From Candidatus Bathyarchaeia archaeon (lineage in GTDB: Archaea > Thermoproteota > Bathyarchaeia > Bathyarchaeales > Bathycorpusculaceae): a stretch of DNA of 46,896 nucleotides. Positions 1 through 46,896 of the stretch are shown piece by piece. Position 1 is the first letter of the stretch, and every line of letters begins with the position of its first letter. The stretch is from positions 1 through 46,896 of the forward strand of contig JBEKGO010000019.1 in the NCBI GenBank assembly GCA_050012755.1, in the 5' to 3' direction. The notes beneath the pieces are model-generated. The model was not told the DNA's origin. It did not search any database and was given only the letters and a program-made list of their open reading frames with translations. The translations under genes and the position numbers were made by a program.

Positions 1-155
1 TTCATTACTCAACTATTCCATGCTCCTTATAGAAAATCCAGTAAATCTCTGGAGATAGCCTATTCAATGGTCGAAGATAAATTTAACTCTTACAGTCAAC
101 CATTGAAGGCGACTTCGGAAAGGAGATATAGGGAAAATAAACGCGAAATTACATG

Positions 156-1292
156 TTACTCTATAGCCACTTTTTGTTTAATTTTATAATCAATCACAAC
201 TCTAATTCCATGGGCACTAAGCTCTCTATCCAGCGCCAAATCGCCAGTGTCAACCCTTAAACTCCTAAGCCTATCCAATTTGCTTTTAGTCGCAACCACA
301 ACAATATTGTCTAAACCTACTTGACGAATAACTTGGGAGCTAATCTGCTGATTACCTCTGCCAAAAATGAAACCTTGCCCACCGATTGGAGTGACAATTA
401 TTTTCGTTACCTTGCCTTTTGTAGCTGCAAGTATTTGTTTTTCATTTACGTCGCTTGCGATTATTTTCTTGCCTAAAAAGAGGTCTACTCCAAGCAAAGT
501 TTTTTTCTGATCTAAAAGATCAGCAATAGTGCGGGTGGTTGTTCCAGGACCCGTAACGTAAATGATGTCGGGTTTCATTTCTTCGATAACATATACTGCT
601 ATCGCCGCTTGATTACGCACTTCATTCTCAGTCATCGGACTCTCGAGCTTATTGCCTTGAATTAGATGAGGTTCAAACGGACTTAGCACATACCCGTAGA
701 GTTCAGCGGAAAGGCGACCTTCTCTGAAGGCTTGCTCATCAACATCCATTACTTCAGCTTCCCTCAAGGGTAATCCACTCCAAAGATAGTTCATGGCAAC
801 TCTCGCGGCAGCTTGCGGGTTTACGGCAAATACGGCGCTGTGCATCTTAACGCCAGTTGGAACACCAAGCACAGGAACTTTTAAGCCGATGGCTTTTTGT
901 ATGTCGCGGGCTGTTCCGTCGCCTCCGCAGAAAACAAGCAAATCAACACCTGACTCAACCATTGCTTTTGCAGTACATTGAGTGTCTGCCGAACTAGTTT
1001 CTTTTTTGCTTTCGCCCTGAACATCAAAGCTGAAACTGCATTTTTTAGCTTCAGCTTCGCCCATGCCACCAGCGCCAACCATTAGCTTTAAGTTCTTTTT
1101 TGCTTGAACCAATTCAGCAAGGAACGTTTCTGCCCTCTGTGGAGCCATAGGCTTAGCTCCTAGAGATATGGCTTTGTTCAAAATTATTTTGCCATCTGTT
1201 CCTTTTAACCCGACGGCTCCGCCCATACCAGCCACTGGGTTGACGATGAACCCGATGCTTTTTGTTGGAAGAGCTTCTTCAGCAGAGTTCAA
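156..1292 (-). CDS. ATP-NAD kinase / AcoX-like family protein (COG3199-type)
   Basis: IVNPVAGMGG N-terminus, GGDGT kinase motif, GVPTGVKMHS, GGQGFIFGRGNQQ; TTG start. Confidence 0.85.
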   Translation of the reverse strand: MNSAEEALPTKSIGFIVNPVAGMGGAVGLKGTDGKIILNKAISLGAKPMAPQRAETFLAELVQAKKNLKLMVGAGGMGEAEAKKCSFSFDVQGESKKETSSADTQCTAKAMVESGVDLLVFCGGDGTARDIQKAIGLKVPVLGVPTGVKMHSAVFAVNPQAAARVAMNYLWSGLPLREAEVMDVDEQAFREGRLSAELYGYVLSPFEPHLIQGNKLESPMTENEVRNQAAIAVYVIEEMKPDIIYVTGPGTTTRTIADLLDQKKTLLGVDLFLGKKIIASDVNEKQILAATKGKVTKIIVTPIGGQGFIFGRGNQQISSQVIRQVGLDNIVVVATKSKLDRLRSLRVDTGDLALDRELSAHGIRVVIDYKIKQKVAIE

Positions 1293-1368
1293 GGAAATAG
1301 CCTAGTTTAGTATTATTTGTTGATAAATAAAAAGAAAAATAAGAAGAGTAATGCGAGTTTCTCTTATT

Positions 1369-2781
1369 TTAGTATGTTTCGCAGCCGATGTATTTTTTGT
1401 TGACTTCGCTTAGCCATGGATATAGCTTGTGCAGTTTCTTCATTGATTCCTCTACTTTCTTGGCGGGGTACTCGTATGCTTGCAGGTTGCCGCTGAAGTA
1501 TTCGTCGTATGCTGCCATGTCGAAGTAGCCGTGGCCGCAAAGCACGAATAGGATGGTTTTTGCCTCGCCTGTCTTTTTGCATCGTAGTGCTTCGTCGATT
1601 GCGCCTTTGATTGCGTGGGACGGTTCTGGTGCTGGGATGATGCCTTCAGTTTGAATGAAGAGTTTTGCTGCGTCGAAGACTTCTATTTGGTTGAAGGCTT
1701 CGGTGGTCATTTGTTTTTCTTGAACAAGGACGCTTATGGTTGGAGCAATGCCGTGGTAGCGTAGTCCGCCTGCATGGATGGGTGCTGGAATAAAGTCATG
1801 TCCTATGGTGTGCATTGGCACGAGAGGAGTCAGTTTTGCAGTGTCACCGTGGTCATATTGATAATACCCCTTGGTTACTTTGGGGCATGCAGTGGCTTCT
1901 GTGGCGACGAACTTGGTTTCTTTGGGCGCTTTCTTTGCTACTTTGTCATGGTAAAACGGCCACATTAAACCTGAGAAACTACTTCCTCCACCGATGCAGC
2001 CGTAAATTACATCTGGGTAATCGTCGACCATTTCAAGTTGTTTTTTAGTTTCCAAACCTTCAACAGTTTGATGTAAACATACATGGTTGAAAACGCTACC
2101 TATGGCATAGTTGGTCTCTTCCTCATTGACTAATGCGTCTTCAACGGCCTCGCTGATGGCTATGCCCAAACTGCCCTTGTTATCTGGATCTTCAGCAAGG
2201 ATTTTCCGTCCTGCCTCTGTTCTGTTGCTTGGGCTGGCAAAGCATTCTGCGCCAAAAGTATTCATCATCATCTTTCGATATGGTTTCTGGTCATAACTTG
2301 CACGCACCATGTAAACTGTAGCTTTAAGTCCATACATCATGGCTGCAAATGCCAAGGCAGAACCCCATTGGCCTGCGCCTGTCTCTGTTGAGAGGCGTTT
2401 TGTGCCTTCTTTCATGTTGTAGTATGCTTGAGGTACGGCTGTGTTGGGTTTGTGGCTTCCAGCTGGGCTTACGCCTTCGTATTTGTAGTAGATTTTTGCT
2501 GGTGTTCTTAGTGCTTTTTCTAAGCCTGTGGCTCTGAAGAGTGGAGAGGGTCTCCAGATTCGGTAGACTTCTCGTACTTCTTCAGGTATGTCTATCCATC
2601 TTTCTTGGCTTATTTCTTGGCCGATAATTGCTTTTGGGAATATTCGTGGGACTATCCCGACTCCCGGCTGCCCTGTTGCTGCATCTATGAATGGTGGCAG
2701 TGGATGTGGTAAGTCGGGAACTATGTTGTACCATTGCTTTGGAATTTCGTCTTCTCTTAATAATATTTTTTTAATGGTCAT
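1369..2781 (-). CDS. trpB2: Tryptophan synthase beta chain 2 (TrpB2, PLP-dependent)
   Basis: IPKQWYNI N-terminus, GSHKPN PLP lysine, [23 protein letters not shown] typical of TrpB2. Confidence 0.95.
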
Positions 2782-2814
2782 TTCTTTCGCCTTCTTGTTT
2801 ATAAAGCGATAAAA

Positions 2815-2860
2815 TGTACCTGATAGTTTTATTTAAGGCTTTTGTGTACACTTTTGTTCA
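2815..2860. promoter_or_regulatory. Putative TrpY operator (TRP boxes) in the divergent trpB2/trpY promoter
   Basis: TGTACC 2815-2820, TGTACA 2845-2850 and TGTTCA 2855-2860 flank a minus-strand TATA-like TTAAATA (about 2830-2836); TGTACA is the TRP-box consensus known from Methanothermobacter. Confidence 0.7.
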
Positions 2861-2932
2861 TTGGGAAGCAACGAAAACAGTTAACAACACATTTATACTT
2901 AAACGAACAAAAACACGCACTAGCGAAATAAT

Positions 2933-3436
2933 ATGTGGAACCAAATAAAAAACCAGCTTCAAGAATACCCCGAACGACTGAAAGTCGCACGCGTATTCAT
3001 AGAAAATGGACTAAGCGTCCAAAATGACAAAATTTGCCTAAACCAAATTGAAATTCCACCCGTTCGCATAGCAAGAGTTGCTGGGGTCGACAGGCGTACG
3101 GTGAACGAGACATTGAACAGCATAAAAGCCAGCCCTGAGCTCAAATTGATTTTTGAGGAAATACGTCCAGCAGGGGCTTCACTAAAGGAAATTGCCAAGC
3201 ACCTCAATCTTGGTGTGCTAGAAATTACTCCTGTAAACGCAAAATCGCCAGGAATCTTATCTAATGCAGCTATGATTCTAAACAAAGCAGGATTAAGCAT
3301 TAGACAAGCAATCGTCGATGACCCAGAACTCTCACCTGAACCCAAACTTACCTTAATAGTCGAGAAAAAAATTCCAGGCGAACTTATCCCCGAGCTACTC
3401 AAGATTCCTGGAATAGCTAAAGTTTCAATATATTAA
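2933..3436 (+). CDS. trpY: TrpY tryptophan-responsive regulator (HTH + ACT, COG2150)
   Basis: MWNQIK...YP, IARVAGVDRRTV HTH, PGIL...SIRQAIVDDPEL ACT domain, KVSIY end; divergent from trpB2. Confidence 0.85.
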   Translation: MWNQIKNQLQEYPERLKVARVFIENGLSVQNDKICLNQIEIPPVRIARVAGVDRRTVNETLNSIKASPELKLIFEEIRPAGASLKEIAKHLNLGVLEITPVNAKSPGILSNAAMILNKAGLSIRQAIVDDPELSPEPKLTLIVEKKIPGELIPELLKIPGIAKVSIY

Positions 3437-3589
3437 GCCATGGCAAAAATGAAACGAAGCAAACGATAAAAGCGGGCTAAATGATTCAAAAACCGCTCGC
3501 CTAGGCTTTATTAATCATTCCCTGCCTAGAAAAACTTATATTGTTAGGGACATTTTGTTGTTGTTCGCTATTAAAGGAGATTACTTGAT

Positions 3590-5233
3590 TTGTCATCATT
3601 CCCAACACAAGCGGGCGGTATACCTATCATGGTTTTGAAAGAAGGTTCAAACAGATCCCGCGGAAGAGAAGCCCAACACGGAAACATTACCGCCGCTAAA
3701 GTGGTATCGGAAAGTGTCCGAAGCTCTTTAGGACCAAAAGGCATGGATAAGATGCTTGTGGATAATTTTGGAGATGTCACAATAACGAGCGATGGTCGAA
3801 CCATTTTAGATGAAATGGATATTCAGCATCCAGCCGCCAAAATGATGGTTGAAGTTGCCAAGACGCAGGATAATGAAACTGGCGACGGTACAACATCTGC
3901 AGTCATTATTGCAGGTGAACTTTTAGCCAAAGCAGAAGAATTGCTAGACAAGAATATTCATCCAACAATAGTGATTGATGGCTATCGAATGGCAGCTGAA
4001 AAAGCGCTAGAGACCCTTGAGAAAATAGCCATACCCATAGACCTCAAATCCTCAGACTACCTCAAAAAAGCAGCCACAACCTCAATGGGAAGCAAAATCG
4101 TTGCCGAATACAAAGAATACTTAGCTGATATAGCAGTAAAGGCAATGCTTGCAGTCGCAGAAAAACAAAACGGTGGCTATAGAGTGGATGTCGACGATGT
4201 TAAGGTTGAAAAGAAAACAGGCGAATCGCTCAAAGATACCAGCCTGATAAACGGCATTGTTTTAGATAAAGAAATTGTTCACTCAGGAATGCCTAAGCGA
4301 GCGGAAAAGGCAAAAATTGCTTTAATTGATGCTTCCTTAGAGATTGAGAAAACTGAGTTAGACGCTAAAATAAGTATTGAAAGCCCAGACCAGATTGAAG
4401 CGTTCCTGAAGGAAGAGGAAACAATGCTGCAAGATATGGCCAACAAAATCTTAGCTTCAGGGGCAAACGTTGTTGTCTGCCAAAAAGGTATAGACGATAT
4501 GGAACAGCATTTTCTTTCCAAAAAAGGAATAATTGCCATTAGAAGAGCCAAAAAATCAGACATGGAAAAACTCGCAAAAGCCACGGGCGGAAAAATCGTA
4601 AGCAACCTTAACGATATTTCATCATCAGACCTTGGGTGGGCAGCTTTAGTTGAAGAACGCAAAATCGGCGACGACAAAATGACCTTCGTTGAAGGCTGCA
4701 AGAACCCCAAAGCCGTAACCATTTTAATTAGAGCTGGAACTCAACGTATGACCGCGGAGGCAGAACGTTCAATACATGATGCACTCTGCGTAATCAGAGA
4801 CTTAATCCAAGAACCAAAAATTGTTGCTGGAGGAAGTGCTCCAGAACTTGAAATGGCAAGTGCGCTTAGAAAATATGCTGAAACAATGTCGGGAAGAGAG
4901 CAACTTGCAGTCCGAGTATTCGCAGAAGCCCTTGAATCTATAACGGTTACGCTTGCTGAGAATGCAGGCGTAGACCCAATCGATATACTTGTAGATTTGC
5001 GTTCGAGGCATGATAAGGGAGAAACATGGGCTGGCATTGAAGTCCTCGAAGGAAAAATTCAAGACATGTCAAAGGTAAACATCTTTGAGCCTCTTTCAGT
5101 CAAAAAACAAATAATCAAATCCGCAAACGAAGCAGCATCCATGATCCTCAAAATCGACGACATAATTTCGGCCACCAAAATGAAAGCACCACCTATGCCT
5201 CCAGGAGGAATGGGCGGCGGCATGGGAGAGTAA
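3590..5233 (+). CDS. ths: Thermosome (group II chaperonin) subunit
   Basis: [20 protein letters not shown] motif, GGM-rich tail; TTG start with AAGGAGA SD. Confidence 0.97.
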
Positions 5234-5241
5234 AAAAAAAT

Positions 5242-5484
5242 ATGTCAAAACAAGAAATAACTGTTGGACCACCAAAAATGACTCGATTCGAGAAAGCAAG
5301 AATTGTTGGAGCTAGAGCACTTCAAATCTCGATGGGTGCACCAATTTTGGTGGATGCAGCTGAAAATACAAACCCTATTGATATAGCTCTAGTTGAACTT
5401 GAGGCAGGCATACTTCCGATAACTATCAGAAGAACCTTGCCGGATGGCACGTTCCAAGATATTCCGCTGAAATGGCTAACCTAA
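5242..5484 (+). CDS. rpoK: RNA polymerase subunit K (Rpo6)
   Basis: [28 protein letters not shown]. Confidence 0.96.
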
Positions 5485-5969
5485 GTTTCTTCTTTTAGTT
5501 TATCCTGTTTTTCTTTGGCTTCGTTAATTGTATTTGTTATTTGTTTCCAGTGTGCTCCTTGCCAATAAACTTGCCCGCAGTTGGGACATTTCCAAAATTT
5601 ATCATAATAAGTCAAAGTGTTTTTCTCTAATTCGTTTGCAAGCTGTTCTTTGGGCGTGACTTTCAGTTTAGTGTTACATACTGGACAATGCGATTTTTCC
5701 ATATCTACCGCTAGCGTTAAGTCATATCGCGGGGCAAGTTCTGCCAGCCGGTCAGATTCTGTTTCGCCCTCAATATAGAAAGCATCTATTCCCCTAGTGA
5801 TGGCTCGTTTGTAGAGCTCCAAATCTTTAGTCAATAGGACACGGTTTTCTTTTTTTGCCACTTCAAGAAGCTCAGAGTCACTTAACTCAGTGTAGTACAA
5901 AACATCTTGCCCTAGCATTCGTAGCCAACGAGTTAATTTTCCCAGCATACTGTCCGCTAGGAACTTCAC
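5481..5969 (-). CDS. Mut7-C RNase (PIN-like) domain protein with Zn ribbon
   Basis: [28 protein letters not shown]...[13 protein letters not shown]. Confidence 0.9.
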
Positions 5970-7312
5970 ACATCGCCTCTCCCAACAATTGAGCCGCTGC
6001 CCGCTTTGGCAATTATTTCGCCTTCTTCAAAAACTAAAAGCCCTTTAACGTAGGTTTTTATTGGTTTGCCCGCAACTTCCCAGCCGTCGTAGGGTGAATA
6101 TTTGGCTTTTGATTTGAATTTTGAGGCATCGATTTTGAATTTTTGATTAAAATCTACAATTGTTAGATCAGCACTTTTTCCTTGTTCTAAGCGACCACAA
6201 TCATTCAAACCATAAATTTCAGCTGGCTTCTCAGCTAGAAGTTGAACGACTTGGGTCAAAGACAATTGGTTTTTTCTAACCTGAGTCAACATAAGTGGCA
6301 ATGTAGTTTCCAAGCCTGGCACCCCGACTTTAACGTCCCAAACGCTGCTTGCCGATTTCTCGCTTAACGCATGCGGCGCATGATCAGATCCTAAAGTGTC
6401 AACCGAACATGTCTCCAAGCCTTTCCATAACGCTTCAACTTGGGTTTTGTCGCGGAGAGGTGGCGCCATAATCAGCATTTGACCGCTTCGCTGCAATTCA
6501 GAAGTCGATAGCAATAGGTGATTGGGGGTAACTTCGCAGGTTATTTTTCTTTTTAGTTTTTTAGCTTCCTCTATGGCGTTTAAACCTTTTTCAGTTGAGA
6601 CATGGCAAAAATGTAGATGCACATTAGCCGAGACGTTTATTTTTAGTAGGCGTTCTATGGCTTTCTGTTCAACTTCTTCTGAATGTGCCGCTTGAAAAGC
6701 TGCAGGACTGTTTTTTTTGGCTTGTTTTAGCTTTTCCTCATTTTTTGTAAGTAAAGCTTTGTCTTCGGCATGCACTGCCACGGGCATATTAAAATTTGCG
6801 ACCTCTTTGAATCCTTCTCCTACGGATTCGTCATCGTCAATGTTTAATCCGCCAATTTGGCATCCCATAAAAAGCTTGAATCCTACTGCCCCTTCCGCGA
6901 CTATATCTTTAATTTCTGAGGTTTTTTTGGGAAATTCAGAGTAGAACCCTACATTTACCAGAATTTTTCTTGAGGCAGTCCAAATGCGGTTTCGCAGGGT
7001 TTCAGAACTCATTGTGACGGGTTCGTTATTTGGCATATCTAAAACGGTGGCGAAGCCTCCAGCGGCTGCGGCGGCGGTTCCTGTTTCAAAATCTTCTTTG
7101 TAAGCTTTTCCTTCATCGCGAAGGTGAACATGCTCATCTATCAAGCCGGGCAGGACTAAAAGGTTTCTTAAGTTATTTTTTTGGTCAGCATTTGGCATTT
7201 GGGTTTCTTTGCCGATTTTGAAGATTTTACCTTCTTCAATTGCTATGCTGCAGTCGACGATTCGCCCGTTAAGGTAGGCTTTCGCATTTGTCAGGACAGA
7301 ATCGACAATCAA
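5966..7312 (-). CDS. pyrC: Dihydroorotase (amidohydrolase family)
   Basis: PGLIDEHVHLRD, DMPNN, HFCHVS, GSDHAPH, SPYDGW. Confidence 0.88.
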   Translation of the reverse strand: MIVDSVLTNAKAYLNGRIVDCSIAIEEGKIFKIGKETQMPNADQKNNLRNLLVLPGLIDEHVHLRDEGKAYKEDFETGTAAAAAGGFATVLDMPNNEPVTMSSETLRNRIWTASRKILVNVGFYSEFPKKTSEIKDIVAEGAVGFKLFMGCQIGGLNIDDDESVGEGFKEVANFNMPVAVHAEDKALLTKNEEKLKQAKKNSPAAFQAAHSEEVEQKAIERLLKINVSANVHLHFCHVSTEKGLNAIEEAKKLKRKITCEVTPNHLLLSTSELQRSGQMLIMAPPLRDKTQVEALWKGLETCSVDTLGSDHAPHALSEKSASSVWDVKVGVPGLETTLPLMLTQVRKNQLSLTQVVQLLAEKPAEIYGLNDCGRLEQGKSADLTIVDFNQKFKIDASKFKSKAKYSPYDGWEVAGKPIKTYVKGLLVFEEGEIIAKAGSGSIVGRGDV

Positions 7313-7430
7313 ATCAGTTCACGGTCATATTGATAGCAAGTTGATTGGTAATTAAAGTTTATTTATAGTGGAATCGGGTTTGAGGAAAGAGAAAATCTCG
7401 TGTTCGTCGATTTATAGAACTATCGAGAAA

Positions 7431-8030
7431 TTATTTTTCTTGTTCAAGTTCTATTCTGCATTCATCGCATATGTTTTGTCCGTTTCGTTCTTTGAGGCTT
7501 TCAGAGTATCCGTTGCAGCGGTCACAGTATCCGGAAAGCGGGACTTCTTCAGTTTCTTCAGTTCTGGCTTCTCCTTCGATGCGTGATCTTTCAAGAATTG
7601 TCTCTATCAATTCAGGCATTACACCTAAAACATCTTTACTGGAGATTATGCCCACAAGGTTACCTTTGTAAATTACGCCTAGACGTCTGATATCGAGACG
7701 ATTCATTCTTCGAGCGGCTTCAGTAATTGTTGCTTCAGGCTCAATCGTGACCAGTGGCGTAGTCATAATTTCTTTAAGTTTAACAGTGTCTGGTTTCAGG
7801 TTTTTAGCTAAAACCCTGAGCACTAAGTCACGCTCAGTAATAATGCCGATTGATTTTCCTGCTTCATTTGTAACTATAATTGCACCCAAGTCCCCACGGT
7901 CCATGGCAACTGCAACCTTGTTTGAGCTTTCGTTCTCATTCATGGTTACAACTGGACTGCTCATGACATCTTTTACCAGCATTTTTGTTCTTAATCCCAG
8001 TTCGGACATGGCAAATTTCACTTCCGTCAC
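7431..8030 (-). CDS. CBS-pair protein with C-terminal Zn ribbon
   Basis: VKDVMSSPVVT, GIITERD, IMTTPLVTI, GIISSKD; CDRC...CDEC. Start may be a downstream ATG. Confidence 0.88.
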   Translation of the reverse strand: MTEVKFAMSELGLRTKMLVKDVMSSPVVTMNENESSNKVAVAMDRGDLGAIIVTNEAGKSIGIITERDLVLRVLAKNLKPDTVKLKEIMTTPLVTIEPEATITEAARRMNRLDIRRLGVIYKGNLVGIISSKDVLGVMPELIETILERSRIEGEARTEETEEVPLSGYCDRCNGYSESLKERNGQNICDECRIELEQEK

Positions 8031-8161
8031 AATTTATCTAAGCTTAACTTCATGCAACAAATAAGAAACGATAATTTAAGATTTGCTTAATGTTAAGGTT
8101 GGCTCGTGAAGTTTTATTAGATGCCTTACAGATAGGACACATTGACTGATGAGGAACTTTT

Positions 8162-9049
8162 ATGCTTAGAACAAACGTTGATAAACTCATAAAAATGTCA
8201 GTTGTAGGGGAAATTGCCAGTCCAACCATCAGATCGGTCTACAATGTTTCAGCAACAGGAAAACCTATGGTTTTGCCTGGAGTAGGCGGCGTAACCTACA
8301 ATCTTAGAATTGGCGACCTTGCATGTGGCTGGGAGGCTGACCATGTTGAGCCAGGCGTAAGTGTGGAAAACAAAGAAAACGATGCTCGCTCCGGACCAGC
8401 AGCTAATACTGCTTTTAACGTATTATCATGTGTTGGAAATAAAGCGACGGTTGTTAGCGGTGATGCAAAAGGTGCTGAAGGAGCTGTGACAGGTAAACAC
8501 GGTGGAATCGAGCATGTTTTAATCGATTTTCCCATGGAGATTTTGGAAAAACTCGTACCCGGAGATAGAATTCTAGTAAAATCGTTCGGCATAGGCTTAA
8601 AACTTTTAGATTTTCCAGAAATTAAAGTTTTGAATATGGATCCAGCGTTGCTTGAAGCATGGAATCCTCAGCCGAAGGGTGACAAGCTTGAGGTAGCGGT
8701 AACACATATTGTTCCAGCAGCCATTATGGGATCAGGCTTGGGAGCTAACCAAGTTAACTCAGGTGATTATGATATTCAATTGTTCGATGAAAAAATAGTT
8801 GAGCAATATGGGCTAGCAAGCTTAAGGCTTGGCGATTTAGTAGCGATCATTGATGCTGATCATTCGTTTGGGAGAATTTACCGCCAAGGAGCCATTTCAA
8901 TAGGGGTAGTTATTCACACGAATTGCATTACAGCGGGACATGGTCCAGGAGTAACAACTTTGATGACTTCGCCAGATGGAAAAATTATCCCTCAAATAAA
9001 TGCAAAAGCTAATATCGCTTCTCTCTTAAACTTAAGAGCATATATATAA
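8162..9049 (+). CDS. DUF4438 family protein
   Basis: PGVGGVTYN, ADHVEPGVS, TGKHGGIEH, GSGLG, GDYDI, GHGPGVT. Confidence 0.8.
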   Translation: MLRTNVDKLIKMSVVGEIASPTIRSVYNVSATGKPMVLPGVGGVTYNLRIGDLACGWEADHVEPGVSVENKENDARSGPAANTAFNVLSCVGNKATVVSGDAKGAEGAVTGKHGGIEHVLIDFPMEILEKLVPGDRILVKSFGIGLKLLDFPEIKVLNMDPALLEAWNPQPKGDKLEVAVTHIVPAAIMGSGLGANQVNSGDYDIQLFDEKIVEQYGLASLRLGDLVAIIDADHSFGRIYRQGAISIGVVIHTNCITAGHGPGVTTLMTSPDGKIIPQINAKANIASLLNLRAYI

Positions 9050-9101
9050 GATAGTTTAATGAATAAATGGAAAAATAGAAAGAATAATGAGGTTAAAATA
9101 A

Positions 9102-9392
9102 TTGCCATCTAAGCGTAAAAGCCGAGGAAGATCGAAAGGAAGCAAAGGAAGCAGCAGCCTTGTTCAATGCGCTAATTGTGGTGCGATGGTTCCGCGTGAT
9201 AAGGCAAAAAGAAATACTCGCCGTGTTTCGTTTGTTGAGCCGCAGTTAGCTAAGGAGCTTAGGCAAAAAGGCACGTTTCTAGCTTCATGGGTGGACACTA
9301 AATATTATTGTATATCTTGTGCTGTTCATCGCGGAATCGTTAATGTTAGAGCCGAATCCGAACGTCACTCACGAGCCAGAAGAAGATATTAA
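9102..9392 (+). CDS. rps26e: 30S ribosomal protein S26e (eS26)
   Basis: KRKSRGRSKG, CANCGAMVPRDKA, YCISCAVHRGIV; TTG start. Confidence 0.95.
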   Translation: MPSKRKSRGRSKGSKGSSSLVQCANCGAMVPRDKAKRNTRRVSFVEPQLAKELRQKGTFLASWVDTKYYCISCAVHRGIVNVRAESERHSRARRRY

Positions 9393-10021
9393 GCGGCTAC
9401 ATCTTTTTTCTTTAATTCCTTGTAAACGTGAAATGCTCTTTGTATAACGGTAAGGTTTGAAAGCACTGCCAACAAGAATATGCCAATACCTAAGGCGGGT
9501 AACCAATAAAATGCTATTAAGCTGACAACGGCTAAAATAAGCATTCGTTCTGCGCGTTCAGCCAAGCCTACTGACTCCATTTTTATGCCTGCGGCTTCGG
9601 CTCTTGCACGAGTGTAGCTTACCAGCAGAGAACCTAATAGCGCGGCCAACCCCCAAATTGCACCCCAAGTTGATCCCCAAAATCGATTGCTTAATCCTGC
9701 AATTATTATGGCTGCGTAGACTACTGCATCCGCGTACCGGTCTAGAACCGAATCAAAAAAGCCCCCAAATATTGTGGTTTGACTGAAAGTCCTTGCAATG
9801 ATTCCGTCAAGTGTATCGCAGAATCCTGAAGCTAAAAGCAGAAGCGTTGCCAAAAGAAGAAGACACTGATAGTTTTGGGCCATGGTGTAAGCGGCTGCGG
9901 ATGCTAAAGCTAGAATGAATCCTATTATGCTTACTTTGTTTGGAGTTAAGCCTATTTTATGTGCGGCTGTTGCTTGCGAAGTTAGCATTTGCTGAACTTT
10001 TTTCTTCAGTTTTGTAAGCAA
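9389..10021 (-). CDS. CDP-alcohol phosphatidyltransferase (archaetidylinositol-phosphate synthase-like)
   Basis: TPN, DTLDGIIAR...GGFFDSVLDRYAD signature, SYTRARAE, ERAER. Confidence 0.92.
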   Translation of the reverse strand: MLTKLKKKVQQMLTSQATAAHKIGLTPNKVSIIGFILALASAAAYTMAQNYQCLLLLATLLLLASGFCDTLDGIIARTFSQTTIFGGFFDSVLDRYADAVVYAAIIIAGLSNRFWGSTWGAIWGLAALLGSLLVSYTRARAEAAGIKMESVGLAERAERMLILAVVSLIAFYWLPALGIGIFLLAVLSNLTVIQRAFHVYKELKKKDVAA

Positions 10022-10240
10022 GTTAACTCTCAGCTTGGTTTACGTGTTAAAGCTCATTATAGATTGCCTGCAGAAAAGCCTTTCCAGTTAGAATGTTTAA
10101 CATTTATTGCCGTTGGGTGATTCTTCAATTGACTTATAAGGAAGTACTATTATTATTTTGCATTAACGTTTCCGTTGCACACCAAACGCGTGTAACAGCG
10201 ACGTTATACAAAGCAAACAACTAAAAGGAGTAAAAAGAAA

Positions 10241-10528
10241 ATGACTGAAAATGCAGATGTTATCTTCGTAGGAAACAAACCTCCAATGAGCTACGTTCTG
10301 GCAATCATAACAAGCCTCTCAGCAGGCAACCTAAAAGAAATTACTTTGAAAGCCCGAGGACAAGCCATAACCACCGCTGTTGACGTAGCTGAGATCACAA
10401 GGAACCGGTTCGTCAAAGACCTTAATGTTGCAAAGATTGTTATCGGAACGGCCGAGATGCCACCTCGTGAGGGAGAGAGCAGGTCCAGAATGGTTTCCAC
10501 AATGGAGATAACCTTAAGCAAAAAGTAA
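10241..10528 (+). CDS. albA: DNA/RNA-binding protein Alba
   Basis: IFVGNKPPMSYVLA, LKARGQAITTAVDVAE, VSTMEITL; AGGAG SD. Confidence 0.96.
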   Translation: MTENADVIFVGNKPPMSYVLAIITSLSAGNLKEITLKARGQAITTAVDVAEITRNRFVKDLNVAKIVIGTAEMPPREGESRSRMVSTMEITLSKK

Positions 10529-10699
10529 AACTGGACAAGCAAACAAAAAATCGAAAACAATTCCAAACTTTCTTCTTATTTTTTAACACTCTATAAACGT
10601 TTTCCGTTGATTGATTAACAATGCTGCACATAGAAATGCTGTGCATCGTAAGGTTAAATAGCTGATTTTGTTAGTAAAAGAATTACTCGTGTGAGGGCA

Positions 10700-11989
10700 A
10701 TGTTAGATATCAAGCTAATTCGTGAAAATCCCAATCTTGTCAAAAGCAATTTAGCGAAACGCGGTAACCCAGAATGCCTCCAAATGCTAGAGGATTTAAT
10801 CGCGGTTGACAAGGAATGGCGAATGAACCTAACTAAACTAAACGAACTACGTCACCAACGAAAGCAAGTAACCATAGAAATAGCTAAACTCAAAAAAGCC
10901 GACAAAGAAGCCGACCGCGAAGTCCACAGCGCACAGGACATTGACCTAAAAATAAAAGAAGCAGAAACGCAAGTAACCCAAGAGGAAGAAAAAACTCATG
11001 CTTACCTTATGCAGCTCCCAAACCTGCTTGACGACACTGTTCCGCCTGGAAAAGACTCAAACGATAATGTGCAGGTAAAAACATGGGGAACAATCCCAAC
11101 TTTCAAATTTCCAATAAAAAATCACATAGACTTAGCATTGGAACTGGATCAAATTGACATGGAAAGAGCAGGCAAAATCTCAGGTGCCAGATTCTTCTAC
11201 CTCAAAAACCAAGTTGCACAACTAGACATGGCGTTGATGAGCCTTGCCATCGAAGAGCTAACAAGAAAAGGTTACACCCCAATTATTCCGCCCTATTTGA
11301 TGACGCGGAAAGCTTACGAGGGAGTAACAGCCTTGGGTGACTTCGCTGATGTCCTCTACAAAGTGGAAAACGAAGACCTATACCTAATCGCAACTTCTGA
11401 GCATCCTATGGCTGCAATGTACATGGACGAAGTGTTAAAAGAGCAAGATATGCCACTGAAACTGGCTGGCATAAGCACATGCTTTAGAAAAGAAGCAGGT
11501 GCTCACGGCAAAGATACGAGAGGAATATTTCGCACACATCAATTTAATAAAATAGAACAATTCATCTTTTGTAAGCCTGAAGAATCAGCCAAGTTGCATG
11601 AGGAACTGCTGCAGAATGCGGAAGAGTTTCTTCAAAAACTTGAATTGCCATATCGGGTCGTCAACGTTTGCACAGGCGACATAGGAACTGTAGCAGCCAA
11701 AAAGTATGATATTGAGGCTTGGATGCCAGCACAAAATGGTTACCGCGAAGTGGTGTCTTGCAGTAACTGCACAGATTATCAAGGAAGACGGTTAGGCATT
11801 CGTTACAGGGAAAAAGAAGGTGCACCGACAAAAGGATTTGTCTACACCTTAAACTCTACAGCCGTAGCGACCGGCAGAACCATAGTTGCCTTATTAGAGA
11901 ATAATCAGCAAGAAGATGGCTCAATAAACATCCCTGAAGCTCTAAGGAAATATATGGGCAATACAGATAAAATTGAAAGAAAACGCTAA
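10700..11989 (+). CDS. serS: Serine--tRNA ligase
   Basis: MLDIKLIRENP, ATSEHP, FRKEAG..GKDTRGIFRTHQF, EVVSCSNCTDYQ, TLNSTA; ATG 10700 follows GAGGG. Confidence 0.97.
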   Translation: MLDIKLIRENPNLVKSNLAKRGNPECLQMLEDLIAVDKEWRMNLTKLNELRHQRKQVTIEIAKLKKADKEADREVHSAQDIDLKIKEAETQVTQEEEKTHAYLMQLPNLLDDTVPPGKDSNDNVQVKTWGTIPTFKFPIKNHIDLALELDQIDMERAGKISGARFFYLKNQVAQLDMALMSLAIEELTRKGYTPIIPPYLMTRKAYEGVTALGDFADVLYKVENEDLYLIATSEHPMAAMYMDEVLKEQDMPLKLAGISTCFRKEAGAHGKDTRGIFRTHQFNKIEQFIFCKPEESAKLHEELLQNAEEFLQKLELPYRVVNVCTGDIGTVAAKKYDIEAWMPAQNGYREVVSCSNCTDYQGRRLGIRYREKEGAPTKGFVYTLNSTAVATGRTIVALLENNQQEDGSINIPEALRKYMGNTDKIERKR

Positions 11990-12039
11990 ACCTTTTAATA
12001 TTTCTATGAGTATGTTGATGCGCGTTTGGAGAAATTAAT

Positions 12040-12669
12040 TTGTCTTCAAAAACTAAACATATACGAGATAAATGGCGTGGAAAAGGATGGTACATGGTTG
12101 TTGCACCATCCTTCTTTGGCAACATTGAGTTAGGCGCCATTCCAGCTCAAGAACCAGAGCAACTCATCGGTAGAGTTGTGGAAGCAACTTTGTTTGATAT
12201 TACAGCTGACTTTTCGCATCATTTTTTGAAAATGTTTTTCCAAGTTAACGAGATTGACCAAAAAACCGCAAAGACCCTGTTTAAAGGGCATGAATATTCA
12301 AGGGATTATCTTCGAAGCCTAGTGAGAAGAAGAACAACCAAAGTCGATTCATTAATTAACTTAACCACAAAGGACGGATACAAACTCAGGATTGCAGTTT
12401 CTGCATTGACACTTTCTAGAATAAAGACTTCACAGGAAAAAGTAATTCGTAAAATAATGGATGCGACAATACATCAAAAAGCCGCGGCTTTATCGCTTGA
12501 CCAATTCGTTCAAGAAATGGTTCTTGGAAAAATCGCTTCAGATATCTACAATCAAGCCAAAGAAGTTGCTCCATTAAGACATGTTGGCATAAGAAAATCC
12601 AAGCTACTGGCAGCGCCCCCACCACAACCGCAAGCAGCACCCAAAGAAGAAGCACCAGTTCAAGCATAA
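12040..12669 (+). CDS. rps3ae: 30S ribosomal protein S3Ae (eS1)
   Basis: RDKWRGKGWY..AP, RDYLRSLVRRR, TKDGY, IRKSKLL; TTG start. Confidence 0.96.
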   Translation: MSSKTKHIRDKWRGKGWYMVVAPSFFGNIELGAIPAQEPEQLIGRVVEATLFDITADFSHHFLKMFFQVNEIDQKTAKTLFKGHEYSRDYLRSLVRRRTTKVDSLINLTTKDGYKLRIAVSALTLSRIKTSQEKVIRKIMDATIHQKAAALSLDQFVQEMVLGKIASDIYNQAKEVAPLRHVGIRKSKLLAAPPPQPQAAPKEEAPVQA

Positions 12670-12764
12670 CCAAACCTTTTTGTTTCATTTCTTTTTTAGC
12701 GCAAAATACTTTAAACCATAGTCTAAACTACAATTCTTCAAGTTAACAGTAGGAAGAATCATAC

Positions 12765-13223
12765 TTGTCTGGAAATGCGGGAGTTCACGAAAAAGGGACT
12801 TTTTCGGCTCAAGATACTATAAATAATATTAAAAAAGATCCCAATTACCATAAAGCTGGTGCCATAGGACTTTTTATCGGAGTGGTAAGAGGCGAGACTC
12901 TCAAGGGAGAAAAAGTCGAAAAACTAGAACTTGAAGCTTACGAAGAAAAAGCAAGCCAAGTTCTCACCAAAATCTGCGGTGATTTAACACAGAAACCTGG
13001 AATAGTTAACGTTCAAATCCACCATTTACTCGGCGAGTTTAATGTCGGAGACGATTTGGTTTATGTTGCGGTTGCTGGGTCCCACCGTACAGATATTTTT
13101 CCAGTCCTAAGAGAAGCAGTAGAGAGATACAAAAACGAAGCACCAATGTTCAAAAAAGAACAAATAGTTAACGCAAAAGGGGCTTCCTCGCAATATTGGG
13201 TTTCTGAAAAACACAAACATTAA
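12765..13223 (+). CDS. moaE: Molybdopterin synthase catalytic subunit MoaE
   Basis: GAIGLFIGVVR, LELEAY, HRTDIF, KNEAPMFKKE. Confidence 0.92.
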   Translation: MSGNAGVHEKGTFSAQDTINNIKKDPNYHKAGAIGLFIGVVRGETLKGEKVEKLELEAYEEKASQVLTKICGDLTQKPGIVNVQIHHLLGEFNVGDDLVYVAVAGSHRTDIFPVLREAVERYKNEAPMFKKEQIVNAKGASSQYWVSEKHKH

Positions 13224-13250
13224 ACCTCTAAATACCCAGATGTGAAGGCT

Positions 13251-14171
13251 ATGATTACGGCTTTAGGAGGCGGCGTTGGCGCAGCAAGATTTCTAACGGG
13301 CCTTTTGAAGATTGTTAAAGAAGATGATGTTTCAGTAATTGTGAATACTGGCGATGACATTGAAATGTTCGGCTTGCATATTTCGCCAGATATCGATATT
13401 GTCGCCTACACTTTAGCCGGCATTGTAGACGAAGAAAAAGGTTGGGGAATAAAGGGTGACACTTTTCAAGCCTTGGAAATGCTGAAAAAGCTTGGCTTAG
13501 AAACATGGTTTGCATTAGGAGATAAAGATTTTGCGACACATATTTTTCGAACTGATTTGATAAAAAAGGGCTTTACGCTTTCTCAAGCAACCGACGAAAT
13601 CTGCCATGCCTTAGGGCTTAAAGTTAAGCTTTTACCGATGACCAATGACAAATTTGAAACAAGGATAAAGATTAAGGAAGAATCGGTTCATTTTGAGGAG
13701 TACTTTGTTAAAAGAAGATCAAGCGAAGAGGTTTTGGGCGTTGAGTTTGTCGGCGCCGAGTCAGCAAAACCCACGCCCAAAGTGATAGATGCAATTTTGA
13801 ATTCAGATTTGATTATTATTTGCCCTAGCAATCCGATAGTCAGCATTGGCACTATATTATCGATTAATGGAATAAGGGACGCGTTGAGAAAGACGAAAGC
13901 AAAAATCGTTGGGATTAGCCCTATTGTTGCGGGTGCTCCGATTAAAGGCCCTGCAGATAAAATATTACGCGGTTTAGGTTTTGAGGTTTCAACTTTTGGT
14001 GTTGCTAAGCTATACAGTGATTTTCTAGATACGTTTGTCATCGATAATTTGGATGCTGCCGAGAAGAGTCGAATTGAGAATTTTGGCATTCGAGTGAAAA
14101 TGACAAACACTATTATGAAGACGTTAGAAGATAAAGTGCAATTGGCTAAAGTTGTTTTAGAAAAACCATAA
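13251..14171 (+). CDS. cofD: 2-phospho-L-lactate transferase (F420 biosynthesis)
   Basis: LGGGVGAARF, VNTGDD, SPDID, WFALGDKD, PSNPIVSI, IKGPADK. Confidence 0.95.
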   Translation: MITALGGGVGAARFLTGLLKIVKEDDVSVIVNTGDDIEMFGLHISPDIDIVAYTLAGIVDEEKGWGIKGDTFQALEMLKKLGLETWFALGDKDFATHIFRTDLIKKGFTLSQATDEICHALGLKVKLLPMTNDKFETRIKIKEESVHFEEYFVKRRSSEEVLGVEFVGAESAKPTPKVIDAILNSDLIIICPSNPIVSIGTILSINGIRDALRKTKAKIVGISPIVAGAPIKGPADKILRGLGFEVSTFGVAKLYSDFLDTFVIDNLDAAEKSRIENFGIRVKMTNTIMKTLEDKVQLAKVVLEKP

Positions 14172-14259
14172 ACTGGAAATATATAGACTAAATAAGAGAC
14201 TATATACTATTTGGATACGTTAAATAAGCCGGAAAAGAGCCTTTTTATTCAAGAGCGCC

Positions 14260-14370
14260 ATGCAAAAGAAAAAAATGAAAAACAGTACCGAGAAATTGAA
14301 GTTCCATGGTACTTCAACCACATCTGATGCATGGATCAGCATGTTGGATTTAGCGAGGGGAAAATTATGA
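14260..14370 (+). CDS. Putative 36-aa microprotein MQKKKMKNSTEKLKFHGTSTTSDAWISMLDLARGKL
   Basis: Read manually; its stop overlaps the next ATG (ATGA). Confidence 0.35.
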   Translation: MQKKKMKNSTEKLKFHGTSTTSDAWISMLDLARGKL

Positions 14371-14459
14371 AGGGAAAAAATAATGAAAAAACCAAAGCAG
14401 AGACTAAAAAGGCCGATTTGTTGGATTGGCTTTTAGCAATTGATGCATCAATGCCATGA
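14367..14459 (+). CDS. Putative 30-aa microprotein MKGKNNEKTKAETKKADLLDWLLAIDASMP
   Basis: GAGGGG SD 6 nt upstream; ATGA coupling to the previous micro-ORF. Confidence 0.4.
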   Translation: MKGKNNEKTKAETKKADLLDWLLAIDASMP

Positions 14460-14563
14460 TATACTCAAAAACAATTGCGTGGAGGAAAAGATTTCTGTGT
14501 GCGGAATAGGCGTTACTACATATTTAGAAGAAGGGTTATATTTCAAACCCATTAAATAATTAC

Positions 14564-15244
14564 GTGGTGACAATAGTGGAAAGAAAAAGCTACGATTGGT
14601 TTGAGCAACGACGCAAAACAAGAGGATTAGAGCTTGCTCATGACCAAATAACCAAAGCTTTTGATACTGTAACTTGGCTACATAAAGCAACCAAAAGCTT
14701 TTCTGAAAAGAACTTCAAAGAAGCCCAAAAATACATTGATAACTTGTATAAAACAGAAGAAGGCGTTGACGCACTTCGAACTGATGTCTTTATGGAGTTA
14801 TCCAAGGGTGCAGCTCTCGTGGCAGACTACCGTGAAGATCTCTTACACCTTGTTAAACGGTTAGATACGTTAGCAGACCACAGTAAAGATGCTGCAAGAT
14901 GTCTTGAAATGCTCTCGGGAGCGGATATCCCACAGGAGCTAACCGACAGAACGGTTGTCATGACTGGAAAACTTGTCGATACCGCTCAAACCTTAAGAAG
15001 CAGCATAGAAAAAATTTCATCTGACCCTAACGAAGCCATAAAAGAAGCAAAACAAGTCGGCGACATCGAACACGCTATAGACATCGAATATCTAAAAACC
15101 AAAAGCTTATTCGTAAAATATGGCGCAAACATAAACTGCGGAGCCATGGTAATATTCGATGATTTAATAGAATTCATCGAGCAAGCAGCAGACATGTGCG
15201 CGGACACAGCAGACTACATCTTAATACTCTCAAGCAGAGAATAA
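14564..15244 (+). CDS. DUF47 / PhoU-like phosphate transport regulator
   Basis: Two helical repeats E..VDALR...REDLLHLVKRLDTLAD and EHAID...IEQAADMCADTAD. Confidence 0.85.
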   Translation: MVTIVERKSYDWFEQRRKTRGLELAHDQITKAFDTVTWLHKATKSFSEKNFKEAQKYIDNLYKTEEGVDALRTDVFMELSKGAALVADYREDLLHLVKRLDTLADHSKDAARCLEMLSGADIPQELTDRTVVMTGKLVDTAQTLRSSIEKISSDPNEAIKEAKQVGDIEHAIDIEYLKTKSLFVKYGANINCGAMVIFDDLIEFIEQAADMCADTADYILILSSRE

Positions 15245-15289
15245 GAAACTCATTTCTTTAATTCAACCCAAGAATTTTGGGAAAATTAG

Positions 15290-15368
15290 TGGCGGGCCCG
15301 CTGGGATTTGAACCCAGGACCTCCAGCTCCGCAGGCTGGTGTCATAATCCGTACTAGACGACGAGCCC
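15290..15368 (-). tRNA. tRNA-Arg(GCG), CCA encoded
   Basis: Reverse complement GGGCTCG...CCAGC-CTGCGGA-GCTGG...GGTTCAAATCC...CGGGCCCGCCA folds as a cloverleaf. Confidence 0.95.
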
Positions 15369-15484
15369 CTACAGATTTACCCAGAAACAAAAAAGGGCAG
15401 AATAGTAAATACTTTGCTTAAACTTAAAAATAGTGGTACAAGCTTTCCTTTAAAAGTCCCGTCTTAATCTAAAACGCTGAATTG

Positions 15485-17086
15485 CTAACTCTTGTTTACA
15501 ACCCTCTTCAAAGCTGCGATGACGTTCCGTTTACCCATCGCAAGCACATATGGACCTAAACGTGGACCCTGCGGCGCCCCCATCAAAATCCTATAGAGCG
15601 TTTTGAAGAAACCATTGGGCGCGATGCCGTTGTCTTTTGCAGAATTGAAGATGGCGTTTTGGATTCTATCAGGTTCATCTTCAGTTTCCAATTGCGTGAT
15701 TAGCTCGGTTACCGCCTTTTTCTCCTCGTTTGAAAGAGTCACGTCTGTTTCCTTAATTTCCTCAAAGTCTCTAGTCCAGTCTAGAGCGTATTCGACACGC
15801 TGTTTCAAATTTGCATCCGATGCTTGTCCCTTTTGGAGGTAACCGTAGCTTTGCAGTTTCTCAGCAACGTAATCTTCTAGGCATTCTTTCGGCGCCATTT
15901 TGACTAGAAACGCCATCAAATTATAGGGCACATGGATGCTGAGTTTAGTTGGCAGCTTCAAAACATAGCAGTACTCAAATAAACCCCGAAGTTTAGAAGC
16001 TTCTTTTTCGGCAGCTTGTTTCTTGCCAAAGTAAACATCTTCAAGGTAGTCAAGCTCATTCATGTAAGCAGGAATGTCTGATACGTCAACTGTTCGAGTT
16101 CCCACAAATCTTTTGAGCATAAGCAAAAGCAGCGATTGTGGAGAACCATATTGGAACCAAACTTGTGGTGTAAAAACGTTGCCTGTGGATTTAGAAATTT
16201 TCTTTCCGCCTTTATCAAGGAACATTTCGTATTTAGCGTGTGAGGGGGGTTCAAAACAAAGGACTTCGCGGCAAATTCGGTCGTTGATTCGAACGGAATC
16301 AGCTATGTCTTTGCCGTAAGCTTCAAACCTAATGTCTAACGCTTTCCAGCGGGCTGCAAATTCGCTTTTCCAAGTGAGTTTGCCTTCGCCGCTTTTTATG
16401 TCCACTTCGCCTTCACACCCGCAACCTGGAATCAGTTTGCCTCGGATTTCAAGCCCTTCACATTTATATGAGACTTTGTCGGTTTTTGGATCAAACTTGT
16501 AAGCTCTGGTCGTGTAGAGGTGGCCACATTTCTCGCATACTGCAAAAAACGGCAAAACCTCGGTATATGTTTCTTGACCCACCTCTTCCTTCACGATTTC
16601 GCCGACTTTCTTGGCATTTGTAAGAATGGTTCGAATCTCATTCAGAAGCAAGCCTTGTTCGTAGACTTCTTTTGCTGAATAGTACGTGTATTCTATGCCG
16701 CACTTATCCAAGGCATCCAGGAGCAGTGAACTCATATGTTTGCCGTAGCTTTCATGGCATCCAAAGGGGTCAGGTATGGAAGAAACGGAGTAGCCAAGGT
16801 ATTTTTCCAAATCCTTAGATAAACCTGCAGGAACCTTGCGTAAGCCATCTTTATCGTCGCAGAAGGCAACAAGTTCAGAATTACAATTCAGGTTCTTCAA
16901 TGCCAATGTTACCGTGTAGCTACGGGACGCATCACCTAAGCTGCCAATGTGGGGAAAACCTGAAGCGCCAAGACCCATCTCTGTTCGCAGTTTACTCATG
17001 TCTCTGTTTAGCGATTGCTCTCTTTCGATTACTTTTTTCGCCATCATGTCATACCATGTGCCGCGTCCAATAGTTTCTTCACTCAT
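15485..17086 (-). CDS. lysS: Lysine--tRNA ligase, class I
   Basis: GASGFPHIGS (HIGH-like), DDKDGLRKVP, RFEAYGKD, KISKSTGN (KMSKS-like), QGPRLG. Confidence 0.96.
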   Translation of the reverse strand: MSEETIGRGTWYDMMAKKVIEREQSLNRDMSKLRTEMGLGASGFPHIGSLGDASRSYTVTLALKNLNCNSELVAFCDDKDGLRKVPAGLSKDLEKYLGYSVSSIPDPFGCHESYGKHMSSLLLDALDKCGIEYTYYSAKEVYEQGLLLNEIRTILTNAKKVGEIVKEEVGQETYTEVLPFFAVCEKCGHLYTTRAYKFDPKTDKVSYKCEGLEIRGKLIPGCGCEGEVDIKSGEGKLTWKSEFAARWKALDIRFEAYGKDIADSVRINDRICREVLCFEPPSHAKYEMFLDKGGKKISKSTGNVFTPQVWFQYGSPQSLLLLMLKRFVGTRTVDVSDIPAYMNELDYLEDVYFGKKQAAEKEASKLRGLFEYCYVLKLPTKLSIHVPYNLMAFLVKMAPKECLEDYVAEKLQSYGYLQKGQASDANLKQRVEYALDWTRDFEEIKETDVTLSNEEKKAVTELITQLETEDEPDRIQNAIFNSAKDNGIAPNGFFKTLYRILMGAPQGPRLGPYVLAMGKRNVIAALKRVVNKS

Positions 17087-17162
17087 AACGTTGAGCCTTC
17101 AGAAACATGACTGTGCATTGGAATAGAAAAATGTTTAGAGCCAAAAAAAAGGGCTCAAAGGG

Positions 17163-17507
17163 TTATTTCTTTCGTCGCATGGATGAAACGATAGCTATGA
17201 GGCCGAGCGCAAGCAACAGCAAAGCTACCGAATAAATCCAGCTGTAGCCAAACAGGAACCATGCAGCACCTAAAGCCATGAGAAGCACGCCCATTTGAAC
17301 TGTGCTGTATGGCGAGCGCTCGTATTTTTGAGGGCCCGCGACTCTAATGCCTGCAAGAACCAACATCCACACTCCGAACAGAACGAGGATTAACTGTAGA
17401 ATGTTCCACCAGTTATGAGTTACATTGGCAGGGTAGAGCAATATGGCAACGACTACGATTATTAGAAAAACGCCAATGGTTAGCAGTTGACGTCTGCTTT
17501 CAGACAT
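17163..17507 (-). CDS. Small 4-TM membrane protein, unknown function
   Basis: Four hydrophobic segments, basic C-terminus; 12 bp after the SPFH gene. Confidence 0.75.
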   Translation of the reverse strand: MSESRRQLLTIGVFLIIVVVAILLYPANVTHNWWNILQLILVLFGVWMLVLAGIRVAGPQKYERSPYSTVQMGVLLMALGAAWFLFGYSWIYSVALLLLALGLIAIVSSMRRKK

Positions 17508-17519
17508 TGCCAGGCCAGC

Positions 17520-18506
17520 TTACGATATTGTTGCTCCGCATTCGGGGCAGAACTTTGAGCCGGCAGGTATTGAGTGTCCGCACTTAGGGCAGTTTATTGT
17601 TGCTTGTGATGGTGGCGTAAGGTTGGTTCCGCATTCAGGACAGAACTTTGAGGTTGCTGGAACATGTGCACCGCATTTGGGGCAAATTACGAGGGCTGCT
17701 GTGGGGGCTTGAGCCTGAACTTGACCTGCTGAATTCATTATTTGAGGTATTAGCACCATTCCTGTACCTAAGCCTGCGCCGCCGCCTCCCCCTGATGCAC
17801 CAAGAGACGCTGCTGCGCTCTTCACCGTTTCCATGCGCAAGACTGTGTCTGCTGGTGTGCTGCCAGTTTTGAGCCAGAATAGCCGTTCACGGTATTCAGG
17901 TGTAGTGTCGATGCCTTCAAAACGCAAGTCGGTTAATTCGATGCCTAAGCGTTTGAAATAGTCTAAGACCGAGTTTTTAACAATTATTGACGTTTCTTGG
18001 AGTCTTGTGAAGACTGTAATTAGATCGTAGTGGGAGAGTTCTGAGATTATCTTTTCATTTAGAAAACCTCTCAGGAAGTTGTTGACATCATCTGTTGTGA
18101 AAGCGTTTTGTCCACCTACAACTTCGTTAACGAATAGAGTAGCATCTTCAATTTTGAATAAGAATTGCCCGAATACTTTGAGTGGAGCCAATTCAGTAGT
18201 TTGTGCGCTTGTGCCCCATTTGCCGTTGAAAACTTTGGTGCTAATGTAGAGGACCATAGCCTTAAACGGTTTATTGCCGCCAAACCCTGCAATGCGAGTT
18301 AGCAAACTAGTAAGCAGAGGTAGATTCAGTGTTGTTAGCGTGTGTCTGCCAGCGCCGAAAACGTCATAGGCTTTGCCATCCCTGAAGAACACTGCCATTT
18401 CGTATTCATGCACGATTAGTTGTGCACCCCAGGTGATGTCTTCGACTGGGTACTTGTAGATAATAGCATCTGGGCTTGCATTTGTCCATTCTATTACTTG
18501 TGGCAT
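17520..18506 (-). CDS. SPFH (band 7) domain protein with C-terminal double zinc ribbon (YdjI-like)
   Basis: QLIVHEYEMAVFFRDGK...GRHTLTTLNLP, KWGT, GAGLGTGM, 4x CP(K/E)CG. Confidence 0.9.
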   Translation of the reverse strand: MPQVIEWTNASPDAIIYKYPVEDITWGAQLIVHEYEMAVFFRDGKAYDVFGAGRHTLTTLNLPLLTSLLTRIAGFGGNKPFKAMVLYISTKVFNGKWGTSAQTTELAPLKVFGQFLFKIEDATLFVNEVVGGQNAFTTDDVNNFLRGFLNEKIISELSHYDLITVFTRLQETSIIVKNSVLDYFKRLGIELTDLRFEGIDTTPEYRERLFWLKTGSTPADTVLRMETVKSAAASLGASGGGGGAGLGTGMVLIPQIMNSAGQVQAQAPTAALVICPKCGAHVPATSKFCPECGTNLTPPSQATINCPKCGHSIPAGSKFCPECGATIS

Positions 18507-18507
18507 T

Positions 18508-19044
18508 TTAACTCGCTCCCATGATTACTTCATTACGTTGATCAAACGTGTTTTCTAAACTTTCAAGCTTGTCAATTACATTTTGGACCCGGGTTTTTAG
18601 GTTCGCAGTTGCGCCGCTGGCTAAATCTGCTTTAAAAGCATCAATTTCTGTAGCCAAGGCGGTTACGCCGTCCAGAAGCTTATTATCGAAATCTATCATG
18701 CGGTCAAGACTATCCTCTCTGACTTTTACAGCGTCGAAAAAACCGCTGTACCCATAAGAGGCATGATTCACTTTCTCCACAACACGGTCCATCTTAGCTA
18801 ACAGTCGATCCATATCTGTTAAGACATCGAAGTAGCGGCGATCAGCTAGCTTCTGCTCGATTTCCCTCAAATCATTCTTTTCAATTGACAGTTTCAGGTA
18901 CAGATGATTTCTGATTAGCCTGTCGCTTTCGCGGCGTATTTCCTTTTCTTTGTAGCCGTGGAAACCTGGAACAAACGCGGCTATGCGCTCGGAAAGGCGC
19001 ATTTGACCTTGAACATTTGAAGTTACATCGTTCTTATCGCTCAT
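18508..19044 (-). CDS. All-helical hypothetical protein
   Basis: PGFHGYKEKEIRRESD and ASYGYSGFFDAVKV motifs, coiled-coil character; 1 bp gap to the SPFH gene. Confidence 0.8.
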   Translation of the reverse strand: MSDKNDVTSNVQGQMRLSERIAAFVPGFHGYKEKEIRRESDRLIRNHLYLKLSIEKNDLREIEQKLADRRYFDVLTDMDRLLAKMDRVVEKVNHASYGYSGFFDAVKVREDSLDRMIDFDNKLLDGVTALATEIDAFKADLASGATANLKTRVQNVIDKLESLENTFDQRNEVIMGAS

Positions 19045-19120
19045 TTTTTCATATCCGCCTTATTTTATTATTCGTTGATAATAAAAGGTCACTTTTAAAG
19101 TTTGTTAAGCTAAATGAAGC

Positions 19121-19867
19121 TTAGAATCGTGAAGATGGAATATCGCCTTTGAGGGCTGTTCCACCTGTCCCTTCAATTATCAACTGGTACACTTTACCCT
19201 TGTATTCGTATTTTACAAACCAAATGGGCGCATGCAAATAGACAATTTGTTTGGACGTTACTTCGGTTTGTATCTCAACTATTTTATCTACGTCCTGCTG
19301 AAGAAGGAAACGATGATGATCCTCGATTTGTTGCTTGGCAATTTCCAAAGCAGCATCACGATCAATTTCACTATTGAGGAGTTTCGCGAAGCCTTCGATT
19401 TTGCGAAAATCAAACGGAATCTTTCCTTCTAGCGGCACTTCGTATTCATGCGTGGGAAATTCTGAAGCTTCACGTGCCAAAACTAGCCAATCGTACTCTT
19501 TAGAGATTGTGCCCTCTTTAACTATGGCTGGAGCTATGCGTTCGAATATTCCCTTGTAAGTGCTCTTAGCTTCAACTGAGACCAGCCAAAACGGCAAATA
19601 AACCAATTCTTTTGAAGAAAGTTTTGATTTCTTGGCAAGATCGCCTGGTTTTAAAAAACCACCACTCATCCAATCCTGAATTGGCTCATCTATACTTTTT
19701 GGGTCAAACCTGTTTAGAATAAGTGAGTGTTCAAAAGTGAAAGCTTGCCCAGTCTCAATAACAGTGGTAAATCCACAATATTTGCAGGTAGCAACGATTT
19801 CTCCTGGTTTAAACTCAACAGGGGCACCGCAATGACTGCATTTGATTTCTTGGGCTACAGCATCCAT
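19121..19867 (-). CDS. Zinc-ribbon protein (YdjG-like)
   Basis: CSHCGAP...CKYCG, YLPFW, YLHAPIWFVKYEYKGK..GTGG. Confidence 0.75.
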   Translation of the reverse strand: MDAVAQEIKCSHCGAPVEFKPGEIVATCKYCGFTTVIETGQAFTFEHSLILNRFDPKSIDEPIQDWMSGGFLKPGDLAKKSKLSSKELVYLPFWLVSVEAKSTYKGIFERIAPAIVKEGTISKEYDWLVLAREASEFPTHEYEVPLEGKIPFDFRKIEGFAKLLNSEIDRDAALEIAKQQIEDHHRFLLQQDVDKIVEIQTEVTSKQIVYLHAPIWFVKYEYKGKVYQLIIEGTGGTALKGDIPSSRF

Positions 19868-19869
19868 TT

Positions 19870-21252
19870 CTAAGCCTTCAAATGTTCACGTTTCAAAATT
19901 TCTCTTGCAACAATTATGCCTGAGGCTGATGCTTGAATTAAACCCCGTGTAACTCCAGCGCCGTCGCCGATGGTGAACATGTTTTGGATTTTAGTTTCTA
20001 GTGCATTGTTCAGTTGCAGGTGTGAAGAGTAGAATTTGACTTCTATGCCGTAGAGTAGTGTGTCTCTTGAGTGGATTCCAGGCGCTATCGTATCTAAGGC
20101 TTGAAGCATCTCACGTATGTCTGATAAGTAACGGTAGGGCAAAACGAAACTTAAGTCGCCTGGTGTAGCATTCTTCAATGTTGGAACAACTACGCTTCTC
20201 GCTAAGCGTTCAGGTGTTGAGCGTCGCCCCACAACTAAATCGCCTAATCTCTGAACCATCACCCCTCCACTTAAGAGATTTGAAAGCCTAGCAACATATT
20301 TGCCGTAAGCGATAGGCTCTTTGAAAGGCTCAGTAAAAGACGTGCTTACTAGAATCGCGAAGTTTGTGTTAGCAGTTCTCGTTTCAGCATGGCTTCCCCC
20401 GTTAACTGTTAAAACTCCGTCATAAGATTCTGTGGTGACTTCGCCGTATGGCGATACACAGAAAGTTCGGACTTGGTCATCGAACAGACGCGAGAAATAA
20501 ACCAATTTTGGCTCGTAAAGTACTTTGGTAAGATTTTCCATTACAGAAGCCAAAACTTCAACCCGCACGCCAATATCAACTGGATTGTTTATGGTTTTTA
20601 ATCCTCGAACTTGAGCCTCTGTTTGAAGCCATTCTGCTCCACTTCTGCCAGGAGCAATTATGACATATTTCCCAAGAAATTTCTCGCCATTAACAGTCTC
20701 AACGCCTTGAACGGTGTGGTTTTCGGTGATAAGCCCTTTCACGTCTGTTTTTGGCATAAAAGTGATTTTGTCGTTGAGTGCTTTGCGCATTCTATGTAGA
20801 GTTTCTAGGCATTTTTCTGTGCCCATGTGGCGAACTTCTTGTCTGATAAGTTTTAAACCGGCAAGTGAAGCTTGGCGTTCAATTTCATCTACTTTTTCGT
20901 TGTCTCCGCCGTAAACTTTGTCGCTTGCCCCGAATTTGATGTAGATACTATCCACGTATTTTACTAACTCTTGGAGCTCTTTGGTTGAGACGTATTGGTT
21001 TAGCCAACCACCAACTTCTGTTGACAGGGTTAGTTTTCCATCACTGTAAGCACCTGCTCCACCCCAACCTGAAAGTACTGAGCATGGTTCACAATGGACA
21101 CATTCGAACCCTCGGCTGGATGGACATTTGCGTTTATCAATGTCGGGTCCTCTGTCCACTATTAGGACGTTGAGGTTTGTTTTTTCGGTTAATTCGAGCG
21201 CTGAAAAGATGCCGGCTGGTCCTGCCCCCACGATTATTACGTCATATTTCAT
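19870..21252 (-). CDS. FAD-dependent oxidoreductase (COG2509-type)
   Basis: YDVIIVGAGPAG, Cys cluster, GWGGAGAYSDGKL, GDGAGVTRGL; ATG at 21252. Confidence 0.9.
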   Translation of the reverse strand: MKYDVIIVGAGPAGIFSALELTEKTNLNVLIVDRGPDIDKRKCPSSRGFECVHCEPCSVLSGWGGAGAYSDGKLTLSTEVGGWLNQYVSTKELQELVKYVDSIYIKFGASDKVYGGDNEKVDEIERQASLAGLKLIRQEVRHMGTEKCLETLHRMRKALNDKITFMPKTDVKGLITENHTVQGVETVNGEKFLGKYVIIAPGRSGAEWLQTEAQVRGLKTINNPVDIGVRVEVLASVMENLTKVLYEPKLVYFSRLFDDQVRTFCVSPYGEVTTESYDGVLTVNGGSHAETRTANTNFAILVSTSFTEPFKEPIAYGKYVARLSNLLSGGVMVQRLGDLVVGRRSTPERLARSVVVPTLKNATPGDLSFVLPYRYLSDIREMLQALDTIAPGIHSRDTLLYGIEVKFYSSHLQLNNALETKIQNMFTIGDGAGVTRGLIQASASGIIVAREILKREHLKA

Positions 21253-21418
21253 AGGTACTGCTTCCCGGGAACCCAGAATTAGATGCAATAGGTAAGATAT
21301 ATTTGTTGGTGCAAAAAAAGGATTAGGCTGTTTGGGCTTATCGAATAGGTATTTCCAAGATATATCTAAATAACATTTATAATCTATAAAACACGATTAA
21401 AACACGAAGAAAAACAAC

Positions 21419-21904
21419 ATGCCAAACAAAGAACCCGAAAATATTGATGAATTAATCTCTGACTTCTCACGCTTTTACATACTCACCATACTATACGAAG
21501 GACCCGCATATGGGTACAGCATAATAAGCAGATTCAAAAAAAGAGTCAAAAAAGAAGTAAGCCCAAGCCTAGTATACCCCTTCCTCCAACAACTAGAGCA
21601 AAAAGGCTTAGTTACACACACAAAGAAACCAGTAGGCGAAAAAGAAAGAAAAGTTTTTGAACTAACACAATCAGGAAGAGAATTATGCACTGACCTTTTC
21701 AAACGCTTCGCAGAACTAGTATCAATCGCTATTGAACCAAGCCTCTACATTTGCGCTCACTGCGGATGCAAAGTTTACGAGGGCGCCTACCGAGAAGTTA
21801 TCGATAGCAAAGAAACAGCGTTCTGCTGCATACATTGCGCTCGCTCCTACAAGGAAGCAAAAAAGTTGGCTAAACAACTAAGTGGGGCTAACAAACAAGC
21901 ATAA
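21419..21904 (+). CDS. PadR-family regulator with C-terminal Cys-rich (TRASH-like) metal-binding domain
   Basis: YGYSII...SLVYPFLQQLEQKGLV...RKVFELTQSG; CAHCGC...FCCIHC. Confidence 0.88.
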   Translation: MPNKEPENIDELISDFSRFYILTILYEGPAYGYSIISRFKKRVKKEVSPSLVYPFLQQLEQKGLVTHTKKPVGEKERKVFELTQSGRELCTDLFKRFAELVSIAIEPSLYICAHCGCKVYEGAYREVIDSKETAFCCIHCARSYKEAKKLAKQLSGANKQA

Positions 21905-21947
21905 TATAGTGTGAAGCTTGAAAAATAGAAATTAATGTTGAATGTTA

Positions 21948-22226
21948 CTAATCTTTTATAGCTTCAATAAAACTCATGACATTCCAAAGTTTAACCCGTG
22001 TGTAAGCAGGCATATTTGGGTCTTGAAGAATTTCATCAAGAAGCGAAACAGCGTTTGAAGCACGCACTGCAACTGTAAATTCGCCGCTTTGCAGGGTGTT
22101 CATAGCGTCTTTTGCTGAGCGTCTAATGTTTCTTGGCGTTGTGCTGTCCTCAGAAACTTCTGCAAGCACCGTTAACGCTTGTTGAATTTTTGCTTCGTAT
22201 TCTTCAGCTTTTTTCTTTCGAACCAT
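21948..22226 (-). CDS. UPF0147 family protein
   Basis: DSTTPRNIRRSA, LDEILQDPNMPAYTRVKLW. Confidence 0.9.
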   Translation of the reverse strand: MVRKKKAEEYEAKIQQALTVLAEVSEDSTTPRNIRRSAKDAMNTLQSGEFTVAVRASNAVSLLDEILQDPNMPAYTRVKLWNVMSFIEAIKD

Positions 22227-22302
22227 AAATACACACCTAACTGAAATTCACGCAGTAACCCAGTTATATAAGTATTGATACGTATTTACTTTGGGGTTCT
22301 GT

Positions 22303-22668
22303 ATGGAAGAAAAAAAAGAAATCACACCTATCAAGCGTATGGCTGATTTGTTAATGAAGGGCGCCACTTTAACCGATTTATCCTGCCCTGTTTGTGGTTC
22401 ACCGCTTTTCAGATTGCAAGATGGCACTTTGTGGTGTGAAAAGGATGAAAAGAAAGTGATAGTAGTTAAAGAAGGCGAAGAACCAACTAAACCCTCAGGT
22501 GTCGGCACAGTATACGATAAATTAGAAGCAACACTTTTAGCGAAGATACAAGATATACAGGGCAAAATTGAAAAAACCGAAAATGTCGACGAATTGCAAA
22601 AGCTTACTGGCGCATTATCGGAATTGCTAACCAGTCTTGATAAAACACAGAAAATGAAAAAATGCTGA
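22303..22668 (+). CDS. UPF0148 / autoantigen p27 family Zn-ribbon protein
   Basis: MADLLMKGATL...CPVCGSPLF...C; divergent from UPF0147 as in other archaea. Confidence 0.85.
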   Translation: MEEKKEITPIKRMADLLMKGATLTDLSCPVCGSPLFRLQDGTLWCEKDEKKVIVVKEGEEPTKPSGVGTVYDKLEATLLAKIQDIQGKIEKTENVDELQKLTGALSELLTSLDKTQKMKKC

Positions 22669-23189
22669 GCTCGAACCTTTTGACCCTTGGATTTTATGAA
22701 AACTTCCCTTTACGGATTCACTGGATTGAAAAGTTTACCTCAAATCTTCCTGCCAGACAACTTCAACAAAAACTCATACAAATTTTTTATGAAATAAATA
22801 AAAAAGAATTAAGCTTTGAAGAGGTCACAAACCCAACAATTCCAGATTGTAAAGTAATTTTTGAGTTCGGTTTGGCTGATTCTGAATGCTTCAGCTACAT
22901 TGATAATGAAGAAGAGAAAGAAGCAATTGACCTGATCGGTAAAGAGCTTCTGCATACAATTGATTTCTTCTGTGGAATACGTTACTACAAGGGCAAAACA
23001 GAGAAGAAGGTACCGTTAAAGTTTGATTATTACCTTCTTCGCACGATATATGACAAAGGCACTTTTGAAGTCAATATTCATCACGAAAGGGGGCCAAGAT
23101 ACATTTCTCCTCAAGATCTAACACAGTTAATCTTTAAAGAAATAAATGAGAATTCAACAAAGAAAGTTTTGAAAAAAATAAAAACTTAG
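22662..23189 (+). CDS. Hypothetical protein
   Basis: 175-aa ORF overlapping the upstream stop; PLKFDYY and ERGPRY motifs; no family recognised. Confidence 0.65.
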   Translation: MLSSNLLTLGFYENFPLRIHWIEKFTSNLPARQLQQKLIQIFYEINKKELSFEEVTNPTIPDCKVIFEFGLADSECFSYIDNEEEKEAIDLIGKELLHTIDFFCGIRYYKGKTEKKVPLKFDYYLLRTIYDKGTFEVNIHHERGPRYISPQDLTQLIFKEINENSTKKVLKKIKT

Positions 23190-23326
23190 TAATTCACATA
23201 ACATTTAGAAAATAAATAGAAAATGCTCAATCTATAGCCGAAAGTTATATTTCTCACAAAAAGTAAATTCGTAAAAGCATAAGCTAAAAGCGCACACTCC
23301 GGAAATTGTCAGGTAATAGGAGTTAA

Positions 23327-24295
23327 ATGTCATTGATTCCAATTGAAGTTTCATCCCTAAAAAAGTACTATGGAAACTTGAAAGCTGTAGACGACATTTC
23401 ATTCCAAGTTAACCAAGGCGAAGTCTTCGGTCTTTTGGGTCCAAACGGCGCAGGCAAAACCACAACAATCGAAATTCTGGAAGGTCTGCGTGAAAAGGAC
23501 GGTGGAGAAGTTAAGGTTCTAGGTCTTGATCCATGGAAAAACGGTTATGAACTCCATAAGAAAATAGGTGTCATACCTCAAGAGTTTAATTTTTTTGAAA
23601 AAATAAGACCTCGAGAAGCAATAAAATATTATGCCGATCTCTTCAATGTCGATGTTGATCCAGACGAGATTTTAAAAGAAGTTTTGCTGGAAGACTCAGC
23701 CAAAACCAATTTTGATAACCTATCCGGAGGACAAAAACAAAAAACAGGGCTTGCGCTTGCACTTGTAAACACGCCTGAAATGCTCTTTCTTGATGAACCT
23801 ACCACTGGATTAGACCCAAACGCTCGAAGAGCAATCTGGGAAGTCATACGTGGATTAAAAGCAAAAGGCAAAACAATCATTCTGACAACACATTACTTAG
23901 ATGAGGCACAGCAGTTGTCCGATAGAGTAGCTATCATGGATCACGGACACATAGTTGCCATGGGTACCTCCGACGAAATCATAGCGCAGCACGGTTCGGG
24001 AGAGAGACTTGAAATCCACGGATCCGAAGAGCTGGCTAAGTACATTAAAGCAAACACCGACTTGCATGTCGATTATGACGCCGCCAGAGAAGTAATTAGC
24101 ATACCAATTAAACAAAAAATTGATGCGCTCGCAGCCTTAGCAGCGGCTGAACAGTCAAAAATGGACTGGGGAGACATCCAGACACGCCGTGACAGTTTAG
24201 ACGATGTTTTTGTCAAGCTTGTTAGCGGAAAAGTAAACGAGCATGGAGAAATCATCGATGGATATGTGCATAAGGAGGGAATGAAAGATGCCTAG
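23327..24295 (+). CDS. ABC-2 type exporter ATP-binding subunit
   Basis: GPNGAGKTT, LSGGQ, LFLDEPTTGLD, TTHY. Confidence 0.95.
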   Translation: MSLIPIEVSSLKKYYGNLKAVDDISFQVNQGEVFGLLGPNGAGKTTTIEILEGLREKDGGEVKVLGLDPWKNGYELHKKIGVIPQEFNFFEKIRPREAIKYYADLFNVDVDPDEILKEVLLEDSAKTNFDNLSGGQKQKTGLALALVNTPEMLFLDEPTTGLDPNARRAIWEVIRGLKAKGKTIILTTHYLDEAQQLSDRVAIMDHGHIVAMGTSDEIIAQHGSGERLEIHGSEELAKYIKANTDLHVDYDAAREVISIPIKQKIDALAALAAAEQSKMDWGDIQTRRDSLDDVFVKLVSGKVNEHGEIIDGYVHKEGMKDA

Positions 24296-25421
24296 TGGGA
24301 AAAGAATATTTTCAGATTTCAAAGTGTTCAGCCGTGGATACCTAAGAAACTTGTTCGGACTTTTCTTCGGTTTAGTATTTCCAGTAATTCTAATCGTGAT
24401 TTTCGGCGCAATTTTTTCGGGAAGCGGTTCTGGAACACTCAATGTTTATGCTCAAAATCATGACACTGGTCCCTTCGCCGTACCACAAATGGATATGTCC
24501 TCTCAATTCTTGTCAGCTCTGAACAATTCAGGCACAATCAAAGTTATAACAGTAAACGCTACTCAGGACTTTCCAAAATATTTGGCAGATCATTCAACAT
24601 CTGATGGCATTGTTATTCCAGAAAACTTCTCTGCCAACTATTTAGCGGGCAGAGCCGTGAACATAACAGTCTACGGTAATCCAGCATCAAGCACAAGTGG
24701 CATCGTAAGTGGAACCGTTAATGGATATGCAAATTATTTCAACTTACAATATTTCCGGCAAAAATATAATGACACCACACCAGCAATCATAAGAATATCA
24801 CCAGCAACAGTCAACACTCAGCAGACAAAATACGTTGATTTCCTAATTCCTGGACTGATTGGCTTTAGCATACTTGTTAACCCAATGTTCTCGCTCGTAA
24901 ACATATCCTCGGATTACAAGAAGACAAAATTGTTTAAGCAACTCTCTTTGACGCCACTTACTAAAATGGAGTGGCTAACGTCTAAAGTGTTATGGTACAT
25001 TGTTTTGAGTGTCATCAGCTTTGTTCTCATGGTAGCCGTAGGTGTCTTGGCTTGGGGTGCACATGTAACTTTAACGGTTTGGCTTATACCGTTCCTAATT
25101 ATTGGTCCAATGCTTTTCGCTTCGCTGGGAATGCTTGTGGGCACAGTAACAAAGAATCCTGAAACGGCAGGTGTAATAGGCAACATAGTGACGTTTCCAA
25201 TGATGTTTCTCTCGGGCACATTTTTTCCCATCAGCATCATGCCAACCTACCTACAGACCATTGCTCACGTGCTACCGTTATTCTACATCATTGAGGGCTT
25301 AAACAACGTCATGGTTTATGGGAACATCATGGGAGCACTAATTGACCTAGCAGTCGTCGCGGTGATAACAGCCGTAATCTTTACTGCTGCAATTAAACTG
25401 TTCAAGTGGAGAGAAGACTAA
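24288..25421 (+). CDS. ABC-2 type exporter permease
   Basis: N-terminal TM, extracytoplasmic loop, five further TMs, PMMFLSGTFFP. Confidence 0.92.
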   Translation: MPSGKRIFSDFKVFSRGYLRNLFGLFFGLVFPVILIVIFGAIFSGSGSGTLNVYAQNHDTGPFAVPQMDMSSQFLSALNNSGTIKVITVNATQDFPKYLADHSTSDGIVIPENFSANYLAGRAVNITVYGNPASSTSGIVSGTVNGYANYFNLQYFRQKYNDTTPAIIRISPATVNTQQTKYVDFLIPGLIGFSILVNPMFSLVNISSDYKKTKLFKQLSLTPLTKMEWLTSKVLWYIVLSVISFVLMVAVGVLAWGAHVTLTVWLIPFLIIGPMLFASLGMLVGTVTKNPETAGVIGNIVTFPMMFLSGTFFPISIMPTYLQTIAHVLPLFYIIEGLNNVMVYGNIMGALIDLAVVAVITAVIFTAAIKLFKWRED

Positions 25422-25445
25422 AACACAACCGATTTTTTTCAAAAA

Positions 25446-26045
25446 TTACTTGACCGTGCTTAGTAGACTCAAAACTTTCGAGTACAACCCCTCCGCCACA
25501 TCGTCCTTTGGCCTGTCACCATCAATAAGTATGAGCTCACCTTTCGCAACATACTGCATGTAGATTTCTCTAACTTTTTGCTGAGTTTCCAAAGTTTCCA
25601 TAACTGACTTCTTTCTTTGCAAACGCTCAAGCACACGTTCTGGGGGCACATCAATAAAGATGCTGAAGTCAGGCTGCAAAGCACGAGAATTAATAGTTTT
25701 AATCCAATCCAAGCTAAGACCAGTGCTGCCTTGGTAGGCCAAAGACGAGAATATGTAGCGGTCGCAAATTACTATTTTATCTTCGGCTAAAGCGGGAGCT
25801 ATCTCATTTTGAATGTGCTCAATTCGGTCTGCCGCAAATAACAATGCTTCCGCTTCTATTGGAAGACGTTTTTCTTCATAGAGACAGCCTTCTCGTATGA
25901 AAGTACCGATTTTACCATCGCTGGGTTCGGCTGTGCAAAATACCTTGTGAGTTTTTTGGAGCTTTTTAGTCAGTAAGTTTGCTTGTGTTGTTTTCCCGCT
26001 TCCGTCTAAGCCTTCAACACAGATGAAAATGCCCTTTCTACTCAT
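25446..26045 (-). CDS. tmk: Thymidylate kinase
   Basis: FICVEGLDGSGKTTQ, LLFAADR, DRYIFSSLAYQG. Confidence 0.95.
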   Translation of the reverse strand: MSRKGIFICVEGLDGSGKTTQANLLTKKLQKTHKVFCTAEPSDGKIGTFIREGCLYEEKRLPIEAEALLFAADRIEHIQNEIAPALAEDKIVICDRYIFSSLAYQGSTGLSLDWIKTINSRALQPDFSIFIDVPPERVLERLQRKKSVMETLETQQKVREIYMQYVAKGELILIDGDRPKDDVAEGLYSKVLSLLSTVK

Positions 26046-26116
26046 GTTATTCAACTCGGCAAGTCAGCGTTACACATTATAGGGAGGCACATAAATATAA
26101 CTTACAACTGCGAGGC

Positions 26117-27403
26117 TTGCTTGTGCCAAAGGCTTACTGGGGAGAAATAAAAGATCCCGTACACGGATACGTGTACATTACTGAAGCAGAAAAAAACATC
26201 ATTGATTCCTATCCAATGCAGCGGTTAAGGCGGTTGCGGCAACTTGCCGGTTCAGAATATGTTTATCCAGGAGCAAATCACACGCGCTTTGAACACTGCG
26301 TTGGTGTTATGTATTTATCAGGTAAAGTCTTGGAAAATCCATACATTTCACGTGTTGTAAGCGATGAAGAAGTGAATGTATGCAGAATCTCAGCGTTGCT
26401 CCATGATGCTGGACATGGACCTTTCTCACATGTTTTTGAACAATTACTCATAAAAGATTTAGAAAAAACACATGAAGACATTACTTCATGGATTGTTCAG
26501 AAAAGCGAAGTCGCTGATAAACTGTCGAAAATGGGTTTTGATCCTAAAGAAGTCGGTGAACTTGCCGTTGGAAAACTGCATAAGCCGGGTAAAGCATTTC
26601 TTGACCAGATAATAAGCAGCGCCGTGGACGTTGATAAACAAGATTTTATCGTTCGAGATACCTATCACACCGGCGCTGAATATGGTTTCATCGATGTTTT
26701 CCGCCTGATTCATGCGCTTGATGTTTTAGGCGAAAATTTAGCCGTAGAACTCGGCGCGTTATCTGCGCTTGAAGCTTTCATGATTGCCAGAATTGAATCG
26801 TTTAAGAGCATTTACTTCCACCGTGTCGGCAGAGCAGCGCAGATTATGCTTGCAACCGCTATGGAAAAGGCAAACAGCGAATTAGGATTGACAGCTTTTA
26901 AGACACCTGAAGAGTATTTGGCGCTTGATGATTATACTGTTTGGTCAGCCCTCAAAAAGTGTGAGGCATCAAAAGGAATAATTGCTAACTTAGAAAGCAG
27001 GAAAATGTTAAAATGCGCTTATGAACGAACCTTTTACGAAAAAGACACTATGATATCCAACATTTTTGGTCGGGAATCATATAGGCGTCAAATGCAAAGT
27101 GAAATTGCCAAAGAAGCGGGCGTGGGCATTGAATCGGTGATTATTGATGTGCCCACTGTGCCATCTGTACCTTATCATCATGCAGTTCTGATGGAATCTA
27201 TGGAAATTCCAGTCTTTACAAGAAACCAGGCAGGCGACAAGACACCGCAACGGCTTAGTGAGATTTCAAAGATTTTTGAAACACTCAAAGGGTTCATGAA
27301 CATACTTCGAGTATACACTGAAGCAGTCGACCGCGATCAAGTTGAGAAAGCAACAGCGAAAATCTTAGGTAAGATTCCGTCCGCCGCTAAAATTTCCTTT
27401 TAA
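26117..27403 (+). CDS. HD-domain dNTP triphosphohydrolase (SAMHD1/dGTPase-like, COG1078)
   Basis: DPVHGY, QRLRRLRQL, HTRFEH, LLHDAGHGPFSH, DVDKQDFIVRD, IYFH. Confidence 0.9.
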   Translation: MLVPKAYWGEIKDPVHGYVYITEAEKNIIDSYPMQRLRRLRQLAGSEYVYPGANHTRFEHCVGVMYLSGKVLENPYISRVVSDEEVNVCRISALLHDAGHGPFSHVFEQLLIKDLEKTHEDITSWIVQKSEVADKLSKMGFDPKEVGELAVGKLHKPGKAFLDQIISSAVDVDKQDFIVRDTYHTGAEYGFIDVFRLIHALDVLGENLAVELGALSALEAFMIARIESFKSIYFHRVGRAAQIMLATAMEKANSELGLTAFKTPEEYLALDDYTVWSALKKCEASKGIIANLESRKMLKCAYERTFYEKDTMISNIFGRESYRRQMQSEIAKEAGVGIESVIIDVPTVPSVPYHHAVLMESMEIPVFTRNQAGDKTPQRLSEISKIFETLKGFMNILRVYTEAVDRDQVEKATAKILGKIPSAAKISF

Positions 27404-27472
27404 TACTTTTTCTTAAATACTAGTCATGCTTAAGAACAAAAGTGGAAGCACCGAAAAGTCTGCGGAGGAAAA

Positions 27473-27994
27473 ATGCCGATGGATAATAACTCAGAAGAGA
27501 AGAAAATCATAAGTGTAAGGATCAAAAAGAAACCTGAATCCAAAACAGATCCAGCTATACTCTTTAGCCAAGCTGATATCCGAAAATTCGTTTTCGAATT
27601 TGTCGCTTCTTGGATAAGAGGAGATATCATAATCCGTTTCCCAACTGCTGCTGAATTAGCAAAGAAGACCCCTCTTAGTATTGCGTTTCCAACTGATCCG
27701 TCGGTGAATGCTGAACTGAAAATTAAAGAACATTATGTGGACTTGGCATCAGTGATCGCAGGGATAAAACCTGCTTCTGTAGATGAGCAAGAAAAAGCTA
27801 TTTCTGAAGTTTTCAAAATGTTAATGATGTTCCGATCGGGCAACAGAATAGAAGGTAAAATCCTTTCTAATGATCTGGAAAAAAGAATTGCGGAGCTAGA
27901 GAAAACAGTCGCAAACCAGAGTAAACTAGTTGATCAGATAACTGGATTTCTATTTAAGCCAAAGCCCTCAACTAAGAAAGCCCAAGCTAGCTAA
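27473..27994 (+). CDS. Hypothetical protein with C-terminal coiled coil
   Basis: GGAGG SD; LEKRIAELEKTV heptads; no family recognised. Confidence 0.65.
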   Translation: MPMDNNSEEKKIISVRIKKKPESKTDPAILFSQADIRKFVFEFVASWIRGDIIIRFPTAAELAKKTPLSIAFPTDPSVNAELKIKEHYVDLASVIAGIKPASVDEQEKAISEVFKMLMMFRSGNRIEGKILSNDLEKRIAELEKTVANQSKLVDQITGFLFKPKPSTKKAQAS

Positions 27995-28063
27995 AGGCTA
28001 ATTCTGGAAGGGTAAGGTTTATTCGAGGGAAAAAGCATTCTGCTTGATGCTTTTAGGAAAAGC

Positions 28064-28141
28064 GCTCCGGTAGTATAGTCCGGTCAAGTATGCCGGCCTT
28101 TCGAGTCGGCGACCCGGGTCCAAATCCCGGCCGGAGCACCA
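28064..28141 (+). tRNA. tRNA-Glu(TTC), CCA encoded
   Basis: GCTCCGG/CCGGAGC acceptor stem, CCGGC-CTTTCGA-GTCGG anticodon arm; T-loop reads TCCAAAT. Confidence 0.92.
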
Positions 28142-28143
28142 AC

Positions 28144-28383
28144 TTATTCTATCCTGTATGGTCCAGTATGAGTTTTTTCTGGGGTGCCATGCTCGTGTTC
28201 CATGTGCCTGTCGAGTTGAGTATGAGTCTTGAAAGCTTTTCCACATATTTTGCAGATTTCTTTTTCTGAACTTAGCCCCTCTATGGGTTCTTCATGCAGC
28301 GGTGGAGCTTTGGGAAGATCGGAGCGTGTTTTTGTTTGTTTACTGCTAAATGGATTACTTATAAAAACAGCACTTAAACACAA
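28144..28383 (-). CDS. Small C2H2 zinc-finger protein (start uncertain)
   Basis: CKICGKAFKTHTQLDRHMEHEH matches C-x2-C-x3-F-x5-L-x2-H-x4-H. Confidence 0.7.
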   Translation of the reverse strand: MCLSAVFISNPFSSKQTKTRSDLPKAPPLHEEPIEGLSSEKEICKICGKAFKTHTQLDRHMEHEHGTPEKTHTGPYRIE

Positions 28384-28425
28384 TTAGTGTTGGCGGTTTC
28401 ACTTATAGGTTAAGTTTGGGAGGTT

Positions 28426-29016
28426 CTAAGTTTTGGTTTTCGCAAGTATAAGCATCATAGACTTTACCCAGTAATCATGAACTTTCTTGTTTGGGATGCC
28501 GATGAGAAGTTTTGCTAGCGTGCCCATATACAATGCTGTAAAAAGTTCAGCCAACACGCGAGCATCAACATCTGTCCGCATAACTCCCTGCTTCTTTTTT
28601 TCCTCTACAAAAGCTTCAACTGCCCCAATGTCTTTTTGGTAATCTTCAAAAACTATTTTCCGAATTCTCTCGTCATGTGAAGATAGGGCTACAATTTCAA
28701 ATTGCGTGTGCAGATTGCCCTTGTACTTCTCTGTTATCATCGTGTAGACTCTTTCCAACGCCTCTTCTAGATTGCTGCAGGTGCCTGTTTCACTAAGTAT
28801 GGTTCTTAATATTTGATGACCATTGAGGCTGATTTCTTTTAGGAGGTCTTCTTTACTTCTGTAATAAGAGTAGAGGGCACCTTTGCTTACTCCAACTTCT
28901 TTGGCGACGTCATCCATTGTGGCGTCGTGATAGCCTTTTTTTGCGAAAACTATGCGGGCGGCTTCAACAATTTTGGATTTGGCTGCTTCTTTGTATTCTG
29001 GAACTACTTTGGGCAT
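28426..29016 (-). CDS. TetR/AcrR family regulator
   Basis: MPKV...ATMDDVAKEVGVSKGALYSYYRSKEDL; ATG at 29016. Confidence 0.93.
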   Translation of the reverse strand: MPKVVPEYKEAAKSKIVEAARIVFAKKGYHDATMDDVAKEVGVSKGALYSYYRSKEDLLKEISLNGHQILRTILSETGTCSNLEEALERVYTMITEKYKGNLHTQFEIVALSSHDERIRKIVFEDYQKDIGAVEAFVEEKKKQGVMRTDVDARVLAELFTALYMGTLAKLLIGIPNKKVHDYWVKSMMLILAKTKT

Positions 29017-29086
29017 TTCTAACCGCGTAATATTGATGTGTTTTACTTTAAAACTGTTGCTATTGGCGACGATAAGTATATTAATT

Positions 29087-29097
29087 GACTGATAGTC
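29087..29097. promoter_or_regulatory. Putative TetR operator GACT-N3-AGTC
   Basis: Palindrome just downstream of the TATA-like TATATTAA of the MFS gene, between divergent tetR and MFS. Confidence 0.45.
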
Positions 29098-29126
29098 GCT
29101 ATTTTGAAATACGAAGTGAAAATAAC

Positions 29127-30608
29127 ATGGGCACAAGCAATCCCACTAACGCGAACTCGGCTACTCTAAAAGGTGGCTTCGGCTCAAGTTACACAACTAG
29201 AGTTCTCTTAACAATAACCGCAGTCTCGCTACTGATGAATTATGTTGAAACAATGGTTATTCCCGGTATATACGATATCCAAAAGGACCTATCAACTACA
29301 TCCACAATCGCATCATGGATCACTTCAGCCTTTCTAATTGTCGGAGCTGCCGTCTCACCGTTATTTGGAAAACTCGGCGACATTTACGGCAAAAAAAGAA
29401 TCTTCCTCACGGTTCTACTCTTCTATATTGCTGGAGTAGGCTTAGCTGGATTTGCCTCAAACATATACATGCTTATAGCTGCAAGAGCTGTCCAAGGCAT
29501 CGGCTTCGCCATAGTTCCATTGGGATTAGCCATAATTACGGATGTTTTCCCCAGAGAGCGAGTAGCCACCGCCCAGGGCATAATCAGCGGAACCTTCGCC
29601 ATCGGAGCCGCCGCAGGCCTAATCATAGGTGCCTACATTGTAGAAGACTTGAGCTGGCAATGGGCTTTCCACACAGCCTTCATTCTAAGCATAATTCTAT
29701 TCTTTGTGGCTTTAGTTGCACTAAAGAAAGATGTACCTGGCGAAAAGAGCAAAGTAGACGTCACAGGAGCAGCTATGTTAATGTCAGGCATAGTTCTTGT
29801 ACTGTTGTACTTAACCGAAGGCCCAACTTTAGGTTGGTTATCGCTTGAAAACATCGCGCTCCTAATACCAGGTATTATCTTAACTGTTGGCTTCTTTGCC
29901 TTCGAAAACAAACAAACCAGCCCACTTATCCAGTTGAGTTTGCTTAAAATCAGAAATGTCCTGATTTCAAACTTGGTGGGCATACTGTCCAGCATGTCCA
30001 TGTTTTTAGTGTTCTTTGCAGTCATTTACTACGCTCAATACCCAACATTTGGGCATTATGGGCTGGGTCTGAGCGTTATCAATACTGGATTGACACTTGC
30101 GCCTGCGACAATAGTGATGCTTATCGTTGGGCCATTGATGGGTAGGCTTGTAACCAGAATAGGGCCAAAACCCATCCTCATTTTGGGGGGATCAATCAGT
30201 ATTGTAGGTTTGCTGCTGTTTATTTTCTCAAGAGGAACCACAATGGAACTAACTATAGATGTAGCTGTCGCACTGGTAGGAGTCGTATCCCTGATTATAC
30301 CGATAGTGAACATGATTTCTGTGTCGGTGCCTAAAGAAAACACAGCGGTCGGTTTAGGGATGAACACCATGTTGCGAAACCTCGGAGGCGCTGTAGGTCC
30401 AGTTCTCGCTACAACCCTAATTTCCACATACTACGACAAAGTTGGACCGCCAATACTGCCAACAGTCATGGAGTTCGGGAACAAAACTGCCTTTAACACA
30501 ATATTCGCCATAGGCATCGGCTTAATGATAATGATAATTGCACTGAGCCTAACAGCCAAAAACTATACATTCACCAAAAACAACGGAAAAAAAGAAGAAA
30601 AACAATAG
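29127..30608 (+). CDS. MFS transporter, 14-TM drug/H+ antiporter type
   Basis: GKLGDIYGKKR motif A, RAVQGIG, multiple TMs; ATG at 29127. Confidence 0.92.
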   Translation: MGTSNPTNANSATLKGGFGSSYTTRVLLTITAVSLLMNYVETMVIPGIYDIQKDLSTTSTIASWITSAFLIVGAAVSPLFGKLGDIYGKKRIFLTVLLFYIAGVGLAGFASNIYMLIAARAVQGIGFAIVPLGLAIITDVFPRERVATAQGIISGTFAIGAAAGLIIGAYIVEDLSWQWAFHTAFILSIILFFVALVALKKDVPGEKSKVDVTGAAMLMSGIVLVLLYLTEGPTLGWLSLENIALLIPGIILTVGFFAFENKQTSPLIQLSLLKIRNVLISNLVGILSSMSMFLVFFAVIYYAQYPTFGHYGLGLSVINTGLTLAPATIVMLIVGPLMGRLVTRIGPKPILILGGSISIVGLLLFIFSRGTTMELTIDVAVALVGVVSLIIPIVNMISVSVPKENTAVGLGMNTMLRNLGGAVGPVLATTLISTYYDKVGPPILPTVMEFGNKTAFNTIFAIGIGLMIMIIALSLTAKNYTFTKNNGKKEEKQ

Positions 30609-30730
30609 CAAACGGCCTGGTAAGAGCCTTTCTTTTCTTTATTCCATTCCATACCACAGTGCAGATTATTTGAGACCGCTTAAGGGGGGCTACTTTTGCT
30701 TGGTTATTTAGCTGGCTAAAAGCAGTTTTT

Positions 30731-31375
30731 TTAGGGTGTCAGTGGTTTTCCGCAATTGGGACAGAAAGCAGTGTTTGGTTGTACTGGTGCGCCGCAGTTC
30801 GGGCAGAACCGAGTTAATTGTGCAGGCGGTGGAGTTGCTGCTGGTGTTGGTGGAGGTGGTACATAAGAGGTCGGCTGTGAAGCTTCTTTTATTGAGAAGA
30901 ATGCAATTGTGGCAAATATCCAAGCGATAAATATTAGCACTAAGCCGATGAATACAATTGTTAATATTGCGCCTATCCAAAGTAGGAATCCAGCTGTTTC
31001 AAAGGAATGCTCTCCTGTTTTTTGGGCAAGCGATGAGAATGCTCTCTTTAGGTACATCGCGGCAATTACGTAAAAGATGAAAACAACTACAAGTACCGCG
31101 AATATAGTAAATATTGCACCGATTCCAGGCGTAAATATGCCGATTGTAAAAGCTAATATAAGGCCTGCAGTTAGCGCAACCAGCGCGATAATTCCGAATA
31201 TTAGACCCATAAGCGCGTTTTGGTAAATGCTTGGTTCCTTATAGTAATCTGCCAGCCCTTTCATGCCGATGAACACTAGGATTAAACCTATGATTCCGAC
31301 TACGGGAATAAAGCTGAGAAAAAGTAATATTGCGCCAATGCTAGCTAAGTTCTTGCTTGATTCAAAGCTACTCAT
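30731..31375 (-). CDS. DUF996-like membrane protein with Pro-rich linker and Zn ribbon
   Basis: GMKGLADYYKEPSIY, LAQKTGEHSFETAG, CPNCG x2. Confidence 0.8.
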   Translation of the reverse strand: MSSFESSKNLASIGAILLFLSFIPVVGIIGLILVFIGMKGLADYYKEPSIYQNALMGLIFGIIALVALTAGLILAFTIGIFTPGIGAIFTIFAVLVVVFIFYVIAAMYLKRAFSSLAQKTGEHSFETAGFLLWIGAILTIVFIGLVLIFIAWIFATIAFFSIKEASQPTSYVPPPPTPAATPPPAQLTRFCPNCGAPVQPNTAFCPNCGKPLTP

Positions 31376-31524
31376 TATTCTTTACCTCGATAAAACCGCA
31401 TTTATGTTGTGGGCAGATAAAAGCTTTTGCAATCATGTCAGCGCTTGTCCACTGGAAACGAGCTTGCCAAAAGCGTAACAGTAAATAAAACGTCTTCCTA
31501 TAAAACAGTAAAGGAGACACTCAT

Positions 31525-33057
31525 TTGACTAATAGTATAAGCTCGGTTTACAGTAATCTTTTAGCCAAAATTAAAGACGTTACCGTATTGGGAACGGCTG
31601 GAGGCATTATTCACTGGGATATGGAGACAAAGATGCCGCCAGGAGGTGTAGAGCAACGCAGCGAGCAACTTGCATTGTTGAGTCGGATCCAACATAAATT
31701 AGCTACTGACCCAGAAATAGGAAAACTCTTAAACATCATAAAAACAAGCTCAGAATACGAAACGCTGAGCCAAGTGGAAAAACGCAACCTTTACCTTATC
31801 AGAAAAAGTTACCTGGAACAAACCAGTTTACCAGAAAAACTAGTTGCCGATCTAGCCAAACAAGAAGCATTAACAGTAAATGTTTGGAAAAAAGCCAAGG
31901 CTCAAAAAAACTTTAACCTCTTCAAACCCAACTTGGAAAAGCTTTTAGACTTAAACAAACAAGCGGCAGAAATACTCATGAAAGTTAAAGAAACCAAAAC
32001 ACCATACGAAGCGTTGATTGATAATTTTGAACCTAAAATGACTGCAACTCAAATTACAGCAACCTTTACTCAACTCCAGCAAGGCTTAAGGAAGCTAATA
32101 AGCCGAATTCAAGCCAGCCAAAACAGGCCAGATACAGCGATGCTTAATCAGTCGGTTTCAACTGAAAAACAACGCAAAATAACGCAACTCATCACACAAA
32201 CACTGGGATACGACATCTCCTCACCAGAAGCTCGCGGAAGAGTAGACGAGACAGAGCATCCCTTCACCACAGGCTACTATGATGATGTCCGCATAACCAC
32301 CCATTACCACTTAAACAGCTATGCAAGCTCCATCTTTTCCGTCCTTCATGAAACAGGACATGCACTCTATGAGCAAAATCTGAATCCAAAATGGAAGTAT
32401 CAACCTGTAGGGTCAGCATGCTCATACGGAATTCATGAGTCACAGTCTCGTTTCTATGAAAATGTAATTGGCCGCTCGGAAGAGTTCTGGACATACTTTA
32501 TGCCAAAAATAAAGAAAACTGCTTCTAGTCTTGCCAATGTTGAATTGGAAAAGTTTGTGCGAGCTATAAACAAAGTTGAGCTATCCAAAATACGTATTGA
32601 AGCGGATGAGGTAACTTATAATTTGCATATAATTATCCGATTTGAAATTGAAAGAGACCTCTTCGCCGAAAAAATTTCAGTAAAAGAGCTTCCTCAGGTG
32701 TGGAATGAGAAATATTCACAGTATCTTGGTGTCACGGTTGAAAATGACTCTGAAGGAGTAATGCAAGATACACATTGGGCAAGCGGATTATACGGTTATT
32801 TCCCAAGCTACGCACTCGGGAACATTTACAGTGGGCAAATAGTCGCCGCCGTTACCAGAGACCTGCCAGACTGGCGAAAAGAGCTTACTAAAGGAAACCT
32901 ACAGCACATTAACGAATGGCTAAAGACTAATATCCACAGTCAAGGCAACCTCTTTGACCCAGAAGAACTCATAAAAAAAGCAACTGGAAAAACTCTGGAT
33001 GCCCAACCTTACCTAAAATACCTAAATACAAAATACTCAAAGCTTTATGGGTTTTGA
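31525..33057 (+). CDS. Carboxypeptidase, M32 (Taq) family
   Basis: HPF, DVRITT, HETGH (HEXXH), HESQS, IRIEAD, GVMQDTHW, YFPSYALG. Confidence 0.96.
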   Translation: MTNSISSVYSNLLAKIKDVTVLGTAGGIIHWDMETKMPPGGVEQRSEQLALLSRIQHKLATDPEIGKLLNIIKTSSEYETLSQVEKRNLYLIRKSYLEQTSLPEKLVADLAKQEALTVNVWKKAKAQKNFNLFKPNLEKLLDLNKQAAEILMKVKETKTPYEALIDNFEPKMTATQITATFTQLQQGLRKLISRIQASQNRPDTAMLNQSVSTEKQRKITQLITQTLGYDISSPEARGRVDETEHPFTTGYYDDVRITTHYHLNSYASSIFSVLHETGHALYEQNLNPKWKYQPVGSACSYGIHESQSRFYENVIGRSEEFWTYFMPKIKKTASSLANVELEKFVRAINKVELSKIRIEADEVTYNLHIIIRFEIERDLFAEKISVKELPQVWNEKYSQYLGVTVENDSEGVMQDTHWASGLYGYFPSYALGNIYSGQIVAAVTRDLPDWRKELTKGNLQHINEWLKTNIHSQGNLFDPEELIKKATGKTLDAQPYLKYLNTKYSKLYGF

Positions 33058-33269
33058 AGAGGCAGTTTCTTAGTCAATTCCTTATAAACATAGATGATGA
33101 TGTAAGCTGCGATTGCACCGATTGAAAGATAAAGACCTGTGAATCCAATAGTCTCATATTGAAAAGGCTGCGCACTAGTGCCGCCCCATAAAGAAATGTT
33201 AGCGCCTATCACAAACAGTAAAAAGCCAATTATGAATGCGCCTAAACAGGTCCAGTCAGTCCATGACAC
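33045..33269 (-). CDS. Small 2-TM membrane protein
   Basis: GTG start with GTGAGGT SD; two hydrophobic helices. Confidence 0.65.
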   Translation of the reverse strand: MSWTDWTCLGAFIIGFLLFVIGANISLWGGTSAQPFQYETIGFTGLYLSIGAIAAYIIIYVYKELTKKLPLQNP

Positions 33270-33424
33270 CGAATTACCTCACATCACGAATTCAATAAAA
33301 CCTATGATATATAGACTTACCTTTAATTTTTCAAGAAACTGCGGCTACCGCAAAAATGAAATATAATATTTTCAAACGTAGCATATAGTGGCGGCAGATA
33401 TCCTTAATATTTTTTTCTGAGCAT

Positions 33425-33482
33425 CCGACATTTTTATATATAAGATAAACTAAGAGAGCGCTGAGGCTAGAAAAAATGTCGG
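33425..33482. repeat. Perfect 11-bp inverted repeat CCGACATTTTT-N36-AAAAATGTCGG around the fae-hps promoter and start codon
   Basis: Arms at 33425-33435 and 33472-33482; TATA-like TTTATATATAA at 33433-33443; ATG at 33476. Confidence 0.8.
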
Positions 33483-34915
33483 GATCAGAGGTAAAAAAGC
33501 CAGAAACAAGAGAAGAATTTATCAAAATACTTACAGAAGCAGCAAAAAAAGAAGCAGGCCTAAAAAATAGGCCATCAAAACCGACAGTTATTGGAACTGC
33601 TAAAGAAATGGAAATTCACAGAGACACCCTCTATACATGGCTAAAAGAATTTAATGTCGATTTCAAAGAAATCGTTGACCGCATGCCGACAATCGCTGAC
33701 GATGTGGAGGAAGATTCAGGACCCACCTACCTAATCGGCGAATCATTGCTAGGGGAAGGAAACGAAGTTGCACACATTGACCTGATGATAGGTGACAAGA
33801 ACGGACCTATTGGACAAGCATTCGCCAATGGCATGTCACAATTATCAGCCGGCCACACACCAGTTCTTGCAGTAATCAGACCTAACCTGCCGCCAAAACC
33901 ACACACACTCATCGTGCCAAAAGTCACCATCAAAAACATGGAAGATACGGGCAAGATTTTCGGTCCAGCACAAGCAGCGGTCGCAAAAGCCATCGCTGAC
34001 TCAGCCGAAGAAGGAGTTATCCCAGCAAACAAGCTAGACAGTTGGGTTATTATTTGCAGTGTCTTCATTCATCCAAAAGCTACTGATTTTCGCAAAATAT
34101 ACCAATACAACTATGGCGCAACAAAAATGGCGCTACAACGAGCCCTAAAGAATTACCCGTCACTAGAAAAGATCATCTACGAGAAAGACCGCTCGAAGCA
34201 TCCAATCATGGGATTCAAAGTTCCGCGCCTGTGGAGACCACCATACCTACAAATCTCGCTTGACGCACCCTCACTTGAAAACGCCAAGAAAATCCTATCT
34301 CAACTTCCAGGCAGCGATAGAATCATCATTGAAGTTGGCACACCCTTAATCAAACGCTACGGAACAAGAGTAATCAATGATTTAAGAACAGTCGCTAGAG
34401 ACTTTTTCATGGTTGCAGACCTGAAAACACTTGATGTTGGAAAAGTTGAAGCAGACATAGCTTACGAAGACACCGCGGATGCAGTAGTTGCAGCAGGATT
34501 AGCACCGCCAGAAACCCTTGACGCATTCGTTCATGAAGCTAAGCGTCTTGGAATATACGCAGTTATCGACATGCTAAACGTTGAAGATGTACTTGGGAAA
34601 CTCAAATCACTAAAAGAATTTCCAGACATTGTCATATTGCACAGAGGCATTGATCAAGAAAGTGGAAGAACATGTGGACTTGAACGGATAAAGATTATAC
34701 GTCAAGCATTTATTGGCAAAAAGTTCCTAATTGCAGTCGCGGGTGGCATAGTGCCAGAAACAGCTAAAGAAGCATTAGAACAAGGCGCAGACATACTCAT
34801 AGTCGGCAGATACGTGACACAGTCAAAAGACGTTGAACATGCGATACGAGACTTCCTTGAGTTAACCCCAAGCATGCGCGAAGACATCGACCTATTCAGA
34901 GTACACACAGAATAA
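33476..34915 (+). CDS. fae-hps: Bifunctional formaldehyde-activating enzyme / 3-hexulose-6-phosphate synthase with extra N-terminal HTH
   Basis: Fae: GEGNEVAHIDLMIG, FGPAQAAVAKA, YNYGATK; Hps: EVGTPLIK, DLKTLD, LHRGID, AVAGGI, VGR; aa 37-59 look like a Fis-type HTH. Confidence 0.93.
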   Translation: MSGSEVKKPETREEFIKILTEAAKKEAGLKNRPSKPTVIGTAKEMEIHRDTLYTWLKEFNVDFKEIVDRMPTIADDVEEDSGPTYLIGESLLGEGNEVAHIDLMIGDKNGPIGQAFANGMSQLSAGHTPVLAVIRPNLPPKPHTLIVPKVTIKNMEDTGKIFGPAQAAVAKAIADSAEEGVIPANKLDSWVIICSVFIHPKATDFRKIYQYNYGATKMALQRALKNYPSLEKIIYEKDRSKHPIMGFKVPRLWRPPYLQISLDAPSLENAKKILSQLPGSDRIIIEVGTPLIKRYGTRVINDLRTVARDFFMVADLKTLDVGKVEADIAYEDTADAVVAAGLAPPETLDAFVHEAKRLGIYAVIDMLNVEDVLGKLKSLKEFPDIVILHRGIDQESGRTCGLERIKIIRQAFIGKKFLIAVAGGIVPETAKEALEQGADILIVGRYVTQSKDVEHAIRDFLELTPSMREDIDLFRVHTE

Positions 34916-34968
34916 ACCAAGAATTTGAGCCGAAAAGGCTCGCTCAATTTTTTTCTTTTCCCAGTTTT

Positions 34969-36213
34969 TTACCGGAATATTTTTAGTGCTATAAAGGCAA
35001 CCAAGAAGATTACAGCTGCGATCAGAAAGCATGGAACGTAATTAAAATTGTTAGGAAGATAATTAAAGCTGTTCGCAAGGAAAGGTCCAAGAAAGGCACC
35101 TATTGCAGCGCCTAAACCAACCATTCCATCGAAAAAGCCGGCTTTACCCTCAGGAATTATTTCCATTGACAGCGAAAGCATCATAATATAATACATTGCA
35201 TAAGCGAAGCCAATACAAACAAGAAGAACACATGTTAAGATTGTAGGTGCAACGGCAAGCAAAATCACTCCAACCAGAGTAAAAACGATAAGGCTACGCA
35301 ATAGTATGAACCGAGGCATTTGTTTCCTTATATCCATCGACCTTGCTCGCCCGCGAATTAAGAAGTAACCCGCGGTTGATCCAAGAGAGTTAAGAATGTA
35401 AGCCAGATAGACATACTGCTGTTGACCCCCGAAGATTTGTTTGAGGTAAATGGGCAGAGGAGTGAAGAAAAGGCTTGTTGCAAGAGCAAACAAAACTATT
35501 GCGAAAGCAAATCCTAGGAAACTTTCCTCTTTTAATGAGCCGTCCCAACGTAACCCATCCATAAGTCTAGATGATCCTTCAAAACCACGATTTGTAAAAT
35601 CAAGCTTCCTCTCTATGCCAACCAAGCGTCTTTCAAAAACCATTAACGGATCAGCTATCAACAAAACTGCTAGGACAAAAGCAACCACGCTTAAGCCACT
35701 ACAAAGATAAAAAGCGTAATTTGACAAAACAGAAAAGCTAAGAGCAGAAGCAAATAGAAACATTCCAGCGGCTAAGCCAATAATAAACCCAATTTCAGTG
35801 AGCCCTTCATAGAACCCGAAAGATTTCTCCCAATCATTGCGACTATAATGTTCAGTAACAAGCACATTTTTCGGTGATTCATGAGCCACATGAAGCATCT
35901 GCATAACAACATACAAGACAACAAAAACGACCAGATTTTGAGCGAATGAAAGTGTCATAAGGAAAAGAATTACAGCAATCGAAGCGAAAGAAAGCAGAAT
36001 AAAAACCTTGTAATGACGTGTCCTATCGCAAAGGTATCCCCAAAGAAATGAAGCAGGTATCGAGCAGAATATGGCTATGGAAGTCATGACTCCAAGAGCA
36101 AGCAGTGGTCCGCCTAAGATGCTGGTGTTTTTGAAAACTATTACATAAAGCGGTATGAAAACTGTTAGTAACCCGAACGCCATGTCATGGAAGAAGAAAC
36201 CCAACCGCCACAT
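34969..36213 (-). CDS. MFS transporter (12 TM)
   Basis: WGYLCDRTRHYK motif A-like, about 12 hydrophobic segments. Confidence 0.85.
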   Translation of the reverse strand: MWRLGFFFHDMAFGLLTVFIPLYVIVFKNTSILGGPLLALGVMTSIAIFCSIPASFLWGYLCDRTRHYKVFILLSFASIAVILFLMTLSFAQNLVVFVVLYVVMQMLHVAHESPKNVLVTEHYSRNDWEKSFGFYEGLTEIGFIIGLAAGMFLFASALSFSVLSNYAFYLCSGLSVVAFVLAVLLIADPLMVFERRLVGIERKLDFTNRGFEGSSRLMDGLRWDGSLKEESFLGFAFAIVLFALATSLFFTPLPIYLKQIFGGQQQYVYLAYILNSLGSTAGYFLIRGRARSMDIRKQMPRFILLRSLIVFTLVGVILLAVAPTILTCVLLVCIGFAYAMYYIMMLSLSMEIIPEGKAGFFDGMVGLGAAIGAFLGPFLANSFNYLPNNFNYVPCFLIAAVIFLVAFIALKIFR

Positions 36214-36361
36214 AGCAAAAAGACGACTTCAAAGTTGCATTAAAGCTTTTGGCTAAACAAGAATAGTTTGCTTAGAAAGTAGGCATGAAATAATATTTTC
36301 TCATAAATCCTTAATAGAGAGTTGCCCAATTTCATACAGCGCTGGAGAGTTAAGCAGCAAA

Positions 36362-36754
36362 ATGGCAAAATTTAAGGTAATAGTATCAGATCCTGAAGCA
36401 GGAACTTCAAAAGTAGTTGAACTTGAAGAGGTACGTGCAGTTCCATTTATCGGTAGAAGACTTGGAGAAATAATAGATGGCGCAATAGTAGATCTACCAG
36501 CGCATAAAGTGCAAATAATGGGCGGCTCCGATAAAGATGGTGTTCCCATGAGAGGAAATGTTCATGGTGGTGTCCGTCGAAAAGTTGTGCTTAGCGGTGG
36601 AGCAGGCTTCAACCCCAAAAAAAGTGGAGAAAGAAGACGTAAAACAGTTCGCGGAAGCACAATTACAGATGAAATTGCACAGATTAACATGAAGATTGTT
36701 GAAAAACCTGCCGGAAAAGCTGCCGAAGCGAAACCTCAACAAGTTGCAAAATAA
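36362..36754 (+). CDS. rps6e: 30S ribosomal protein S6e (eS6)
   Basis: FKVIVSDP, GGSDKDGVPM, GERRRKTVRG. Confidence 0.97.
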   Translation: MAKFKVIVSDPEAGTSKVVELEEVRAVPFIGRRLGEIIDGAIVDLPAHKVQIMGGSDKDGVPMRGNVHGGVRRKVVLSGGAGFNPKKSGERRRKTVRGSTITDEIAQINMKIVEKPAGKAAEAKPQQVAK

Positions 36755-36841
36755 TGAAAAGCTTGAACAGAGTGCTTAAAACTTATAAAGTAGCCAATAG
36801 TTCATTCATATTTCATCAGTTTATGTTGAGAAGAGAACAAA

Positions 36842-38095
36842 ATGAGTAACACTAGCAAAGCCTTACCAAAGCAGCCAGAAGTCAACGTAGGCACCATTGG
36901 CCACGTAGACCATGGCAAAACAACTTTGGTACAAGCATTGACTGGTGTCTGGGCTTCTAGGCACAGCGAAGAACTCAAAAGAGGAATCACCATAAAACTG
37001 GGCTATGCTGATATGCCTATTTACAAGTGCCCAAAATGTGAGACCCCAAGAAACTATACAATTAAGCCTTATTGCGAACAATGTAATTCTGAAGCAGAAT
37101 TTGTTCGAGCTATAAGTTTTGTTGATGCTCCTGGGCATGAAGCATTAATGGCTACGATGCTTTCTGGCGCGGCAATCATGGATGGGGCAATTTTGGTTAT
37201 TGCGGCTGATGAACCGTGTCCTCAACCGCAGACACGAGAACACCTTGCAGCTGCTGAAGTTAGCGGTATAAAGAACTTGATTATTGTTCAGAACAAAATC
37301 GACATTGTCGATGAAAAAAGAGCACTAGAGAGTTATAAAGAAATCAAAAATTTCATCAAGGGCACTGTAGCTGAGAAAGCTCCAATTATTCCAATCTCAG
37401 CCCAACGCGGAATAAACATAGACGTCTTGCTTAATGCTATTGAAACAATTATTCCAACGCCGAAAAGAGATGAGACCAAACCGCCGCTCATGTTCATTAT
37501 CCGCTCTTTCGATATTAACAAACCTGGAACCACCATTGAGGCGCTAGAAGGCGGAATCATCGGTGGAACGATTGCTCAAGGAAAATTCGTGGTTGGAGAA
37601 GAAATAGAAATACGACCAGGCATCAGCGCTGAAAGAGAAGGAAAAACAGTTTATGATCCATTAACCAGCGAAATAGTTAGTTTGAATGCAGGCGAAAAAA
37701 GCGTCAAAGAAGCTACATGCGGAGGACTAATTGGAGTAGGAACTTGCCTTGATCCCTCTTATGCAAAGGCAGACGGCTTAACAGGCAGTATAGCTGGAAA
37801 AGCAGGAATGCTTCCGCCAACATTAACAGAGCTCACTTTAGAAACTCACGTTTTAGAACGTGCGGTAGGGACAAAAGAGTTATTGAAAGTTGAAAAATTT
37901 AATCCAGAAGAAGTTCTCCTGCTTCACGTTGGCGCAGCAGTAAACGTTGGCAAAATTCTCTCAATAAAACAAAACGTCATCAAAGTTAAATTAACTAGAC
38001 CCATTTGCGCGTTGCCAGGTTCCAGAGTTGCCATCAGCAGAAAAATCACTGCTCGCTGGAGACTCATTGGATATGGGCTTATTTTAACAAAGTAA
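36842..38095 (+). CDS. eif2g: Translation initiation factor 2 gamma subunit
   Basis: QPEVNVGTIGHVDHGKTT, Zn knuckle, DAPGHE, NKID, WRLIGYG. Confidence 0.97.
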   Translation: MSNTSKALPKQPEVNVGTIGHVDHGKTTLVQALTGVWASRHSEELKRGITIKLGYADMPIYKCPKCETPRNYTIKPYCEQCNSEAEFVRAISFVDAPGHEALMATMLSGAAIMDGAILVIAADEPCPQPQTREHLAAAEVSGIKNLIIVQNKIDIVDEKRALESYKEIKNFIKGTVAEKAPIIPISAQRGINIDVLLNAIETIIPTPKRDETKPPLMFIIRSFDINKPGTTIEALEGGIIGGTIAQGKFVVGEEIEIRPGISAEREGKTVYDPLTSEIVSLNAGEKSVKEATCGGLIGVGTCLDPSYAKADGLTGSIAGKAGMLPPTLTELTLETHVLERAVGTKELLKVEKFNPEEVLLLHVGAAVNVGKILSIKQNVIKVKLTRPICALPGSRVAISRKITARWRLIGYGLILTK

Positions 38096-38104
38096 AAAAA
38101 TTGG

Positions 38105-38542
38105 TTAATCTGTAGGCTTTATTATGCCGTTTTTCTTTAAAAATTCATTTGCCTTTTGCAGCACATCTTTAGCGTTTTTGAAAGAGAGTTTTTCCATGGC
38201 ATGCTGGTAATCCAACCAGATATAGCCAATATGCTCAAAAGACAACTGCACTTTGTCAGTGTATGACTCCATTACAAAAAACACCACTTCTTTGTGTACC
38301 GTCAAGCCTTGCCTTCTGTAAAAATAAGCAATTGGCTCTCTGAAACTTTCCACAAACTGGGCGTCAATTATTCCTGTTTCTTCTTGCAGTTCACGAACGA
38401 CAGTTTGCTTTTCAGTTTCGCCTGGTTCCACGTTGCCCTTAACAAAATCCCAATGTCCCGCCGCATAATTGAGAAGAAGATACTTTGTCATCTCATCCTT
38501 CTTAAAGAAGACAACTGCACCACAGGATTTCTCACGAAGCAT
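38105..38542 (-). CDS. NUDIX hydrolase (Ap4A hydrolase-like)
   Basis: EKSCGAVVF, HWDFVKGNVEPGE...RELQEETG Nudix box, LSFEH. Confidence 0.9.
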   Translation of the reverse strand: MLREKSCGAVVFFKKDEMTKYLLLNYAAGHWDFVKGNVEPGETEKQTVVRELQEETGIIDAQFVESFREPIAYFYRRQGLTVHKEVVFFVMESYTDKVQLSFEHIGYIWLDYQHAMEKLSFKNAKDVLQKANEFLKKNGIIKPTD

Positions 38543-38691
38543 ACATTACACCCAACTGTTTCTCAATTCATTTACTTATTGTATTTAAAGTGATAGCAAG
38601 TTTGAGGTTATGAAGCATCTAAATCAAACATAACGTATTAAAAATTTTTAAGCATCCAAACAAATTTTTAATGAAATAGGAGACAAATCAA

Positions 38692-39114
38692 CTGTCAATA
38701 TCACCAAAGAAAAAAGAGACACTAAAAATCATTCTAGATTCAAATGCATTGTTTGTTCCGTTAGAGCTTAAAATAGATATTTTTTCGGAAGTCAAACGCT
38801 TACTAAATCGAAACGTGAATTTTATTTTACTTTCTCCAGTTAAACGTGAAATTGAACTTCTGGCTGCCAAGGAGTCTCCTAAGACGCGGAGGGAAGCTGC
38901 TTACGCCTTAAAGCTTGCTGAAAAATGCCAATACGTTACCGTTGATAATGATGAAAAATTGAGAACAGACAACATCATTGTTAAGGTGGCTAAAGCTTGG
39001 AATTCCCCCGTTTTTACCAACGATAGTCAACTACGGAGGAGGCTAAGAGATATAAGCGTCCCAGTTATTTATGTGAGACAAAAATCTCGCCTAGAGATTG
39101 ACGGATTGATATAA
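38692..39114 (+). CDS. PIN-domain protein (Fcf1/Utp24-like rRNA processing nuclease)
   Basis: Frame extends upstream of the ORF-track start to include IILDSNA; REIE, TD, TNDSQLRRRL; conserved position before rpoE; probable CTG start. Confidence 0.85.
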   Translation: MSISPKKKETLKIILDSNALFVPLELKIDIFSEVKRLLNRNVNFILLSPVKREIELLAAKESPKTRREAAYALKLAEKCQYVTVDNDEKLRTDNIIVKVAKAWNSPVFTNDSQLRRRLRDISVPVIYVRQKSRLEIDGLI

Positions 39115-39116
39115 GC

Positions 39117-39701
39117 ATGTTTAAGCTCATAACACTTCAGGACACTATCCGCATTCCACCTGAAACCTTCGGCAACCCACTGGAAAAAGTAGGTCGCGAA
39201 CAAGTAAAGCAGAAGTACGAAGGCGTTGTCGACGAGGAATTAGGATACGTAATTTCAGTTACAAGTATAGAAGTAAGCCCCATCGGCAAAATTATTCCAG
39301 GTGACGGCGCCACTTTTCACAAAGTAACATTTTCATTGTTAACATTCTACCCAATAATCCAAGAAATCGTGGAAGGAGACGTAGTTGAAATCGCAGATTT
39401 CGGAGCATTCATCCGCATCGGACCAGTAGATGCATTGCTTCACGTTTCACAACTTATGGACGACTACATCTCTTACGATGAAAAGCAAGGAGTACTGCTT
39501 GGAAAAGAAAGCAAAAGAAAACTCACAACAGGCGACCAAGTACGTGTTAGAATAACTGCGGTTTCGCTTGGAAGGGCTGGAAGCTCAGGAAAAATCGGTG
39601 TCACGGCCAGACAACCATTCCTAGGTAAACTTGATTGGCTAAAGGAGAAACCGCCAACATCAGAAAAGAAACAAGCTGAAAACAAAGAAAAAGCAGCATA
39701 A
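39117..39701 (+). CDS. rpoE1: RNA polymerase subunit E' (Rpo7)
   Basis: IRIPP, GKIIPGDGA, S1 domain FGAFIRIGPVDALLHVSQ, RQPFLGK. Confidence 0.97.
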   Translation: MFKLITLQDTIRIPPETFGNPLEKVGREQVKQKYEGVVDEELGYVISVTSIEVSPIGKIIPGDGATFHKVTFSLLTFYPIIQEIVEGDVVEIADFGAFIRIGPVDALLHVSQLMDDYISYDEKQGVLLGKESKRKLTTGDQVRVRITAVSLGRAGSSGKIGVTARQPFLGKLDWLKEKPPTSEKKQAENKEKAA

Positions 39702-39717
39702 AGAGGAGTGAAATTGA

Positions 39718-39903
39718 ATGAGTGAAAAATCATGTACTAACTGTCATTTCATAACAAAAGAAAACGTATGCCCTAAATGCAAATCTACAAATTTTAGTGA
39801 AGATTTCAGCGGTTTAGTGGTTATGTTCGATCCAGAAAACTCAGCAATTGCCAAAGCGATGAACATAAAAGAAAAAGGCAGATATGCACTAAAAGTGCGT
39901 TAA
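39718..39903 (+). CDS. spt4: Transcription elongation factor Spt4 (RpoE2)
   Basis: CTNC...CPKC, DPENSAIAKAM, GRYALKVR. Confidence 0.96.
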   Translation: MSEKSCTNCHFITKENVCPKCKSTNFSEDFSGLVVMFDPENSAIAKAMNIKEKGRYALKVR

Positions 39904-39968
39904 GTCTTTTTTAAAATAGCAGGGTAACTTTGACGATCTTAATCTCAGAGCTTACAAGGTGAAAACCC

Positions 39969-40517
39969 ATGACTATAGCATACAGTATTACACCAAAGCT
40001 TCGGATAAAATTCAAAGAACCCTTCGGAACGTTAATTCAAGGCTCGTTTCATGAAACAATGATTAAAATGAAAGAGTTGGTTGAAAAAGAGAAACCCCAA
40101 ACGCTAATTTCCGTTGGAGACGTGGTTTCTCACAACTTGCATGAATACAATATTCACCCGCAAATAACAATTATTGACTACAAATTTCTCAGAACCCAGA
40201 CTTTGCCTGAAATGGATCCGGTTGAAAAAACAGTCAATGTGAATAATCCTAAAGGAACAATCACTGAAGAAGCAATTTTGGCAATCAAGGAAGCCATAGA
40301 AAAAAAACAGCACACACACATAGTCGTTAAGGGCGAGGAAGATCTACTTACATTAATCGCCGTTCTGTATGCTCCAGTAAACGCTTATGTGGTTTATGGA
40401 CAGCCACATTCAGGCATTGTTGTTGTCAGAGTAACAGCTGAAAAGAAGGCTCAAGCTCAAGAATTCCTAAATGCCATGAAACCCTTAGAAAAGCTAAATA
40501 AGAAGAAAACTGTATGA
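39969..40517 (+). CDS. GTP-dependent dephospho-CoA kinase (DUF359)
   Basis: SVGDVV, IIDYK, NPKGTI, GEEDLL, YGQP. Confidence 0.9.
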   Translation: MTIAYSITPKLRIKFKEPFGTLIQGSFHETMIKMKELVEKEKPQTLISVGDVVSHNLHEYNIHPQITIIDYKFLRTQTLPEMDPVEKTVNVNNPKGTITEEAILAIKEAIEKKQHTHIVVKGEEDLLTLIAVLYAPVNAYVVYGQPHSGIVVVRVTAEKKAQAQEFLNAMKPLEKLNKKKTV

Positions 40518-40542
40518 ACTTTACGCCTTAAAGTGAATATTA

Positions 40543-40854
40543 ATGCAAATCAAAATTGAATCAAGCAAGAATAACCCGCTTCTGAAACGTAAAGAAGTAG
40601 TCTTTACGATTGTTCAAGGTCCAAAAGAAAAAACGCCCCCGAGGCTAGAAGTAAAAAGAGCCGTAGCCATTGAAATGAAAGTTGCTGATGAAGTAGTTTT
40701 CATTAAGAGAATGCACACAAAAACGGGAACGAGCATTACAACAGGAGATGCTAACGTTTACCAAAATGTCGCGCAAGCTACAATTGTGGAACCCGAATAT
40801 ATTAGAAAACGTAACAGTCCACCTGAAAAACCTAAAGAAGAGGCACCAGCATAA
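40543..40854 (+). CDS. rps24e: 30S ribosomal protein S24e (eS24)
   Basis: NPLLKRKEV, TPPR, EPEYIRKRN. Confidence 0.93.
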   Translation: MQIKIESSKNNPLLKRKEVVFTIVQGPKEKTPPRLEVKRAVAIEMKVADEVVFIKRMHTKTGTSITTGDANVYQNVAQATIVEPEYIRKRNSPPEKPKEEAPA

Positions 40855-41138
40855 TGTCCAAAAAAGCACCAGCAAAGAAAGAGGAAGCACCTCCGGCAGC
40901 ACCGCCAGTAGCAGCGGCAGAAGCAGCGCCAGAGGCAAAACCTCAAAAAGCTGAGAAGAAAAGAGAAAAGAAACACAAACAAGAGAAAGGGATTCATGCG
41001 ATGTATAAGGTTGAAGGAGACAAATGCAGTAAAGCCCGTCCAACTTGCGAACGATGTGGACCTGGATACTTCATGGCCGATCATCATGATAGGTACACTT
41101 GCGGTCACTGCGGTTTTACTCGTTATAAGCAAAAATAA
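40854..41138 (+). CDS. rps27ae: 30S ribosomal protein S27ae (eS31) with low-complexity N-terminal extension
   Basis: CERCGPGYFMADHHDRYTCGHCG. Confidence 0.93.
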   Translation: MSKKAPAKKEEAPPAAPPVAAAEAAPEAKPQKAEKKREKKHKQEKGIHAMYKVEGDKCSKARPTCERCGPGYFMADHHDRYTCGHCGFTRYKQK

Positions 41139-41184
41139 GCAGTTTTAAATTCACCCTAGCACGATTAGGTTCTGATGACCAGTA

Positions 41185-41613
41185 ATGCTTAGAGTTAACG
41201 TGGTTATAACCAGCATTTCTGCTGAACGATTTTGGGATATCAGAAAACCGATTCCTCCTATTCAGATAAACACAAACATTAATGTTGTTGGCATGGAAAA
41301 GAAACAAGATGAATCTCTAGAGGTACCTTTTGTTTTATCAATTGGATTTAATCCATCAATCGCTCAAATGAGCATAAAAGGAAATGCGCTTGTTACTGGT
41401 GAAAAAAACGAGATAGATAAAGCCATAAAAGATTATGAGCAGAAAAAGCCGCCGCCACAGATAATAATTCAGTCAGTGTCCAATGTTGTCTTCATCGAAT
41501 CTGTGCTTATATCTAGAATATTGAATCTTCCGCCCCCGATTCCGCTACCCCAGATTCCTGAAACAGGAAAACCGCCAAGCTCCAAGCCCGAAGGTAGAGA
41601 TTACAGCGCTTGA
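41185..41613 (+). CDS. Archaeal hypothetical protein, possible SecB-like fold
   Basis: Beta-strand pattern, two helices, then LNLPPPIPLP. Confidence 0.7.
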   Translation: MLRVNVVITSISAERFWDIRKPIPPIQINTNINVVGMEKKQDESLEVPFVLSIGFNPSIAQMSIKGNALVTGEKNEIDKAIKDYEQKKPPPQIIIQSVSNVVFIESVLISRILNLPPPIPLPQIPETGKPPSSKPEGRDYSA

Positions 41614-41618
41614 GCCAT

Positions 41619-42068
41619 TCACAGGAACCCTTTAAATTTTCTAGCCACAGCATCAATCATTTTTAGTTCAATTGGAAAACTAAAGTTCCTTCGTTTCCAT
41701 CTGTACGTAGCAATTCTATTCATAATGGAATAAGCAAGCTTGTAAGTGATAGCCCGCTCCTTAATTCTTGATTCCGGATAAAATGCCAGACGCGTAACAG
41801 CTGAAATAGTATGCAATTTTTCCACTTGTGCTTTGCTATGCCAAGGTGGATCAAAATGGAAAACATGAATGCTTCCCCACTCTTCAAGCGACTGAGGGGA
41901 TTCAAATTGTCCAGGCAAAAGATCCATAACTGGGCTGGGAAACGGAGTATAAACAAATATACAATAATGCTGCGTTTTAGGATTTACCTCTGACATTTTA
42001 TCCATTAAATCAAAAGTTTGATTCAAGTCCTCATCCGTTTCGCATGGGAGACCACTCATCCATGGCAT
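41619..42068 (-). pseudogene. C-terminal fragment of a (B12-binding type) radical SAM protein
   Basis: MSGLPCETDEDLNQT and YTPFPSP match the GLPGET / TPYPGT late-barrel motifs; no CxxxCxxC; in-frame stop directly upstream. Confidence 0.7.
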
Positions 42069-42137
42069 TCACTTGGAATTATTCATATGAAAGCATCAAA
42101 GTTACCTAAAAATAGGTAAAAAATTGAAAAAACAAGT

Positions 42138-42542
42138 TTATTTTAGTGGTACATACATTGATGAACGTGACGCACCGATACCTGGAGTTCCATGCCTAAC
42201 AGGCTTGTTGGTTATGGCAAATTCGCCAAGGTAGTGGCCAATCATTTCAGGCTTGATTTCCATGGCAACAAATTCTTTGCCGTTGTGCACCTGAATTTTC
42301 ACGCCGACCATTTCGGGCAGAATAATTAGGTCTCGGACGTGAGTTTTGATGCTGGCTTCTTTGCCTAGTTTTTGGGCTTCTTTAGCTTCCCGCAGCTTTT
42401 CTAGCAGTATGCGTTGTTCCGGAGTTAAACCTCGCTGAAGACTTCTTCTTTGACGCGAAGGAAGCAGATTAATGAATTCATCCATAGACATTCCTGTCAG
42501 ACTATTCAAGTTGTGTCCGCGGTAACTAAATTCCTTAGGCAT
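42138..42542 (-). CDS. rps19: 30S ribosomal protein S19 (uS19)
   Basis: [37 protein letters not shown]. Confidence 0.97.
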
Positions 42543-42595
42543 TTTTCATCTTCACCTTAAACTTATTCTAAATGCTATAAACCTTCTGCCAATTC

Positions 42596-43336
42596 CTACC
42601 GAATTGCCCGCTTCTTCTTTTGTCCTGGACCTCTAGCTGCAATCAAACCGACTTTCTGTCCTGGTGGCGCTCCATGTGAAGTTGTTGTGCATCTGCGTGC
42701 GCTTCGTTTGCTGCTACCGTATGGGTGGCAAGCTGGAACCATTTTGCGTCCGCTAACTCTAGGATATTTGTGACCTTTAGCTTTCATTAAGTGGAACATT
42801 GAGCCTGCTTTAAGGAAAGGCTTATCAATTCTTCCGGCTGCAGAAACTACGCCTACAGTTGTTAAACAGTAGTCATCCACATATCGTGTTCTTCCTGAGG
42901 GCAACCGTATCATTGTGCCTTGTGGAGTGTGACCAACTACGGTAGCGTAAGTGCCTGAAGCCTTTGCTATTTTTCCGCCGTCGCCTGGACGTAGCTCTAG
43001 ATCGCAGACTATGGTTCCTTCAGGTACTTTTCCTAAAGGAATAATGTTGCCTATTTCAGCTGGAGCTTTTCCGCCGTAGCAAATTTGTTGCCCAATGAAG
43101 ATGCCTTCAGGGGTAGTTGTGTAGCATGATAAACCATTTTCAAATTTAACCAAGGATAAGGGTGCTCCGCTGCCAGGATTATGCATGAGAGCTTCTATTT
43201 TACCTAATAAAGAAGCTTCAAAAGATAGTTTGGGCGCCATTATAGGATATTTTGCAGGCGCAACACGTTTGTGAGTCGAAGCTCGCCAGTTTTGGCCGCC
43301 CCGACCACGTCTTTGAACACGAATTCGTTTTCCCAT
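42596..43336 (-). CDS. rpl2: 50S ribosomal protein L2 (uL2)
   Basis: MGKRIRVQRRGRG, RPGDGGK, LPSG, APPGQKVGLIAAR. Confidence 0.96.
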   Translation of the reverse strand: MGKRIRVQRRGRGGQNWRASTHKRVAPAKYPIMAPKLSFEASLLGKIEALMHNPGSGAPLSLVKFENGLSCYTTTPEGIFIGQQICYGGKAPAEIGNIIPLGKVPEGTIVCDLELRPGDGGKIAKASGTYATVVGHTPQGTMIRLPSGRTRYVDDYCLTTVGVVSAAGRIDKPFLKAGSMFHLMKAKGHKYPRVSGRKMVPACHPYGSSKRSARRCTTTSHGAPPGQKVGLIAARGPGQKKKRAIR

Positions 43337-43359
43337 AAGTCATGCCTTCTAAATTTATT

Positions 43360-43620
43360 TTATAGTATTCCTAGTTTAATTGCGACGTCTGATGCTTTGT
43401 ATTCAGGAGTTAGCTTTACAAATGCTTTTTTTACGCCTTGAGGGGTGATAAGCAGGTTGACTTTGCTCACTTTGACTTCGTAGAGTTCTTCAACTGCTTT
43501 TTTGATGTCGCTTTTTCCTGCTTTCAAGTTAACAATGAATATGAGTTTATTGTCTCGTTCAACCATTAAGCTGGCGGATTCCGTCATTAATGGGAATGAA
43601 ATTACTTCGTTGGCGTCCAT
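43360..43620 (-). CDS. rpl23: 50S ribosomal protein L23 (uL23)
   Basis: NKLIFIV, KKAFVKL, A.DVAIKLGIL. Confidence 0.96.
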   Translation of the reverse strand: MDANEVISFPLMTESASLMVERDNKLIFIVNLKAGKSDIKKAVEELYEVKVSKVNLLITPQGVKKAFVKLTPEYKASDVAIKLGIL

Positions 43621-44414
43621 TATGCTTTTTCTCCTTTGCCGTAAATTTTGTCTAATGATTCAAGTGCGCTATTAGTCCATAGCGTTAGTCTTCCTGGGTG
43701 AGTTCCCGGCGCCAACATTTCTGTATTAAGATTAGCAACCGAAGTAACTTGAACACCTGGTACGTTGCATGCCGCATCGGCTAGGCCTTTACCGTTAACT
43801 ACAACAATTAGTGGCCCAACAGCTTGCTTCATTTTTCTGCCTCTGTGTTTGCCTTTGCCTGCACGGATTTTACGGCTGTTTCGCACACGAACGATATCTT
43901 CCATGATGCCTAAGCTTGCAAATGTTGCCTCAACTTCCTTAACCTTTGTTAAGCCTTCGATAGCATCATCAACAATCAAGGGTATCTGGAGTGCATTCGC
44001 AATTTTGTGACCACGTAAAGCGACTGTTTCTTTTTGTGCTGTAGCTGCGATTGCTGAGAATAATGCTAGTTTAGCCTCTTTCTTCGGGATGCTTTTCAGG
44101 ATTTTCTTTTCGGCTCTTGGCGGATGAGGCTGTCTTCCTTTAACTGTACTTGGTGCAAAAGCGGCTCTTCCACTGCCACCTTTTATACGGGGAATTCTTG
44201 CGGTTCCGCTTCCTGTTCCGCGTGATTCTGCAGTTGTTCTTTTTCCAGCCATCGGGTCTCTTCCTTGCGGTTGTAACCTGCTGGATTGTATAGCTAAGAC
44301 TGCTCGTTTTATCACATCTGGTCTCAGCGGTGTTGAGAAAATGTTTGGAAGTGTGGTTTTTCCAGTTGATTTTCCTTGTAAATCAAAGATTTCGGCTTTT
44401 TTTTGCTGTGGCAT
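43620..44414 (-). CDS. rpl4: 50S ribosomal protein L4 (uL4)
   Basis: RPDVIKRA, AESRGTG..ARIPR, RAGKGK.RGR, LAPGTHPGRLTLW. Confidence 0.97.
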   Translation of the reverse strand: MPQQKKAEIFDLQGKSTGKTTLPNIFSTPLRPDVIKRAVLAIQSSRLQPQGRDPMAGKRTTAESRGTGSGTARIPRIKGGSGRAAFAPSTVKGRQPHPPRAEKKILKSIPKKEAKLALFSAIAATAQKETVALRGHKIANALQIPLIVDDAIEGLTKVKEVEATFASLGIMEDIVRVRNSRKIRAGKGKHRGRKMKQAVGPLIVVVNGKGLADAACNVPGVQVTSVANLNTEMLAPGTHPGRLTLWTNSALESLDKIYGKGEKA

Positions 44415-44425
44415 GGCTTTTCATC

Positions 44426-45439
44426 CTATTTTCCTTGTGGAGATTCCAGAGATACATATGTCACTTGTGGTGGGACCTCTGGTATTTCTGTGGGTGGACG
44501 TGCTGGAACACGTAAGCGGATTTGGCGCTTTTCCGTACCCGGTATGCTACCTTCAAGCAGTATGTAGGGTCCTTTTACTTCGCCATATCGGATGAATCCG
44601 CCTTTGACGGTTACTTCTTTGCCGTCTTTGCCGATTTTTAATATGCGTTTGTTGAATTCTATGCGTTGGTGATAGCCCATTTGTCCTGCTCTTGGAATTG
44701 AGTACATTAGGTGATGTGGATTCCATGGTCCTAAAGTGGCGATGCCTCTTTTTGTTTTTCTGCCTTTATGCTGGAGGCAAGTTACTCCCCAACGTTTAAC
44801 TGGACCTTGGAAGCCTTTTCCCACAGTAATTCCAGCAATGTCGATGAATTGTCCATCTTTGAATACTTCTTCAGGCGCTATTGTTTTGCCTAAAAGTTGT
44901 TTGGCATATTCAAATTGCTGCTGAATTGTGCCTCCGCCGATTTGGATTTCGCATACTTCGGGTTTTTTCTTTGATAGGCTGGTTTGAGAGGGCTGTGTCG
45001 CTGTGATAATTCGAATAAAGTTTGTTTGGTCAAGGTTTTGCTGGATTTTTTCAAGCATAGCTTCACTGTTAAAGCTTTCTGGAAGAACCAACAGTCGGTC
45101 TAAGATTGCTGGTGGATCTTTCATCCATGCTTCTCCGATGTTTTGGAGCCCGTATGGTGTTTTTGTGTAAGTTCGAATGCCACATGCAATTATCGGTGGC
45201 GTTTCTAGTACCGTTACTGCTCGCACGACTTCTTTGCCGAAGTTAGGTGAACGTTTACGATCTTCAATGGTGAAGACGTATGTCATGCCTGCTTTGTAAG
45301 CTGAAAAACCTAAAAGTTTAGGAGAGTCAGATTTGATTTTTGGCCAAAATCGGATTCGCGCAGTTGGTTTCTTGGCGCGTTTCCTAGGTAAATAAGCAAG
45401 TGAACCATGTTTTGGAGCGTGAGTTTTACGATGTCCCAT
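44426..45439 (-). CDS. rpl3: 50S ribosomal protein L3 (uL3)
   Basis: HGSLAYLPRKRA, YKAGMT, GKGFQGPVKRWG, PRAGQMGYHQR. Confidence 0.97.
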   Translation of the reverse strand: MGHRKTHAPKHGSLAYLPRKRAKKPTARIRFWPKIKSDSPKLLGFSAYKAGMTYVFTIEDRKRSPNFGKEVVRAVTVLETPPIIACGIRTYTKTPYGLQNIGEAWMKDPPAILDRLLVLPESFNSEAMLEKIQQNLDQTNFIRIITATQPSQTSLSKKKPEVCEIQIGGGTIQQQFEYAKQLLGKTIAPEEVFKDGQFIDIAGITVGKGFQGPVKRWGVTCLQHKGRKTKRGIATLGPWNPHHLMYSIPRAGQMGYHQRIEFNKRILKIGKDGKEVTVKGGFIRYGEVKGPYILLEGSIPGTEKRQIRLRVPARPPTEIPEVPPQVTYVSLESPQGK

Positions 45440-45680
45440 AGTACTTCCGCTTCGCGCCTTCAGCTAATAGTAAATTAAGTTATAAACGTTACCATTTAAA
45501 ATGATAAAGCAAAGAGCAATCTATTGTTTACTTAATTTTTAAAGTTTTTCTAATTTAAAGTATGACATCTTTCTTTTAGCTGAGATTTGCGGATCTATTT
45601 TTTGGTTGTGACTAATCTCTGCCTAATAGTTGCGACCTTGGAAATCTAATTTTACTCAGTTGGCACCTAACTTTCACCAC

Positions 45681-45725
45681 GCGTCTAGTTGCGTCTCTTT
45701 GCGTCCCGAAAAGTCCTGAAACGTC
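45681..45725. repeat. Five 10-bp-phased (GC)GTC units
   Basis: gcGTCtagtt gcGTCtcttt gcGTCccgaa aaGTCctgaa acGTC. Confidence 0.5.
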
Positions 45726-45853
45726 GCTTGTTACTGCCCAAAAAATAGCACTTATTATCTGATTGTAACCTTGAATAATCTTGCTGTAGTTTTAAAACGC
45801 TTTTCCTTTGACTGGAAATGTTTTTACACAGCAGACACAATCGTTGTATTCAA

Positions 45854-45978
45854 GCCGGGGTGGCGGAGTGGTTATCGCGCTAGCCTCGAGATCTAACAAA
45901 AGAGGGCTAAAGCCAGAAAAGGCAAGACAGCTAGTGGGCTTCGCGCCCGCAGGGGTTCGAATCCCTTCCCCGGCGCCA
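45854..45978 (+). tRNA. tRNA-Ser(CGA) with 38-nt intron at 37/38 (45891-45928), long variable arm, CCA encoded
   Basis: GCCGGGG/CCCCGGC acceptor stem, G73, CTAGC...GCTAG anticodon stem, GGTTCGAATCC, BHB-like splice motif. Confidence 0.92.
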
Positions 45979-46896
45979 CCAACATACTTTTGGACAAACA
46001 CCCGGCGGGTGGCAGTTACTTGGGTTTTCTAAAGATTTTGCCCTTCTCATAATCGCAAACGTACTGGAAACCTGCTTCTAGTAGCTTGACTGCTTCTTCA
46101 AGTGTCCACGCAACTTTAACGACGTAGTCTTGATCTCCGAAGTCCACGAGTTGAGTGTACCGCAACGTGTTCTTGATGCTTTTGTGGCCTAAGATTTTCA
46201 TGACGTGAAGGATATCTTTGGTTTTATGGTATTCCATCGTTGCTTTCCAGTGTCGAAGGGTGTGGAAGGTTATTTTCAGCAGTCTTGGGTTTTTGCTCTT
46301 GTTGGCTGCTATTTTTCTGCTGCGATCAAACAGTCTGGCTGTCGTTTCCAGGTTTGTTCCACCGAAAACGTACTTGTTATTCTTGGGCAGGTCTTGTAAG
46401 CGCTCCAGCAATCTTTGACTGATCCTTAGCATTCTTGGGTTGCTGTGCTTCTCTGGTGTTATTCTTACCGTTCGGTTTTCAGAGTCTATATCTGTCCATT
46501 CTAGTTGCCATGCTTCGCCGCGTCTTGCGCCTGTTTCTTTGAGCAGTTGAGCAAAGGTGCCTGTTTTGTTTCCCAAGCAAGCAATCAAGTAGTCGATTTC
46601 GCTCTCAGTTGGAATGAACGGCAGCTTTTCGACGGCTTTGTATCTTGGTGGATTCCAGGTTCCCCCAACGCATAGTAGATAGTTGCTGTAGCATTCGACG
46701 ACTATTTCTTTGCGTCCTAGTCCCCAGCTGTCTCTTTTTGCGATTAGCTCTTTGATGTTTTCGGGGTCGTCTATGTTGGAGTTTTTGGCGAGGAATTTTA
46801 TGATTTTTACTCTGTCAAAGAATGTAGATTCAGCGTAGCCTTGCTTCTTTAACCATAGAAGGTAGTTGACGACTTTCTCAGGGATGTTTGCACTTG
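45979..46896. mobile_element. Probable left end of an element integrated at tRNA-Ser
   Basis: Integrase stop 37 bp from the tRNA 3' end, convergent; the second att copy is not in the window. Confidence 0.6.
46016..46896 (-). CDS. Tyrosine recombinase/integrase (5' end beyond the window)
   Basis: TGARRGE (R), PEK (K), FHTLRH (HxxR), LGH, TLRY (Y); the frame stays open to the window edge (...YLLWLKKQGYAEST...KLPFIPTESEID). Confidence 0.93.
   Translation of the reverse strand, partial: SANIPEKVVNYLLWLKKQGYAESTFFDRVKIIKFLAKNSNIDDPENIKELIAKRDSWGLGRKEIVVECYSNYLLCVGGTWNPPRYKAVEKLPFIPTESEIDYLIACLGNKTGTFAQLLKETGARRGEAWQLEWTDIDSENRTVRITPEKHSNPRMLRISQRLLERLQDLPKNNKYVFGGTNLETTARLFDRSRKIAANKSKNPRLLKITFHTLRHWKATMEYHKTKDILHVMKILGHKSIKNTLRYTQLVDFGDQDYVVKVAWTLEEAVKLLEAGFQYVCDYEKGKIFRKPK

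Follow-up and report, generated by a model that had tools for sequence, protein, structure and literature searches.

A Fae-Hps enzyme with a terminase-like helix-turn-helix head, a probable regulator of its own production in a Bathyarchaeia archaeon

Main Finding

We analyzed a 46,896-nt stretch of DNA of a Bathyarchaeia archaeon (the window), in which one gene encodes the bifunctional enzyme Fae-Hps preceded by a helix-turn-helix (HTH) head related to phage small terminases. This head probably binds an inverted pair of CCGACA hexamers in the promoter of its own gene and represses its own synthesis. Comparative sequence data indicate that Fae-Hps of this type is probably an autoregulating enzyme–transcription factor, controlling its own production.

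Gene and Enzyme Body

A single 479-aa frame with an ATG start (33476..34915, + strand) encoded, in this order, an 84-residue N-terminal extension, Fae, and Hps.

33728..34210, + strand: Fae (formaldehyde-activating enzyme) domain, aa 85–245 (PF08714 and TIGR03126)
34241..34852, + strand: Hps (3-hexulose-6-phosphate synthase, OMP-decarboxylase fold) domain, aa 256–459 (PF00215, NF009833)

Fae-Hps enzymes condense formaldehyde with H4MPT and interconvert Ru5P plus formaldehyde and hexulose-6-P. The Fae part matched PF08714 at aa 87–245 (E 5.5e-69; 231.7 bits, cut-off 27) and TIGR03126 (250.8 bits, cut-off 118). The Hps part matched the OMPdecase/HUMPS family PF00215 at aa 256–459 (E 8.8e-34; 117.8 bits, cut-off 27), while TIGR03128, applied to this part alone, gave 128.9 bits, below its cut-off of 200. 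The NCBIfam model of bifunctional Fae/Hps, NF009833, scored 578.3 bits (cut-off 274), with aa 85–478 corresponding to model positions 2–390 of 392. Since this match begins at aa 85, at model position 2, 84 residues lie upstream of the usual start of the family; the sequence-only reading of this DNA had counted about 83, ahead of the Fae start YLIGES, which was located at aa 85. Its statement that both enzyme domains keep their catalytic-type motifs also held: HID was found at aa 100, EVGTP at aa 286, DLKTLD at aa 315, and HRGID at aa 389. Judged by motifs and family models, the Fae-Hps body is intact-looking. It aligns end to end with canonical methanogen Fae-Hps as represented by NF009833, a model that, unlike the window's protein, has no N-terminal head. 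Full matches to NF009833 were also present in other classes of the phylum, in open frames of 407–440 aa.

Fold and Family of the N-Terminal Domain

33476..33685, + strand: N-terminal DNA-binding-type domain, aa 1–70 (AF2 model, fold search, hhalign, pN/pS)
33587-33607, + strand: HTH helix 2, aa 38–44 (AF2 model)
33620-33649, + strand: putative recognition helix, aa 49–58 (AF2 model)

The AF2 model of the extension (mean pLDDT 86.3) contained four helices (aa 12–29, 38–44, 49–58, and 63–69), including a tri-helical core with a helix-turn-helix. An HTH ahead of Fae had been recognized from the sequence alone, and the stretch quoted for it, at aa 37–59, falls within this four-helix model. Among the matches listed by the fold search (VIA-align), nearly all were HTH DNA-binding domains, with best Z values of 5–6.7, a range (5–7) common for small helical models; they included an AraC-type protein (3mkl, Z 6.7), sigma-28, TetR, and the small terminase of P22 (3p9a, Z 4.9). 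We failed to find a match at E ≤ 0.001 in a Foldseek search against the PDB, where E-values were only about 1. All Pfam matches of the isolated extension were below the cut-offs: HTH_29 with 20.6 bits (cut-off 28.1), HTH_28 with 20.6 bits (cut-off 25), and GP3_package (PF16677), against aa 34–75, with 20.1 bits (cut-off 29.4). PF16677 was listed for a few relatives in precomputed tables.

Beyond Fae fragments, a profile searched against 1.84 billion proteins returned gp3-like proteins, and in nine of these that were checked PF16677 exceeded its cut-off. The alignment of the head with the gp3-like HTH part by hhalign had a probability of 99.1% (E 6.2e-19, 41 columns), in a partly circular test, as the gp3-like set was chosen among matches of the same profile. 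Judging by the profile comparison and the AF2 model, the extension is an HTH domain most closely related to the small-terminase gp3-like HTH. The HTH part appears homologous to that of phage gp3 small terminase (PF16677), including the motif PT..G.A..L..HRDT.Y.W, but the alignment ends at column 80 of 152, and the part that follows the HTH in gp3 of tailed phages (the oligomerisation region) is absent, with a linker and Fae in its place. Because only the HTH of gp3 was taken, the window's protein is no terminase. The earlier assignment to Fis/HTH_8 found no clear support: HTH_8 (PF02954) was absent among Pfam matches of the extension at E ≤ 1, and the matches on the Fis side were weak (NtrC-family domain 4l5e, E 0.08; Fis chains in Foldseek, E about 1).

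The Pfam scores below the cut-offs and the net charge near zero of aa 1–70 (14 K+R, 13 D+E) would also suit an N-domain that serves oligomerisation, contact with a partner protein, or nonspecific tethering to the nucleoid, with the promoter motifs read by another factor. The same applies to the placement of small-terminase HTH domains, which sit on ring oligomers. The promoter data given below make such a role unlikely.

Translation and Conservation of the Extension

33463..33466, + strand: putative Shine-Dalgarno-like GAGG, 9 nt ahead of the ATG
33686..33727, + strand: acidic, variable linker, aa 71–84, differing in length and sequence among relatives

For codons 4–70, pN/pS was 0.22 (171 genus pairs; median synonymous-site difference of 0.59), compared with 0.12 for the enzyme body, and the recognition-helix residues were invariant across families. 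Of 20 loci in the genus, 19 had an ATG exactly 47 codons upstream of HRDTLY; GAGG or GAAGG occupied the Shine-Dalgarno-like position in the genus, and the conserved ATG of HTH-type genes often followed a stop codon immediately. These data argue that the extension is translated and under purifying selection. It was common to 691 database proteins of 263–839 aa (E ≤ 0.001), and the Fae family was present in all of the best 120 of the 691; the extension is therefore no chance open frame. RNA-library contigs of relatives at 85–95% likeness span the HTH-Fae junction (X1 record 1, 33563-33861; X2 record 9, 33561-34033); this is weak evidence from contigs that leave 33383-33504 uncovered, are uninformative there, and give no transcription start.

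An annotation artefact, with translation beginning near the Fae domain and aa 1–84 not made, would agree with the shorter call (423 aa) of one member of a related database cluster and with the Met at aa 70 of the window's protein. An internal start at Met70 was ruled out because this residue is not conserved: the linker of loci L002, L006, L008, L011, and L014 is without Met, and comparison of the linker among relatives revealed no conserved Met or other start near aa 70–85. The low pN/pS of the N-domain, its invariant recognition helix, the conserved ATG often right after a stop codon, GAGG 9 nt ahead of it, and the RNA-library contigs crossing the region all speak against the artefact, which we regard as very improbable. 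On the points that the sequence-only reading had singled out for checking, an HTH fold, a conserved extension, and no conserved start near aa 70–85 were found; the survey of homologues that it proposed revealed the extension across families of the order, and the acidic linker that it described after the HTH was found at aa 71–84.

Short, 76–103-aa 'stand-alone' forms of the HTH were present in metagenome assemblies, with tails diverging within the linker in a frameshift-like manner. They may be true splits or assembly errors; none were found among the representative genomes searched.

Promoter Elements and Candidate Operators

33424..33430, no strand assigned: candidate operator (comparative): TCCGACA, the promoter-proximal half-site, immediately 5′ of the TATA box
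33433..33442, + strand: TATA-box-like TTTATATATA, putative promoter element by its position
33477..33482, no strand assigned: second copy of the half-site, TGTCGG (CCGACA on the opposite strand), over the start codon and codons 2–3 (comparative)

Of 30 HTH-type loci, 28 had the hexamer CCGACA 50–53 nt ahead of the start codon; in the alignment of these 28, the positions flanking it were unconserved, and an A/T box followed. TGTCGG was located at position +1 or +2 in 27 loci out of the 30, and the centre-to-centre distance was 51–54 bp in the 26 loci with both half-sites. Codon 2 was TCG in 27/27 loci, compared with 7.1% of Ser codons in the rest of these genes. An unbiased k-mer ranking of HTH-type promoters placed CCGACA/TGTCGG first (29/30 loci, 71 copies).

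The inverted pair might instead act in RNA: if a promoter further upstream gave rise to a leader, CCGACAU in it would pair with AUGUCGG and hide the start codon, giving translational control. The segment 33418-33495 folded into a 12-bp stem of −15.1 kcal/mol (z −1.82; 9 of 200 shuffles as good), half-sites within the genus extend to about 12 complementary bases, and a second TATA-like element, CCTTAATA at 33402-33409, could supply the further-upstream transcription start that the pairing needs. However, many genus loci and the other families lack CCTTAATA, whereas the TATA box between both elements is universally conserved, and its transcript would miss the 5′ arm. Across families, complementarity shrinks to the hexamer, whose 6-bp stem would enclose a loop of about 45 nt, and since the hexamer never varies, no compensatory change supports the pairing. 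Further, the extra CCGACA copies in other families occur in both orientations and up to 186 nt upstream, and promoters of the two other head types, described next, are built alike, with palindromes placed ahead of the TATA box. An RNA hairpin is consequently an improbable explanation, though less so than the artefact considered above.

Head Types and Their Promoter Repeats

Among Fae-Hps enzymes of the same class, the head was a gp3-like HTH, a ribbon-helix-helix (RHH), or a resolvase-like HTH, with the types in separate clades; 22 loci had no head. The RHH head was found instead in 27/27 inspected loci of this class with long open frames; among 23 of these heads scanned, ParD_antitoxin was matched by 12 and RHH_1 by 8, and the ParD structure 3kxe matched at E 7e-5. 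The third head, present in two loci, exceeded the cut-offs of HTH_7, HTH_23, and HTH_28. In RHH-type promoters, the unbiased k-mer ranking placed GTGACAC first (27/27 loci, 1 of 162 control windows), and the two repeats excluded each other: TCCGACA was present in 0/27 RHH loci and GTGACAC in 0/30 HTH loci. With the third head, TGCGGCA/TGCCGCA surrounded the TATA box in 2/2 loci. Each head type thus co-varies with its own promoter repeat across clades. On the enzyme-body tree, the head types require 4 changes (minimum 3). Locus counts overstate independence because the loci are kin; counted as independent events, there were three gains and three losses.

The losses concern L030, where the recognition helix is changed from HRD to QLD, and L087 and L088, where the HTH is deleted in frame. 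None of the three kept either copy of the half-site, so that a lost or mutated HTH is accompanied by the absence of both half-sites. Taken together, unrelated head types at the same position, co-variation with the promoter, and joint loss suggest that the head very probably binds DNA. The same evidence weighs against an N-domain with another role: DNA-binding domains of three structurally unrelated types sit at one position, the promoter repeat differs with each of them, and the three HTH losses or mutations coincide with loss of both half-sites, whereas there is no reason to expect an unrelated trans factor to switch with the fused domain every time.

Search for Other Targets

In the window's genome, CCGACA was not over-represented (835 copies, 771 expected). 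It was followed by a TATA-like box in five places, of which only the own-promoter copy was paired with a start-codon TGTCGG. Inverted pairs occurred at chance level (seven, 7.3 expected). In two of the seven pairs, the own promoter and C8:5046 (spacing 31, uninspected), the first half-site was followed within 8 nt by a TATA-like box, and only in the own-promoter pair did the second half-site lie on a start codon. Hexamer, TATA-context, and inverted-pair searches of this genome thus revealed no second target or regulon, and the full paired site, with TATA box and start codon, is restricted to the gene's own promoter. Likewise, the composite RHH-type operator was found once per genome, at the fae-hps promoter, in 5/5 genomes searched. 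The proposal of the sequence-only reading that the enzyme doubles as a transcription factor has gained a candidate operator, co-variation, and joint loss; a regulon beyond the own promoter found no support in these searches.

Proposed Mechanism

The HTH head most likely recognizes the hexamer CCGACA, and we infer from the comparative data that it is the factor binding the pair. One copy of this inverted pair, about 52 bp apart, adjoins the TATA box, and the other covers the start codon; binding there would hinder use of the promoter, which is why autorepression is proposed, and the effect on the own gene is probably repression. Half-sites of 6–7 bp with copies about 52 bp apart are unusual for a simple HTH dimer, so an oligomer or DNA bending would be needed; an oligomer may bridge both half-sites, and a metabolite of the reaction may modulate DNA binding. 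The proposal of the sequence-only reading that the enzyme reports formaldehyde, H4MPT, or hexulose-6-P status is hypothetical. The domain and the operator may have been acquired together as one cassette, and for this reason co-variation alone is no proof of present-day binding.

A more far-reaching version, which we offer tentatively and consider rather doubtful, is a self-sensing homeostat: an oligomer with several of these HTH heads would bridge or wrap its own promoter between the CCGACA sites, a span of about five helical turns, and would be released by a metabolite occupying the enzyme (formaldehyde, H4MPT, a pentose phosphate, or hexulose phosphate). The same solution would have arisen three times, via HTH, ribbon-helix-helix, and resolvase-like HTH, and selection would act on the link between catalytic state and expression of this enzyme.

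Comparison with Known Systems

Transcriptional control of hexulose-phosphate synthase is known from Bacillus, where a regulator of the HxlR type, linked to formaldehyde, controls the RuMP operon hxlAB. Unlike the head of Fae-Hps, which is fused to the enzyme, HxlR is an activator from a different family and a protein by itself. To our knowledge, few regulators have been characterized in Bathyarchaeota-like archaea, and the autorepressing Fae-Hps proposed here would provide a handle on their gene regulation. Our literature search found no paper describing a head-bearing, self-regulating Fae-Hps.

Enzymes doubling as transcription factors are few, and the archaeal case found in the literature is RbkR, a riboflavin kinase with an N-terminal winged HTH of the MarR type (Rodionova et al. 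2017, PMC5397151). As described there, RbkR was first predicted through comparative genomics of operators, its autoregulation was suggested in 36 genomes, and its binding and the effectors riboflavin and FMN were measured (PMC5397151). Like RbkR, the protein studied here joins an archaeal metabolic enzyme and an N-terminal DNA-binding domain in one polypeptide, and monofunctional forms without the DNA-binding domain exist in some lineages in both cases (PMC5397151). Unlike the RbkR regulon, reported to cover riboflavin synthesis and uptake, the paired site occurs at the own promoter only; a gp3-like head takes the place of the MarR-type one, three different heads having been recruited, and HTH-Fae-Hps is known from its sequence, whereas binding was measured for RbkR (PMC5397151).

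The bacterial 'trigger enzymes' BirA, NadR, and PutA likewise combine an enzyme and a DNA-binding domain on one chain (PMC5397151); in our case, the gene in the window is a single stop-free frame, as are its full-length matches in relatives. In BirA, NadR, and PutA, the state of substrate or product is thought to gate DNA binding; they are other enzymes with other head families and known operators and effectors, compared with the candidate operator here, and none of them, as presented in that source, belongs to formaldehyde or pentose-phosphate metabolism (PMC5397151). New in the present case are a central enzyme of C1 metabolism and pentose synthesis as a candidate enzyme–transcription factor and an unusual head from the phage small-terminase family. 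Three unrelated DNA-binding domains on one enzyme, with a separate promoter repeat for each, form a rare natural replicate. If a metabolite gates binding, the protein could be used as it is to sense formaldehyde or pentose-phosphate status.

3′ End of the Gene

34926..34952, + strand: terminator-like hairpin plus T run, 11 nt past the stop codon

This hairpin is suggestive of a terminator at most, since three such sites occur in the region with 2.4 expected. The gene downstream of fae-hps is encoded on the opposite strand.

Architecture of the fae-hps gene

The gene under study was a single uninterrupted reading frame encoding a bifunctional enzyme with an N-terminal extension, here called the head:

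33476–34915, + strand: fae-hps, 479 aa
aa 87–245: formaldehyde-activating enzyme (Fae) domain (Pfam, E 5.5e-69)
aa 256–459: 3-hexulose-6-phosphate synthase (Hps) domain, OMP-decarboxylase/HUMPS fold (Pfam, E 8.8e-34)

The NCBIfam model for bifunctional Fae/Hps covered aa 85–478 from end to end (578 bits; cut-off 274), and the 84 residues preceding this match were extra, confirming the extension proposed in the sequence-only reading. The motifs quoted there were all found at the positions given for them. Public records call the long reading frame, under the name "bifunctional Fae/Hps" only.

Two neighboring features were recorded. A 74-aa reading frame that contains two hydrophobic stretches and matches no Pfam family (33045–33269, − strand) lies between the M32 carboxypeptidase gene, whose stop it overlaps by 13 nt, and fae-hps. 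At 28426–30608, a TetR-family regulator (− strand) diverges from an MFS transporter (+ strand), a classic regulator–efflux pair.

Conservation and translation of the head

In a database search, the head was common to 691 proteins of 263–839 aa (E ≤ 0.001), and Fae was present in all of the best 120 listed. A fae-hps match was found in 37 of 41 related genomes, including every one of the 24 remaining genus members. Ten matches from other families of the order aligned from residue 2–6 to residue 479 with 66–70% identity, so the head is kept in relatives. Close homologues were labelled Bathyarchaeota or Crenarchaeota archaeon by their sources.

An ATG was located exactly 47 codons ahead of the HRDTLY motif in 19 of 20 genus loci, in several of them directly after a stop codon. 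A start near aa 70–85, which would leave the head untranslated, is not conserved because the linker contains no conserved Met. Head codons 4–70 had a pN/pS of 0.22 (171 genus pairs, median synonymous-site difference of 0.59), and the enzyme body (Fae plus Hps) one of 0.12. Contigs from four metatranscriptome libraries, belonging to relatives of 85–95% likeness, spanned the head, and two of them bridged the head–Fae junction; these lend weak support, since the end of a transcript cannot be read from contigs and the libraries may contain DNA. A mis-called start as the origin of the extension is thus hardly credible.

Six "stand-alone" heads of 76–103 aa (P0122, P0149, P0153, P0155, P0165, P0145) came from long contigs of metagenome assemblies; their tails diverge within the linker in a frameshift-like manner, and they may be true split genes or assembly errors. 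A partial head–Fae protein (P0147) is labelled "Verrucomicrobiae bacterium", unlike every other labelled relative, probably through a binning error. Two genus genomes (loci L089 and L090) yielded only pieces: fae-hps matches interrupted by several stop codons at G014:C19:114072–115214, and a 33-residue remnant at G002:C6:286354–286452. These may be pseudogenes or reflect poor assembly.

Fold and relatives of the head

Alignment A1 of 29 heads revealed invariant residues P9, T37, G40, D50, T51, Y53, W55, V61, and F63. The AF2 model of the head (mean pLDDT of 86.3) contained helices at 12–29, 38–44, 49–58, and 63–69. Foldseek gave no match at E ≤ 0.001; the rows listed by an exhaustive structural search were almost exclusively HTH DNA-binding domains, among them AraC-type 3mkl (Z 6.7), sigma-28 (Z 6.0), many TetR heads (Z 5–5.9), and the P22 small terminase 3p9a (Z 4.9), Z values that are common for small helical models. 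The HTH fold is supported by both model and matches. The Fis/HTH_8 assignment of the sequence-only reading found little support: a Pfam scan of the isolated head gave sub-threshold matches to HTH_29, HTH_28, and GP3_package and none to HTH_8, leaving a weak match to 4l5e (E 0.08).

A head-profile search of 1.84 billion representatives retrieved 107 proteins at E ≤ 0.001; apart from Fae fragments, these comprised small proteins and proteins built of multiple HTH repeats. Among the small ones that were checked, nine exceeded the cut-off for PF16677 (small terminase gp3). A profile–profile alignment between the head and this set of nine had a probability of 99.1% (E 6e-19) and was confined to the HTH part; it is partly circular because the nine came from the same profile. 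Since the match covers this part alone, the head is, judged by its sequence, a terminase-type HTH without the remainder of the terminase. Five of the repeat proteins (P0210, P0213, P0222, P0226, P0243; 300–820 aa) carry 5–11 tandem HTH repeats matching the head's profile.

Head types across the class

From the class, 301 genomes were drawn, 212 of which had a match at E ≤ 1e-20, and 150 of the 306 matches were listed. Among those listed, 67 matches in 66 genomes aligned from residue 6 or earlier; this HTH head occurred in all 48 matching genomes of the window's family, in two more families of the order, and in one genome of another order. Most other listed matches began near residue 80–85, many within open frames of 448–488 aa. 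All 27 loci picked among these by frame length carried a second, different head. It is a ribbon-helix-helix: ParD_antitoxin was found in 12 and RHH_1 in 8 of the 23 second heads scanned, the ParD structure 3kxe matched (E 7e-5), and the AF2 model (pLDDT 75) consisted of an extended stretch and two helices. Two loci had a third head that scored above the cut-offs of HTH_7, HTH_23, and HTH_28, and 22 loci chosen for short frames had no head. Elsewhere in the phylum, in classes other than this one, full matches were in frames of 407–440 aa.

In the enzyme-body tree (79 rows; L062, L064, and L066 left out), a branch with support 93 separated the ribbon-helix-helix forms from the rest; third-type forms made one clade amid headless forms (support 95), and HTH forms nearly one group. 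Head types required four changes, the minimum being three.

Another Fae fusion was seen in two relatives from the order (L032 in G025, L033 in G032): a second Fae is C-terminal in a protein of about 495–517 aa, the first ~330 residues of which resemble, by eye, a dihydrodipicolinate-synthase-type aldolase.

Promoter repeats and their association with head type

All k-mers were ranked in 209 nt around each start, with control windows from coding sequence. The top 6-mer at HTH-type loci was CCGACA/TGTCGG, found in 29 of 30 loci (71 copies) versus 38 of 180 control windows; the 7-mer TCCGACA occurred in 12 of 13 diverse HTH-type loci versus 9 of 78. At ribbon-helix-helix loci, the top 7-mer was GTGACAC/GTGTCAC (27/27 loci, 49 copies, versus 1/162 control windows). 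The repeats were mutually exclusive: TCCGACA was found in 0/27 ribbon-helix-helix loci and GTGACAC in 0/30 HTH loci. The fae-hps promoter of the window has the following elements:

33424–33430: candidate half-site TCCGACA
33433–33442: TATA
33463–33466: GAGG, ahead of the ATG
33477–33482: candidate half-site TGTCGG, at the start

CCGACA is located 50–53 nt before the start, immediately 5' of the TATA box, in 28/30 HTH-type loci, and TGTCGG overlaps the start codon in 27/30; the centre-to-centre spacing was 51–54 bp in 26 loci. The sole conserved surroundings of the CCGACA hexamer were an A/T box. Codon 2 was TCG in 27/27 HTH-type loci (L012, L027, and L030 excluded), compared with a TCG share of 7.1% among the Ser codons in the rest of these genes; ribbon-helix-helix forms have AGC or AGT at codon 2. 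Families outside the genus contain one to three additional CCGACA copies upstream. Ribbon-helix-helix promoters carry their palindrome ~12 nt 5' of the TATA box, plus another copy upstream; in both third-type promoters, TGCCGCA/TGCGGCA flank the TATA box on both sides. CCGACA was absent from the corresponding place in other promoters of the window.

The 8-mer CCTTAATA occurs at 33402–33409, 73 nt before the fae-hps start, and identically at about 36309–36316, ~50 nt upstream of the gene for S6e. This may be a widespread TATA/BRE form in this genome, and the first copy could be a second promoter for fae-hps.

Proposed autoregulation

The head-bearing Fae-Hps is best read as autoregulating its own synthesis, on a basis that is comparative throughout. 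The head would bind the two candidate hexamers on either side of the TATA box and probable transcription start, thereby limiting production of the enzyme. The effect would presumably be repression, an oligomer may bridge about five helical turns, and metabolites could gate binding. Archaea lacking an oxidative pentose pathway form ribulose-5-P through the reverse reaction of Hps together with Phi; the formaldehyde set free is captured onto H4MPT by Fae.

Three relatives with a changed head bear on this reading. L030 is the second fae-hps copy of a genus genome, with QLD in place of HRD in the recognition helix; in L087, from one genus genome, the HTH is deleted in frame, and in L088, another second copy, it is likewise absent. 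Both half-sites are missing from all three loci, with one-base changes in both in L087. Since the loci are kin, the independent events amount to three gains and three losses; against autoregulation, head and operator may have come as one cassette. An RNA hairpin formed by the inverted repeat and hiding the start codon is quite improbable, with CCGACA lying 5' of the TATA box.

Only one target, the fae-hps promoter itself, emerged from the genome searches. CCGACA was not enriched in the window's genome, and inverted half-site pairs were at chance (7 seen, 7.3 expected). A TATA-like box followed the first half-site within 8 nt in 2/7 pairs; one of these is the fae-hps promoter, alone in placing the second half-site on a start codon, and the other is C8:5046, with a spacing of 31. 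The composite ribbon-helix-helix operator occurred once per genome, at fae-hps, in 5/5 genomes searched. That the head acts away from DNA, or on DNA without sequence preference, is rather unlikely beside the partition of repeats by head type and the loss of both half-sites where the head is altered.

The closest described case found to this proposed autoregulation is RbkR, in which a winged HTH is fused to an archaeal riboflavin kinase; its paper also lists BirA, NadR, and PutA (PMC5397151). By title or abstract, no published helix-turn-helix or ribbon-helix-helix DNA-binding head on Fae-Hps was found in a collection that omits the majority of subscription journals, and a description may exist in print.
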